NCBI GenBank assembly: GCA_964016885.1
Contig: OZ024741.1
Coordinates: 184,512,001 to 184,576,000, forward strand
Reading direction: 5' to 3'
Length of the DNA stretch: 64,000 nucleotides
Origin: Eledone cirrhosa
Taxonomy: Eukaryota
Positions within the stretch are counted from its first letter, which is position 1, and every line of letters begins with the position of its first letter. Made by a program: the position numbers and the translations under genes. Below are positions 1-64,000 of this stretch, piece by piece. Under the pieces are notes generated by a model. The model saw only the letters and a program-made list of their open reading frames with translations. It was not told the origin of the DNA and ran no database searches.

Positions 1-603
1 AGTAAGTATGTATGTATGGATGCATGCATGTATGTATGTATGTATATATATATGTGTGTGTATTTGTATTTATATATATAATTATTTGTTTTTATGCATT
101 TATTCATTTATATTAATACTTTTAGAAATTTTAATCATTCTATTTTCATTCTTTTCTACCTAGAGGCTATTTTAGTAGGTTCTCAACTAATTACTATAAT
201 AGTAAACATATAGCCTGCTTTTTACTTTCATTTTTTATTTTTTGTTTTTCTTGTTTATGTTATTTCATTTTGTTTTGCAGCCTATACGAAAAAGCAAATA
301 TTTAATAAAGTGCTATTACGAAAATGTTTAAAAGCAATTTGAGGCTGATCCTGAAATAAATATACCAAACAAGAAATAGAGAAAAATTGATGTACATAAT
401 TTATCTAATTATTATTATTAGTGTTGTTCATATAGAGCATATATGTATCTATGTGTATATGTACGTATATATGTGTGCGTGTGAGTGCATGTGTGTATGT
501 GCATTTGCTCACACACTTAAATATTAATAAATATACTTACATTTGCCGTACCCATTTACAAGGTGCATTATCGATGTTTTCCATATATATTTGTTCATGC
601 TCT

Positions 604-652
<49 letters not shown>

Positions 653-846
653 TACACATATATATATATATGTATAAGGTTTCCCGTAATATTTTTGACT
701 ATGATTTAGTCTAATATGGGGCGCATAAAACCATCGAACAGAAAAAGATTATATTAAAAATCTTCTATTTCTATTTCTGTTTCAATACTAAAGTTCGCTC
801 GCTGCGTTCCAAATATACTTCCATCTATATATATAAAACTGTTGTT

Positions 847-999
<153 letters not shown>

Positions 1000-1378
1000 C
1001 GTCCTCATTTTTGCAAAATATATACAAATCCACATTTCTACTCCGATCGGCTTCAAATTTGTGATTTATATATTCCTTGCAGTCTAAAGGTACTAACTGC
1101 AGCTTTTATTTTTCTATTTTCTGTTGTTAAAGGTGTATAAGGCGCCGGTTTCTCAGAAACTTAATAATGAGGAGTGGCACCCCATCCTGAACCTGTTTAT
1201 AGAATTCTTTCTGCCTTTGTTACTCTAAAAATAAAAATAAAAATAAACTATAGCTTTGTAGAATTAGCTTTTAATGAATTCCCATTTCTATCAACCAATG
1301 ACCTACACCCATCCCAGTCCCTACCCTCTTCTACCACTTGAAGAGACCTATAAATACCATACTTATTTATTGATACCC

Positions 1379-1429
1379 AGATTCCTGATGATTTCTAAAG
1401 AATGAAACAGTTCTAGTCCTGTAGAATCT
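1379..1429 (+). ncRNA. Type I hammerhead ribozyme motif
   Basis: Stem I AGATTC/GAATCT; core CTGATGA 1385-1391; short stem II TTC-TAAA-GAA; GAAA 1404-1407; stem III ACAG/CTGT; GUA cleavage triplet 1421-1423. Confidence 0.75.
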
Positions 1430-1511
1430 CATCTATATTAAAACTTTTATACTCTGCAATGTATTGAGTACCTTACTTACTGTGGTTACCTCCGATTCAA
1501 CCCGGAATAAC

Positions 1512-1568
<57 letters not shown>

Positions 1569-2956
1569 ATAAGAACAGATTAAAGTTTAAGCAAAGAATC
1601 GCTGCTTTCAACATTAACGGGATCTTCTGAAATTAAAATATTTCGAGAAACGTTACAACCGAAGGAAAACAGGAAGACGATATTTTGGTTCGTGAAGACG
1701 TTCCCTGGTAATGAACGGAAAAAAAGCGAGGATAATAAGTCGTTATGTGGAACGAGAAGACCAAGTTTATGGTAGAAATGGAGTCGTTAGACTAATATTC
1801 TATTTAAAATAACAGAATGATTTCCAGCCCCGGAGTTTAAGAAAATGGCAAATAAAATTAAAAACGAAAATGACAGAGGTTATTAAAATAGTAAAAGTAA
1901 ATAGTGAAGATTTAGGCCAGTACATACGTATGCGCCGACGGACATACACATGCATACGCACACACAAATACATACACACACACACACACGCGTGTGTGTG
2001 TGAACCTTATGCATTTCTACAGTATTTTCACCAAACTTAAGACATAGGTTACTTATGTACTCTGGATGGTCATGAGCACTTTTATTTTTCCAGATATTGA
2101 TTATAGGACATTCCGGCAGATATCCCCCTTTAATCACTTCCTTGGAGTCGACTGAAGCACTGCAGTGCAATGCAACAAAACGTCATAACTTCTGGAGTTC
2201 GCAAACGATTTTTACAAAACTTTACACATGAGCTACGTTTGTTCTACAGATGAATGTGAAATATCAGAATTGGCATATATTTAGCAGGGGACCCCTGGGA
2301 GCAGGAAGCCCCTTTTGTAAAAAGCCGATGATTTTGTAAAACTATAGTTTTCGAAGCAGCACTGAAGTATTGAGATAAATGGTATAGATAACTGCTATTT
2401 AATACCCGAGCAATGTCGGGTATCTCTGCTAGTTGTTTATATATATATTTCGGCGGCGGCCAAAACAAAACGAAACGCAATTTTAGAGATACGCCGGCAA
2501 GCGCTCAATGGACTAGGAAGAAGCCAGAGCAATTAACATACGTTATAAGGGCCAGACACATAATAAAAATGGTAGTGAATTGACAAGCCACGCAGCCGAA
2601 AAAACGGGCAAGCTAAACAGGTTAACAAAAAGTGTTTACATATATATATATATACTAGGCCACCCGTGACCGATTGGTTCACGTTCACTTCAAAATATTT
2701 TAAAAAATCATGTTTTCTTAAAAATAATTTCTAAATAATTAAAATATACATGTCTGATATACGTGTGAGTATGTATATATATAAATGTATGTGTGTGTGT
2801 GTGAGTATATACATATATATGTGTATGGGTGTGTCTAACTATATATATATATTTGGGTGTCTGTAGTCTATATACACTGGTCATAGAAATACACACACAT
2901 ATACACACATATATATTTATACACACACACATATATATATATACAACAACAACACC

Positions 2957-3027
<71 letters not shown>

Positions 3028-3300
3028 GCATTCTCCTTTTCTGTCTCCTCTCCCTCTCTCTATGTCTATCTTTCAATCTACTCTCTCACAACCACTATTT
3101 CTTTCTCTCTTTCTTTCACACTCTCTGTTTACCCGAAAAAAAAACCCATTTCTCAGGAACCCGTGCTTCGATTTACGCGAAACACGTTTTAGTCTATTTG
3201 TATTCCCATTTCAGTGACAACTTTTATTTAAAGTATTTTCCCATTATGCGCTCTTTTGGCTGTATTACATTACAGACAAGCAAGGAAGTAATCACATACC

Positions 3301-3381
<81 letters not shown>

Positions 3382-3712
3382 ATAAATATATTTCTCATAA
3401 AGTATTATGCCTTTCTTCCTGCGTCGGTGGGGAATTGTTTATTGTTGACAGTAAAATATAGAATAAATATTTGCATCAAATTAAAGTTTAATATTCTGTA
3501 TTTTATTAATGAAAAACATTCCCACGATAATCATCTGCATTAATCGACGAAGTAAAATATTGAGTGAAGGTTCAAATCTAGCAGAAGAAAGTTTCGCATA
3601 TTGTTTCCCCTCGCCATTTGAAATTACACGTATCAATCTTTTTATATCTCCATCGATACAATTCATAGGCAATTATTATATTACTAGAGAATTTCCAAAG
3701 TATGTGCCTGCA

Positions 3713-3966
3713 TGTATGTATGTATGTATGTATGTATGTATGTATGTATGTATGTATGTATGTATGTATTTATGTATGTATGTATGTATTTATGTATGTA
3801 TGTATGTATGTATGTATGTATGTATGTATGTATTTATGTATGTATGTATGTATGTATGTATGTATGTATATATGTATGTATGCATGTATGTATGTATGTA
3901 TGTATGTATGTATGTATGTATGTATGTATGTATGTATGTATGTATGTATGTATGTATGTATGTATG
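3713..3966. repeat. (TATG)n microsatellite
   Basis: Tetranucleotide run with occasional TTTA/TGCA variants; a second run lies at 4572-4805. Confidence 0.97.
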
Positions 3967-4571
3967 TCAGGTCACCACTTGGTGCTACTGGTAACATGTA
4001 TCCCAGTACAACCTGTCTCATGGTCGGGTCGTTGGCGACTAAACTGGCAACCCCACCAAGGTTTCTTGGTGAGGAGGGTGACTTTGGACATCCTGCAGGA
4101 CTAAAAACAAAACCTGTCGAAGGGCAAAGGAGCTCTTAAGAGTCAATGGCCATCCAAAATCACTGGGAGAGATGACCCCTTAGCCTTTGTCAAGGCAGAA
4201 TTCTAAGAGAAGGAAAACTCTGATATAACACCTGCAACCCCGATGGTATCCAATGATGTTGACTTGTTCTTCTTTTTGGTAAATATCATCTTGGTTAAGA
4301 GAGTGGGACTGGCTTTGTGCAGTGCCTTTGCTCACTATAAAAGCTTCACAGCACAGGCATTGCTTTATATCTGGAGATCTCTCTGCACTTATCGTCACAT
4401 GGTACCATGGGCCCAGCACTATGTGTCAATAATTGTCACAAGTGTAGTGTTTGTACCAGAGTTTTCAAGTCGCTGGCTGGACTAAAAAGTCAGTCGTTCA
4501 GCGCATCGGTAGGGGTTCTCCTACATGGATATAAAGTAGTGGCCGTACTCGAAAACGTGTTGGCAGCCACC
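3967..4571 (+). mobile_element. Non-autonomous retroelement (probably RTE-associated) ending in a (TATG)n tail, copy 1
   Basis: Similar to 4806-5281 (tgtctcatggtcgg...aactggcaaccccacca...cctgcagga...ggccatccaaa) and to 30183-31125. The 3' part translates to CSVCTRVFKSLAGLKS, like the C2H2-type tail of the RTE LINE at 57120-59250. Confidence 0.6.
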
Positions 4572-4805
4572 ATGTATGTATGTATGTATGTATTTATTTA
4601 TGTATGTATGTATGTATGTATGTATGTATGTATGTATGTATGTATGTATGTATGTATGTATGTATGTATGTATGTATGTATGTATGTATGTATGTATGTA
4701 TTTATGTATGTATGTATGTATGTATGTATGTATGTATGTATATATGTATGTATGCATGTATGTATGTATGTATGTATGCATGCGTGTATGCATGCATGTA
4801 TGTAT

Positions 4806-5281
4806 GTCTCATGGTCGGATCGTCAGCGACTAAACCGGCAACCCCACCAGGCTTGCTTGGTGGGGGAGGCTGATATTTGGACACCCTGCAGGATGAAATA
4901 CAAGACCCGGCAAAGGGCGGAGGAACTCAGCAGAATCAACGGCCATCCAAATAGTACTTTTTGTTCACCTAGGAGTGAAAGAATCCCAGTTGCTGTTACA
5001 ACACCTTTCTAGGAGAGAGAAACTCAGAAAAAACCTGCAGCTTCGGAAGCATCCGATGATGTTAACAAGTTCTCCTTTTCGGGTATTATTTTCGATGCTC
5101 AGAGTGTGGGATTGGTCGAGTGCAACGCTTCCCCCCCCCCCACTTATATAACGTTCAAAGCACAGGCATAGCTTGTTCAGGATATATTATAGGTTTGTGT
5201 CACTGGCCGTAGCCTAAAAGTGCACCAAACTCTATAATTTTACAAGCAATTGCAGTACTCTTAGCAGAGTTTGCTGCCATC
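4806..5281 (+). mobile_element. Non-autonomous retroelement, copy 2 (diverged, tandem with copy 1)
   Basis: Aligns by eye with 4014-4571; ends gctgccatcatgtatgta into (TATG)n. Confidence 0.55.
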
Positions 5282-6745
5282 ATGTATGTATGTATTTATG
5301 TATGAATCTATGTATGTATGCACGTATGTATGCATGCATATATGTATGTGTGTATAGATGGATGGATGGATGCTTCTATGTATGTATATATATGCATGCA
5401 TACATGTATTTATATATGTATGTATGTTCATGTGTGAACGTATGTGTGTATGTATCAATGCAAAATTATACTAACAATATATTGCTGACCATAGACACTT
5501 GCACATCGTGCTGAACAGTGCGATTGAACCCGAATCTCATGGTTACCAAGTGGTCATCTTTATCCTAACTATTTGACTTGTAAGGTCCTATAACACGTCA
5601 GTTCCGAGGTTAGTGAAACGGACTAACTCCTCTGATTTCATCTAATGTATTTTACCCTTTTAAGACAGTTCGGCGTATTCCATTGCCTAATGCTAGGTAT
5701 TGCGGGAGAGGGAGGAACAAGGTCTATTACCTAAAGGTGTTGTAGTCGGTGCAGGTAATAATGTATATTTAATGTCTCTTCTTATACAGAAACTGCGTAA
5801 TTTGACGGCTGGAGCTTGAACAATTCTGTCTCCCTCATACTCATATTTAGAGCTGGTTAGGGGTTGAGATATATATGGATGCTGTCTGAGATCCATACCA
5901 CGACATGTACGAGGTATCTGTCCGTCACTCTACATATCTTCAGGTATTTAGATATTGTGATACGTTTCAAGAGTAATACATACAAGAGATAACTCCATAT
6001 CAGAGATGAGGTTCATATCGCATCTATTAATACAATCTAAATTACAAACACATAAAAAAACAGCAAAGAAGCGATATTAAAAAGAGTATATCAAAATGTA
6101 GTACTTCTGTGCATCCGTACATTAACAGACTTATAATTATAATTACATGAGTATTTTAATGTGCATATTGACGGGAAAAGGGACAGTAGTTAATCAATTA
6201 TGCGTTAGGCGTATAAACATATATAAAAACATTTTTTTTATGTAAAAGAAGATTCATAACGTCGTAAAAATTCTAGTTTAAAAGTAATTCTTCCTGATAA
6301 GATTTCCAGCGGTACACAAATAATCTCTGACCGTAAAACAATGATATCAGTCTTATTTATATTATAATACAATGCAATGAGATACCAATAAATAAATAAA
6401 TATAGAAAAATAGATAATTAGACAATTTTTTCTTTCAGAATTACATAGATTTGCATATTAGAATGTTCACAGAATGCCTGTATAAAAATATATATAACAA
6501 ACTACAATGTTATAATTATTGTTATTAATTTAATCTACCGGAAGGTAGTTATTATAAGTAAATAATTAAATTACAAATTTATCTTGCAACTAGATGGAGA
6601 GAATCTTCGTAGTTACAACCATATGAAACGTTATAATTTGTTGCTGGAATTTTGAAATATGTTAGAGGGAAACCATAATAGTAACTACGAATCGAGTTTG
6701 CATCTGGATGCAGGGTAAATTTGTAGTTTAATTATATATTTATGT

Positions 6746-6829
<84 letters not shown>

Positions 6830-6876
6830 TATATACATTATATATATTATTATATATTATATATTATTAATATATA

Positions 6877-6973
<97 letters not shown>

Positions 6974-7048
6974 ACATAAATATATAATTAAACTACAAAT
7001 TAAACTACAAATCCGCAATCAGCTCTATCCAGTGGTGAACCTCAAACC

Positions 7049-7121
<73 letters not shown>

Positions 7122-7269
7122 ATGCTTTGGGAGGGTCATGTTGCCAATAAGAAACACACGCACCAGTTGCTTCCACTCCAATTTATTATAAATTAAATTC
7201 ATAAATTTAAGAATTTATAAATTTCCGGTTGGTTGGTTGGTTCCATAACCGGACGGTTGTTCATATATT

Positions 7270-7312
7270 GTCAAAGTTCTTTCGTCACATATTCTGTGAC
7301 ATCTTCAGTGAC
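7270..7312 (-). ncRNA. Minimal type I hammerhead in PLE pLTR
   Basis: Reverse complement reads GTCA CTGAAGA T GTCACA-gaata-TGTGAC GAAAG-aa-CT T TGAC. Confidence 0.72.
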
Positions 7313-8172
7313 TGGGGATTCTTTTCTTTGTTTTTGTGGTTCTCCATTGTTCTGTCCTACGCCATCTTGTTTTTGTGTGTGTTTGCGTATGTGTTACATC
7401 CGGGTGTCTGTGTGTGTTTATATTTGTTTATTTATTTGTTTATTTACATGTTACTGGTTGGTTGTTTGTTCTATGTGTTTGTGTGTTTTCATTTTGTCCT
7501 TAATTGTAAGTTGTGATGTTGCTATTCCATTCATGTTTTCTATTTATTTTTGGTTGGAGTTCATTTATGTTTATTGCCTCTGTGATTTGTCTAAACTTTG
7601 CGTCTTCTCTGTGTGTAGATTCTATTTTTATTTCTATGTTCTCTAATTTGCCCTTATGTTCTATTTTAGCATGTTGGTGGAGTATTGATGATTCTTTTTT
7701 ATCTTGAAGTTCTCGCCAGTGTTCATTTAACCGTTCTCCTATACTACGAGCTGTCTCTTATATATTCTTATCTTTACTATATTCTTATTCTTATCTTTAC
7801 ATTGCCCTTCAGTACATCTTATGCTATATACTACATTTCTAGTTTTACAGTTAATATGGGGCGCTTAGTTTACAGATTATGCATTTCTTATCTATACCGG
7901 GAGGTGTTTGAAAAGGGTATGTATTGCTAATACGTGTTTTTATGGAGGTACCTGGTCTTTCTACTATCTTAATATTAAGTTTATGTTTATCTAAGGCCCT
8001 TCTAAATTTGTAAGCTAATTCATCTTTAGTGGTTGTATTGAGGAATATTACACTCTGGTATTTATTGCTATCATGCCATGAGTTTATTCTATTAACCTTA
8101 TTCTAGTTCTTTTTATTCTATTCCAAAATTTTCTCCTATACAAGAGGCAGGTCCCATTTGTATCATTATTTA

Positions 8173-9486
8173 TCATTTTTCCCATTTGGTTCTGGCTCCT
8201 CTATATACTCTGATTTTATCTCTCTGATTGTAACCAGAGAACTGCATACGGTGGATGAAGTGTTGTATGTGCCTCTCTAGTTCTTTGGTGTTGCACATGA
8301 GGGACACGTTTCTCATCACCCGTACCAAATCCGCAATCAGTATGTTGATTTTTGTGTGATCCGAAACAGCTGAGTTTCGGTGGATCAGATATTTGGAAGT
8401 CATGGGTTTGGCATAATGGGAATGGAGGATTTGTTTTTTGTTATTAATAGTTTCTAACCAGAGCTCTGTGTCTAGTACAGGTAATCGATGGTTGGGGTGT
8501 TTGCTTGGGTAGTCTATAGTAACTCTAATACTCTGGTGGATGGAGTTAGCTATTTGTTGTATGCTTTCCGTGGTGTTTTTCTCTAATTCCTGACTGTTCT
8601 CTAGTGGGGGTGTTTTTACTACGATGTTTATATCATCAACGTAGCTGGAGTGCATTATCAGGGTTAAGAAGTTGCTGTCTTCTAATTGTTCTTTAAGTTT
8701 AAGTTTATTGTCCCACCATACCATGAATAGGTTAGCTATGTCACCTGCAATGCTAACACCAATGGCAGCTCCCTCCTCTTGGGCATATGTTTTTCCCTTA
8801 AATTTGAACATATGTTCCTTAAGGATTAATTTTATACTGGCCCCCACCACATGTGCAATCATTTTCTTTAGTTCATCTTGGTTTTTGGGGGTCCGTATGG
8901 CTCTGGTCCACCCGTTCCATCTATCTGTGTGGGTTTTCTTGGCCATTAAGGTAATGGTAGGTGGTCTGCCTCTTGCTGGTCATGTAGGGCACAGGTTGCT
9001 AAGGTCATATGTATCTAGATAATCATTACTATAGGTAAGTTTAAGTAGAAATCTCAGCTAACTGGTATCAATCCCACGGAATTCAACATTGCTCTCAATG
9101 ATCATTTATACGCATTTCTCCACTGCAAAATCTACATCAATGGATGGATACAGGGACACAACATCCATACTACCTATTATACATTTTGTTAGGTCCCTAG
9201 ATCGGTTACTTTCGCCGATTCTGCTGAGGAGGTCCTCCGTGCTGTCACATATATCTGGGGACATTTCAATGATGGGGCGTATGATCAGGGAGAGAAAGTA
9301 GGAAAGTCTGTAGTTACTAGCAATGTTAGCTCCACAGACTGGCCGTGTTGGTGGTCCTGTGACAGGGTGACTGCTCGTTTTATGGTCTTTACGAAGCCCA
9401 TACAACGCTGCCACTTCATTGTTCCAGGCCTGGAAGATGTTTGCAGTCCTTTTATTGGGCTGCATTATGTTTGTCCACATCATCAT
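8173..9486 (-). pseudogene. PLE reverse transcriptase (disrupted ORF)
   Basis: Motifs LYGLRKDHK, PTRPVC, SMDVVSLYPSI (ORF 9106-9486), then YAQEEGAAIG...IANLFM, SYVDDI, LPVLDTEL and HYAKPM (ORF 8173-8946). These are typical PLE RT and thumb motifs, split by stops or frameshifts. Confidence 0.9.
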
Positions 9487-9597
9487 ATGGGCATCGAGGG
9501 TTTTCTCCCTATCCTCATGCTATTGTGGTGTTATTTCTCTTGTGTTAGTGATGTGGGGTTGCATTGCCTGGATGTAGTTTATTAACTGTAAAAAACT

Positions 9598-9840
9598 AGA
9601 AATGTAGTATATAGCATAATATGTACTGAAGGACAATGTAAAGATAAGAATATAGTGTACATAGGTGAGACAGTTCGTAGTATAGGAGAACGGTTAAATG
9701 AACACTAGCGAGAACTTCAAGATAAAAAAGAATCATCAATACTCCACCAACATGCTAAAATAGAACATAATGGCAAATTAGAGAACATAGAAATAAAAAT
9801 AGAATCTAAACGCAGAAAAGACGCAATGTGGCAATAAACA
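9598..9840 (+). pseudogene. GIY-YIG endonuclease remnant within the inverted pLTR
   Basis: Manual translation RNVVYSIICTEGQCKDKNIVYIGETVRSIGERLNEH*RELQDKKESSILHQH shows the VVY...YIG-ET...RL.EH signature; mirror copy at about 7590-7845 on the minus strand. Confidence 0.82.
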
Positions 9841-10107
9841 TAAATGAACGCCAACCAAAATTAAATAGAAAACAGGAATGGAATAACAACATCACAACTT
9901 ACAGTTAAGGGCAAACTGAAAACACACACACACATAGAACAAACGACCAACCAGTAACATGTAAATAAACAAATAAATAAGCAAATATAAACACACACAG
10001 ACACCCGGATGTAACACATGGGCAAACCAAGCACACAACACACACAAAAACAAGAAGGCGTAGGACAGAACAAAGGAGAGGCACAAAAACAAAGAAAAGA
10101 ATCCCCA

Positions 10108-10150
10108 GTCACTGAAGAAGTCACAGAATGTGTGACGAAAGAACTTTGAC
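10108..10150 (+). ncRNA. Minimal type I hammerhead in inverted PLE pLTR
   Basis: GTCA CTGAAGA A GTCACA-gaatg-TGTGAC GAAAG-aa-CT T TGAC. Confidence 0.72.
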
Positions 10151-10356
10151 AATATATGAACAACCGGTTACGGAACCAACCAACCAACCGGAAATTTATA
10201 AATTCTTAAATTTATAAATTTAATTCAGAATAAACTGGAGTGAAAGCTACTGGTGCGTGTGTTTCTTATTGGCAACATGACCCTCCCAAAGCATAACAAT
10301 ATCGGTTTCAACACACGTTTTCAGATAAAGAATCTTGCTAAATAAATTCAGAAACG

Positions 10357-10387
<31 letters not shown>

Positions 10388-10390
<3 letters not shown>

Positions 10391-10946
10391 GAGATCAATA
10401 TCCCCACAGGGACTAAGTACATCTGGAAATATATAGGGTGTCTATGATACAGTGGTTGTTCTATGGTATTAATTTGACATACCAGAACTATAAAATTGAG
10501 ATAAGTGGAGCAGGCAAGATTCAAACAATTTTTTTAAATAAATAAAAAAATATAATTTTATATATTCACCTATTCCTTTTGCTTTTACCGACGGTTTTAC
10601 CTCACAAAAGATTGGAAATCCTAGGGACTTCCAATGGAAATGTTCGGATCTTCAGAAAGCATTTTTCCTACCTAGGACGTAAAGTCCCAGGAACGGCAAA
10701 ATATATTGACATCTGACAGCTAGTACAGGATCGAATGAGACCGTAAACTTGACCTGCACATGAACCAGCCCTTAGTAGAAGCGGAAGTAAACATAGACTT
10801 GTTGTCTATCACGTCACTAAAAATAGCAGCTAAATAAAACAACGGATTTGTTCTCTACATAACGGAGTATATATAAAAAGGAGATCAATATCCCCACAGG
10901 TACTAAGTACCTCTGGAAATATATAGGGTGTCTATGGTACAGTGGA
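10388..10946 (-). mobile_element. About 490 bp terminally redundant unit with decayed hammerhead (retrozyme-like)
   Basis: 10388-10456 is repeated directly at 10878-10946. Minus strand reads gcttt CTGAAGA ... ttccattggaa..ttccaat ... tAAAACCGTCggtaaaagc. Diverged relative at 28830-29210. Confidence 0.55.
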
Positions 10947-11490
10947 TGCATCTCAATTATATATATATAGACAGATATACATACATATACACATACATAT
11001 ACACATACGCATAAAACTATGAAACTGTTAAAAGAAATAAATTAATTAAGAGAAAAGAAGAGAGGGAGATAAGTGAAGACCGAGGCAGCGAAGCGAGCGT
11101 GTAAAATCTATACTATTGGTTGGTTGGTGCCTCTCATTGGCACCCCGCTGGCATGTGGTCTAAAGGTTTTGCTGCGGTAAAACCTTTAGAAACGCCTGCG
11201 GAAAAGCCAGAGCTACTCACTGCATCATCCATTTATCTTCTCTTGAATTTGAGAAGGAAAATGGCAAAATCAAGGAAATCGGAGTACTCGAAGACCAACA
11301 GCACAAGATGGAAACGGTAAGTCGAAACCAGGTATGGTTATCTTCCGCTCCTCAGTTACAAGTGTCGGTCCAGGATTTTTCGCGGAGGCGATGAGATTGG
11401 CATCGGAGAACGTGGTGTAGCATGTGGTACGCGTGATTAAGGATTTATCCGCCTGCAATCACTGCAGTCGCGACATACATATGGACACGC

Positions 11491-11522
<32 letters not shown>

Positions 11523-11533
11523 GCACACGCACA

Positions 11534-11636
<103 letters not shown>

Positions 11637-11771
11637 TAAATTCAAAGGGTATATATATATATATATATAATTAGACATAATCACAGATACATATATGAGT
11701 TTGGCAACCATTCACGGTGTGGCTCAATGAAGAATTAATTAAATAATTATTAATCAGAGCTATATATAAAA

Positions 11772-12536
<765 letters not shown>

Positions 12537-12605
12537 CTAACTCGTCCATGGACTGAGTGCTCTACCACTATGGATATTACCTTCCAGTGTCCTACCCTCT
12601 CCCAC

Positions 12606-12698
<93 letters not shown>

Positions 12699-12739
12699 CG
12701 AAACATAAGTCAATTGCATGAACTCATAATCCTTTATAT

Positions 12740-12795
12740 ACTGCTATATATATTTCGATGATAGCCATTGAATGGCTATGACCTCATCAGGCAGT
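12740..12795 (-). ncRNA. Type I hammerhead ribozyme motif
   Basis: Reverse complement reads ACTGC CTGATGA GGTc-ATAGCCAT-tca-ATGGCTAT-cATC GAA ATATATAT A GCAGT: 5 bp stem I, long stem II, palindromic stem III, AUA site. It lies in a roughly 350 bp unit (12693-13048) flanked by (TA)n. Confidence 0.8.
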
Positions 12796-13045
12796 TAGTC
12801 AGTTCTTAGATATGCCAGCTCTGTCTTTATAGTGTTGATGGTATCAGAGCCTTGGGACATATGAGCTTGTTAGGAATAATTTAATGTTGTCAGCAGGAAG
12901 AGTCTTGATTCTTATTGGTCAGTTTGTAGATGGTAGTAGGGTTGGTATTTGACCTCAAAGAGGCAGGTGGTTTTGTAAAGTTCAAACGGTCAGGCAAGAT
13001 GACAATAGTTCCATATGACTGATTTTTACAAAAAAGTATTCCTGG

Positions 13046-13163
<118 letters not shown>

Positions 13164-13625
13164 TTAGTTTAAAGAGGCGAAAAACTGGATATTACGTTAG
13201 ATAGAGAAACATTGAGCCTAGAGAGAGACAGCACGAAGGAGATTATGGTAGAAAGAATGAAAACGAAACTGTTCAATAAAAATATTCTAGCAGCCTAACG
13301 CGATCAAAACCAAACACAGTTCTTCTGTATTCATTTTCAACTGTTATATTATTTATGATCATCAAGATAAATATTGATTCAAAACACATGACAAACGATC
13401 TCAGTTTCTGATATCAAGCTAACACGACAGAGCAATACGGATAATCGTGCGTCCATGTGTTTGGGTATTAGAATATTAAATTAAATGAATAATTGTAAAT
13501 ATCATATATTAATAGACGTTGTAATCTACAAAACTTAGAAATAAATAAATACAAGGAAACATGGCGACAGGCAGGGAATTTTCAGAATGTTAACGGAATA
13601 AGTACTGAGAACACAAAACGTGTGC

Positions 13626-13665
<40 letters not shown>

Positions 13666-13714
13666 GTTAAACAATATTCAATGATTATGTCAAAGAATGA
13701 GTTTTAAAGTAGAT

Positions 13715-14059
13715 TAGAAGCACTCAACGAAAAATAATTTTCTGGAGTTATTAATATTAAAATATAAGTATTAATAAAATAGATGTCCTTTTGATCAATT
13801 ACATTTTATTATACATATTTCGGATGTACAACAGTACGTGCTCATCAGAGAAAATATAATGATACATGACATTGAGATGTTAAATGGTTAAGATTTAATC
13901 AAGGTAGTGATTAAATCTTAACCATTTAACATCTCAGGATATGTCATGTATCATTATATTTTGTCTGATGAGGACGTACTGTTGTACATCCGAAATATGT
14001 ATAATAAAATGTAATTGATCAAAAGGACATCTATTTTATTAATACTTATATTTTAATAT
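13715..14059. mobile_element. Fold-back element with one hammerhead per arm (family A, copy 1)
   Basis: Palindrome 13754-14059 centred at 13901-13908. Plus arm CTGATGA GGACGTAC-tgtt-GTACATCC GAAA tatGTA (13965-14001); mirror copy at 13811-13847. Confidence 0.8.
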
Positions 14060-14085
14060 ATATATATATATATATATAAATGTAA

Positions 14086-14186
<101 letters not shown>

Positions 14187-14220
14187 TGTATATACATACA
14201 CACACACACACACATACACG

Positions 14221-14268
<48 letters not shown>

Positions 14269-14344
14269 TATATACATATATATATGTGTGTGTGTGTGTA
14301 TGTATATATATATATATATGTGTGTGTGTATTTATATATATATA

Positions 14345-15648
14345 TATATATAAACGTTTGTATATGTATAATAAAGCCAAAACAATGCAGGTATGGACAT
14401 AGAATAAAGAATGCAAATGCAAAAGATATTGTTGACAATTAGTCTTTTACCTTAGATTTATTTAAATGTCCTTAATTTTCGAGATAATATCTCTGCTTCG
14501 GAGGGAAGTAAAGCGGTTAAACCAGTGTTCTAAATAGCTTGCCAACCATGCTGACAGGAAATGGTATAGAGTATCTGTTCTATCTCTAATGTCAAAGAGT
14601 TAAGGTTAGGTGGATAAAGAGTAGCCTCCCTTTAAAAAGTTTTTTTTTTTTGTACATGCCTGTTTAAGTGTGTGGGAGAATGCATGAAGGTGTAAGTATG
14701 TGAGTGTGTGTGTGTGAGAGTGAGAAGATATGTCTATACGTAAATGTGGGGGATAGATGCTATCTCGTGTTAGAACTAGTCTTTGTGTGTGTATGTGTGT
14801 GTGAGACAGAATAAGTGGAGGTGTAAGCGTGTGTGTGTGTGCGTGCTTGTGCGTGTGCGTGTGCGTGTGTGTGTGGGGTGGGGGGTATAAATATGGGGCT
14901 AGAAGCTCTATCCAGTTATAAATTGGGTGTTGAGTTGTAGTCTATTATTGATTGGTGGTTGTGTTTTGTCTATTATTAGTGCCTCCTTAATTCTAAGATT
15001 GCCGAGGTTTCTTTCCTTAGTTTCTATCCTAACTGTTATGGTTTTGTCGGTGTTTTTGCATTTAACTAGGTGTTTCTTAAATGAGGAAGCGTTAGTATTG
15101 AGGTGTTCTCTTATTCTTATGTGGAGTGGTCTGGTGGTGCTACCTACGTAGAAGTTGCTGCATTTGTCGCACTCTAGTCTGTATACGACGTAAGCCTGGT
15201 GGCATAGGTCTGTGTCGTTGATGGGGCAGTTGGCTAGCCTGCAGCAGTTGTCATGTCTGGTGGAGTGTCTTTTGGTTAGCTGTCCGCGTAGAGAAGGACC
15301 TGAGTGGGCCAGTTGGATATCTAGTCCCTCTCGTCTGATAGCTCTGCGGATGGCTGTTGTTGTTTCGTCACTGAAGTGTGGGAGCTTCAGGAAGCAAGTG
15401 TTAGTGCCTCGTGTGTGGTGTCCTCTGTTCTTTCTGGCACGGTTTGTGATGGATGTTGTGTATCCATTGAGTTTGAGTACTTCCAGGAAATGTGTGGTGT
15501 GTGTGTCTCGGTCTCTAGCGTCGGTGCATTTGTTCCGGATACGTGTTAGTTCGTTCCTTATGTATCCGAACTTGGCACCGAGTGGGAGGGCTGATCTGAA
15601 ATGTACGAACAGGTCCCTGCTGGCGGCTTTTTTATAGAAGCAGGTGTG
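14345..15648 (-). mobile_element. Second PLE family, 3' fragment (RT thumb, GIY-YIG, 3' UTR)
   Basis: Open frame 14908-15648 and downstream UTR, bounded by (TA)n on both sides. Confidence 0.85.
14908..15648 (-). pseudogene. PLE RT thumb, linker and GIY-YIG endonuclease (5'-truncated, frame open)
   Basis: [19 protein letters not shown]...[45 protein letters not shown]...[19 protein letters not shown]. The N-terminus of the listed ORF is only (TA)n. Confidence 0.9.
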
Positions 15649-15672
15649 GATATATATATATATGTATGTATG

Positions 15673-15806
<134 letters not shown>

Positions 15807-15829
15807 CAAACATTATATATATATATATA

Positions 15830-16052
15830 TTAGAGCAAACATCACGGGCGCTCTATCTCAAAATTATTTTTGAAAAGCATTAGAAATGCGCAACCGGTAA
15901 AACTTAATACCAAAACTGAATACTAGCCAATACTATTACTAATTTTTACTTATTCCTAATTAAACTATTTTTCACAGGGAACAATTTGTCAGCATTTTCT
16001 TTTCCTTTTATCAATATATCATAACTCGTGTGTTACACCTCTATTCTTTTAA
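15830..16052 (-). mobile_element. Terminal fragment of the element at 59408-60455
   Basis: Reverse complement of 59408-59631 (ttagagcaaacatcacgggcgctctatctc...actcgtgtgttacacctcta). Confidence 0.85.
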
Positions 16053-16373
16053 ATATATATATATATACATATATAAATAAACATATATACAGCAATTAAA
16101 AAAAATTGAAAAATAAGAATGCATTAAAGAACTGAAAGTGTGGGTATGGGGGAAGCAGATAAAGAGAGAGAGAGGGGCGGGGAGAGGTAGAGATAAAGTG
16201 GGGGCGTAAGAGGGGTGAAAGAGAGAAAACTAGTGGGGAGATACAGGAAGAAATAGCAAAAAATGGAAGTTGAAACAGAATTGAGAGAAATAAAGGAAAG
16301 AAAAATATATGAAGAGAAATATTTGGAGATCAAAGACAAAATAAAAATAGTAGTAGTAGTAGTAGTAGTAGAA

Positions 16374-16442
<69 letters not shown>

Positions 16443-16533
16443 AGAAAGGTTAAATATAACCCGAGGGTGATAGTTTTTAAAATATAACTTCGGTAAATAT
16501 TTAGTGCCGCCATAGATTTATTGTATCACCCCC

Positions 16534-16843
16534 GAACACCACCACCGCCACCACCACCACCAACAACAACAACAACACCAACACCACTACCACCACCAAC
16601 AACAACACCAACACCACCACCACCACCACCACCATCAATACCTCACCAACAACACCAACACCACCACCACCACCATCATCAATACCTCACCAACAACACC
16701 AACACCACCACCACCACAATCAATACCACCAGCAACACCAACACCACCACCACCAACAACAACAACACCAACACCACTACCACCACCACCATCAATACCT
16801 CACCAAAAACACCAACACCACCACCACCACAATCAATACCACC

Positions 16844-16875
<32 letters not shown>

Positions 16876-17215
16876 CACCCCCCCACCCCCACCATCAATA
16901 CCTCACCAACAACACCAACACAACCACCACCACCACCACCACCACAATCAATACCATCACCAACAACACCAACACCACCACCAACAACAACAACAACACC
17001 AACACCACCACCACCAACAACAACAACAACAACACCAACACCACCACCACCACCACCACAATCAATACCACCACCAACAACACCAACACCACCGCAACCA
17101 CCACCAACAACAACAACACCAACACCACCACCACCAACAACAACAACACCAACACCACCACCAACACCACCACCACCACCACCACCATCAATAACTCACC
17201 AACAACACCAACACC

Positions 17216-17247
<32 letters not shown>

Positions 17248-17394
17248 CAACACCAACACCACCACCAACAACAACAACAACAACACCAACACCACCACCA
17301 CCACCACCACCACCATCAATACCTCACCAACAACACCAACACCAACACCACCACAATCAATACCACCACCAACAACACCAACACCACCACCACC

Positions 17395-17425
<31 letters not shown>

Positions 17426-17531
17426 CCAACACCAACACCAACAACAACAACAACAACACCAACACCACCACCAACACCACCATCACCACCACCACCATCA
17501 ATAACTCACCAACAACACCAACACCACCACC

Positions 17532-17562
<31 letters not shown>

Positions 17563-18369
17563 CCAACACCAACACCAACAACAACAACAACAACACCAAC
17601 ACCACCACCAACACCACCATCACCACCACCACCATCAATAACTCACCAACAACACCAACACCACCACCACCACCACCACCACCAACAACAACAACACCAA
17701 CACCACCACCAACAACAACAACAACAACACCAACACCACCACCAACAACACCAACACCACCACCACCACCACCACCAACAACAACAACACCAACACCACC
17801 ACCAACAACAACAACAACAACACCAACACCACCACCACCACCACCACCACCATCAATACCTCACCAACAACACCAACACCAACACCACCACAATCAATAC
17901 CACCACCAACAACACCAACACCACCACCAACAACAACAACAACACCAACACCACCACCACCACCACCATCAATACCTCACCAACAACACCAACACCAACA
18001 CCACCACAATCAATACCACCACCAACAACACCAACACCACCACCACCACCACCAACAACAACAACACCAACACCACCACCAACAACAACAACAACAACAC
18101 CAACACCAACACCACCACCACCACCACCACCACCATCAATACCTCACCAACAACACCAACACCAACACCACCACAATCAATACCACCACCAACAACACCA
18201 ACACCACCACCACCACCACCAACAACAACAACACCAACACCACCACCAACAACAACAACAACAACACCAACACCACCACCACCACCACCACCACCACCAC
18301 CATCAATACCTCACCAACAACACCAACACCAACACCACCACAATCAATACCACCACCAACAACACCAAC

Positions 18370-18400
<31 letters not shown>

Positions 18401-18857
18401 CCAACACCACCACCAACAACAACAACAACAACACCAACACCACCACCACCACCACCACCACCATCAATACCTCACCAACAACACCAACACCAACACCACC
18501 ACAATCAATACCACCACCAACAACACCAACACCACCACCAACAACAACAACAACAACAACACCAACACCACCACCACCAACACCAACAACAACACCAACA
18601 CCACCACCACCACCACCATCAATACCTCACCAACAACACCAACACCAACACCAACACCACCACAATCAATACCACCACCAACAACACCAACACCAACACC
18701 ACCACCACCAACAACAACAACACCAACCCCACCACCAGCACCAACAACACCAACAACAACACCAACACCACCACGATTAAAACCACAGTTACAACCCATC
18801 GTTATAACCATCATCATAATCATCAACCTGATCGTCACCGTCATCATCATCACCATC

Positions 18858-18925
<68 letters not shown>

Positions 18926-18946
18926 CACCATCATCATCACCATCAC

Positions 18947-18987
<41 letters not shown>

Positions 18988-19052
18988 CCATCATCACCAC
19001 CACCATCATCATCATCATCATCACCATCATCATCACCATCACCATCATCATC

Positions 19053-19084
<32 letters not shown>

Positions 19085-19290
19085 CATCACCATCATCATC
19101 ACCATCACCATCATCATCATCATCATCATCACCATCATCATCACCATCACCATCATCAACATCAACATCATCATCACCATCACCATCATCATCATCATCA
19201 TCATCACCATCATCACCACCACCATCATCATGATCGTCATCATTATCAACATCACCATCATCATCCTCGTCATCGTCGTCGTCGTCATCA
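16534..19290. repeat. Compound (CAC/CAA)n minisatellite followed by (CAT/CAC)n
   Basis: Recurrent higher-order motif ccatcaatacctcaccaacaacaccaacacc...cacaatcaatacc; switches to CAT-rich at about 18800. Confidence 0.95.
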
Positions 19291-19346
19291 CCACCTCCAC
19301 TCCCATACCCCCCCCCCCCCGCCACCAAAACCACTACCATTATCCC

Positions 19347-19505
19347 GTATCGGTAGAGGGTTGGACGCCATGCTTTGCAGCAAAGAGTTACGGCCCTTTA
19401 TTATCTGAGTTCAAATCCCGCCTAGGTTGACTTTGCCTTTCATCCTTACGGGGTCGATAAAATAAAGTACCAGTAATGTACTGGTTTTAATTGCTGGCCT
19501 TGTTA
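19347..19505 (+). mobile_element. tRNA-derived SINE (major family)
   Basis: gtatcggtagagggttggacgccatgc...ctgagttcaaatccc (B-box)...ctttgcctttcatccttacggggtcgataaaataaagtaccag. Confidence 0.9.
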
Positions 19506-19511
19506 TTATTA

Positions 19512-20040
19512 TTATAAGCAGTTTTTATCTGTCTGGTGGCCATGGCGAAAGAGATAGTATGGTGGACACGTTTGAAAGGGCTGAAGACGAGCATTTACCT
19601 CTTCGGTGATGCCCTGATTGACTTTTTCAAATTTCATTTGAAAAGGAAAATCAGAGTAGAGAGGGAAGTGCTCTCTTCCCAGCATTTTGTTGAAAGATGG
19701 GTGAGAGAGGCAAGAATGGCCCGAGTGAATGGGCCTACTCTGAGTATGTGTCTGTAAATTAAAGGTGGAAAACTGGGAGAGGGCAGGGTCACTGTGGGCA
19801 GCAGGGTCACTGGTGGGCAGGGTCACTGGTGGGCAGGGTCACTGTGGCCTTTTAATGGGCTTTCTCCACAATTGTCCCTCCGAAGTCTCCCCCCTATTGG
19901 GGAATTTTTCATTGTTATTTTTTATTACATCCTCTGTTTTTTTTTTACACGCAGAAATGCCCATTTGTACCGTCCTGTATTGTCCTGTACTGTCCTTAAT
20001 GTCTACTTTATGTAAACCCTTGTGGTTAATAAAGAAAGCA
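19512..20040 (+). mobile_element. Tx1/L1-type LINE 3' end (ORF2 C-terminus and 3' UTR)
   Basis: AKEIVWWTR...KRKIRVERE....FVERW resembles Tx1/L1 ORF2 C-termini. The UTR has four gcagggtcactg repeats and an AATAAA near the end. Confidence 0.55.
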
Positions 20041-20049
20041 TTATTATTT

Positions 20050-20460
20050 TGGCAGTATCGGTAGAGGGTTGGACGCCATGCTTTCTAGCATAGTTACGTC
20101 CCTTTACAGTCTGAGTTCAAATCCAGCCGAGGTTAACTTTGCCTTTCATCCTTACGGGGTCGATAAAATAAAGTACCAGTAATACACTGGCTTAATTGCT
20201 GGTCTTGTGCCTAAAGTAGAAACAATTATTCTATAAAGTACCAGTAATACACTGGGATAATTGCTGCCCTTGTGCCTAAAGTAGAAACAATTATTCTATA
20301 AAGTACCAGTAATACACTGGGATAATTGCTGCCCTTGTGCCTAAAGTAGAAACAAGTATTCTAATAATTGTTTCTACTTTAGGCACAAGGCCAGCAAATA
20401 CCTCAGAGTATTACTGGTACTTTATTTTATCGACCCCGTAAGGATGAATGGCAAAGTTAT
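20050..20460. mobile_element. SINE with triplicated ~65 bp 3' end, followed by an inverted SINE 3' fragment
   Basis: Plus copy 20050-20230; aaagtaccagtaatacactgg...gtagaaacaa repeated twice more to about 20360; minus fragment 20365-20460. Confidence 0.88.
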
Positions 20461-20464
20461 TCTA

Positions 20465-22143
20465 ATAATGATGATGTTGTAGTTACTGATGATGATGATG
20501 TTGATGATGATGATGATGATGATGATGATGTTGATGGCGATGATGGTGTTGATGGTGATGGTGATGATGATGGTAGTGATGGCGTTGGTGGTGGTGATGG
20601 TGATGATGATGATGGCGATGGTGGTGGTGATGGTGATGATGATGGTGGCGGTGGTGGTGGTGGTGGTGATGGTTGTGGTGGTTGTGATGGTAGTGGTGGT
20701 GGTGGTGGTGGTCGTCGTGGTAGTGGTGACGGAGGTCATGATGGTTGTGGTGGCTGTGATGGTATTGGTGGTGGGGGTGGGGTGGTGGTGGTTGTGATGG
20801 TAGTGGTGGTGGAGGTGGTCATGGTGGTCGTGGTGGTAGTGGTGGCGGTAGTCATGATGGTTGTGGTGGTTGTGATGGTATTGGTGGTGGTGGTGGTGGT
20901 GGTGGTAGTGGTGGCGGTCGTCATGATGGTTGTGGTGGTTGTGATGGTAGTGGTTGTGGTGGTAGTTGTGGTGGTCGTGGTGGTAGTGGTGGCGGTGGTG
21001 GCGGTGGTCATGATGGTTGTGGTGGTTGTGATGGTAGTGGTGGTGGTGGTGGTGGTCGTCGTGGTAGTGGTGACGGAGGTCATGATGGTTGTGGTGGTTG
21101 TGATGGTATTGGTGGTGGGGGTGGGGGTGGTGGGGGTTGTGATGGTAGTGGTGGTGGAGGTGGTCATGGTGGTCGTGGTGGTAGTGGTGGTATTGGTGGT
21201 ATTGGTGGTGGTGGTAGTGGTATGGTAGTGGTGGCAGTGGTCATGATGGTTGTGATGTTTGTGATGGTAGTGGTTGTGGTGGTGGTTGTGGTGGTCGTGG
21301 TGGTAGTGGTGGCGGTGGTGGCGGTGGTAGTGGTGGCGGTGGTCATGATGGTTGTGGTGGTTGTGATGGTGGTGGTGGTGGTGGTAGTGGTGGCGGTGGT
21401 CATGATGGTTGTGGTGGTTGTGATGACAGTGGTGGTGGTGGTGGTGGTGGTGGTAGTGGTGGTGGTGGCGGTGGTGGTGGTGGTGGCCACGATGGTTGTG
21501 GTGGTTGTGATGACAGTGGTGGTGGTGGTGGTGGTGGTGGTAGTGGTGGTGGTGGCGGTGGTGGTGGTGGTGGCCACGATGGTTGTGGTGGTTGTGATGA
21601 CAGTGGTGGTGGTGGTGGTGGTGGTGGTAGTGGTGGTGGTGGCGGTGGTGGTGGCGGTGGTCATGATGGTTGTGGTGGTTGTGATGACAGTGGTGGTGGT
21701 GGTGGTGGTGGTGGTAGTGGTGGTGGTGGCGGTGGTGGTGGTGGTGGCCATGATGGTTGTGGTGGTTGTGATGACAGTGGTGGTGGTGGTGGTGGTGGTG
21801 GTAGTGGTGGTGGTGGCGGTGGTGGTGGTGGTGGCCACGATGGTTGTGGTGGTTGTGATGACAGTGGTGGTGGTGGTGGTGGTGGTGGTAGTGGCGGTGG
21901 TGGCGGTGGTGGTGGCGGTGGTCACGATGGTTGTGGTGGTTGTGATGACAGTGGTGGTGGTGGTGGTGGTGGTGGTGGTGGTGGCGGTGGTGGTGGCGGT
22001 GGTCATGATGGTTGTGGTGGTTGTGATGACAGTGGTGGTGGTGGTGGTGGTGGTGGTAGTGGTGGTGGTGGCGGTGGCGGTGGTGGCCACGATGGTTGTG
22101 ATGGTGGTGTGTCTGGCAGTGAGAGTGTCATTGAAGGTAAAGG

Positions 22144-22175
<32 letters not shown>

Positions 22176-22657
22176 GTGGTTATTATGATGATGGGGATGA
22201 CGATGACTATTAGGACGTTGACATTCTAAAATGAAGATAGAGATGATGATGATGATGATTGCTACGATTTCCAGAACGATGACACCGAGTAATGTTAAAG
22301 CATAAAGTGATGATGATGATGATGGTGATGATGATAATGAGTGAGGGGGGGGGGGGAGTAAGAAGTGGAAGATTAAATTGATTACGATAGTCATCGTTGG
22401 GATAATAGTGATGACAATGATGCTGATGATGATGATGACAATGATGATGATGGTGAAGGTGATGATGGTGTTGGTGATGGTGATGATGATGATGACGACG
22501 ATGATGGCGATGATGATGATGGTGATGGTGATGATGGTGATGATGATGATGGTGATGACGATGATGATGGTGACGATGGTGACGATGGTGATGATGATGG
22601 TGATGATGATGGTGATGGTGATGGTGATGATGATGATGGTGATGGTGATGATGATGA
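20465..22657. repeat. Compound (GAT/GGT)n minisatellite with ~87 bp higher-order unit
   Basis: Unit gatggttgtggtggttgtgatgacagt(ggt)n...ggccac repeated about eight times in 21400-22090; GAT-rich flanks. Confidence 0.95.
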
Positions 22658-22789
22658 GGCGGGGGAGGAGGTGCGAGATGTTGATATTGCCACGAGGACA
22701 ATGCAAACACAACTGCAAATATGGGCTTTTGTAAATAAACACTCTCACACAAACATAAATGCTATAAAAGACCATAACACTATAATGCA

Positions 22790-25270
<2,481 letters not shown>

Positions 25271-26509
25271 AGATTACAGTAATCAAAGTTCAGTTTAAGT
25301 CATTTATTTGCTTACAATTGTTTCCTCCAAACCGAGGTTTGGATTCTTCGGAGCAACTATTTATAACATACTTGACCTCCTTTTCAACCCAAGAGACACA
25401 TAAAACATATGCGCATATTGATCAACAGTGGGGTGACATTCATCAAATGAAACAGCATGGCAATTTACATATAAAGTGTTACATGATAAAAATAAAATAA
25501 AATAAAATAAAATAAAAGCAAGAGTGAAAATAAAGATAAACATGAAGCGTTGGCAGTCTATGAAGATAAAGCAAGAGGAAAGCTTAGAGTAGTCAGTGCA
25601 TGAAGCAATCTCCCGTGTAGCATGCACGCTTGTCTTATCTATACATGATTAGAGTGCGTCAGAATGATATTTGCAGGGTCAGGCAGTTGAAGCAGGCAAT
25701 CGATCTAATAATATAGGCTGAATTAATAAGTCATTAATTCTCATACATCTGTATGATATACAGTCTCGGATGCGGGGAAACACCAAAATATCAAAAACCT
25801 TCAACATACTATAAACCTTATTGTATCGTAGGCAAGGTCGTACCACTGTGCTTGCTCACACCACCAGTCACATAATCCATGAGACGCAATATATATATAG
25901 AGAACACGCGTCTATCGTATAATTCGCAGTGGTTCAGCATATAGTCAAGCTATAAACGGTATCCAGTCGGTTCTTAATTAATATATCATGCTGTCCAAAT
26001 TCCGGAAGTGCCTGAATGATTAAGGGGAATTAATGCGTAAGGGGAGGTAACTAGCTAGTTATTTTAGTTACATTACTATGCTAAACTACATTAATGGTGA
26101 TTCAAATACGTGCCTATCATGTGAAGTTATAACTAATATCTAGAGTATGGTACCCATTTATAAGTTAGAGAGTTGTTCATTAAGAAGTACAAGGGTGTAA
26201 ATACTAGGACGATTGCAAACCAATAATTAAGGGGTGTCATATCTGAACGTTCTATAAGAGGAGTCGGACTCTCAAGTCACTGCTCATGCAAATGTAATAC
26301 AACAGTAGGACCTGGTATGGTCCCACTATTATATATGCAATATAACTGCTCTGTATAACAACTGATGTTATTACATTGAGCTATTTAACTTACTGGTAAT
26401 AGGATAGTAATTAAAGACTATCTCTCACTATTTAGGGTTTGTGTATATATAATATATTACCATCAAAGGTTTTATTGCATACATAACCATAAATAATACC
26501 CTTAATACT

Positions 26510-26599
<90 letters not shown>

Positions 26600-26604
26600 A
26601 TATT

Positions 26605-26649
<45 letters not shown>

Positions 26650-26763
26650 ATTATCTTATGTCGTTTATTACATAACTAATAAGCGCTGTATCCTACATTG
26701 AGCACTCTTTTTTCCTGTACCTTTTCGACGGAAATACTTCATTTACAAACACACACACACACC

Positions 26764-26820
<57 letters not shown>

Positions 26821-26861
26821 GTAATGTGAGTTTTTCGAATAATAATAATATTCGATTCGTT

Positions 26862-27089
26862 TGCAATTATGCAAGCAAGCCTCATTTTTAAAGCCATGTC
26901 AGTAGAACGAGTCCCTCACAACCTCACGATTGCGAATACTCAGTTCTCTAACCACTCAGCCACTATATATATATATATATATATATAGTGGCTGAGTGGT
27001 TAGAGAACTTAGTATTCGCAATCGTGAGGTTGTGAGGGACTCGTTCTACTGACATGGCTTTAAAAATGAGGCTTGCTTGCATAATTGCA
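26862..27089. repeat. Near-perfect palindrome of a tRNA-like SINE head around a (TA)n centre
   Basis: Arms of about 102 bp with one mismatch seen; the arm begins gtggctgagtggttagag (A-box-like). Confidence 0.9.
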
Positions 27090-27196
27090 TATATATATAT
27101 ATATATATAGGGATATTATTATTCATGAATCCTAACTAATCATTTGTCGGTAACATTACAGTTAATGTCAAATACCCGCCCCCCCCCCCCCCCCCC

Positions 27197-27230
<34 letters not shown>

Positions 27231-27236
<6 letters not shown>

Positions 27237-27640
27237 TAAAAGAAAACAAAATGCTGACAAATTGTTCCCAGTGAAAAATAGTTTAATTAGGAATAAGTAA
27301 AAATTAGTAATAAGTATTGGTTAGCATTCAGTTTTAGTTTTAAGTTTTTACCGGTTGCGCATTTCTAATGCTTTTCAAAAATAATTTTGAGATAGAGCGC
27401 TCGTAATGTTTGCTCTAATCAGATTAGAGTAAACATCACGAGCGCTCTATCTCAAAATTATTTTTGAAAAGCATTAGAAATGCGCAACCGGTAAAAACTT
27501 AAAACTAAAACTGAATGCTAACCAATACTTATTACTAATTTTTACTTATTCCTAATTAAACTATTTTTCACTGGGAACAATTTGTCAGCACTTTCTTTTC
27601 CTTTTACTAATATATCACAACTCGTGTGTTACACCTCTAT

Positions 27641-27646
<6 letters not shown>
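27231..27646. repeat. Palindrome built from the terminus of the 59408-60455 element
   Basis: Arms of about 190 bp centred on aatcagatt (27417-27425) with few mismatches; flanked by (TA)n. Confidence 0.9.
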
Positions 27647-27685
<39 letters not shown>

Positions 27686-27813
27686 TAAGAGCAAAGCACG
27701 AACGGGGGATATCACATCAGTTGCCTTCTGGAGATCAGGAATATTTCTACTCTTCAAAGACAATATGTCTAACTCTAGTGCGTCAATAACTGAAGGAAGT
27801 TATTGGTGGAAAA

Positions 27814-27915
<102 letters not shown>

Positions 27916-28829
27916 AGATGGGGAAACAGAAAGAAATAAAGGATAAAAAACGGAACTAAAACGGAAGACAACATACCGAAACCACATATATGTGTGTGTA
28001 TATATATATACATATATTTGTTTATAAATATATATATCAATACATGCATATAGGTAATTGTGAAGTCAACGTTTTAATAACATAAACAATAAAGGTTGGA
28101 CAATGATTTATTATTTTTTAGATATAAATTTATAATTTCATCATCGCATGTACATTATTCTGCATTATTCAATATATTCCAATGACTATTATTTTTCTTT
28201 TAATACTATTTTTAGGAGGTTCAGTGATCCCAGAGAAGCTTTTTATTTTGATCTCCGATTGGTGTCAGTGTTGTTGTATGTGGTGATGGAATGAAAACAT
28301 CCAAACATTCATTTATAATGAGTACGTCAACTAAGTGCAATGCAGAGCCAAAAGCCATCAAAAGAGCTTGTACAAACCGTCATAGAAGAGAAACTACAAG
28401 ACCTTAAAATACAAAACAAGAATACAACGTAAGAAAAAAATCATCGTTGATGTTGATGTCCATGTTACACAACCAACGGCAACAGTTTGTTTATTTAATT
28501 TACAACTAAGTCTCTATGGCACCAGTCTACAATTATTGTTTCACTATTTTCTTACTATGTAAAATTTTCATTTTTCTTCTCTAATTTCAGTCTTTGTTTC
28601 AGATTTTTTTCCCTTAATTTTTTTTAAATATTGCTTTTTCTTTGTCTAGGATAGGCAATGTAAATGTCAGCCTTTTACCTTCAATCATTGATCACCAAAT
28701 AAAGCTGTGTAAACGACAGGGTGTGTTGTGTTTGTGCGGTGGATATTTAAATAAGTATTCTCCACAGCGAGATTGAATCTGATTTTTACACACACACACA
28801 CACACACGCACATATATATATATATATAT

Positions 28830-29210
28830 TTCCGTGGGTACCTAGTACCTACTGGGATATCTTTATCATTTATCTTATTCTCCTTTATGTAGAGAAAAAA
28901 TGCTGTATCATGCTGCTATTTCTAGCAGCATGAAATATCAGCGAGTCTATAATTCCCGCTTTTTCTAACGGTCCAATAAGTGTGTGGGTCATTTTAACGG
29001 CTTGATTCATTCACTGGACAGAGGGTGATATATCTACATCTATACGGACTTATGTCTAGTAGATTTGGAAAAGCCACCTGAAGAACTATATCTTTCCATT
29101 GGAAATTCTCTGAATTTCCAATCTTTTCATAAGCGAAACCGTCGGTCATGGCACTAGAAGAGGTGAATATTTAAATCGTATTTTAATTTATTTGAAAGAT
29201 TGTTTAATGT
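28830..29210 (+). mobile_element. Diverged relative of the 10388-10946 unit, with hammerhead motif
   Basis: gccac CTGAAGA (29077-29083)...attggaaatt-ctctg-aatttccaat...GAAACCGTC ggtcatggc. Confidence 0.55.
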
Positions 29211-29400
29211 TTACTTGTTCCGCTCATATATGTATAGAAGGTATCCCAAAAATGTATATACACTTTGATTACCTGTACAGGCAATATTTATTAGAATGTT
29301 GTTAAAGTGTGTATACATTTTTGTATACACACACGCGCACACACACGCACACACACGCACACACACATACACACACGCACACACACACACACACGCACAT

Positions 29401-29435
<35 letters not shown>

Positions 29436-29448
29436 GTAATAATAATAA

Positions 29449-29635
<187 letters not shown>

Positions 29636-30392
29636 TATATACATACATATATAAAGCAACCATGTACGATGTCTCATTTGAAGAAGTCTTGGTGTGGGTG
29701 ATTAAATGAATGTATTTGAAATATTGGAACATCCTTCTGGTTATGGCATAACGTAAGAAAAGGACATTTCTAATGCCAAAATAACAACCAAACACAAAAG
29801 AACAATTATAGCACACAAGAATTTAACAATAAAATTTACAATTTCTTAATCAGTATAGTAGATTTTCCCACTATCCCTATGAGCTTTCGCGACGTAGCAG
29901 AAAGCGTACAAGCAATACAAATATTATTACCAGAATCCCATTCTCCTCATGCCACTGAGAATGACTTAAAACGTTAATGGACTAATGGATTTTGGGACAC
30001 TACTGTTCTAACCTTAACATAAAGGACTAGAATGGAAATGTTAAATATCCTTATTAAAAATGATTAAACCCGACCACAAATATCACATTAACCTAACAAC
30101 CACATAATACACATACATACATACGTCCACATTCACACGTCCACACACACACACACATACATACACACGTACACACATACACGGTTTGGTGCCCCTACCT
30201 GAGGTTAGCCCAACGGGAGTGAGAGACCCCTAGTTCTTGTTAGGACATCATTCTAGGAGAAGGCAGCTTATGATAGTTACCTACACTTTTTTTTTAATAC
30301 TAGTCTGCGTTGTTCACAGAGTGGGACTGGCCTAGTGTGAGGCCTTTCCACGCTTAATAAAGCTTCAAACCCAGCCATCACATGATCTAAAA

Positions 30393-30944
30393 CAGTGGTC
30401 GCCAACCAGTGGTCCGCGGACATCTGAAGATCCGAGAGAAAATGTTGGTGGTCCGCAGAAATTTGGACATCATTTGCAATTTGTATGTTATATTAATAAT
30501 TGTTTCTACTTTCGGCACAAGGCCAGCAAAGACCCAGTGTATTACTGGTTATTCGGCTAAAATATATTCCATAACACCCCTACAAATGTTTCTCCTCAGT
30601 AATGAACTAACATCCATGAAAGAATTTTACACATATGTATCATCTATCAACATGATGACACACATAGGCTTCAGTATTGGTTAATAAAACTTTCCAGCAG
30701 AGAGCTACGTCCCTTTACGATCTGAGTTCAAATCCCGCCGAGGTTAACTTTGCCTTTCATCCATATGGGGTCGATAAAATAAAGTACCAGTAATGTACTG
30801 GGTAATTGCAGGCCTTGTGCCAAAAGTAGAAACAATTATTTTACAAATGTATTTATATATTTTTTTAAATTCATATCAGTGTCCCGCAGGATTTAAACTC
30901 ATGAATTTAGTGGTCCGTGAGGTCTGAGGGGTTGGCGACCGCAG
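30393..30944. mobile_element. hAT (Charlie-like) MITE containing SINE fragments
   Basis: TIRs CAGTGGTCGCCAACC / GGTTGGCGACCGCAG; 8 bp TSD atctaaaa/atataaaa. Internal SINE pieces at 30497-30550 (-) and 30695-30840 (+). It interrupts a third copy of the 3967-type element (30183-31125). Confidence 0.85.
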
Positions 30945-31137
30945 ATATAAAAGACTTCCATATGTGTGGCTTGAATATGACCTTTTCTTTTTTCTTTCGC
31001 TGTAGCATATGTAGAAATAAATCTAAGTCTCTAGTAAGGCTAAAAGGTCATGTACGTGCCACCCCTGTAAAAGAAAAAAGGTCAAGGGATGACAATTCTC
31101 GAAACCGAATGCAGCCATTATGTATGTAAGTTCGCTT

Positions 31138-31196
31138 ATCCTTGAAAAGTCATGCTGATCACATAAGCCGAAACCGCTTGGTGCTGCGGTCGGGAT
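31138..31196 (+). ncRNA. Decayed hammerhead motif
   Basis: atcc TTGAAAA ... GAA ACCGC-ttggtgct-GCGGT C gggat: stem III and GUC are perfect, but the core has two substitutions. Confidence 0.45.
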
Positions 31197-31230
31197 TTTA
31201 CTCCCATCTCTCTCACTATATATATATATA

Positions 31231-31413
31231 TAGTGAAATTCCGTTATAACGACATTTAGGAGGTATAAAAATATTTCGTTATAACGAAAAATTCTTTATA
31301 ACGAGATCGACCGAAACAAATGGAGCGTTTCTTTGTTATTACATCGACGATTGAAAAATATTACGTTATACTGAAACATTCGTTATAACGATATTCGTTA
31401 TAACGGTATTTTA

Positions 31414-31414
<1 letters not shown>
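31231..31414. mobile_element. Tigger/pogo-like MITE
   Basis: Ends tagtgaaattccgttataacg / cgttataacggtattttatct; several internal CGTTATAACG palindromes; TA context. Confidence 0.6.
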
Positions 31415-31447
<33 letters not shown>

Positions 31448-32151
31448 CATAAATATAACCTTACATATATATATGTAATTTACGCCATGATATTTCGGGG
31501 TATGGCACTAGTTGTAATTATTGAGTCCGTTATTGGTGTTATCTTTTATTTTAATTATATTATTTTTACATTAATATTATTGCCATCATCATTGTTCACT
31601 TTGTTGCTGTTTGTTTTTGTAGTGGAGGGTGTGTGGTGATGATAGTTGTGGTAGTGGTGGTAGTTAGTCGGCTGAACGGGTGTGGTGTATGTCTAGATGT
31701 CTCCTTCCCAGATCTGACAGCTCTATTGCACTTCTCCTGAGTCGGTGGCACGAAAGCTGTTCCGTTATGACATGTATGCTACTGTTGGCTGTGGGATACA
31801 GCCTGACACTGGCGTTTTATTGAAATAGACGTGTCAAACAACCCTCCTCCCCTTTCTCTCTCTCTGTCTCTTTGTCCCTTACTCTCTCTCTTCTCTGTCT
31901 CTCTATCCCTTACTCTCTCTCCTTCTCTCACTTCTCTGCCATCACTTATCACGTTCCTTCCTACTGACCCTCTCCAGAACATCCAGTTTCCTAGTAAACC
32001 CACCTTCACTAGACCCGTTTTTTTAACTACTTTCTCCATAGCATCACCGTGTCCCTCATTTGATATCATTTATTCTGTCCCTCTCTTCCTAGACTTCTCA
32101 ATCTCCTTCTAACCCTATCTCTTCTCACCCTCTCACTCTCTTCATTTTTCA

Positions 32152-32204
<53 letters not shown>

Positions 32205-32299
32205 CATGAATCTTTATATGTATTATTAAGATTTTCTTTCTTTTCTTATTGTATTTGTTGAAGATTTTTCAACCATCGAGTATTACGGATAGAAACATG

Positions 32300-32359
<60 letters not shown>

Positions 32360-32365
32360 CGAATG

Positions 32366-32396
<31 letters not shown>

Positions 32397-32591
32397 ATAT
32401 ATATATACCCGAATTACTTGATCGTTTTTTTGGCTATACGAATGATTGTTTAACCATCGTCTCAGTGTGTTTGGCCTTTAACGTTTGTTATAGCCCTGGT
32501 TCATCTGCATCATTGAGCACTTGCCGCACATCTCGGAGGTTGTTTTTCGTTATTTCGTGGGCCGAAATGCGAATCTCGATAATTTATGTTT

Positions 32592-32672
<81 letters not shown>

Positions 32673-32727
32673 CAAAGGGATATTTAATTTGTTGGTAATT
32701 CAACAAATATATATATTTATAACAGAT

Positions 32728-33127
32728 TCGAAGCACTCGACGACAGATTTTCTGGAGTATAATATCAATGATATTGATAAATGGGAACTATATTTATAAA
32801 ACCATATTTATTCTATTATATATATATTTCAAGGGTACCAAAACTTTGGTACGCACTCATCAGATAAAATACAAAGCGTGTTTTATAAATTTTGACATAT
32901 CCAGGAATGAGACCTTAACGGTTCAAGTTTTACCTGGATAGGTAAAACTTTAACCATATCCAGGTTAAACTTGAACCGTTAAGATCTCATTCCTGGATAT
33001 ATCAATATTTATAAAACAAACTTTGTATTTTATCTGATGAACGCGTACCAAAGTTTTAGTACCCTTGAAATCTATATAATAGAATAAATATGGTTTTATA
33101 AATATAGTTTCCATTTATTAATATCAT

Positions 33128-33132
<5 letters not shown>
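32728..33132. mobile_element. Fold-back element with one hammerhead per arm (family A, copy 2)
   Basis: Palindrome 32762-33132. Plus CTGATGA 33034-33040 and GAAA 33067-33070; minus arm CTGATGA gtgcGTACCAA-agtt-TTGGTACcctt GAAATATATAT A. Confidence 0.8.
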
Positions 33133-33225
<93 letters not shown>

Positions 33226-33279
33226 AAAGTTATATTTAAATTGTTGGGTTACAACTAGTAAATATTTATAACTGATATA

Positions 33280-33860
33280 AAAGCACTCGACAAGTATTTG
33301 GAGTATATTTACAATATTAAATAAATGGAAACTATATTTATAAAACCATATTTATTTCATTATATATATTTCAGGGATATCATATTAACAATATGCTATG
33401 CCTTCCTCAGACAAAATACAATATAAACAGTTTTATAGATAAATAGATTTGACATACCGTAACAACATCGTCTTGTATTTGAAAAGTTGAATTGGCAGTG
33501 AAAAAATTGTACACAGAGAGAAAGAGAGAGAGAAAAAAGAAAAGAAAGACAGAAAACGAAGAAAAAGAAGAAAAAGAAGAAAAAGAAGAAATGCATGGAA
33601 CAAAATCGTTTTTTCTTCGTTTTCTGTCTTTCTTTTCTTTTTTCTCTCTTTCTTTCTCTCTGTGTACAATTTTTTCACTGCCAATTCAACTTTTCAAATA
33701 CAAGTCGATGTTGTTACGGTATGTCAAATCTATTTATCTATAAAACTGTTTATATTGTATTTTGTCTGAGGAAGGCATAGCATATTGTTAATATGATATC
33801 CCTGAAATATATATAATGAAATAAATATGGTTTTATAAATATAGTTTCCATTTATTTAAT

Positions 33861-33866
<6 letters not shown>
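33280..33866. mobile_element. Fold-back element with one hammerhead per arm (family A, copy 3)
   Basis: Near-perfect palindrome 33310-33866. Plus CTGAGGA AGGcatagCATATT-gtt-AATATGatatcCCT GAAATATATAT A (33766-33815); mirror copy at 33361-33410. Confidence 0.82.
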
Positions 33867-33909
<43 letters not shown>

Positions 33910-34314
33910 CCACCTGTTTCTGTTACCCGGAGATTTACCCATCTGTATTGTTGAGGCTTTCATAACTACCAATTATATATATATGTGTGTATGTATGTAT
34001 GTATGCATGTATTCATTATATCATAGAAAACACGTTTACAGTAGTAGAAATCTTTCATTCATATGAAATCCTCAGGAAAATCTCTAATGATTTCTAACGA
34101 GTTCTAGTTTTGTAGACGTCATTTCTATAATATAAAACAATTAATATACCTATGCTCTACTCTACTAACGTATTGAGTACCTTTTTTAAGAGTGTCACCC
34201 TCCGATTTGCATCGGCATCCCATTTATGATATATTTAAGTGTGTTTGTATCTATGTATACATACATACATACATACATACATACGTACATACATACATAC
34301 ATATATACATCTAT

Positions 34315-34957
34315 ATAGACATCCATGTACATAATATGAAAAAGTACTGGTGGAATGTTCCAGTAAAAACCCCAATAAAATGCAGGCATAACGGACCAGA
34401 TAATATGATATGGGACAGGGAGAAGAAAACATGTACAGTAGTGGAAATTAGCTGCCCAGCAGATGCCAATATAATATCAAAGATTAGTGAAAAGGAGAAT
34501 ATTTATGCAGAACTGATGAGAAATCTGCAGATACTCCACCCTGATTACACCTTCAGATTTATGTCTGTGATTATTGGGGCACTGGGCTATGTTAGTAACT
34601 GCCTCAATACAAATCTTGAGAAGCTAGGCTTCACAGGAACAGAAAGAACACAACTAGTTAGGAAATTACAAGTACAATCCATTAATGGAACAGTAAAATA
34701 TGTAAAACATTCCAAAAATGTTGCATCTAATAACTGCATATACACATGTACAGATACAAAGCATATACACATGCACACATACAACTCTAAACATACACAT
34801 CCACACTTACAATAACATCCATATCTACACATGCATGCATACATATCTACCTAGTTGATGTTGTGTAAATTCCAATGAGAGTGTCTTGTGTCTATGTTAG
34901 AAACCGACTCCCTCTCTATTGGTAAAACTTTGTGAAATTATAAAACCAGAAGAAAAT
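34315..34957 (+). mobile_element. R4/Dong-type LINE 3' fragment (restriction-like endonuclease and UTR)
   Basis: YWWNVPVKT...PDNMIWDREKKTCTVVEISCPAD...KENIY...VIIGALG (PD-(D/E)xK type); preceded by (CATA)n; same family as 46308-48995. Confidence 0.88.
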
Positions 34958-34959
34958 AC

Positions 34960-35042
<83 letters not shown>

Positions 35043-35981
35043 TGTGTCAGTATGTGTGTATTATATACACACGTACATAAGTATATATATATATATATGT
35101 ATACTATCGTTGTATAGTTTTATAGCTACATTTATTTTTTCCATACTGACTATATAGAAACAAATCATTGTACATGGAAAAACACAAATACTAATATCCA
35201 AACGCCTATGAACTCTAACAAAGGCAGATTAACACATATACGAATATAAACAACTATTTACACGCCTATCTTAGTATTTTCTCGAATCACAAACAATAAT
35301 TTTATTGTTGTTTGTAGCTGTTTCATTGGTGTTAAAAAGATCAAATATTTGAGCTACATAAATACTGCTATGGTGCCATGGACTGCGAGTTCAGACTATA
35401 CTCTCTCTGTCTTGTCATTACTGTGCAGGTCGAATCACTCGGCAGCCGCCTTGAATATTGTTATCACAACTAGAGCCCACCGTTTCATGAAATTGTGTAA
35501 ACATTCTTGCTAGATGTGAGAATCAAAATTAACAAGTGTTTTGCGATTCCAAGAGACAGAACCTCAAACTTTATCAAATGTATTTGTTATGCACTTTACA
35601 CAGGACGTTCTAAGCCTGTTGCACAATTACTTTTTAACATTGACTATCTGTTAGGAGAAAATTACAACTAGTTCCACAGATCAGCTCTGTGAAGTAAATA
35701 TTCATACACTTACATATCCTCATTCTCTTTACCTCTCACACACATGTCCCACCCCACACAAACATATATATATTTTTAATTTATTAGAAACATATATTTT
35801 ATTCTAATTTCCACTACAGTAATTTTGACAATGTTGCTATATGTGGAATTAAACTTGCAACCTTGCTAAATAGAATACTCACAACACAATTTGCATCCTC
35901 TAGAGATTCACACATACCACATTGATAGGAGGGTTGCCAGATCAATTTCATGAAACGTAGTACCAAAAGTAGCGGAATATG

Positions 35982-36034
<53 letters not shown>

Positions 36035-36344
36035 ATCTGTGTGTGTGTGTGTGTGTGTATGAGTGTGTGTGTGTGAGTGAGTGAGTGTGTGTGTATGTGT
36101 GTGTGTGTGTGTGTATGTGTGTGTCTGGGTGTGTGTGTGTGTCTTGTATTATTTTGCTCATTTCAGTCCTTAATATTATTTATTGTTTCAGATTTGGTTC
36201 CAAGAATTTCCAATATTTGGAGATGTGGTTTACATCTAAGCTGTCTGGTTTCGAGAATTTCAAAATTGGCTTTATTTCTACTAGTTTCTACTGGTTTCTG
36301 TTAATTTTCCAGCCTTTTAATATTTAAATCATTTCAAAGTTCGT

Positions 36345-36660
36345 AGTTATCACGGAAATCAGAGAGTTACTCCAGATAAAGGCGCTACTCCTTGGAACGA
36401 ATAGAGAGACCACAGCTCCGATACTATGGGAATGTGGTTAGAATGTCTCAAGAAAGATTTTACTGTCAGATTTTACTGGCAAAACCAGGGGTAGACACCG
36501 AGCAAGATGGTTGGACAACATCCATGAGCTTGGCTGGTGAGGCTTGGGGATTCAGCCGGATTAACAGGAGACGGTTCCTTCTGACAGGACCCGCTGGAAA
36601 GATTGTTTGAGGACTCTGCCCCCACGACCCTTTCGGGAATAGGTGGGCGGAGAAGAAGAT
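36345..36660 (+). mobile_element. RTE-type LINE 3' fragment
   Basis: IERPQLRYYGNVVRMSQERF..QILLAKP; similar to 40100-40390. Confidence 0.7.
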
Positions 36661-37236
36661 TAAAAAAAAAAGATAAAATATTATGTTCAATAATACTTTT
36701 GAATTAAAAATAACTGTTTTCCCTTATTTTAAAAGCATAACTATATGGACTTGACAAACTGATTTATGAAGTTTAGTATTTCTACCGAGCGCCTATTTGC
36801 GGCACAGTTTATTAGACACGTAAAAGTCATAAACGTTTCGGAAAAAGTTAATTTCCTAAGAAATCCAATGTTACATTTATAGTTGCTTTTCAATCTGGGT
36901 GACACCGGTTATTGTGTATATATATAATAATATATAGTCTGGAACTAGTTGTTGAAACAGCAAGAACTCAGCCGTCGGGGTCCTGACTCTTTCATATGAC
37001 TATACTCTACCACCCGAAGTATCGAATATTCTGGGGAGTAATGGCCTAAACAGGGTTTACTGCATCCATATCCATACTGATTTTTATCTATATACATATA
37101 TATATATATAGTTGTTATATAGTTGGTTGTCATACGGTTCAATAAACTTTTGTTAGCAATATTAAGTTCTCCACGCTTTTGTATATCTCCAATTCCATTT
37201 ATGGGAACAGCTAGATGATGTAAAACGGAGTATTTG

Positions 37237-37577
37237 TATCAAAATAAAGATCCGAAGGCATGGTATAAATTTCCAATCATTTTAATCACGTCACATGTTT
37301 CAATAAGAGATAGATCGATCGTGTGGCCATGATCGATTATCACTGATCTCGGGAGGTGAAAATGAATTGTCTTCAAATCCTTGATATGAGGGAGAAAATT
37401 TGAGTGAACATTGTTAAATTTTCTCCCTCATTTCAAGGATTTGAAGACAATTCATTTTCACCTGACGAGATCAGTGATAATCGATCATGGCCACACGATC
37501 GATCTATCTCTTATTGAAACATGCATCGTGATTAAAATGATTGGAAATGTATACCATGCCTTCGGATCTTTATTTTG

Positions 37578-37580
<3 letters not shown>
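37237..37580. mobile_element. Fold-back element with long-stem-II hammerhead-like motif
   Basis: Arms of about 165 bp around 37402-37414. Plus arm tcattttcac CTGACGA ... atcgatc-atggccacac-gatcgat ... GAAACATG...gtgattaaaatga; the right end runs into (TA)n. Confidence 0.7.
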
Positions 37581-37629
<49 letters not shown>

Positions 37630-38346
37630 ATACGACAGGTTTCTACATAATTTATGTCTATAAAGTTTTACTCACAAGGTATGGGCTAAAATGAGCTTAT
37701 GGTAGAACACATTCGCTCAAAGTTTCATACAGTGCTACCAAACCGGCTACCCATATTTAGTTCGATCCCAGTTTTCAACTTATTATCTTAGGAAGAATGT
37801 TAGACTAATTATGCTTATTTTTACTTTTGATTATTTTAGAAAGAATGCATTGTCTCAGTGAAGTGAAAATAATGTAATAATGCTGTTAACTCAAAGACAA
37901 ATGCTCTTTGAAGTCTTTTTGTTTTAATGTTTCGGTTTCATTCTCTATATTTACACATGGCTGAACTTTTATTTGTTTAGATTTATATTTAACGTACTGT
38001 AAATATCTATCGTATGTTCTGTTGTGTTCTATGTTTGTTCTGTTCAGTACTGTTCCCCTTCTACACTGAATCAGACTCAATTACAAGTCATATGTTATCA
38101 ACAATAGAAATACAGAGAAATGGAAGAAACATGTCACTTAAATAAATGAACAAATGCATGAATACATTTTTAAAAGACAAACTTAACAACCAACAAAAAC
38201 AAATATATAATACAAAGTATTGAACACGGTGAGTTATTTTGTTAAAAAAGCAAACGTTGAGACAAAATGCAAATTATTTCAGACAATCACAGACACAAAC
38301 ACACAATCACAAAAACACGCGCGCGCACGCACACACACACACACAC

Positions 38347-38429
<83 letters not shown>

Positions 38430-38959
38430 CACACACACTAACACAAACACACACACACACACACACACACTCACACACACACACATGCACGTTGGATTAA
38501 TTTTGCCGTTGTTTTTTTATTAAACGATATAAGTAGCATAATTAGAGTTTCGGATTAAATGCCTTGCGGTGTTGGTTCCGTCTACCTGTGGCTTGAATTC
38601 AAATCCTGCTGAAGTCCACTTTGTCTACAACTGTTTCGGAGTTGTTGAACAGAAAATTACTGTGGGGACAATGGACAACGTAATGGTTAAAACATTCGAT
38701 GGAACGCCTATGGTTATCTGTTCCGGCTCTGTGCATTCTATGAGTTCAAATTGAGCCTCGTCTCACTGGAACTTAACAACAAACAGAAAGCTATGCCAGG
38801 AGTTGCAACCGGCAGACAGTATCAGCAATAGGAAACATTAGGTGAAACATGACTTCTTTAGTGTAATTTGATAAATCAACGATCTTTTGATCGAATATCA
38901 TCATATGAGTAATTATATGCTCCTATGAACAAGTGATTAAATAGTCGTGGCACAAATCA

Positions 38960-40420
38960 ACAATCTCTACATAGCCGTTATTCAAATGTGGCAAGGCCTC
39001 TGGGGTACATGCATTTCGGCCCGAGGTATTAAAAGCCTTGAATAGTGGAGTTATTCTCTGGCTGAGTCGTGTGAACCCGGTGGTCTGGATTTCTGGAAAA
39101 TCACCTAAGCAATGACAGTCAGGAATGATAATCCCAGTTTTCAAAACGTGAGACGAGAGAAATTGCTTTAATTATAGAGGGATCTCCTTATTAAGCATCC
39201 GCGGTAAAATCTATGCTAGATGTTTGGCAAAGAATCGTAGAGATATCGACAAATCCAAACTAACTCATGGACAGCATGTTTTTTGCTTGAACCTAGCACA
39301 GCCTACCAAATATTCGCAATGTGAAAGGTCGTGGGAGTGTTGCCAAAAGCTGTCTGACTGTTTCGTACACCTCGAAAAAGCACAACACCACGGTCCGCGG
39401 AAACTACCGTGGAAAGTCCTGCAAGAGTGTGGAATCGATGAACAGCTTCTAGTTTTTCTGGTCTTTCTGTACAATTGGCCAAGTAATTCTTTTCGGATAA
39501 TTGGTGCTAAGTCGAAACAATTCAATGGGTCTCGAACTCCGCCAAGGATACATAGTTTCACCTCATCTATTTATCATCTTTATGAACAGGATTGGCATGC
39601 GCAGCCGGGTTGAAATTGGTATCACGACTGGCATAGGTAGGATCAATCGGCTGGAATTTGCATACATTATGGTATTGTGTAACTCGTCATAATATGATTT
39701 TCAATATATACTGGATGTGTTTGCTGCCGAGTCCTCGATGGCAGAAATGAAAATCAACTCTTCAAAGACTAAGAAACTCGTCTCTCAAGAAAGCCTGTTC
39801 AGTGCACTCTAAATGTGAGTGGAGCTCCACTGAAGCAGATGGAGAAGTTCATGTATCTTGGGGCTGTAGTAACGAGTTCTGGAAGCCAGGATGCTGAATT
39901 AAGTGCAAACATTTCTGAGGGTAAATTAATTGGAGGAATGACAGAGGCTGGTGCATTAATACACCGGCGTCAGTATTCGGTCATCAGAAGAAGAGATATA
40001 TTCGTGTCAACCTTTACCTGTGGTCAAGGATCTTGGGCATTGACCGAAAGTGTACGATTGCGAATACAAGCGTTCGAAATGGGGCACCCGAATGGTCTTT
40101 GGAGTAAAGTTACTCGGTAGAGTGCGTAGTTTGGAGATTAGAATGTCGCTACTTCAGAAGTCAGAATGCCCGAGAAAGAATCACTGGACAGATTTCACGG
40201 GTAAAACCAACAGGTAAAAGACCCAGGAGTAGACCCTAAGCAATGTGGTTGGATAACATCAATGAGCTCGCCTAATTTCACTTTGGGATCTAGTTGGATC
40301 AATTGGAGACGGTTGCTTCTGACAGGAATCGCTGAGAGGCGTGATTGAGGACCCTACTCCATGATGCTCCCAGGGATGTGTGGGCGAACAAGAAGAAGAA
40401 GAAGAAGAAGAAGAAGAAGA
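38960..40420 (+). mobile_element. Decayed RTE-type LINE (RT region to 3' end) with (GAA)n tail
   Basis: GKASG...PE.LK, NYRGISLLS, LKQMEKFMYLG and TFTCGQGSWAL...RIQAFEM; many frameshifts; tail gaagaagaa at 40392-40420. Confidence 0.85.
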
Positions 40421-41244
40421 AGGCTTTGTGCTAGGTATCGAGGACATTTTCCAGAGTCATTGTGGTAGGTTGGAGGAAGAAGAGAAGATATCCTTAGAAG
40501 GGAGGCCTCGCCAAATACCTTCAACGAAATATAGTCCGATAAAGGCAGTCAAGAGCCTGAGGGTGGTTGACATATATCATCTACCACCCAAGAAGAGATA
40601 TAGTTTCATGGACCAACTTCCCCCAAAATTTCACACACAAGCCTTTTGTCGACACGAAGATATATTTGAAAGCACTCGCACAAGATAGCGCACAGTTGGT
40701 TGAACTCGAAACTACTTATTGCTAGTTTGGCATTTACTTTTCTCAAGTCTTTTATTCATCACCCAGAAGATACAAATATGCGTTGATGAAAGTAGGAATT
40801 GAAACGTTAACCTCTGTTTTTCTATATTGACTTCTCACTATAACAGACATCTACCGTTTATGAGGGGAAGTTTCTACTTGATTTAACAGTTTCCGAGTAC
40901 TTGACTGCTATTTTTTTTATTGACCCTGGAAGGATGGAAGGCCAATTCTTCATCGGTAAGATTTATACATCAAACTATAAATAGATGTAACTAAACACTG
41001 CCAGGCATTTTTGTTCTAACACAGCATTCTATCATCTCTGTCACTCTAAAACTCTTAGAGTTTTGGTATATTACAAAGTCGGTCATCTGCGAACAATTTT
41101 TCTATTTTTTTTGTTTCATTTTAAAGACAGACAGACAGTTAAAAAGAATAAAAGAAACGAAATTAGCAAAAACAAAAACAAAAATGAAAATAACATTTGA
41201 CGCTGTAAACATTTTTGAAGGTTACTTCAAACACACACACACAT

Positions 41245-41309
<65 letters not shown>

Positions 41310-41310
41310 A

Positions 41311-41349
<39 letters not shown>

Positions 41350-42132
41350 ACATGCACGCGCGTACTCACACACACACACACACATATATATACACGCGCG
41401 CGTGCACACACATACACACACACACGTATATGTTTTTTTTTAGTTGTTCACATCCGATAATATTTCTAAGGAATGTAAGGTGAGCTTTTGACATATTTAT
41501 GCCAGAAGACTATCACGTAAACAGAGAACCCTGTTGAAAGACTGGGTCGAGAAATTCAGGGTATCATTTAGCAGCTAAAATTGCTTGTTGGCACCGGTGG
41601 TAGTGTCAGAAGTAAGGTAAAAGGGGAGTGAGAGAAAAAAGAGGGAGTGGAAGGTGTGTCCGGTTATCTCATTTAGCAAACTAACAGCATATTTACGGTG
41701 TTTGGGATGTGTGTCAATGAAAACAGGATCAACAATGAAAATGTATGCCATACTGAGTGGAAAAATAGAAATTGAAGATGAAGGGAACCAATATGTTTCT
41801 ACATAAATAAATAGTGCATAAGAAGCGAATTAAATCTAATTGAAAGCCGGGAGCATGTAATTGAATAAATATTACATGCACATAGTGTATTGCGACTTTC
41901 ATTGTCATTGAGCATAGACTTCCAGGACAAGGTAGTTAGGATAATCTAAGCGATGTTTTTAAACAATTTTTCTCCGATGAAGGACTCAATTCTAACTATT
42001 AGTTTCTAACACATCTCACGTCACAAAACACAACACTTTTCAGGTTGCAACGGCGGAACTCTACGCAAATAGTGGATCTGTTATGAATAGGAACTAAATT
42101 TCATACGGCGTGTCTAGGGCATTTTAAAACCT

Positions 42133-42540
42133 GGTTGAGGCACTATTGGGGCACTGGGGTATGTTAGTAACTGCCTCAATAGAAATCTTGGGAAGCTGGG
42201 CTTCACAGAAACAGAAAGAACACGACTAGTTAGGAAATTACAAGCATGTTCCATTAATGAAACAGTAAAAATATGGAAAACATTTCAAACATTCTGCATC
42301 TAATAACTGCATACACACATGTACAGATAAAAAGCATATGCACATGCACACATGCAACTCAAGACATACACATCCACACATACAACAACATCCATACCTG
42401 CAGACACATGCATGCAGGCATGCATACATATCTACCTAGTTAATATTGTGTAAATTCCAATGAGAGAGTCTTGTATCTATGTTAGAAACCGACTCTCTTT
42501 ATATGCAAAAATTTGTGAAGTTATAAAACCAGAAGACCAT
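42133..42540 (+). mobile_element. R4/Dong-type LINE 3' end
   Basis: Reverse complement of 46308-46713; followed by (CATA)n at 42538-42611. Confidence 0.88.
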
Positions 42541-43009
42541 ACATACATACATACATACATACATACATACATACATACATACATACATACATACATACAT
42601 ACATACATACATGATGTTGCATGCAAAAACAGAGATTATATTTTGGTTTTATCTTTTGCATTCATTTTTTTATTATAATTATAATTATTTGAAGTTCCCT
42701 TGGAACGATAAAATTCCTAAATTGGAGATGAATCTCACCAATCTTACTTTTACAAGCGTAAATTATAAATCATGTGTTTCTTGTTTAACATGTTCTCAAG
42801 TTTACATATTTAGGCTTCTTTTTTATTTCACTTTTACTAGTTACAATAATAACATATAATATACGTAACAGATATATAATATATAATACATATTGCTGTA
42901 TACACATACGCACACATTCAGACATAGAAACACACATACACACGCACACACACATACATATACACACACACACACTTACACACACATATATATATATATA
43001 TATATAAAG

Positions 43010-43062
<53 letters not shown>

Positions 43063-43717
43063 GTATATACAGACAAACTTACATAACTACCTGTAATTTG
43101 AATCCTAAATTTGTTATCCAGCTTTGGTTTATTTCACGTGATGTATTTATTACTTTCCTATTTAGATAATAACTAGGCAATATTCCAGGCAAATTAGAAC
43201 AATCTTGCCTTGATAAAGTCTTAACTGGGGAGACCTTATGCCTTCTTGAAATCTCATTATTTTGTATGGGGAACGGGTGATGTATGACTGGCTGTCAGAT
43301 CAACTTTCTTAAACGTTGCCCGGCCTAAAAGACGGTGTTGTTTTTCAATATCATTAAATACTTAACTCTACCAAGCTGTTTTGTGAGGCACGAGCCTACA
43401 GGGGAGTTTCTATATGTTCACTTAACCTGCGAAAAATATTAACCAACTTTCCTCAAATTACACTCTGATACATTAAATAAAGAATGTTACGTTAAACAAT
43501 GTAGTATATGATATGCAGAATAACGGGATATCCACGACTGGGACGCTTTTGATCATATGTCTACTGAATTAGAGTTGAACGAGGACAATGCAATAAATAA
43601 CTATAGCAATATATAAGGCATTCATTGGAATTACCTTCAAACCACACCTTAGTGTTTTAAAACTTAAACGAATGGCAAGTTAGATAATGTAATTCTACAT
43701 ACACAAGTGGACGAATC

Positions 43718-43875
43718 ATGGCCTAATGGTTAAGAAGCTCATTTTGCAATCATAATGTCTCAGATTTGATCCCGTTGCGTGACATATTGGGTAAGTGATA
43801 TTTGCAATAGATTCGGCTCGACCAAAGACTGGCGCGTAAGGCTTGTTCGACGGAAACTGCCTGAGACTCGCCGGA
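43718..43875 (+). mobile_element. Second tRNA-derived SINE family (decayed)
   Basis: A-box-like tggcctaatggttaag, then ttgggtaagtg...cgaccaaagac...cggaaactg. Related minus-strand relics at about 5480-5550, 37630-37740 and 40600-40715. Confidence 0.55.
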
Positions 43876-44381
43876 TAGACTGTGCCTGTAATTAAAAGAG
43901 CCAGTTGTCACACATTGAATCTGCCTGAGAATTGCGTGAAGGTCAGAGCAGACTGTTCCATTGATTGAATAATTGGAGCACTCATCGTCAAAAGCAACAC
44001 AAATCCATTCCAATTCCATATGCTCTGTCTGAATAATAGACGGAAATGACTACAGTTGGACTATTTTTACTGTATCTTTTCGTATTCATTTTGCCAACTT
44101 ATGTCCAAACATGAACAGTTAAATTTTTTAAGGATGTCTTGCATTTAATATGGCCTCTTACAAAAACTGTAGGAAAGCTACTCTTATCAAACTGTGTTAT
44201 CACTCTAGGACCTAGAGTCTAGTTGGTTGACGCTAGCTATCTACTAGAAATAGGTGTAGACTATGATGATCACGACTGAAACATCTAAGACAGTCTGTCT
44301 GCTCTACCAGTGCCGGTCTTATCCTAAACCTCCTCCTCCTCCTCCTCCTCCTCCTCCTCCTCCTCCTCCTCCTCCTCCTCC

Positions 44382-44416
<35 letters not shown>

Positions 44417-44687
44417 TTCATCATCATCACCCTCGTCGTCGTTGTCATCGTTGTCGTCATCATTTTCCTCCTCATCATCATTAAAAGGAACAAAAACAAT
44501 GAAAACTACAGCAGCAGTAAAATCAGCAAACAGCACCCCCAAACAACAGAAAACATCTTGCCGAGCTAAAGAGGGAGCCTAAACTAGAACTTACTTTATC
44601 GACCTCGTAAATATGAAAGACAAAGTTAACAAAGGCGGGATTTGAACTGAGAATGCAAAGAAAACGTCAATATATGTTATATACTAA

Positions 44688-44875
44688 GGGCGGTGGATTG
44701 GCAGTATCAGTAGAGGGTCGGACGCCATGCTTTGACGCATAGAGTTACGGCCCTTGCCATTCTGAGTTCAAATCCCGCCGAGGTTAACTTTGCCTTTCAT
44801 CCTTACGGGGTCGATAAAATAAAGTACCAGTAATACACTGGGTAATTGCTGGCCTTGTGCCAAAAGTAGAAACAA
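44688..44875 (+). mobile_element. Full-length tRNA-derived SINE with TSD
   Basis: gggcggtggattggcagtatc...gagttcaaatccc...gtagaaacaa; TSD caatatatgttatatacta on both sides. Confidence 0.93.
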
Positions 44876-44914
44876 TATATGTTATATACTATTTCGATGC
44901 TATTATATACGACA

Positions 44915-45097
44915 GGGGTGGAGGATTGGTAGTATCGGTAGATGGTTGAACACCATGCATTGCAGCATAGAGTTACGACCCTTCTGAGTTCAAATACCGC
45001 CGAGGTTAACGTTGCCTTTCATCCTTACAGGGGTCGATAAAATAAAGCACCAGTAATGCACTGGGGTAATTGCTGGCCTTGTGCCAAAAATAGAAAC
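44915..45097 (+). mobile_element. tRNA-derived SINE with TSD
   Basis: Same consensus; TSD tattatatac(g/t)acag. Older copies at about 44585-44660 (-), 45350-45480 and 45970-46115. Confidence 0.9.
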
Positions 45098-46307
45098 TAT
45101 TATATACTACAGAATAAACGAACAGATCCAGGTCGGCACTGCGTGTTTGTACTGATTGAAATCAATTAATTTCACTGTAGAAGTTTAACTGTCTGTTTTT
45201 ATGCAATATTTCCATAGACAGCAATAGGTGGATCGGCTGTACTAGCTTCAATTATCGTTGCGATCTCTTCAGCAATTATCTATCCTTTTCTACTTTTCCA
45301 CAACCCTATTTATAGTCATTTTTATTTGTGAGTAAACTAAGAATCATGAATTGGCAGAATAGCTTGGGCGTCAGACAACTTTCTTTAAAACATTTAGTTA
45401 CGAAACTTTATGCTTTGATTTCAAATCCCACCGGTGTCAACTTTGCCTTTCACCCTTCAGTTGTCGATAAAATAAAGTAATCGAATTTTCCCTGCCCATA
45501 AATTTCTGGTTTTAGTATCTAAATTCTACCTCATTATAAGTGAGTTAAACTAATTTGACGGTTGCTCTAACGGCGTGGTATTTCACTCTCACTGATTCAG
45601 TAATTAAATGAAACCAATTTTCAATTTAATTATTTCAAAACGAGGATTGAAAAACGTTTATTTCGTTAGCCTTATGTGTGGTCTGTCGTAATACATATGT
45701 GATCATAAAGATTCTAGCAATGGCACACCCACTACAATTTTCAAATATAATATATCAAATGCTACATTATCTACTGTGTCCTATTTTTGTTAAGATGTGA
45801 TGTAAGAAAGATTTAATTCTTTTGTTGTTTTATGTATCTCCTGTGAGATTTTTTTGTGGTAGCTTTTTTTTAGAGCCAGGTCAGCTTCAGTCAAGCAGAT
45901 CTATGATAAAAGGCATTCAACCCATAACCACCCCATCTCTTGCTTGGCCATTGCGTATCATTTTTTAAAGGCGGTGAATTAGCAGAGTCTTTAAGACTGC
46001 TTTACGTTATTCATCCCACTTCTTTGCACGCTCTGAGTTCAAATCCAGCCGTGGTCAACTTTCCCTTTCATCCTTTCGAGGTCGTTAAAAAAGTACCAGT
46101 CCAGTAATGGGGTCGATTCTTCCTCTTTAGAATAAAATCGGTTGTGTTCAGACCTGGAGAGGGCACTGGGAATTTTATCGTTCCAAGGGAACTTCAAATA
46201 ATTATAATTATAATAAAAAAATTAATGCAAAAGATAAAACCAAAACATAATCTCTGGTTTTGCATGCAACATTATGTATGTATGTATGTATGTATGTATG
46301 TATGTAT

Positions 46308-48995
46308 GGTCTTCTGGTTTTATAACTTCACAAATTTTTGCATATAGAGAGAGTCGATTTCTAACATAGATACAAGACTCTCTCATTGGAATTTACACAA
46401 TATTAACTAGGTAGATATATATGCATGCCTGCATGCATGTGTCTGCAGGTATGGATGTTGTTGTATGTGTGGATGTGTATGTCTTGAGTTGTATGTGTCC
46501 ATGTGCATATGCTTTTTATCTGTACATGTGTTTATGCAGTAATTAGATGCAGAATTTTTGAAATGTTTTCCATATTTTTACTGTTCCATTAATGGAACAT
46601 GCTTGTAATTTCCTAACTAGACGTGTTCTTTCTGTTTCTGTGAAGCCCAGCTTCCCAAGATTTGTATTGAGGCAGTTACTAACATACCCCTGTGCCCCAA
46701 TAGTGCCTCAACCAATCACAAATAATCACAGGCATAAATTTCAATTTATAGTCAGGGTATCTGTAGATTTCTCATTAGTTCTGCATAAATATTCTCCTTT
46801 TCGCTAATTTTTGATATTATAATGGCATCTGCTGGGCAGCTAACTTCCACTATTGTGCATGCCTTCTTTTCCCTGTCCTCATATCATTATATCTGGTCTG
46901 TTATAACTGCATTTTATTGGGGTTTTTACTGGAACATTCCACCAGTACTTTTTCATATTATGTACATGGATGTCTTCCACATTGCTGTAGCTTTTAATGT
47001 GTTTATTATCGGGGCTATATTTTCTACGGATTGCGTTGTATAGTGTTTTGGCCACTACATCATGCCTCATACGTAGATAGTACTGCGATGACATCTTTGG
47101 ACAGCTGCTTATGACATGGGTGACATCTTCGATGTTAATTCTGCAGAGTCTGCACTTGTCAAATCTAGGTGTTTTGCCTGCATCCCTATCTCTTTTGTGA
47201 ATCAGGTATTTCGTGTTGATTTCCAGTTCTTGGATTGCAAAAGCGTATCCTTCAAAGTGGGAGCCAATATAGCGGTTGTTGGTCCAAGATAGACTACTTT
47301 GTTTATCTATATTACTTTCTCTCTGGAGCTTCCTAGCAACTTATCCATGCATGATTTTTTGCTTATAAGCATGCAGCTTTTCATCCATGGATTCCCTGCG
47401 TTACTGCTGGGCAACTTCCCTGATGTTATCTGTCTCATGCAGATTAACTTGCTCGATAGACGGGCTCATACGCTTCGAGGTTCGTAAATGTTGTCGGGGG
47501 GATATGATGCGACATTCAAATGCTGTCTGGACTGATGTTAGGCCGCTGCCTCCCTGCTTACATTTCAAGAAGAGGCGGTCTATGTCACTGTTGATGTGGA
47601 AGTTTCCGGTGTTGCTTAGTATTTTTCGAGTTTTAACACCAATTGCTCGGATTTCGTCTAACGTCCAATTGAGTATTTCAAACGTTGGTGTTAGGACAGG
47701 CACAGCAAACACATTGTGAGCCATTGTTTTATTGCGCCCAGAGAGTTCTGATGACTATATTTTTTTTAATCGGGTGTAATATTCCCTGGGTACGCGTTCC
47801 TTATTACAGATGCCATTATAGCATATGTTCTCATCTATCCCCAGGTATCTGTAGCAGTCCTCATCAGATATCGGGGAAATAGTTAGCCCATTGATAACAA
47901 TGCTGCTAGATCGGGTTGTAATTTTTCCCAGCTTTACAGTCATATATGAACATTTATCTTGGCCAAACTCCATTCCCCATATCCTTTGAGAATGTTGTAA
48001 CCAGGTCAAGATTTTTCTTCATCCCATCTATGTTCTTGGCATATTGTTTCAGATCATCCACAAAGAAATTATTGGTTAAGTTCGTATTTCTGTCCTCCTG
48101 TGAGCCAATGATGTAAACTTCACATTTCTTGAGCAGAAAGTACAAGGGGTTTAATGACAGAATAAATAGTATCACAGAGAGACTGTCTCCTTGAAATATA
48201 CTCCTGCGATATTCTATTTGATCAGTCAAAATACAGTCCTCTTTCGCTCTATTTAACTTTAGGATAGTAGCTCAAGATGAAGACAGCTTCTCTATGGCTC
48301 TGATAATAATCGTTTCTTTATGGCTCTGATAATAATACCTGGGACTTTAGCAAGTTGGAGGGCCTCTATCATCCAAGAGTGGGGAACAGAATCGAAAGCC
48401 TTCCTGTAGTCCAGCCAGACTGTAGCCATATTCCTCCTAAGTTGTCGCATCTCCGACATCGCAGCTTTGTTGATTAGGAGTTGTTAAGCACACCCCCAAA
48501 TACCTTTCTTTTCAGATGCAGTATCGGTATAGAGTCAAGCACCATGCTTTGGAGCATAGAGTTACAGTCCTTTATGGTCTGAGTTCAAATCCCACCGAGG
48601 TTAACTTTGATTTCCTCCTTTCGGGGTCAATAAAATAAAGCACCAGTCACGCACTGGGGTCGATTTAATCGACTTTCCCCGCCTACCAAATTACTGGCCT
48701 TGTGCCTATACTAGTAATCATTATTTTCACAGTGATCTTGAAGGAATAGGTTCATGCAGACTGTATATATTTTAACATCATTTTCTGGCATGGGTCGGTA
48801 GTTTTTTGACAAGTGGGTGTCTTTGTTCTTGGGGACCAGTATTGTTTGTGCTAATGTCAACCATTCTGGTATAAGAGAACTTGTTGGTAGAGGTCAGTGA
48901 GATACCTCCGATAGAATATCAGTTTCTTGTACCAGTAGCCGACAATCATGTCTCTTCTTGGTATTTCTTATCTTGGAGTTTTCCTCACAGTCTCA
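46308..48995 (-). mobile_element. R4/Dong-clade non-LTR retrotransposon (RT, CCHC, restriction-like endonuclease), decayed and 5'-truncated
   Basis: WLTLAQTILVPK...NYRP, IFQGDSLS, FFVDDLK, GMEFGQDKC, YRYLGI, DIDRLFL..KQGGSGL, CRLC...THVISSCP, RHDVVAK, NRPDIMI; (TATG)n on both sides. Confidence 0.9.
48518..48722 (+). mobile_element. SINE inserted into the R4-type LINE
   Basis: SINE consensus interrupts RT coding sequence, which resumes on the other side. Confidence 0.88.
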
Positions 48996-49234
48996 AAGTT
49001 ATTTTCTTTTATTTCTTTTATTTCTTTTATTTGTATGTATGTATGTATGTATGTATGTATGTATGTATGTATGTATGTATGTATGTATGCATCTATGTAT
49101 GCATGTATGTATGCATGTATGTATGTTAGTGTGTGTTTGTGAATGTATGTATGTATGTATGTATGTATGTATGTATGTATGCCCCTGTATGTTTATAAAG
49201 CAATATTTGTAAAAATACGAGTTGAGCTTCATGA

Positions 49235-49280
<46 letters not shown>

Positions 49281-49475
49281 TAAAATAACAGATTAAAGTT
49301 TAATACATACATACATACATACATACATATATGTATATATATGTATGGATGTATATATTTATACACTCATACATATTTAGTACACAGACGTGTATGAAAT
49401 ATATATATATATATATATATAAATATGAATATACATGCATACATACATACATACATACATACATACATACATACA

Positions 49476-49509
<34 letters not shown>

Positions 49510-50198
49510 CATACATACATACATACAAATATATGTGTGTATATATATATGTACACATATACATTTCAGTATAACTTCTAACATCAGCAAATCTAGTCTG
49601 TTATTACATGTCTTAGCACTGATTGGGTTTCTCTCTATTTTATAACTCGCCATCATGTTTACGCTTATTTTCACACCACGTTGAAAACCTTCAATTGTTT
49701 ATGGCTGCTCAGCTGTTTACTATTGCTTGCTGCTGAAATTATACAGATGTACATATGTACATGAAGGTAGGTACACATGTGTGTGTGTGTGTGTGTGTGT
49801 GTGCGTGCGCGCGTGTGCGCGCGTGTGTGTGTGTGCGTGTGTGTGTTTGTTTGTGTTTGTATGGGTGCGTGTGTGTAGGTGAGTGCGTGTCGGTGTGTGT
49901 GTATACGTGCACAACGCTGTCTATATGTTGTGTATGACTTTATTTGATATTACATGTATACGTATGATTTTGTTTCATATTACATGTATAAGTATATATT
50001 TATACTTACGTATGTACGTACGTACGTATGTATGTATGTATGTATATATGTATGTCTGTATGTATGTATGTATGTATGTATGTATGCATGTATGTATGTA
50101 TGTAAGTCTGTATGTATGCATGCATGCCTGTATGTATGTATATATGTATGTTTATATGGATGTATGTATGCATTTATGCATGCTATATATATATATAT

Positions 50199-50273
<75 letters not shown>

Positions 50274-51343
50274 TAATATACACATACACAGGGACCTTAT
50301 AACCTTGAAACAACTTATTATATCGAACAACATAAAATATCTCCTCTCCACGCCGCCGTTTATTCCATACATTTTGATGATGAGTACTTCATGAATAATG
50401 AAATGTCTATAACATATCGTCTTTCATCTTAAATTGGAACAACTCATCTTCTTTACATGCCCCCACCGCCTCAATTTTCTCTCGTTTCTCCTGGAAATCC
50501 TCTAAATCCATTATGTCCCAATATATCCTCATTAGTCTTCTAACTTGCAGATCATATTTATTTAACGGTTTGTCGCGTTATTTTCAATCCACTCTTCTCT
50601 CTCCTTCTGGTAAAAATCCCCATGTGGATAATTTTACACCAATAAAAGGACTTATAAGAGGAGGGACAACCCTAACCACCCTTCCACCGAACCACTGTTT
50701 TGTTTTTTATTACTATTTTTATTTTCTTCTTCCATTGTTCATCCTGAAATTTCTTGTCCATCATTCGCCGGTCCCTTAATACCCTAAACCATCCTTATGC
50801 ACGCACCTTTATAAACTAACTAATATGCAATTATATTTCCATGGAAACCTCTGATGTCAGTTCTTTCACCTTATATCATCATCATAACCACCATCATCAC
50901 CATTAATATTATTATTATTGTTTTTGCTGCTGCTGTTGTTGTTGTTGTTGTTGTTGTAGTTGTGGTTGTTGTTGTTGCTGTTGATGTTATAGGTAGGTTG
51001 GGGTGTTGTCATTATTTGATTTGTTGTGTGATATGGTTTCCCTTTCTTTTACACCCGTCATTTGCTTTGCGCTGTTTGTCCCTTTAACCAGTCACCTATC
51101 ACTTTATGCTGACACACATCACACCACACGCTCCAAAGACCCCACAACAACATCTACAACAACAGAACAACAGCAATAACAACAATGGTGGTGATGATTT
51201 AACAGCAAAATTAACAATAATATTAAAATAAGAATAAAAAGACGGAGATATTAATAAGTACAGACAACAATAAAGATAATAATTTCGGTTATTATAGTTA
51301 TAAATCTTGCTTTTAGAGATTATTTGTTTGTATATTTATTCAT

Positions 51344-51382
<39 letters not shown>

Positions 51383-52879
51383 TTTTATTTATTTATTTAT
51401 TTATTTATTTGCTTTTGTTTGGCTTTCATTTCCATTGTGTCTGGAAATGTTTACGTCTTCGGCCATCTTTTTATGGAGCAATGGAAGCTGCTGTTTAGAT
51501 ATCTTGATAGCTAAAGTAGCTAGATAAGATCAGTAGAAATAAAAGTGGAGAAAAGAGATAGATAGGAGGAAGGGACATACGAGCTTGAGAGAGAAGGAAA
51601 GAATGTAAAGAAGCGAAGAATGAAGTGGAGGAAAGTAAGGGGAAAAGTTGAGATAAAGAGGGGAAATCAATTGGAATCCACACCTCGTTACTTTCATCCA
51701 ATCTCCGGTAATGAAATTCTTTAGATCCAAGTCAATCTCTCTCTTTCTCTTCTCCCTTGGGGAACACAAGATGTAATTTCTTTGTGCCAGATGAGATGCC
51801 GTTGTCAAGAAAAATCCGTTTAACTATGAAGGAAAAACAAATGAAAAAATGGAAATAAAGAGAAAAAGAAACACTCAAAGAAGGACAATAAATGGATAAA
51901 TAAAAACAATATATAAATTAAAAAGTATAAAACAATGATAAAGTATATGAATAGCATACCGGAAGTTACTTTCTAAATGACATATTCGTAACTTCCTACA
52001 CGCAACTCTAATAAAAAAAATAAAATAAAAAAAAAGAAGTACAAAAAGGGAGTAAATGTCTTAAATTCGTGTCAAAAACGAACATTCGAACATTATTATT
52101 TTATTATTTTATTAAATAAAGAAATTAATTGACGTGTGCCGTAATGAATGACGGAAGAAACAAATCTCAATTAATTGAAAATTTCTCTTTTAGTTAGAAG
52201 AAAACAAAGCCCTAGTGGTTATTGTTAGTGACTCAAATACACTGGCTAAGTAATTAAAAAAATAAGAATTAATTCTACAAAATTATTTTACTTTTGTGGT
52301 ATGTGATTTTTGTAACCGAGCAAAGTGGTGGATACGGACAAGCTTCGCTCTTCTTGGATCTCGTCAATGAAGTTTAGACAAATTAGAATCTGCTTTCATC
52401 AGTTGACAAATGTCTTTATTTATTTATATTTTTCTGTTTACAAAAAAATATTATGAAGATTTTTCACCAGAAGTAATTTGCATAATAAATGCTAAAACAG
52501 TATCAGGCGATTAATTCAAGTGGACCAAAAAGCATCAATTTAGATTGTTAAGGGGTGACAATATCTTACAAATGTTAAAAAATGTCCAATAACTAAACAA
52601 GTTCAAATAAACCTTCTATAATTTAAAATGAAATGACACACAAGAAAGAGGGAAATGCAGCCCGTTGTTATAAAATTATCTTTCTTCACCACCTAAAGAA
52701 GACATATTGTCACTTATATACTGCATTTTATGGTTTCCTTTTATTCTCTGTTATAATATTCCATTACCGTTCTTTTTTACATTGTTGTTTCTTCCATCAC
52801 CATTCAATTTGCATTGTTTTTCGCATAAATATTAAATTTGTATCAATATAGCTGAAGTAACTAAGCCACTTAGCGTTGT

Positions 52880-53036
<157 letters not shown>

Positions 53037-53255
53037 TTGTTTGTGTACCTGTCTGTGTATGTGTGCATGTGTGTATAATGTACATACAATGGTTAAGAAT
53101 TTCTACGACAAACTAAAAGCTAAATGGTGTATCTATAAACGCGAAATATGACAGACGATCTACGAAATTTTCATCCTCAAGTTAAGCGTATGAATATAAA
53201 CTGCAATTCTAGCTTCCCTCTCATATATATATATATATATATGTTTGTGTATATA

Positions 53256-53329
<74 letters not shown>

Positions 53330-53779
53330 TAAATTTAACGAGAATTGCATTTCGGCGGGTAGAAATTAGCGAAACGCAACTTCAATATTGTGCAGACAAG
53401 CGCTCCATGCATATGAAGAGGATAGCAGAGCTATAAACATAAGTTAAAATGGTCATACACGCTGAGACGATGGTTAAGAAGCCATAGCCACCATAGCTAG
53501 AAAAGCGAACAAGCTAAATGGGTCAAACATAATGAGATATGATTGAAATAGTTACCCGGAACCTCGGGGAAGATGGAATACTCCGAAATTGGGTTTCTGC
53601 AACACCTAAATCAATAATACTGTCTGCTTATAAAATAAGCTTTTGGTATAATGATCGAACAAGGCATCGCTTTCTCAACATGTTTTTGTTCTTCTTTCGC
53701 CGGAATCTCTCAGGTTGTGAAAGCACATGTGAGATTCTAAGGGGAGGAAACCCCTATTTTGGCCAGTGAATCACATACA

Positions 53780-53935
53780 ATAACATCCGTACCTGCACAC
53801 ACATGCATGCAGACATGTATACATATCTACTTAGTTGATATTGTGTAAATTCCAATGAGAGTCTTGTGTTTATGTTAGAAACAGACTCTCTCTATTGGCA
53901 AAGATTTGTGAAATTATAAAACCAGAGGAACATAC
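53780..53935 (+). mobile_element. R4-type LINE 3' UTR fragment (inverted partner at 55403-55485)
   Basis: Matches 34813-34950 and 42385-42535. Confidence 0.8.
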
Positions 53936-54367
53936 GCACATAGATACTTACATACATACATACATACATACATAAATGTATATACGTACACAAACACACA
54001 CATTTATAAATATATATATATATATATATCGTTTCTGAATTTGTTTAGCAAGATTATCTGAGAACGTGTGTTGAAACCGATATTGTTATATATATATATA
54101 TATATATATATACGGAAAAATGAAACGAAATTTCATTTCCCACTCTTAGTACGGCTGTTACTTAAATATAAGTATGTACACGTACATACATATATGTATA
54201 CAGACGTACAGTAGTATGTATATATATACATGCACACATATATATATGTACGTATGGATTCACCGAACATTTATTATAATGCTCGGTGTGTTTGTAAACA
54301 AACATCCCGTATTAAGCCGTAGTGTCTAGCAACCATCGTTGCTCGTTTGTTCAACACTGACAAAGGA

Positions 54368-54413
54368 ACGCTGTACTAGTTTCAAACTTATTAGCTATTG
54401 TCGTCAGCAACGT
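54368..54413 (-). ncRNA. Type I hammerhead (retrozyme unit, minus copy)
   Basis: Reverse complement reads ACGTTG CTGACGA caatagctaataagttt GAA ACTAGT A CAGCGT. Confidence 0.72.
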
Positions 54414-54985
54414 ATACCTTCCTGCCAGATTGTTGAACGTATATACTTACCTTATGCATATTAACGGCTGAGTAGCCCAATTTGCATATCGAGTGGGTTA
54501 ATCGGCCGGGTGCACCGAAAACGATAAACGGAAAAAAGAAATGAAATTTTATTTCCCACTCTTAGTGCGGCTGTTACTTAAATATAAGTATGTACACGTA
54601 CATACATATATGTATACAGACGTACAGTAGTATGTATATATATATATACATACATGCACATATATATATATGTACGTATGGATTCACCGAACATTTATTA
54701 TAATGCTCGGTGTGTTTGTAAACAAATATCCTGTATTAAGCCGGAGTGTCTAGCAACCATATACATACTACTGTACGTCTGTATACATATATGTATGTAG
54801 GTGTAAATACTTATATTTAAGTAACAACCGTACTAAGTGTGGGAAATGAAATTTCGTTTCATTTTTTCCGTTTATCGTTTTCGGTGCACCCGGCCAATTA
54901 ACCCCCTCGATATGCAAATTGGGCTACTCAGCCGTTAATATACATAAGGTAAGTATATACGTTCGACAATCTGGCAGGAAGGTAT

Positions 54986-55028
54986 ACGTTGCTGACGATA
55001 GCTAATAAGCTTGAAACTAGTACAGCGT
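54986..55028 (+). ncRNA. Type I hammerhead (retrozyme unit, plus copy)
   Basis: ACGTTG CTGACGA tAGC-taataa-GCTt GAA ACTAGT A CAGCGT: 6 bp stem I with one G-U, palindromic stem III, GUA site at 55020-55022. Confidence 0.82.
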
Positions 55029-55231
55029 TCCTTTGTCAGTGTTGAACAAACGAGCAACGATGGTTGCTAGACACTACGGCTTAATACGGGGTGTTTGTTT
55101 ACAAACACACCGAGCATTATAATAAATGTTCGGTGAATCCATACGTACATATATATATGTGTGCATGTATGTATATATATATATACATACTACTGTACGT
55201 CTGTATACATATATGTATGTACGTCTACATA

Positions 55232-55316
<85 letters not shown>

Positions 55317-55359
55317 GTGTGTGTGTGCGTATATACATTTATGTATGTATGTATGTATG

Positions 55360-55390
<31 letters not shown>

Positions 55391-55485
55391 GTATCTATGT
55401 GTGTATGTTCCTCTGGTTTTATAATTTCACAAATCTTTGCCAATAGAGAGAGTCTGTTTCTAACATAGACACATAGACACAAGAA

Positions 55486-56526
55486 CTGGTGCGTGTGTTT
55501 CTTATATGGCACCAGTTGCTTTCACTCCAATATATTATAAATTTTAAAAAAAAAAAAATAAAAACTATAAATTTCCGGTTTGTTGGTTGGTTCCACAACC
55601 GGACAGTTGTTCATATATTGTCAAAGTTCTTTCGTCACACATTATGTGACCTTTTCAGTGACTGGGGATTCTTTTCTTTGTTTTGTGCCTCTCCTTTGTT
55701 CTGTCCTACGCCATCTTGTTTTTGTGTGTGTTGTGTGCTTAGTTTGCGCATGTGTTACATCCGGGTGTCAGTGTGTGTTTTTATTTGTTTATTTATTTGT
55801 TTATTTACATGTTACTAGTTGGTTGTTTGTTCTATGTGTGTCTGTTTTCATTTTGTCCTTAATTGTAAGTTGTGATGTTGCTATTCCATTCCTGTTTCCT
55901 ATTTAATTTTGGTTGGAGTTCATTTATGTTTATTGCCTCTGTGATTTGTTTAAACATTGCGTCTTTTCTGTGTGTAGATTTTATTTTTATTTCAAACTTT
56001 CACATTAGGTGAAAAGCTGCGTTTTTTCAGCTTTTTAGAGGTTTTTTGAGGCGTTACATCAGACCGATTTCCTTGAAATTGTAACTATGTATTAGTCAGT
56101 CTCTTCTTCATACCGTGAGCAAAGAAAATCAAACTTTTTTATGTCCTAGGTGAAAAACCTCATTTTGTCAGAGTTTTAGGGTTTTTTTGAAGCGTTACGT
56201 CTAGCCGATTTTTCCGAAATTTCAAGGCATATTATGCACGTAAAAAAAAAATATTTTCTTGATCCCCTAGGTGGAAACCTCCATTTTTCCTGCTTCATCG
56301 AGGAACATTCTAAAGATTATCCAGCCATCGGAGTATTCAGTTTATTTTCTTTACATATTGTCCAGCGATGCAGTTTTTCCACGATTAGGTCTGTTGGCGA
56401 CCCGTGTTCCAAAATACCTTATCTCGTGCAACGCCGCGTACCCCTGTTAGTTTATAATAAATTGGAGTGAAAGCAACTGGTGCGTGTGTTTCTTATTGGC
56501 AACATAACCCTCCCAAAGTATAACTA
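55486..56526 (-). mobile_element. Third copy of the PLE pLTR with short inverted end, interrupted by another element
   Basis: 55510-55992 matches 7160-7635, with the hammerhead core mutated to CTGAAAA at 55620-55662; 56452-56526 is the inverted terminus. Confidence 0.85.
55995..56451 (+). mobile_element. Possible non-autonomous Helitron/Helentron-like insertion
   Basis: Internal diverged repeats (taggtgaaaa...gcgttac..c.agccgattt); ends cgtgcaacgccgcgtacccctgttagt, resembling Helitron-type 3' ends. Confidence 0.35.
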
Positions 56527-57117
56527 TATATATATAGTAAATACATTAACGGAGAAAGCTAATAGCGATACTCCGGCCAAATCCCAACTCACTCAACAAA
56601 GATTAGGAAATAAGTGAGTATATTCCTAATTAAACGTTCGGGTGCTAACTAATTGTATTGTGCGGAAAATTGGCTGTATTATTTCATATGAGATATATCA
56701 AATATATCTCTTCCCAGACGGACGTCTCGTTTCATTATAAGATTCCTACAAGTTGGGTGATATTATACCAATTTATGTATAAGCTTGTATAACATCAACA
56801 GATACTTATTCAAGTGGGCTCTTATAATTCTTCATTGGGTGCCCAATAATATTAATATTGATAGTCAAATCAACATCAATATTTAGCGATAATCACCATC
56901 AGTACTTGAGGTAGCTGTTAGGTTGCTAGCCCAGCAGTTCTAAAGAAATTTTCATATTGTCTCAAAAAAAGAGGAAGGAGAATTACCGCCAAAAAACAAT
57001 ACATGCGCAGGACAATGAATTCTAAAAGGAATTCAAGCCACGTGCTAGAACATAATCTTATGATGACACACATAGATATTTTATCGGACCAAATATATAT
57101 ATATATATATACATACA

Positions 57118-59250
57118 TGTTGAATACTACGTCTTGTCAGAATACTGACATCCCGTCATTGAACACTGCGCGACCATGCGCACGCAGGTGAATTTTCAGA
57201 CCGGCTTTTTTCTTTCAGGAACATTCATAGATGTGACACTTGAACTATCTGTCCCTTGGCAATACCGACAGGGGTATCTTCATGCATTCCACCATGCCTG
57301 GTCTGTCCCCCCGCTGACTTGAAATTAAGCCACACTTCCTGTAAATGTACTGTGCAGTCTCTAGTGGTAGAATCATTTTACAGTTGACTTAATTGTCCCT
57401 ATCTTGTGTGATTTCAGATAGGTGACAAATCCAGCTCCTGTCAGAGAAAATCGGCCACATACATTGCATCTCAATTTCTGTTGGATTTCTGTAGGTACTA
57501 CACTTGCATCCTCCTTAAGAAGTGAGCCCTTAAAAATATGACCATCCCAACGCATCTGGTTCATAATAATCATCCTCTCAGTAGGGATGATGCCAGCTTT
57601 CTCAAATACTGCAGCCTCGGGTGTGTAAGAGGACGATTTGATGTTCAGAATGTGTCGGATACAATGATGATGAAATATTTCCAGTTTCCTGATTTGATGC
57701 TTGTAAGTTGTCTATGCTTCGCATCCGTATAACAGGTCTGTAAGAACATAGGCCTCATACACAGAGAATTTTGTGTTTCACCTGAAACACCGATTTGGCC
57801 AGACACGCTTCTCAATCTTCCCGCCGGCAAGAGTGACTTTCGTAGTCCCGAGACCTATTTCAGCATCGAGAGTATTATCTTTACTAAGTGTACTTCCGAG
57901 ATAGTCAAAGCTGTCCACCACCTCAAGTCTTTCTCCTCTCACGAAAATGTCTGGTTCCACATACACTTCTCCAACTGGGGGGTGTACATTACGGATGTTG
58001 TTTTTATAATAATATTTAGCCCAACCACAGTATATGTATTGGAGAAATCTAACATCAACTGCATGTCCTCTACAATGTGTGCTACAAAATCTGCATCATC
58101 AGCATACACCAACTTCCTAACAAAAGTGCCAAATATTTTGGACTTTCTTAGATTAAAGATATTGACAGTGGTTGTAAGTCGCAATTATACACCGATTAAG
58201 TCCTGGAAGGCATATGTTAGCAGCACGGTAAGGTAGGTGGAGAAAAGAGTGGGTGCATGTATGGTGCTTTGTTTAACACCGTTTTCTACTGAATTTGTTC
58301 GCTTTTGCTTTAAATATTTTGATGGAGCTTTTTGAATGTTCCAACAAATTCATGAATTTTCTCCATATGACTCAATGCACTATGAATAACAGTATCGAAG
58401 GTTTTGTTTGTTAATGTACACAAATACTTAGTATATTGACACTTGCTGTTCCACATACATCTCCATAAGCTGACGGGCTGAGAAAATCATATCCCTAGTA
58501 CCCCGCCCAGCTCTGACTCCACACTGGGTTTCAGGGCTGGCACCAGAGCAGATCCATTTTATTGGACGATTAGGCCAAACTTCCTTGGACAAGGCTTTTC
58601 CTACCGATTCGAGCAGACTTATACCATGGTAATCATCGCATTCAAGCTTGGAGCAAAATTGCATTTAACCAATGTTGCGGGACAGGCTCAGCATGCCATA
58701 CAGATATGAAAAGTCCGTGAATAGCCATAGCAAAACTGACACTTCCAAAGTGAAATAGTTCAACAGGTGTTCCATCCAAACCTGGAGCTTTCCCTATGTT
58801 TATCTCTTTGATAATAGACCTTATCTCATCAATGTTTGGATCATTCATCATCTCTGTTACAATCTCCTTTTGCGGCACTCCATTAATAATTTCCTCATCA
58901 ACTACAGATAGGTTGTCAAACAGATCTTTAAAGTGTTCAGTTCACCGACTCAGGATTCCTGTTGGATCTTTGATGAGGTCGTTCCCATCTTTTGACTTCA
59001 ATGGTGTCATATTTGTGCTCTATAATGCCTTCAAACCTCTGTTGTTACAAACCCTCTGCATCACTGCTGAAACTTCAGACCACTAGTTATCCTTCATCTT
59101 TCGAGTTTTACATTTCAATTTTGATTTTGTATCTTCGAAGACCATCTCAAAAGTGTTCCTCACTGGATGTAAACCTGAACGTTATAGTGTCCTACTTACA
59201 TTCATCGAAAATTAAAGTAATTTCCCGCATGCTATGGCAAATACTCCCAT
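57118..59250 (-). mobile_element. Decayed RTE-clade LINE
   Basis: GKAPGLDGTPVE, YHGISLLESVGKAL, PETQCGVRAGRGTRDMIFSARQLME, LVYADDAD, FDYLGSTLS, QMRWDGH, CNVCGR...LKSH. Confidence 0.9.
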
Positions 59251-59407
59251 AGGAACGCTACTAAAGTAATTTCCCGCATGCTATGGCAAATATGTGTTGA
59301 TATATAAACAAAATAACCTTTTAACCAGTGTCGATGGTGTGAAATAGTATGTACGGTGCGTGCTTTTAGCAACGATAAGTCAAATAGATATATATATATA
59401 TATATTT

Positions 59408-60455
59408 AAAAAAATAGAGGTGTAACACACGAGTTATGATATATTAGTAAAAAGAAAAGAAAATGCTGACAAATTTTTCCCAGTGAAAAATAGTTTAATT
59501 AGGAATAAGTATAAATTAGTAATAAGTATTGGTTAGTATTCAGTTTTAGTTTTAATGTTTTACCGGTTGCGCATTTCTAATGCTTTTCAAAAATAATTTT
59601 GAGATAGAGCGCCCGTGATGTTTGCTCTAATCTGATCTGTTTTGGAAATTCTTCCCATTTTATGTGAAAAAAGTGGCTCCAGAGGTATTAAGATTTGGTT
59701 GGTTGTTGAATGTCACGTGAATGAGTACTATAAATTTCGCGCTAATTCGTGTTGCAAAAATTCTTGTAGTCAAAACAATTTTGATTGGTCGGTAGAGGTC
59801 ACGTGAATATTAAAAACTGATTTTGCGCCAAATTAGAAATATTCACTGAATATTCACTGAACCAGAACAATTCTCCCATCCCATTTCTCTTGACCATTAT
59901 CTTTTGCTTGTCATAAAATTCTCTAAAAAGGCTACAGAATAGATTTCCAAATAATGGCGCGAAAATTTAATGAAAACTTGTTCACGTGACAGCCATAATT
60001 TCATTTATAACGAATCAAATTACGTTAATTAAAAAGCCTTCGTGAGCCCCTTTTTTTTAAGTAAAAAGAAATTCAAACACTCATATATGAAAAAACAACC
60101 TGTGACCCTCCCCCCTTGTTTGAAGAATTTAGTAACGCGAACTGGCGCGAAATTTATTATAATTATTGACCAACCAATCAAATTACTTCTCGAAAAACCT
60201 GGCATTTAGAGCCACTTTTTTCCATATAAAACAAGTAACATTCAGAGACCAACCAGATGTGAGGAAAACCACAGACCCTCCATCTCAACTCTACTTTTGA
60301 AAAGCAGAAAAACTGCGAAACCGGTAAAGGAACCAAATAAATATATATTTTTTTTTTAAAGAAGACTCCTGTTGCATTTTCGATTTCATCTTTTTTTCTT
60401 TATACTTTCACTCGTGTAGGACACCGGTTATTTTTCATTTTGTAAAAAAAACCTC
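59408..60455. mobile_element. About 1 kb non-coding element with imperfect nested inverted termini (probable non-autonomous DNA transposon)
   Basis: ggtgtaacacacgagt (59419-59434) versus actcgtgtaggacacc (60410-60425); further inverted blocks (taccggtt.gcgca/tgcgaaaccggta, aagtggctc/gagccactt); (TA)n flanks; end copies at 15830 and 27231. Confidence 0.7.
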
Positions 60456-60457
60456 AC

Positions 60458-60524
<67 letters not shown>

Positions 60525-60525
60525 T

Positions 60526-60568
<43 letters not shown>

Positions 60569-61077
60569 TTAGAGAGAGAGAGATATCTGTGTAGTAACAT
60601 CTGCATACAATGGCAAGCACGTGTTGATATATAAAGAAAAACACTGTTATATTGCAACGTGAAATATCAATGTTCGGTACGGTGTTTGCTTTTGAGAGTA
60701 ACCGATTTGTGCAGTAAACACAGATTACAGGACAGTCGCTTATGTCAGCTCTCGGTGTCATAATAGATCATATACAGGTCTGCGGATATGCTGCCTTAGA
60801 TAGACTTGATAATAACAATTAATCGTTAGGGGGCGTGAGAAAGAATGCAATGGAATCTTAGGCAATGGTGGCCATTAGACAATTATTGTATTTAAATCTG
60901 ATACTAAGTAACTTACGTGAATGAATTTAACGATTTTTTAATACTTAACAGTACTTAATAGTTGTAAGAGGCAATTATATAAGTTTAAGTACATAACTGG
61001 ATGCGATGATAAATTGCCATGGTTCTCCAGTTTTAATATAGAAGAAATAACAAGAACAACAACAATAACAACAATAA

Positions 61078-62230
61078 TAATTGTTTCTACTTTAGGCACA
61101 AGGCCAGCAATCACCCAGTACATTACTGGTACTTTATTTTATCGACCCCGTAAAGATGAAAGGCAAAGTTAACATCGACGGGATTTGAACTCAGACTGTA
61201 AAGGGACGTAACTATGCTAGAAAGCATGGCGTCCAACCCTCTACCGATACTGCCAATTCACCGCCCTTATAATAATAATAAATTGTTTCTACTTTAGGCA
61301 AAAGGCCAGCAAACAACCAGTACATTACTGGTACCTTATTTTATCGACCCCGTAAGGATGAAAGCAAAGTTAACCTCGGCGGGATTTGAACTCAGATCAT
61401 AAAGGAAGGTAACTCTATGCTTCAAAGCAGGGCGTCCGGCCCTCTACCGATACTGCCAATCCACCGCCCTTATAATAATAATAATGGTTTCTGATTTAGG
61501 CACAAGGCCAGACATTTTGGGGAGGGGTAAAGGCGATTAAATCGACCCCAGTGCGAGACTGGTATTTTATTTTGTCGACCCCGTAAGGATGAAAGTTAAC
61601 ATTGGCGGGTTTTGAACTCAGAAAGTAAAGGGACGTAACTTTATGCTGCGCAGCTTGGTGTCCAACGCTCTGTCGATGCTGCCAAGAGTTACGGCCCTTT
61701 ATGATCTGGGTTCAAATCCCGCCGAGGTTAACTTTGCCTTTCATCCTTACGGGGTTGATAAAATAAAGCGCCAGTAATGCACTGGGGTCGATTTAATCGA
61801 CTTTCCCCTCCCCCAAAATTGCTGGCCTTGTGCCTATATAAGAAACCATTATTATGATAGAGGTTAACAGGGCGGTGGATTGGCAGTATAGGTAGATAGT
61901 CGGACGCCATGCTTTCCGGCATAGTTACGTCCCTTTACGATCTGAGTTCAAATCCCGCCGAGATTAACTTTGCCTTTCATCCTTACGGGGATCGATAAAA
62001 TAAAGTACCAGTAATGTACTGAGTTATTACTGGCCTTGTGCCAAAAGTAGAAACAATTATGATAGAGTTTCAGACACCATGCTTTGAAACATAGAGCTAT
62101 GGCTCTTTACGTTCTGAGTTCAAATCACGCTGAGGTTAACTTTGCTTTTCTTCCTTACAGGGTCGATAAAATGAAGCACCCGTAATGCACTGGGGTAATA
62201 ACCTGCCTTATGCCAAAAGTAGAGACAATT
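61078..62230. mobile_element. Cluster of six SINEs: three minus followed by three plus
   Basis: Minus 61078-61268, 61280-61470, 61485-61685; plus 61686-61850, 61870-62058, 62075-62230. Confidence 0.92.
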
Positions 62231-63913
62231 ATTATCCATTAAGTAGAGACAATTATTATTAACTTTCACAAAATAAAATATAAAGTTAGTATAAATATTT
62301 AGGAAATTATCAGAAATACTGCGAATTATTGTTATCCAATTACAATGGATATCGTTGATTATATTTTGGTATTCTTCGTTTCTTCAAATTGTAATGAAAA
62401 ACCATTATTCTAAAATATTCGTTGGTTTTGTGTTTACATGAGGATTTTTATTAATTTTTTTCATAATTGCATTATAGCAATCCGGGATATTCCTTGCTAA
62501 GCGACATAACGCTAACGTCAGAATCTCAACCTACCAGAAGATAGGTCACAAGTGATCAATGATTGGTGGAAAAAACATGCTAATTCGTGAAACAGAAAGA
62601 AACAAGAAAAGTATGATGTCTGTAATCTTCTTGTGTGCTATTTGATAGACACTTGACAGTACATAAAATCAAAAATATTAATTATATAGAAATATAAAGA
62701 AGGATGACAGAAAACCAACAAATAATGGATTGGCTTGAAAATTACAGAGTAACTTCAATCTCGGAGAGATAGAGGGAGAAGTAAGAAAGAGAGATGGATA
62801 AGAAAGAAACAGAGTGCTAGAGAGAAAGGGAAAAACTGTTAGTGATAGGCATCTATGGCATTGAGTCAGTAAGAATTTGGTACCCAAGAGAGGGGCAGAG
62901 AGAGGAAAATAAAGAGAGAGGGAGAAGGAGTTAGAGAGGGGGAGTCAAAGACAGATACAGAGAGAAATAGAGGATAAAATGAGACATTGTGGTGTAAATA
63001 AATGAAAATTTGAGAGAGTTTTGTGGCTACATACGTACATATTCTTAGGAATCAGAGGTTTCAAACGATATCACATGAACAATTTCAACAGTTTATGATT
63101 GCTAGAATCCCCAATGTATAGTGCTTTGATAAAGTCCATATCTGTCTGAAATACTTTGTAGGGGTCAATAAGGTGGTTGCCGTAAAGAGAGAAAAACATC
63201 TGTTTTCCCCACATATGTCTTTCCAAGCCGTTGATATATCTGTATCAAAAACGACGACAGCCATATTGGCCACTCTTTATGGCAGCAAACCTTATTGACA
63301 TAAAAAAAGACATCCTGGAATTCATTACCATTGTTTCCGAGATAGTCTCTCACTAGTTTCCTCGGGTCTTATTCATATTTGTCTAGTACCATTAACTATT
63401 TTCCTGTTTATGCTATATTAAATTATTCGTTGAGGCTTCTCTATTGTTTTACTCGTTTATATATCCCTCGGTGTTTAGTCAATTGTGAACCTGTCAACTG
63501 GCAGGCCGGTATTTTGAAGTGGTTAAATCTCTTTAGTTAGATTCCTTCGGATTAACGAAACTTTGAGTGTTATTTGTTTAAAAAACTGTTTTCAATAGTT
63601 TGTGTCAAGTCAGCTACTAGAAATGACAATGTAGTGAACTAAATGCTTTGCTGTAAATACTTTCTACATTTAGAGTTCAAATCCCGCTAGAGCCTGTCAT
63701 TTCGTGCTTCACAGTTAATTGTGGTTGATAAAATTGACACCAAAATATAATATATTATGGTCGTTACAATTAACTGGACCTCATTTCACCTCTTTTCACA
63801 AGCCTACTGTGCTGTTCTGCTTCTCTTCCATTCCTTCTACTCATAATCACCATCGTCTTCATTTCGATCATCATCATCATCATCATTAGCATCATCGTTA
63901 TCATCGTCGACGC

Positions 63914-64000
<87 letters not shown>
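63914..64000. repeat. (CAT)n microsatellite
   Basis: Perfect run to the window end. Confidence 0.97.

Follow-up and report, generated by a model that had tools for sequence, protein, structure and literature searches.

Insertion ends of a hammerhead-bearing repeat in Eledone cirrhosa suggest mobilisation by Penelope-like elements

Introduction

A stretch of 64,000 bp from the genome of the cephalopod Eledone cirrhosa (GCA_964016885.1, contig OZ024741.1, positions 184,512,001 to 184,576,000; hereafter the window) contains a non-coding tandem repeat with a hammerhead ribozyme motif, arranged as two inverted arms inside a (TA)n tract. The locus raises the question of which machinery inserted a unit that encodes no protein, and from what kind of template. 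The original prediction had been a non-LTR retrozyme with a unit of 416 bp, copied around a circular RNA and inserted in the manner of Penelope-like elements (PLEs).

Non-LTR retrozymes have been described from coral, Mytilus (350–390 bp) and axolotl (Rtz331/353), and those of invertebrates are reported to cleave well as monomers (PMC7229834). The class is recognised by a tandem unit of about 150–450 bp with a GC content below 50%, present as dimers to multimers. The mobiliser of animal retrozymes has hitherto been argued from co-occurrence and homology. A 2020 review (PMC7761336) describes retrozyme repeats as being without a conserved motif indicating a helper, and the retrozymes of Xenopus were interpreted as non-autonomous PLE derivatives based on co-occurrence and pseudo-LTR homology, in a set of 35 species that includes no mollusc (bioRxiv 2026.07.22.740005). 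For PLEs, a purified protein was found to cut and extend both strands of AT-rich DNA, and two internal RNA start sites for reverse transcription define the PLE tail (PMC11167929). This tail is usually found at one end of the insertion, and copies that are inverted and truncated at the 5' end have been reported, as has the targeting of (TA)n (bioRxiv 2021.04.23.441226).

Materials and methods

The searched genome comprised 3.0 Gb. It contains molluscan haemocyanin (39 matches), one functional unit of which scored 650 and 659 bits against chains 1js8_A (octopus) and 4yd9_C (squid) and 460 bits against 8tnv_A (gastropod), in agreement with a cephalopod host. In total, 120 loci were mapped, drawn from the top DNA hits and from those matches that come first on contig C1. 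Overlapping duplicates were exchanged for larger re-fetched sequences and the duplicate L167 was dropped, while the duplicated L077 insertion was counted twice. The insertion at window positions 54108–55238 was named L001, with its minus arm at q789–1441.

Unit positions were numbered from C3 of the CUGACGA core (u1). Ends were assigned to E1 (around u245, accepted between u238 and u252) or to E2 (u304, accepted between u290 and u306), and arms shorter than 40 nt or touching the edge of a locus were excluded from the end counts.

Results

Structure of the locus

The insertion consists of a minus arm and a plus arm, both longer than one unit, which meet 5'-to-5' within (TA)n (Table 1), and the arrangement that had been predicted for this locus was thus borne out. 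The proposed unit length of 416 bp applies to the minus arm only, whereas one turn of the plus arm measures 422 bp and most units of the family 420–424 bp. As one hammerhead is present per strand, release of a monomer from this locus is impossible, and the insertion is likely a dead end.

Table 1. Coordinates of the insertion, its hammerhead motifs and the sister family (window positions unless a locus is given).
Feature	Position	Strand	Remarks
Minus arm	54108..54760	-	1.56 turns, from unit position 69 (5') to E2 (3'), adjoining (TA)n
Plus arm	54759..55238	+	1.15 turns, from unit position 188 (5') to E1 (3'), adjoining (TA)n; E1 boundary blurred as far as 55241 by TA letters
5'-to-5' inversion junction	54759..54760		arms overlap by 2 nt
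Tail, E1 to E2	54108..54166	-	59 nt; found at the outer end of the minus arm only
(TA)n target, left	54087..54111		
(TA)n target, right	55235..55313		
Type I hammerhead, majority family sequence	54986..55028	+	predicted cut after 55022
Stem I	54986-54991/55023-55028	+	
Hammerhead core	54992-54998 and 55013-55016	+	
Stem II	55000-55011	+	
Palindrome ACUAGU	55016-55021	+	
Second hammerhead, damaged	54368..54413	-	predicted cut between 54374 and 54373
Sister 466-bp family	L092:2385-2935 (G000:C1:23440084-23440634) and L222-L251		

A 165-bp inverted duplication brackets the insertion (window 53861–54029 and 55309–55478). It is a copy of another dispersed repeat, which occurs again at 34804, 42377 and 46273, and the two sides of the bracket are more alike than either is to these other copies. 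Among 130 flank pairs, long matches were found only at this locus and in one duplicated pair, and a flanking inverted duplication is not general in the family. When the flanks were checked for target-site duplications, the insertions were found to end in (TA)n, with a direct match (42 bp) in 1/130 pairs.

An assembly error at 54108–55238 would account for the bracketing duplication and for the failure of any contig from four public runs to span the locus; contigs from the same four runs do contain the family. Such an error is extremely improbable, given that similar architecture with different junctions was found at 57 inverted loci among the 120 and that the two arms diverge by 3.6%. The tandem arrangement and inversion, for which assembly error had been named as a possible refutation, are thus upheld.

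Hammerhead motif

The hammerhead of the plus arm has the majority sequence of the family (21/44 motifs) and reads ACGUUG CUGACGA U AGCU AAUA AGCU U GAAA CUAG UA/ CAGCGU, where "/" marks the predicted cut. In the minus arm, a 3-nt insertion follows CUGACGA and a C>U change affects stem II, a form seen in 1/44 motifs; an intact type I hammerhead, expected in each full unit, is therefore present in the plus copy but not in the minus copy. The expected palindrome ACUAGU was found as well, but the 2-nt loop of stem III is unable to close, and the stem of a monomer is reduced to 1 bp with a palindromic CUAG loop. Stem II comprises 4 bp atop a U.U mismatch, and the motif is hence not stem-less and not of the 'minimal' type that had been proposed. 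With its 1-bp stem III and the U.U at the base of stem II, the hammerhead is weak on two counts.

The catalytic fold of the monomer was calculated at -3.8 kcal/mol versus -10.6 kcal/mol for the minimum free energy structure (z 0.43), and folding of the hammerhead as a single strand does not yield the catalytic fold. A covariance-model scan had been suggested as a check, and the search against Rfam gave no support, with zero hammerhead families at E≤1; miRNA and snoRNA models on TA-rich sequence made up all 55 hits, none of them at the gathering score. The motif is nonetheless not a chance occurrence, since the exact 32-nt core has 12,458 matches in the genome and the reversed control has 0.

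In a selected set of 32 distinct motifs, pairing was seen in 95.8% of cells, and one stem I pair was altered on both sides. By locus, this pair is U.G in 69, A-U in 18 and G.U in 11, with the differences lying between subfamilies, and the change represents one or two inherited events. Core changes amounted to 14/1,795 versus 774/27,102 elsewhere, rates that were not used as evidence because most loci had been selected through an exact core match. Insertion ends did not pile up at the cut site, with 0/165 5' ends at u28–36 in these core-selected loci.

Copy number, unit and fold of the family

A 26-mer from the downstream part of the unit has 10,393 genome matches. The copies are 96–98% identical and occur on many contigs, typically dispersed over many chromosomes with 0.2–3 turns each, and core-to-core length was 420, 422 or 424 bp in 27 of the 42 units in the fetched loci. 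The unit is closed, has a GC content of 0.38 and no LTR structure, and its longest stop-free frame is 61 aa, with no RT or GIY-YIG ORF. The original proposal of a tandem family that is dispersed, non-coding and equipped with a type I hammerhead is supported.

As a 422-nt circle, the unit is predicted to fold at -140 kcal/mol, and its antisense at -113. Against 40 shuffles the z score of the circle is -8.9, and it is still -5.3 once the TA-rich hairpin is removed. Structure-wide covariation between subfamilies was not significant outside the ribozyme, and predicted pairs are disrupted by subfamily changes only a little less often than by random ones (P 0.06 and 0.15).

Longer arrays were observed at several places. 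L113 (G000:C28:45630500-45640400) is a satellite-like array of 23+ turns with about 6% divergence between turns and no clear higher-order period, and the unit is clustered over 45 kb at G000:C1:96992940-97038197. Two-unit (~842 bp) higher-order repeats, which point to local amplification after insertion, were seen at L073 and at G000:C1:49584430-49587831.

Insertion ends

In 166/197 arms the 3' end falls on one of two fixed sites, separated by 59 nt (E1 82, E2 84, other 31), within intervals that together span 32/420 unit positions, and the 5' ends are scattered along the unit. The 'circular permutation' described for the two arms of the window therefore stands as far as the 5' ends are concerned, but the 3' ends do not share in it, and the apparent permutation is the result of two fixed 3' ends and random 5' truncation. 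The fixed 3' ends are likely the start sites of reverse transcription, and the fixed-end pattern is the 'tail' mark of PLEs.

TA runs adjoin 138/157 E1 or E2 ends versus 17/61 5' ends of single-arm copies, and both the further genomic copies and the (TA)n flanks that had been anticipated were found. Neighbouring arms on opposite strands are joined 5'-5' in 50/51 pairs. Among the 57 inverted insertions, 39 combine E1 with E2, none pairs like ends (E1+E1 or E2+E2), and in 18 one of the ends lies elsewhere, so that all 39 with both ends classifiable carry one of each. This one-of-each rule agrees with the PLE-like inversion geometry that had been put forward from the window.

Local amplification, as in the ABAB repeat of L073 and in L110, would be in keeping with a satellite that spread at the DNA level by unequal crossover or rolling-circle DNA and whose hammerhead is vestigial. 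As an account of the family this is very unlikely, since the copies are dispersed with 0.2–3 turns, their ends are polar (3' fixed, 5' random) and strictly one of each, and the sense strand folds better than the antisense.

PLEs and related families in the same genome

An intact PLE served as a control. A young autonomous PLE is represented in the window by a truncated copy on the minus strand at 14320–15650, with a GIY-YIG fragment at 14908–15852. The full layout (copies L201–L208) comprises RT, a Zn-finger-like linker and GIY-YIG, and open frames of 905 aa for RT and GIY-YIG were found at L201 and L202. A first look gave 26,369 candidates, and all of the 150 scored matches were at least 95% identical. 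In 40/41 mapped hammerhead-like motifs the element ends 152–153 or 193–194 nt past the motif, that is, at two sites 40 nt apart, and the remaining one continues into the ORF; inverted loci have one end of each kind in 4/4. The control PLE and the unit have no alignable homology, with only CGTTTAT in common, at one end, and this PLE is therefore a candidate helper only.

A sister hammerhead family of 466 bp is very young (647 candidates, 40 of them scored at 99–100%) and carries a homologous tail. Its stems I and II differ yet stay paired, stem II is stronger, and the core and ACUAGU are kept. In 25 loci, 13/16 inverted pairs combine E1' with E2' and 0 have like ends; the other three comprise a slightly short E2', a cut at the locus edge and another end (one each).

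Further hammerhead-like repeats were noted. A third relative at L207:5550-5890 is about 66% identical, with a similar layout and a different hammerhead. Type I hammerhead-like motifs with an AUAU-type palindromic stem III lie in the window at 13818–13995, 32827–33070 and 12753–12790, two of these three being 5'-5' inverted pairs between (TA)n tracts, and several further families of this kind were present in the fetched loci. Broken RT fragments were seen in the window at 7160–9519 (minus strand) and 10069–10256, with a weak RVT_1 hit and 25% identity to the protein of the control PLE. A CUGAAGA...GAAAG repeat beside them recurs at 55509–55900, and fragments and repeat likely represent a second PLE family.

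The end geometry of the unit is the same as that of PLE pseudo-LTRs, and retrozymes have been reported as pseudo-LTR-derived (bioRxiv 2026.07.22.740005), which raises the alternative that the copies are 5'-truncated ends of an autonomous PLE. We consider this very unlikely: 112/201 arms continue past E2 into a further unit, and genome-wide there are 2,597 exact junctions from E2 into the next unit, besides 2,478 exact E2-(TA)n junctions. Ten genome matches begin at u305 without the usual upstream bases and none adjoins a PLE ORF; nine of them proved to be inversion junctions (eight recognised with blastn and L219 by eye) and one a mutated tandem. The longest stop-free frame of 61 aa likewise speaks against this alternative. 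No parent PLE was found upstream of u305, in the flanks or in the PLE family of window 14908–15852. The reading as truncated PLE ends is largely refuted for the young subfamily, and a diverged parent PLE may still exist.

Circular or multimeric template

The predicted cut site is passed by 73/96 downstream anchors, a set selected by the downstream motif, and 1/23 stops falls there, so the template was not a cleaved linear monomer. Because the copies extend beyond the cut site and then enter a further unit, not an ORF, the template was either a circle or an uncleaved multimer. Arms exceed one turn in 56/123 E1- or E2-ended cases (C1 sets; biased upward by locus choice). More-than-unit length, taken in the original prediction as a sign of reverse transcription around a circle, fits a circle but fits an uncleaved multimer equally, and some of the long arrays grew through local duplication.

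Differences at subfamily-diagnostic sites were 2.4% between turns of an arm, 1.8% between arms of an insertion and 33% between loci, and rare alleles were common to 13/273 within-insertion cases versus 163/30,218 between loci (~10x). Both arms of one insertion are one haplotype, and the likeness within insertions could in part be due to later gene conversion or subfamily timing. With L113 excluded, 252 variants were single, 38 occurred in all turns and 21 were partly shared, 14 of the latter owing to a single local duplication of two units. In the main family, insertions with several turns mostly consist of one haplotype plus singletons; in L164, two subfamilies are mixed in one arm. The partly shared variants, this mixed arm, the local duplication in L073 and the weak ribozyme all count against a pure circle.

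The E2 arm reaches past E1 in 38 of the 39 inverted insertions, and the longer arm ends at E1 in 20 and at E2 in 19 of them. A simple fold-back of a single cDNA was ruled out on these grounds, the arms overlapping and either being the longer. The ABAB array of L073 was considered as the product of a dimer circle and rejected, as its first turn is without two of the variants, which indicates local duplication.

Weighing the comparison of turns and arms, we lean towards a monomer circle as the template rather than an uncleaved multimer; the circle predicts the template observations, but so does a homogeneous multimer. An uncleaved array transcript of a PLE parasite, with the hammerhead weak or acting later and no circle required, is possible but rather doubtful. 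It would suit the poor catalytic fold, the long arrays (23+ units in L113) and the variants that are confined to part of the turns, such as the private variants seen in only some turns of the sister loci L237, L238 and L245, and PLE ribozyme mutants still insert in vitro, where unprocessed RNA is the main substrate (PMC11167929). It is less compatible with the young sister loci L235, L236 and L249, which repeat their private variants in every turn of both arms, with the predominance of one haplotype plus singletons in the main family, with the core and palindrome kept between the 422- and 466-bp families, and with the circles demonstrated for the retrozymes of coral, mussel and axolotl (PMC7229834).

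Discussion

The ORF-less repeat of about 422 bp is probably a non-LTR retrozyme inserted into (TA)n by the RT-endonuclease of an autonomous PLE, and the positions of its insertion ends are strong genomic support for PLE mobilisation. In the mechanism that we propose, the PLE protein would cut both (TA)n strands, with one target strand priming at E1 and the other at E2, on one RNA or on RNA from one source. Each cDNA would extend over a variable length, often more than one turn, and the far cDNA ends would be joined over 0–5 nt of microhomology. The circle itself would arise when transcripts of arrays are cut by dimeric hammerheads and the monomers are ligated by the host. Among frog retrozymes, 8/9 dimers failed to cleave (bioRxiv 2026.07.22.740005), which weighs against the circle.

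A wider proposal, to which we would give even chances, is that a cephalopod clade of circular RNAs, made up of the 422-bp and 466-bp families and others, exploits PLE proteins via a conserved two-site tail, and that its insertions expose PLE integration in general, with E1- and E2-primed rolling cDNAs made on one circle and joined head to head. If this is true, the insertions would be direct genomic evidence of retrotransposition from circular RNA and would explain both the PLE tail and the inversion.

The element joins the known non-LTR retrozymes, and what it adds is the evidence of the insertion ends and a model of two-strand, two-site priming. The PLE tail mark is carried by the insertion ends themselves in both the 422-bp and the 466-bp family, as it is in the intact PLE used for control, and the one-of-each rule is a sharp prediction for the formation of inverted PLE copies. 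A 422-nt RNA and a 905-aa protein of one genome make the questions of helper and inversion testable in vitro, and abundant young ribozyme repeats are added to cephalopod genomes. Neither a cephalopod retrozyme nor the one-of-each rule was described in the literature covered (titles and abstract openings). Repeat collections may already list the family, either as unclassified or under Penelope.

Comparison with known systems

Every sequence-level feature of non-LTR retrozymes given in PMC7229834 is present in the element. Like those retrozymes, it consists of tandem units of a few hundred bp (GC content 38%) that lack ORFs and LTRs and carry one type I hammerhead each; its predicted RNA is strongly self-paired, and it is present in thousands of copies in a genome that also contains PLEs. 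Its stem III resembles that of axolotl HHR_Amex1 (1 bp and a palindromic tetraloop) and the U.U at the base of stem II that of HHR_Amex2, but here the weakening features of both are combined in one invertebrate motif. The host is a cephalopod, whereas the main text of PMC7229834 contains neither the word cephalopod nor octopus, and the element occurs mostly as dispersed (TA)n copies of 0.2–3 turns, often inverted, with two fixed ends; the matched passages of that paper give no account of such ends. In contrast to the Xenopus case (bioRxiv 10.64898/2026.07.22.740005), the cephalopod evidence comes from the structure of insertion ends, and the one full PLE family compared showed no homology to the unit.

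With canonical EN+ PLEs (PAc Poseidon, PMC11167929; Craig et al. 2021) the unit shares a hammerhead upstream of two fixed 3' ends. The 5' truncation, the partial tandem and inverted copies and the AT-rich or TA targets are also alike. Unlike these elements, the unit is closed and has no RT or endonuclease, its tail measures 59 nt versus 30–40 nt, and a non-coding TA-rich hairpin lies between ribozyme and ends.

Inversions with a 5'-to-5' joint are also produced by LINE-1 through twin priming, in which two priming events take place on the target strands. The joint is the same in the retrozyme, which differs from LINE-1 in that both of its priming sites are fixed, its arms overlap (38/39) and poly(A) is absent.
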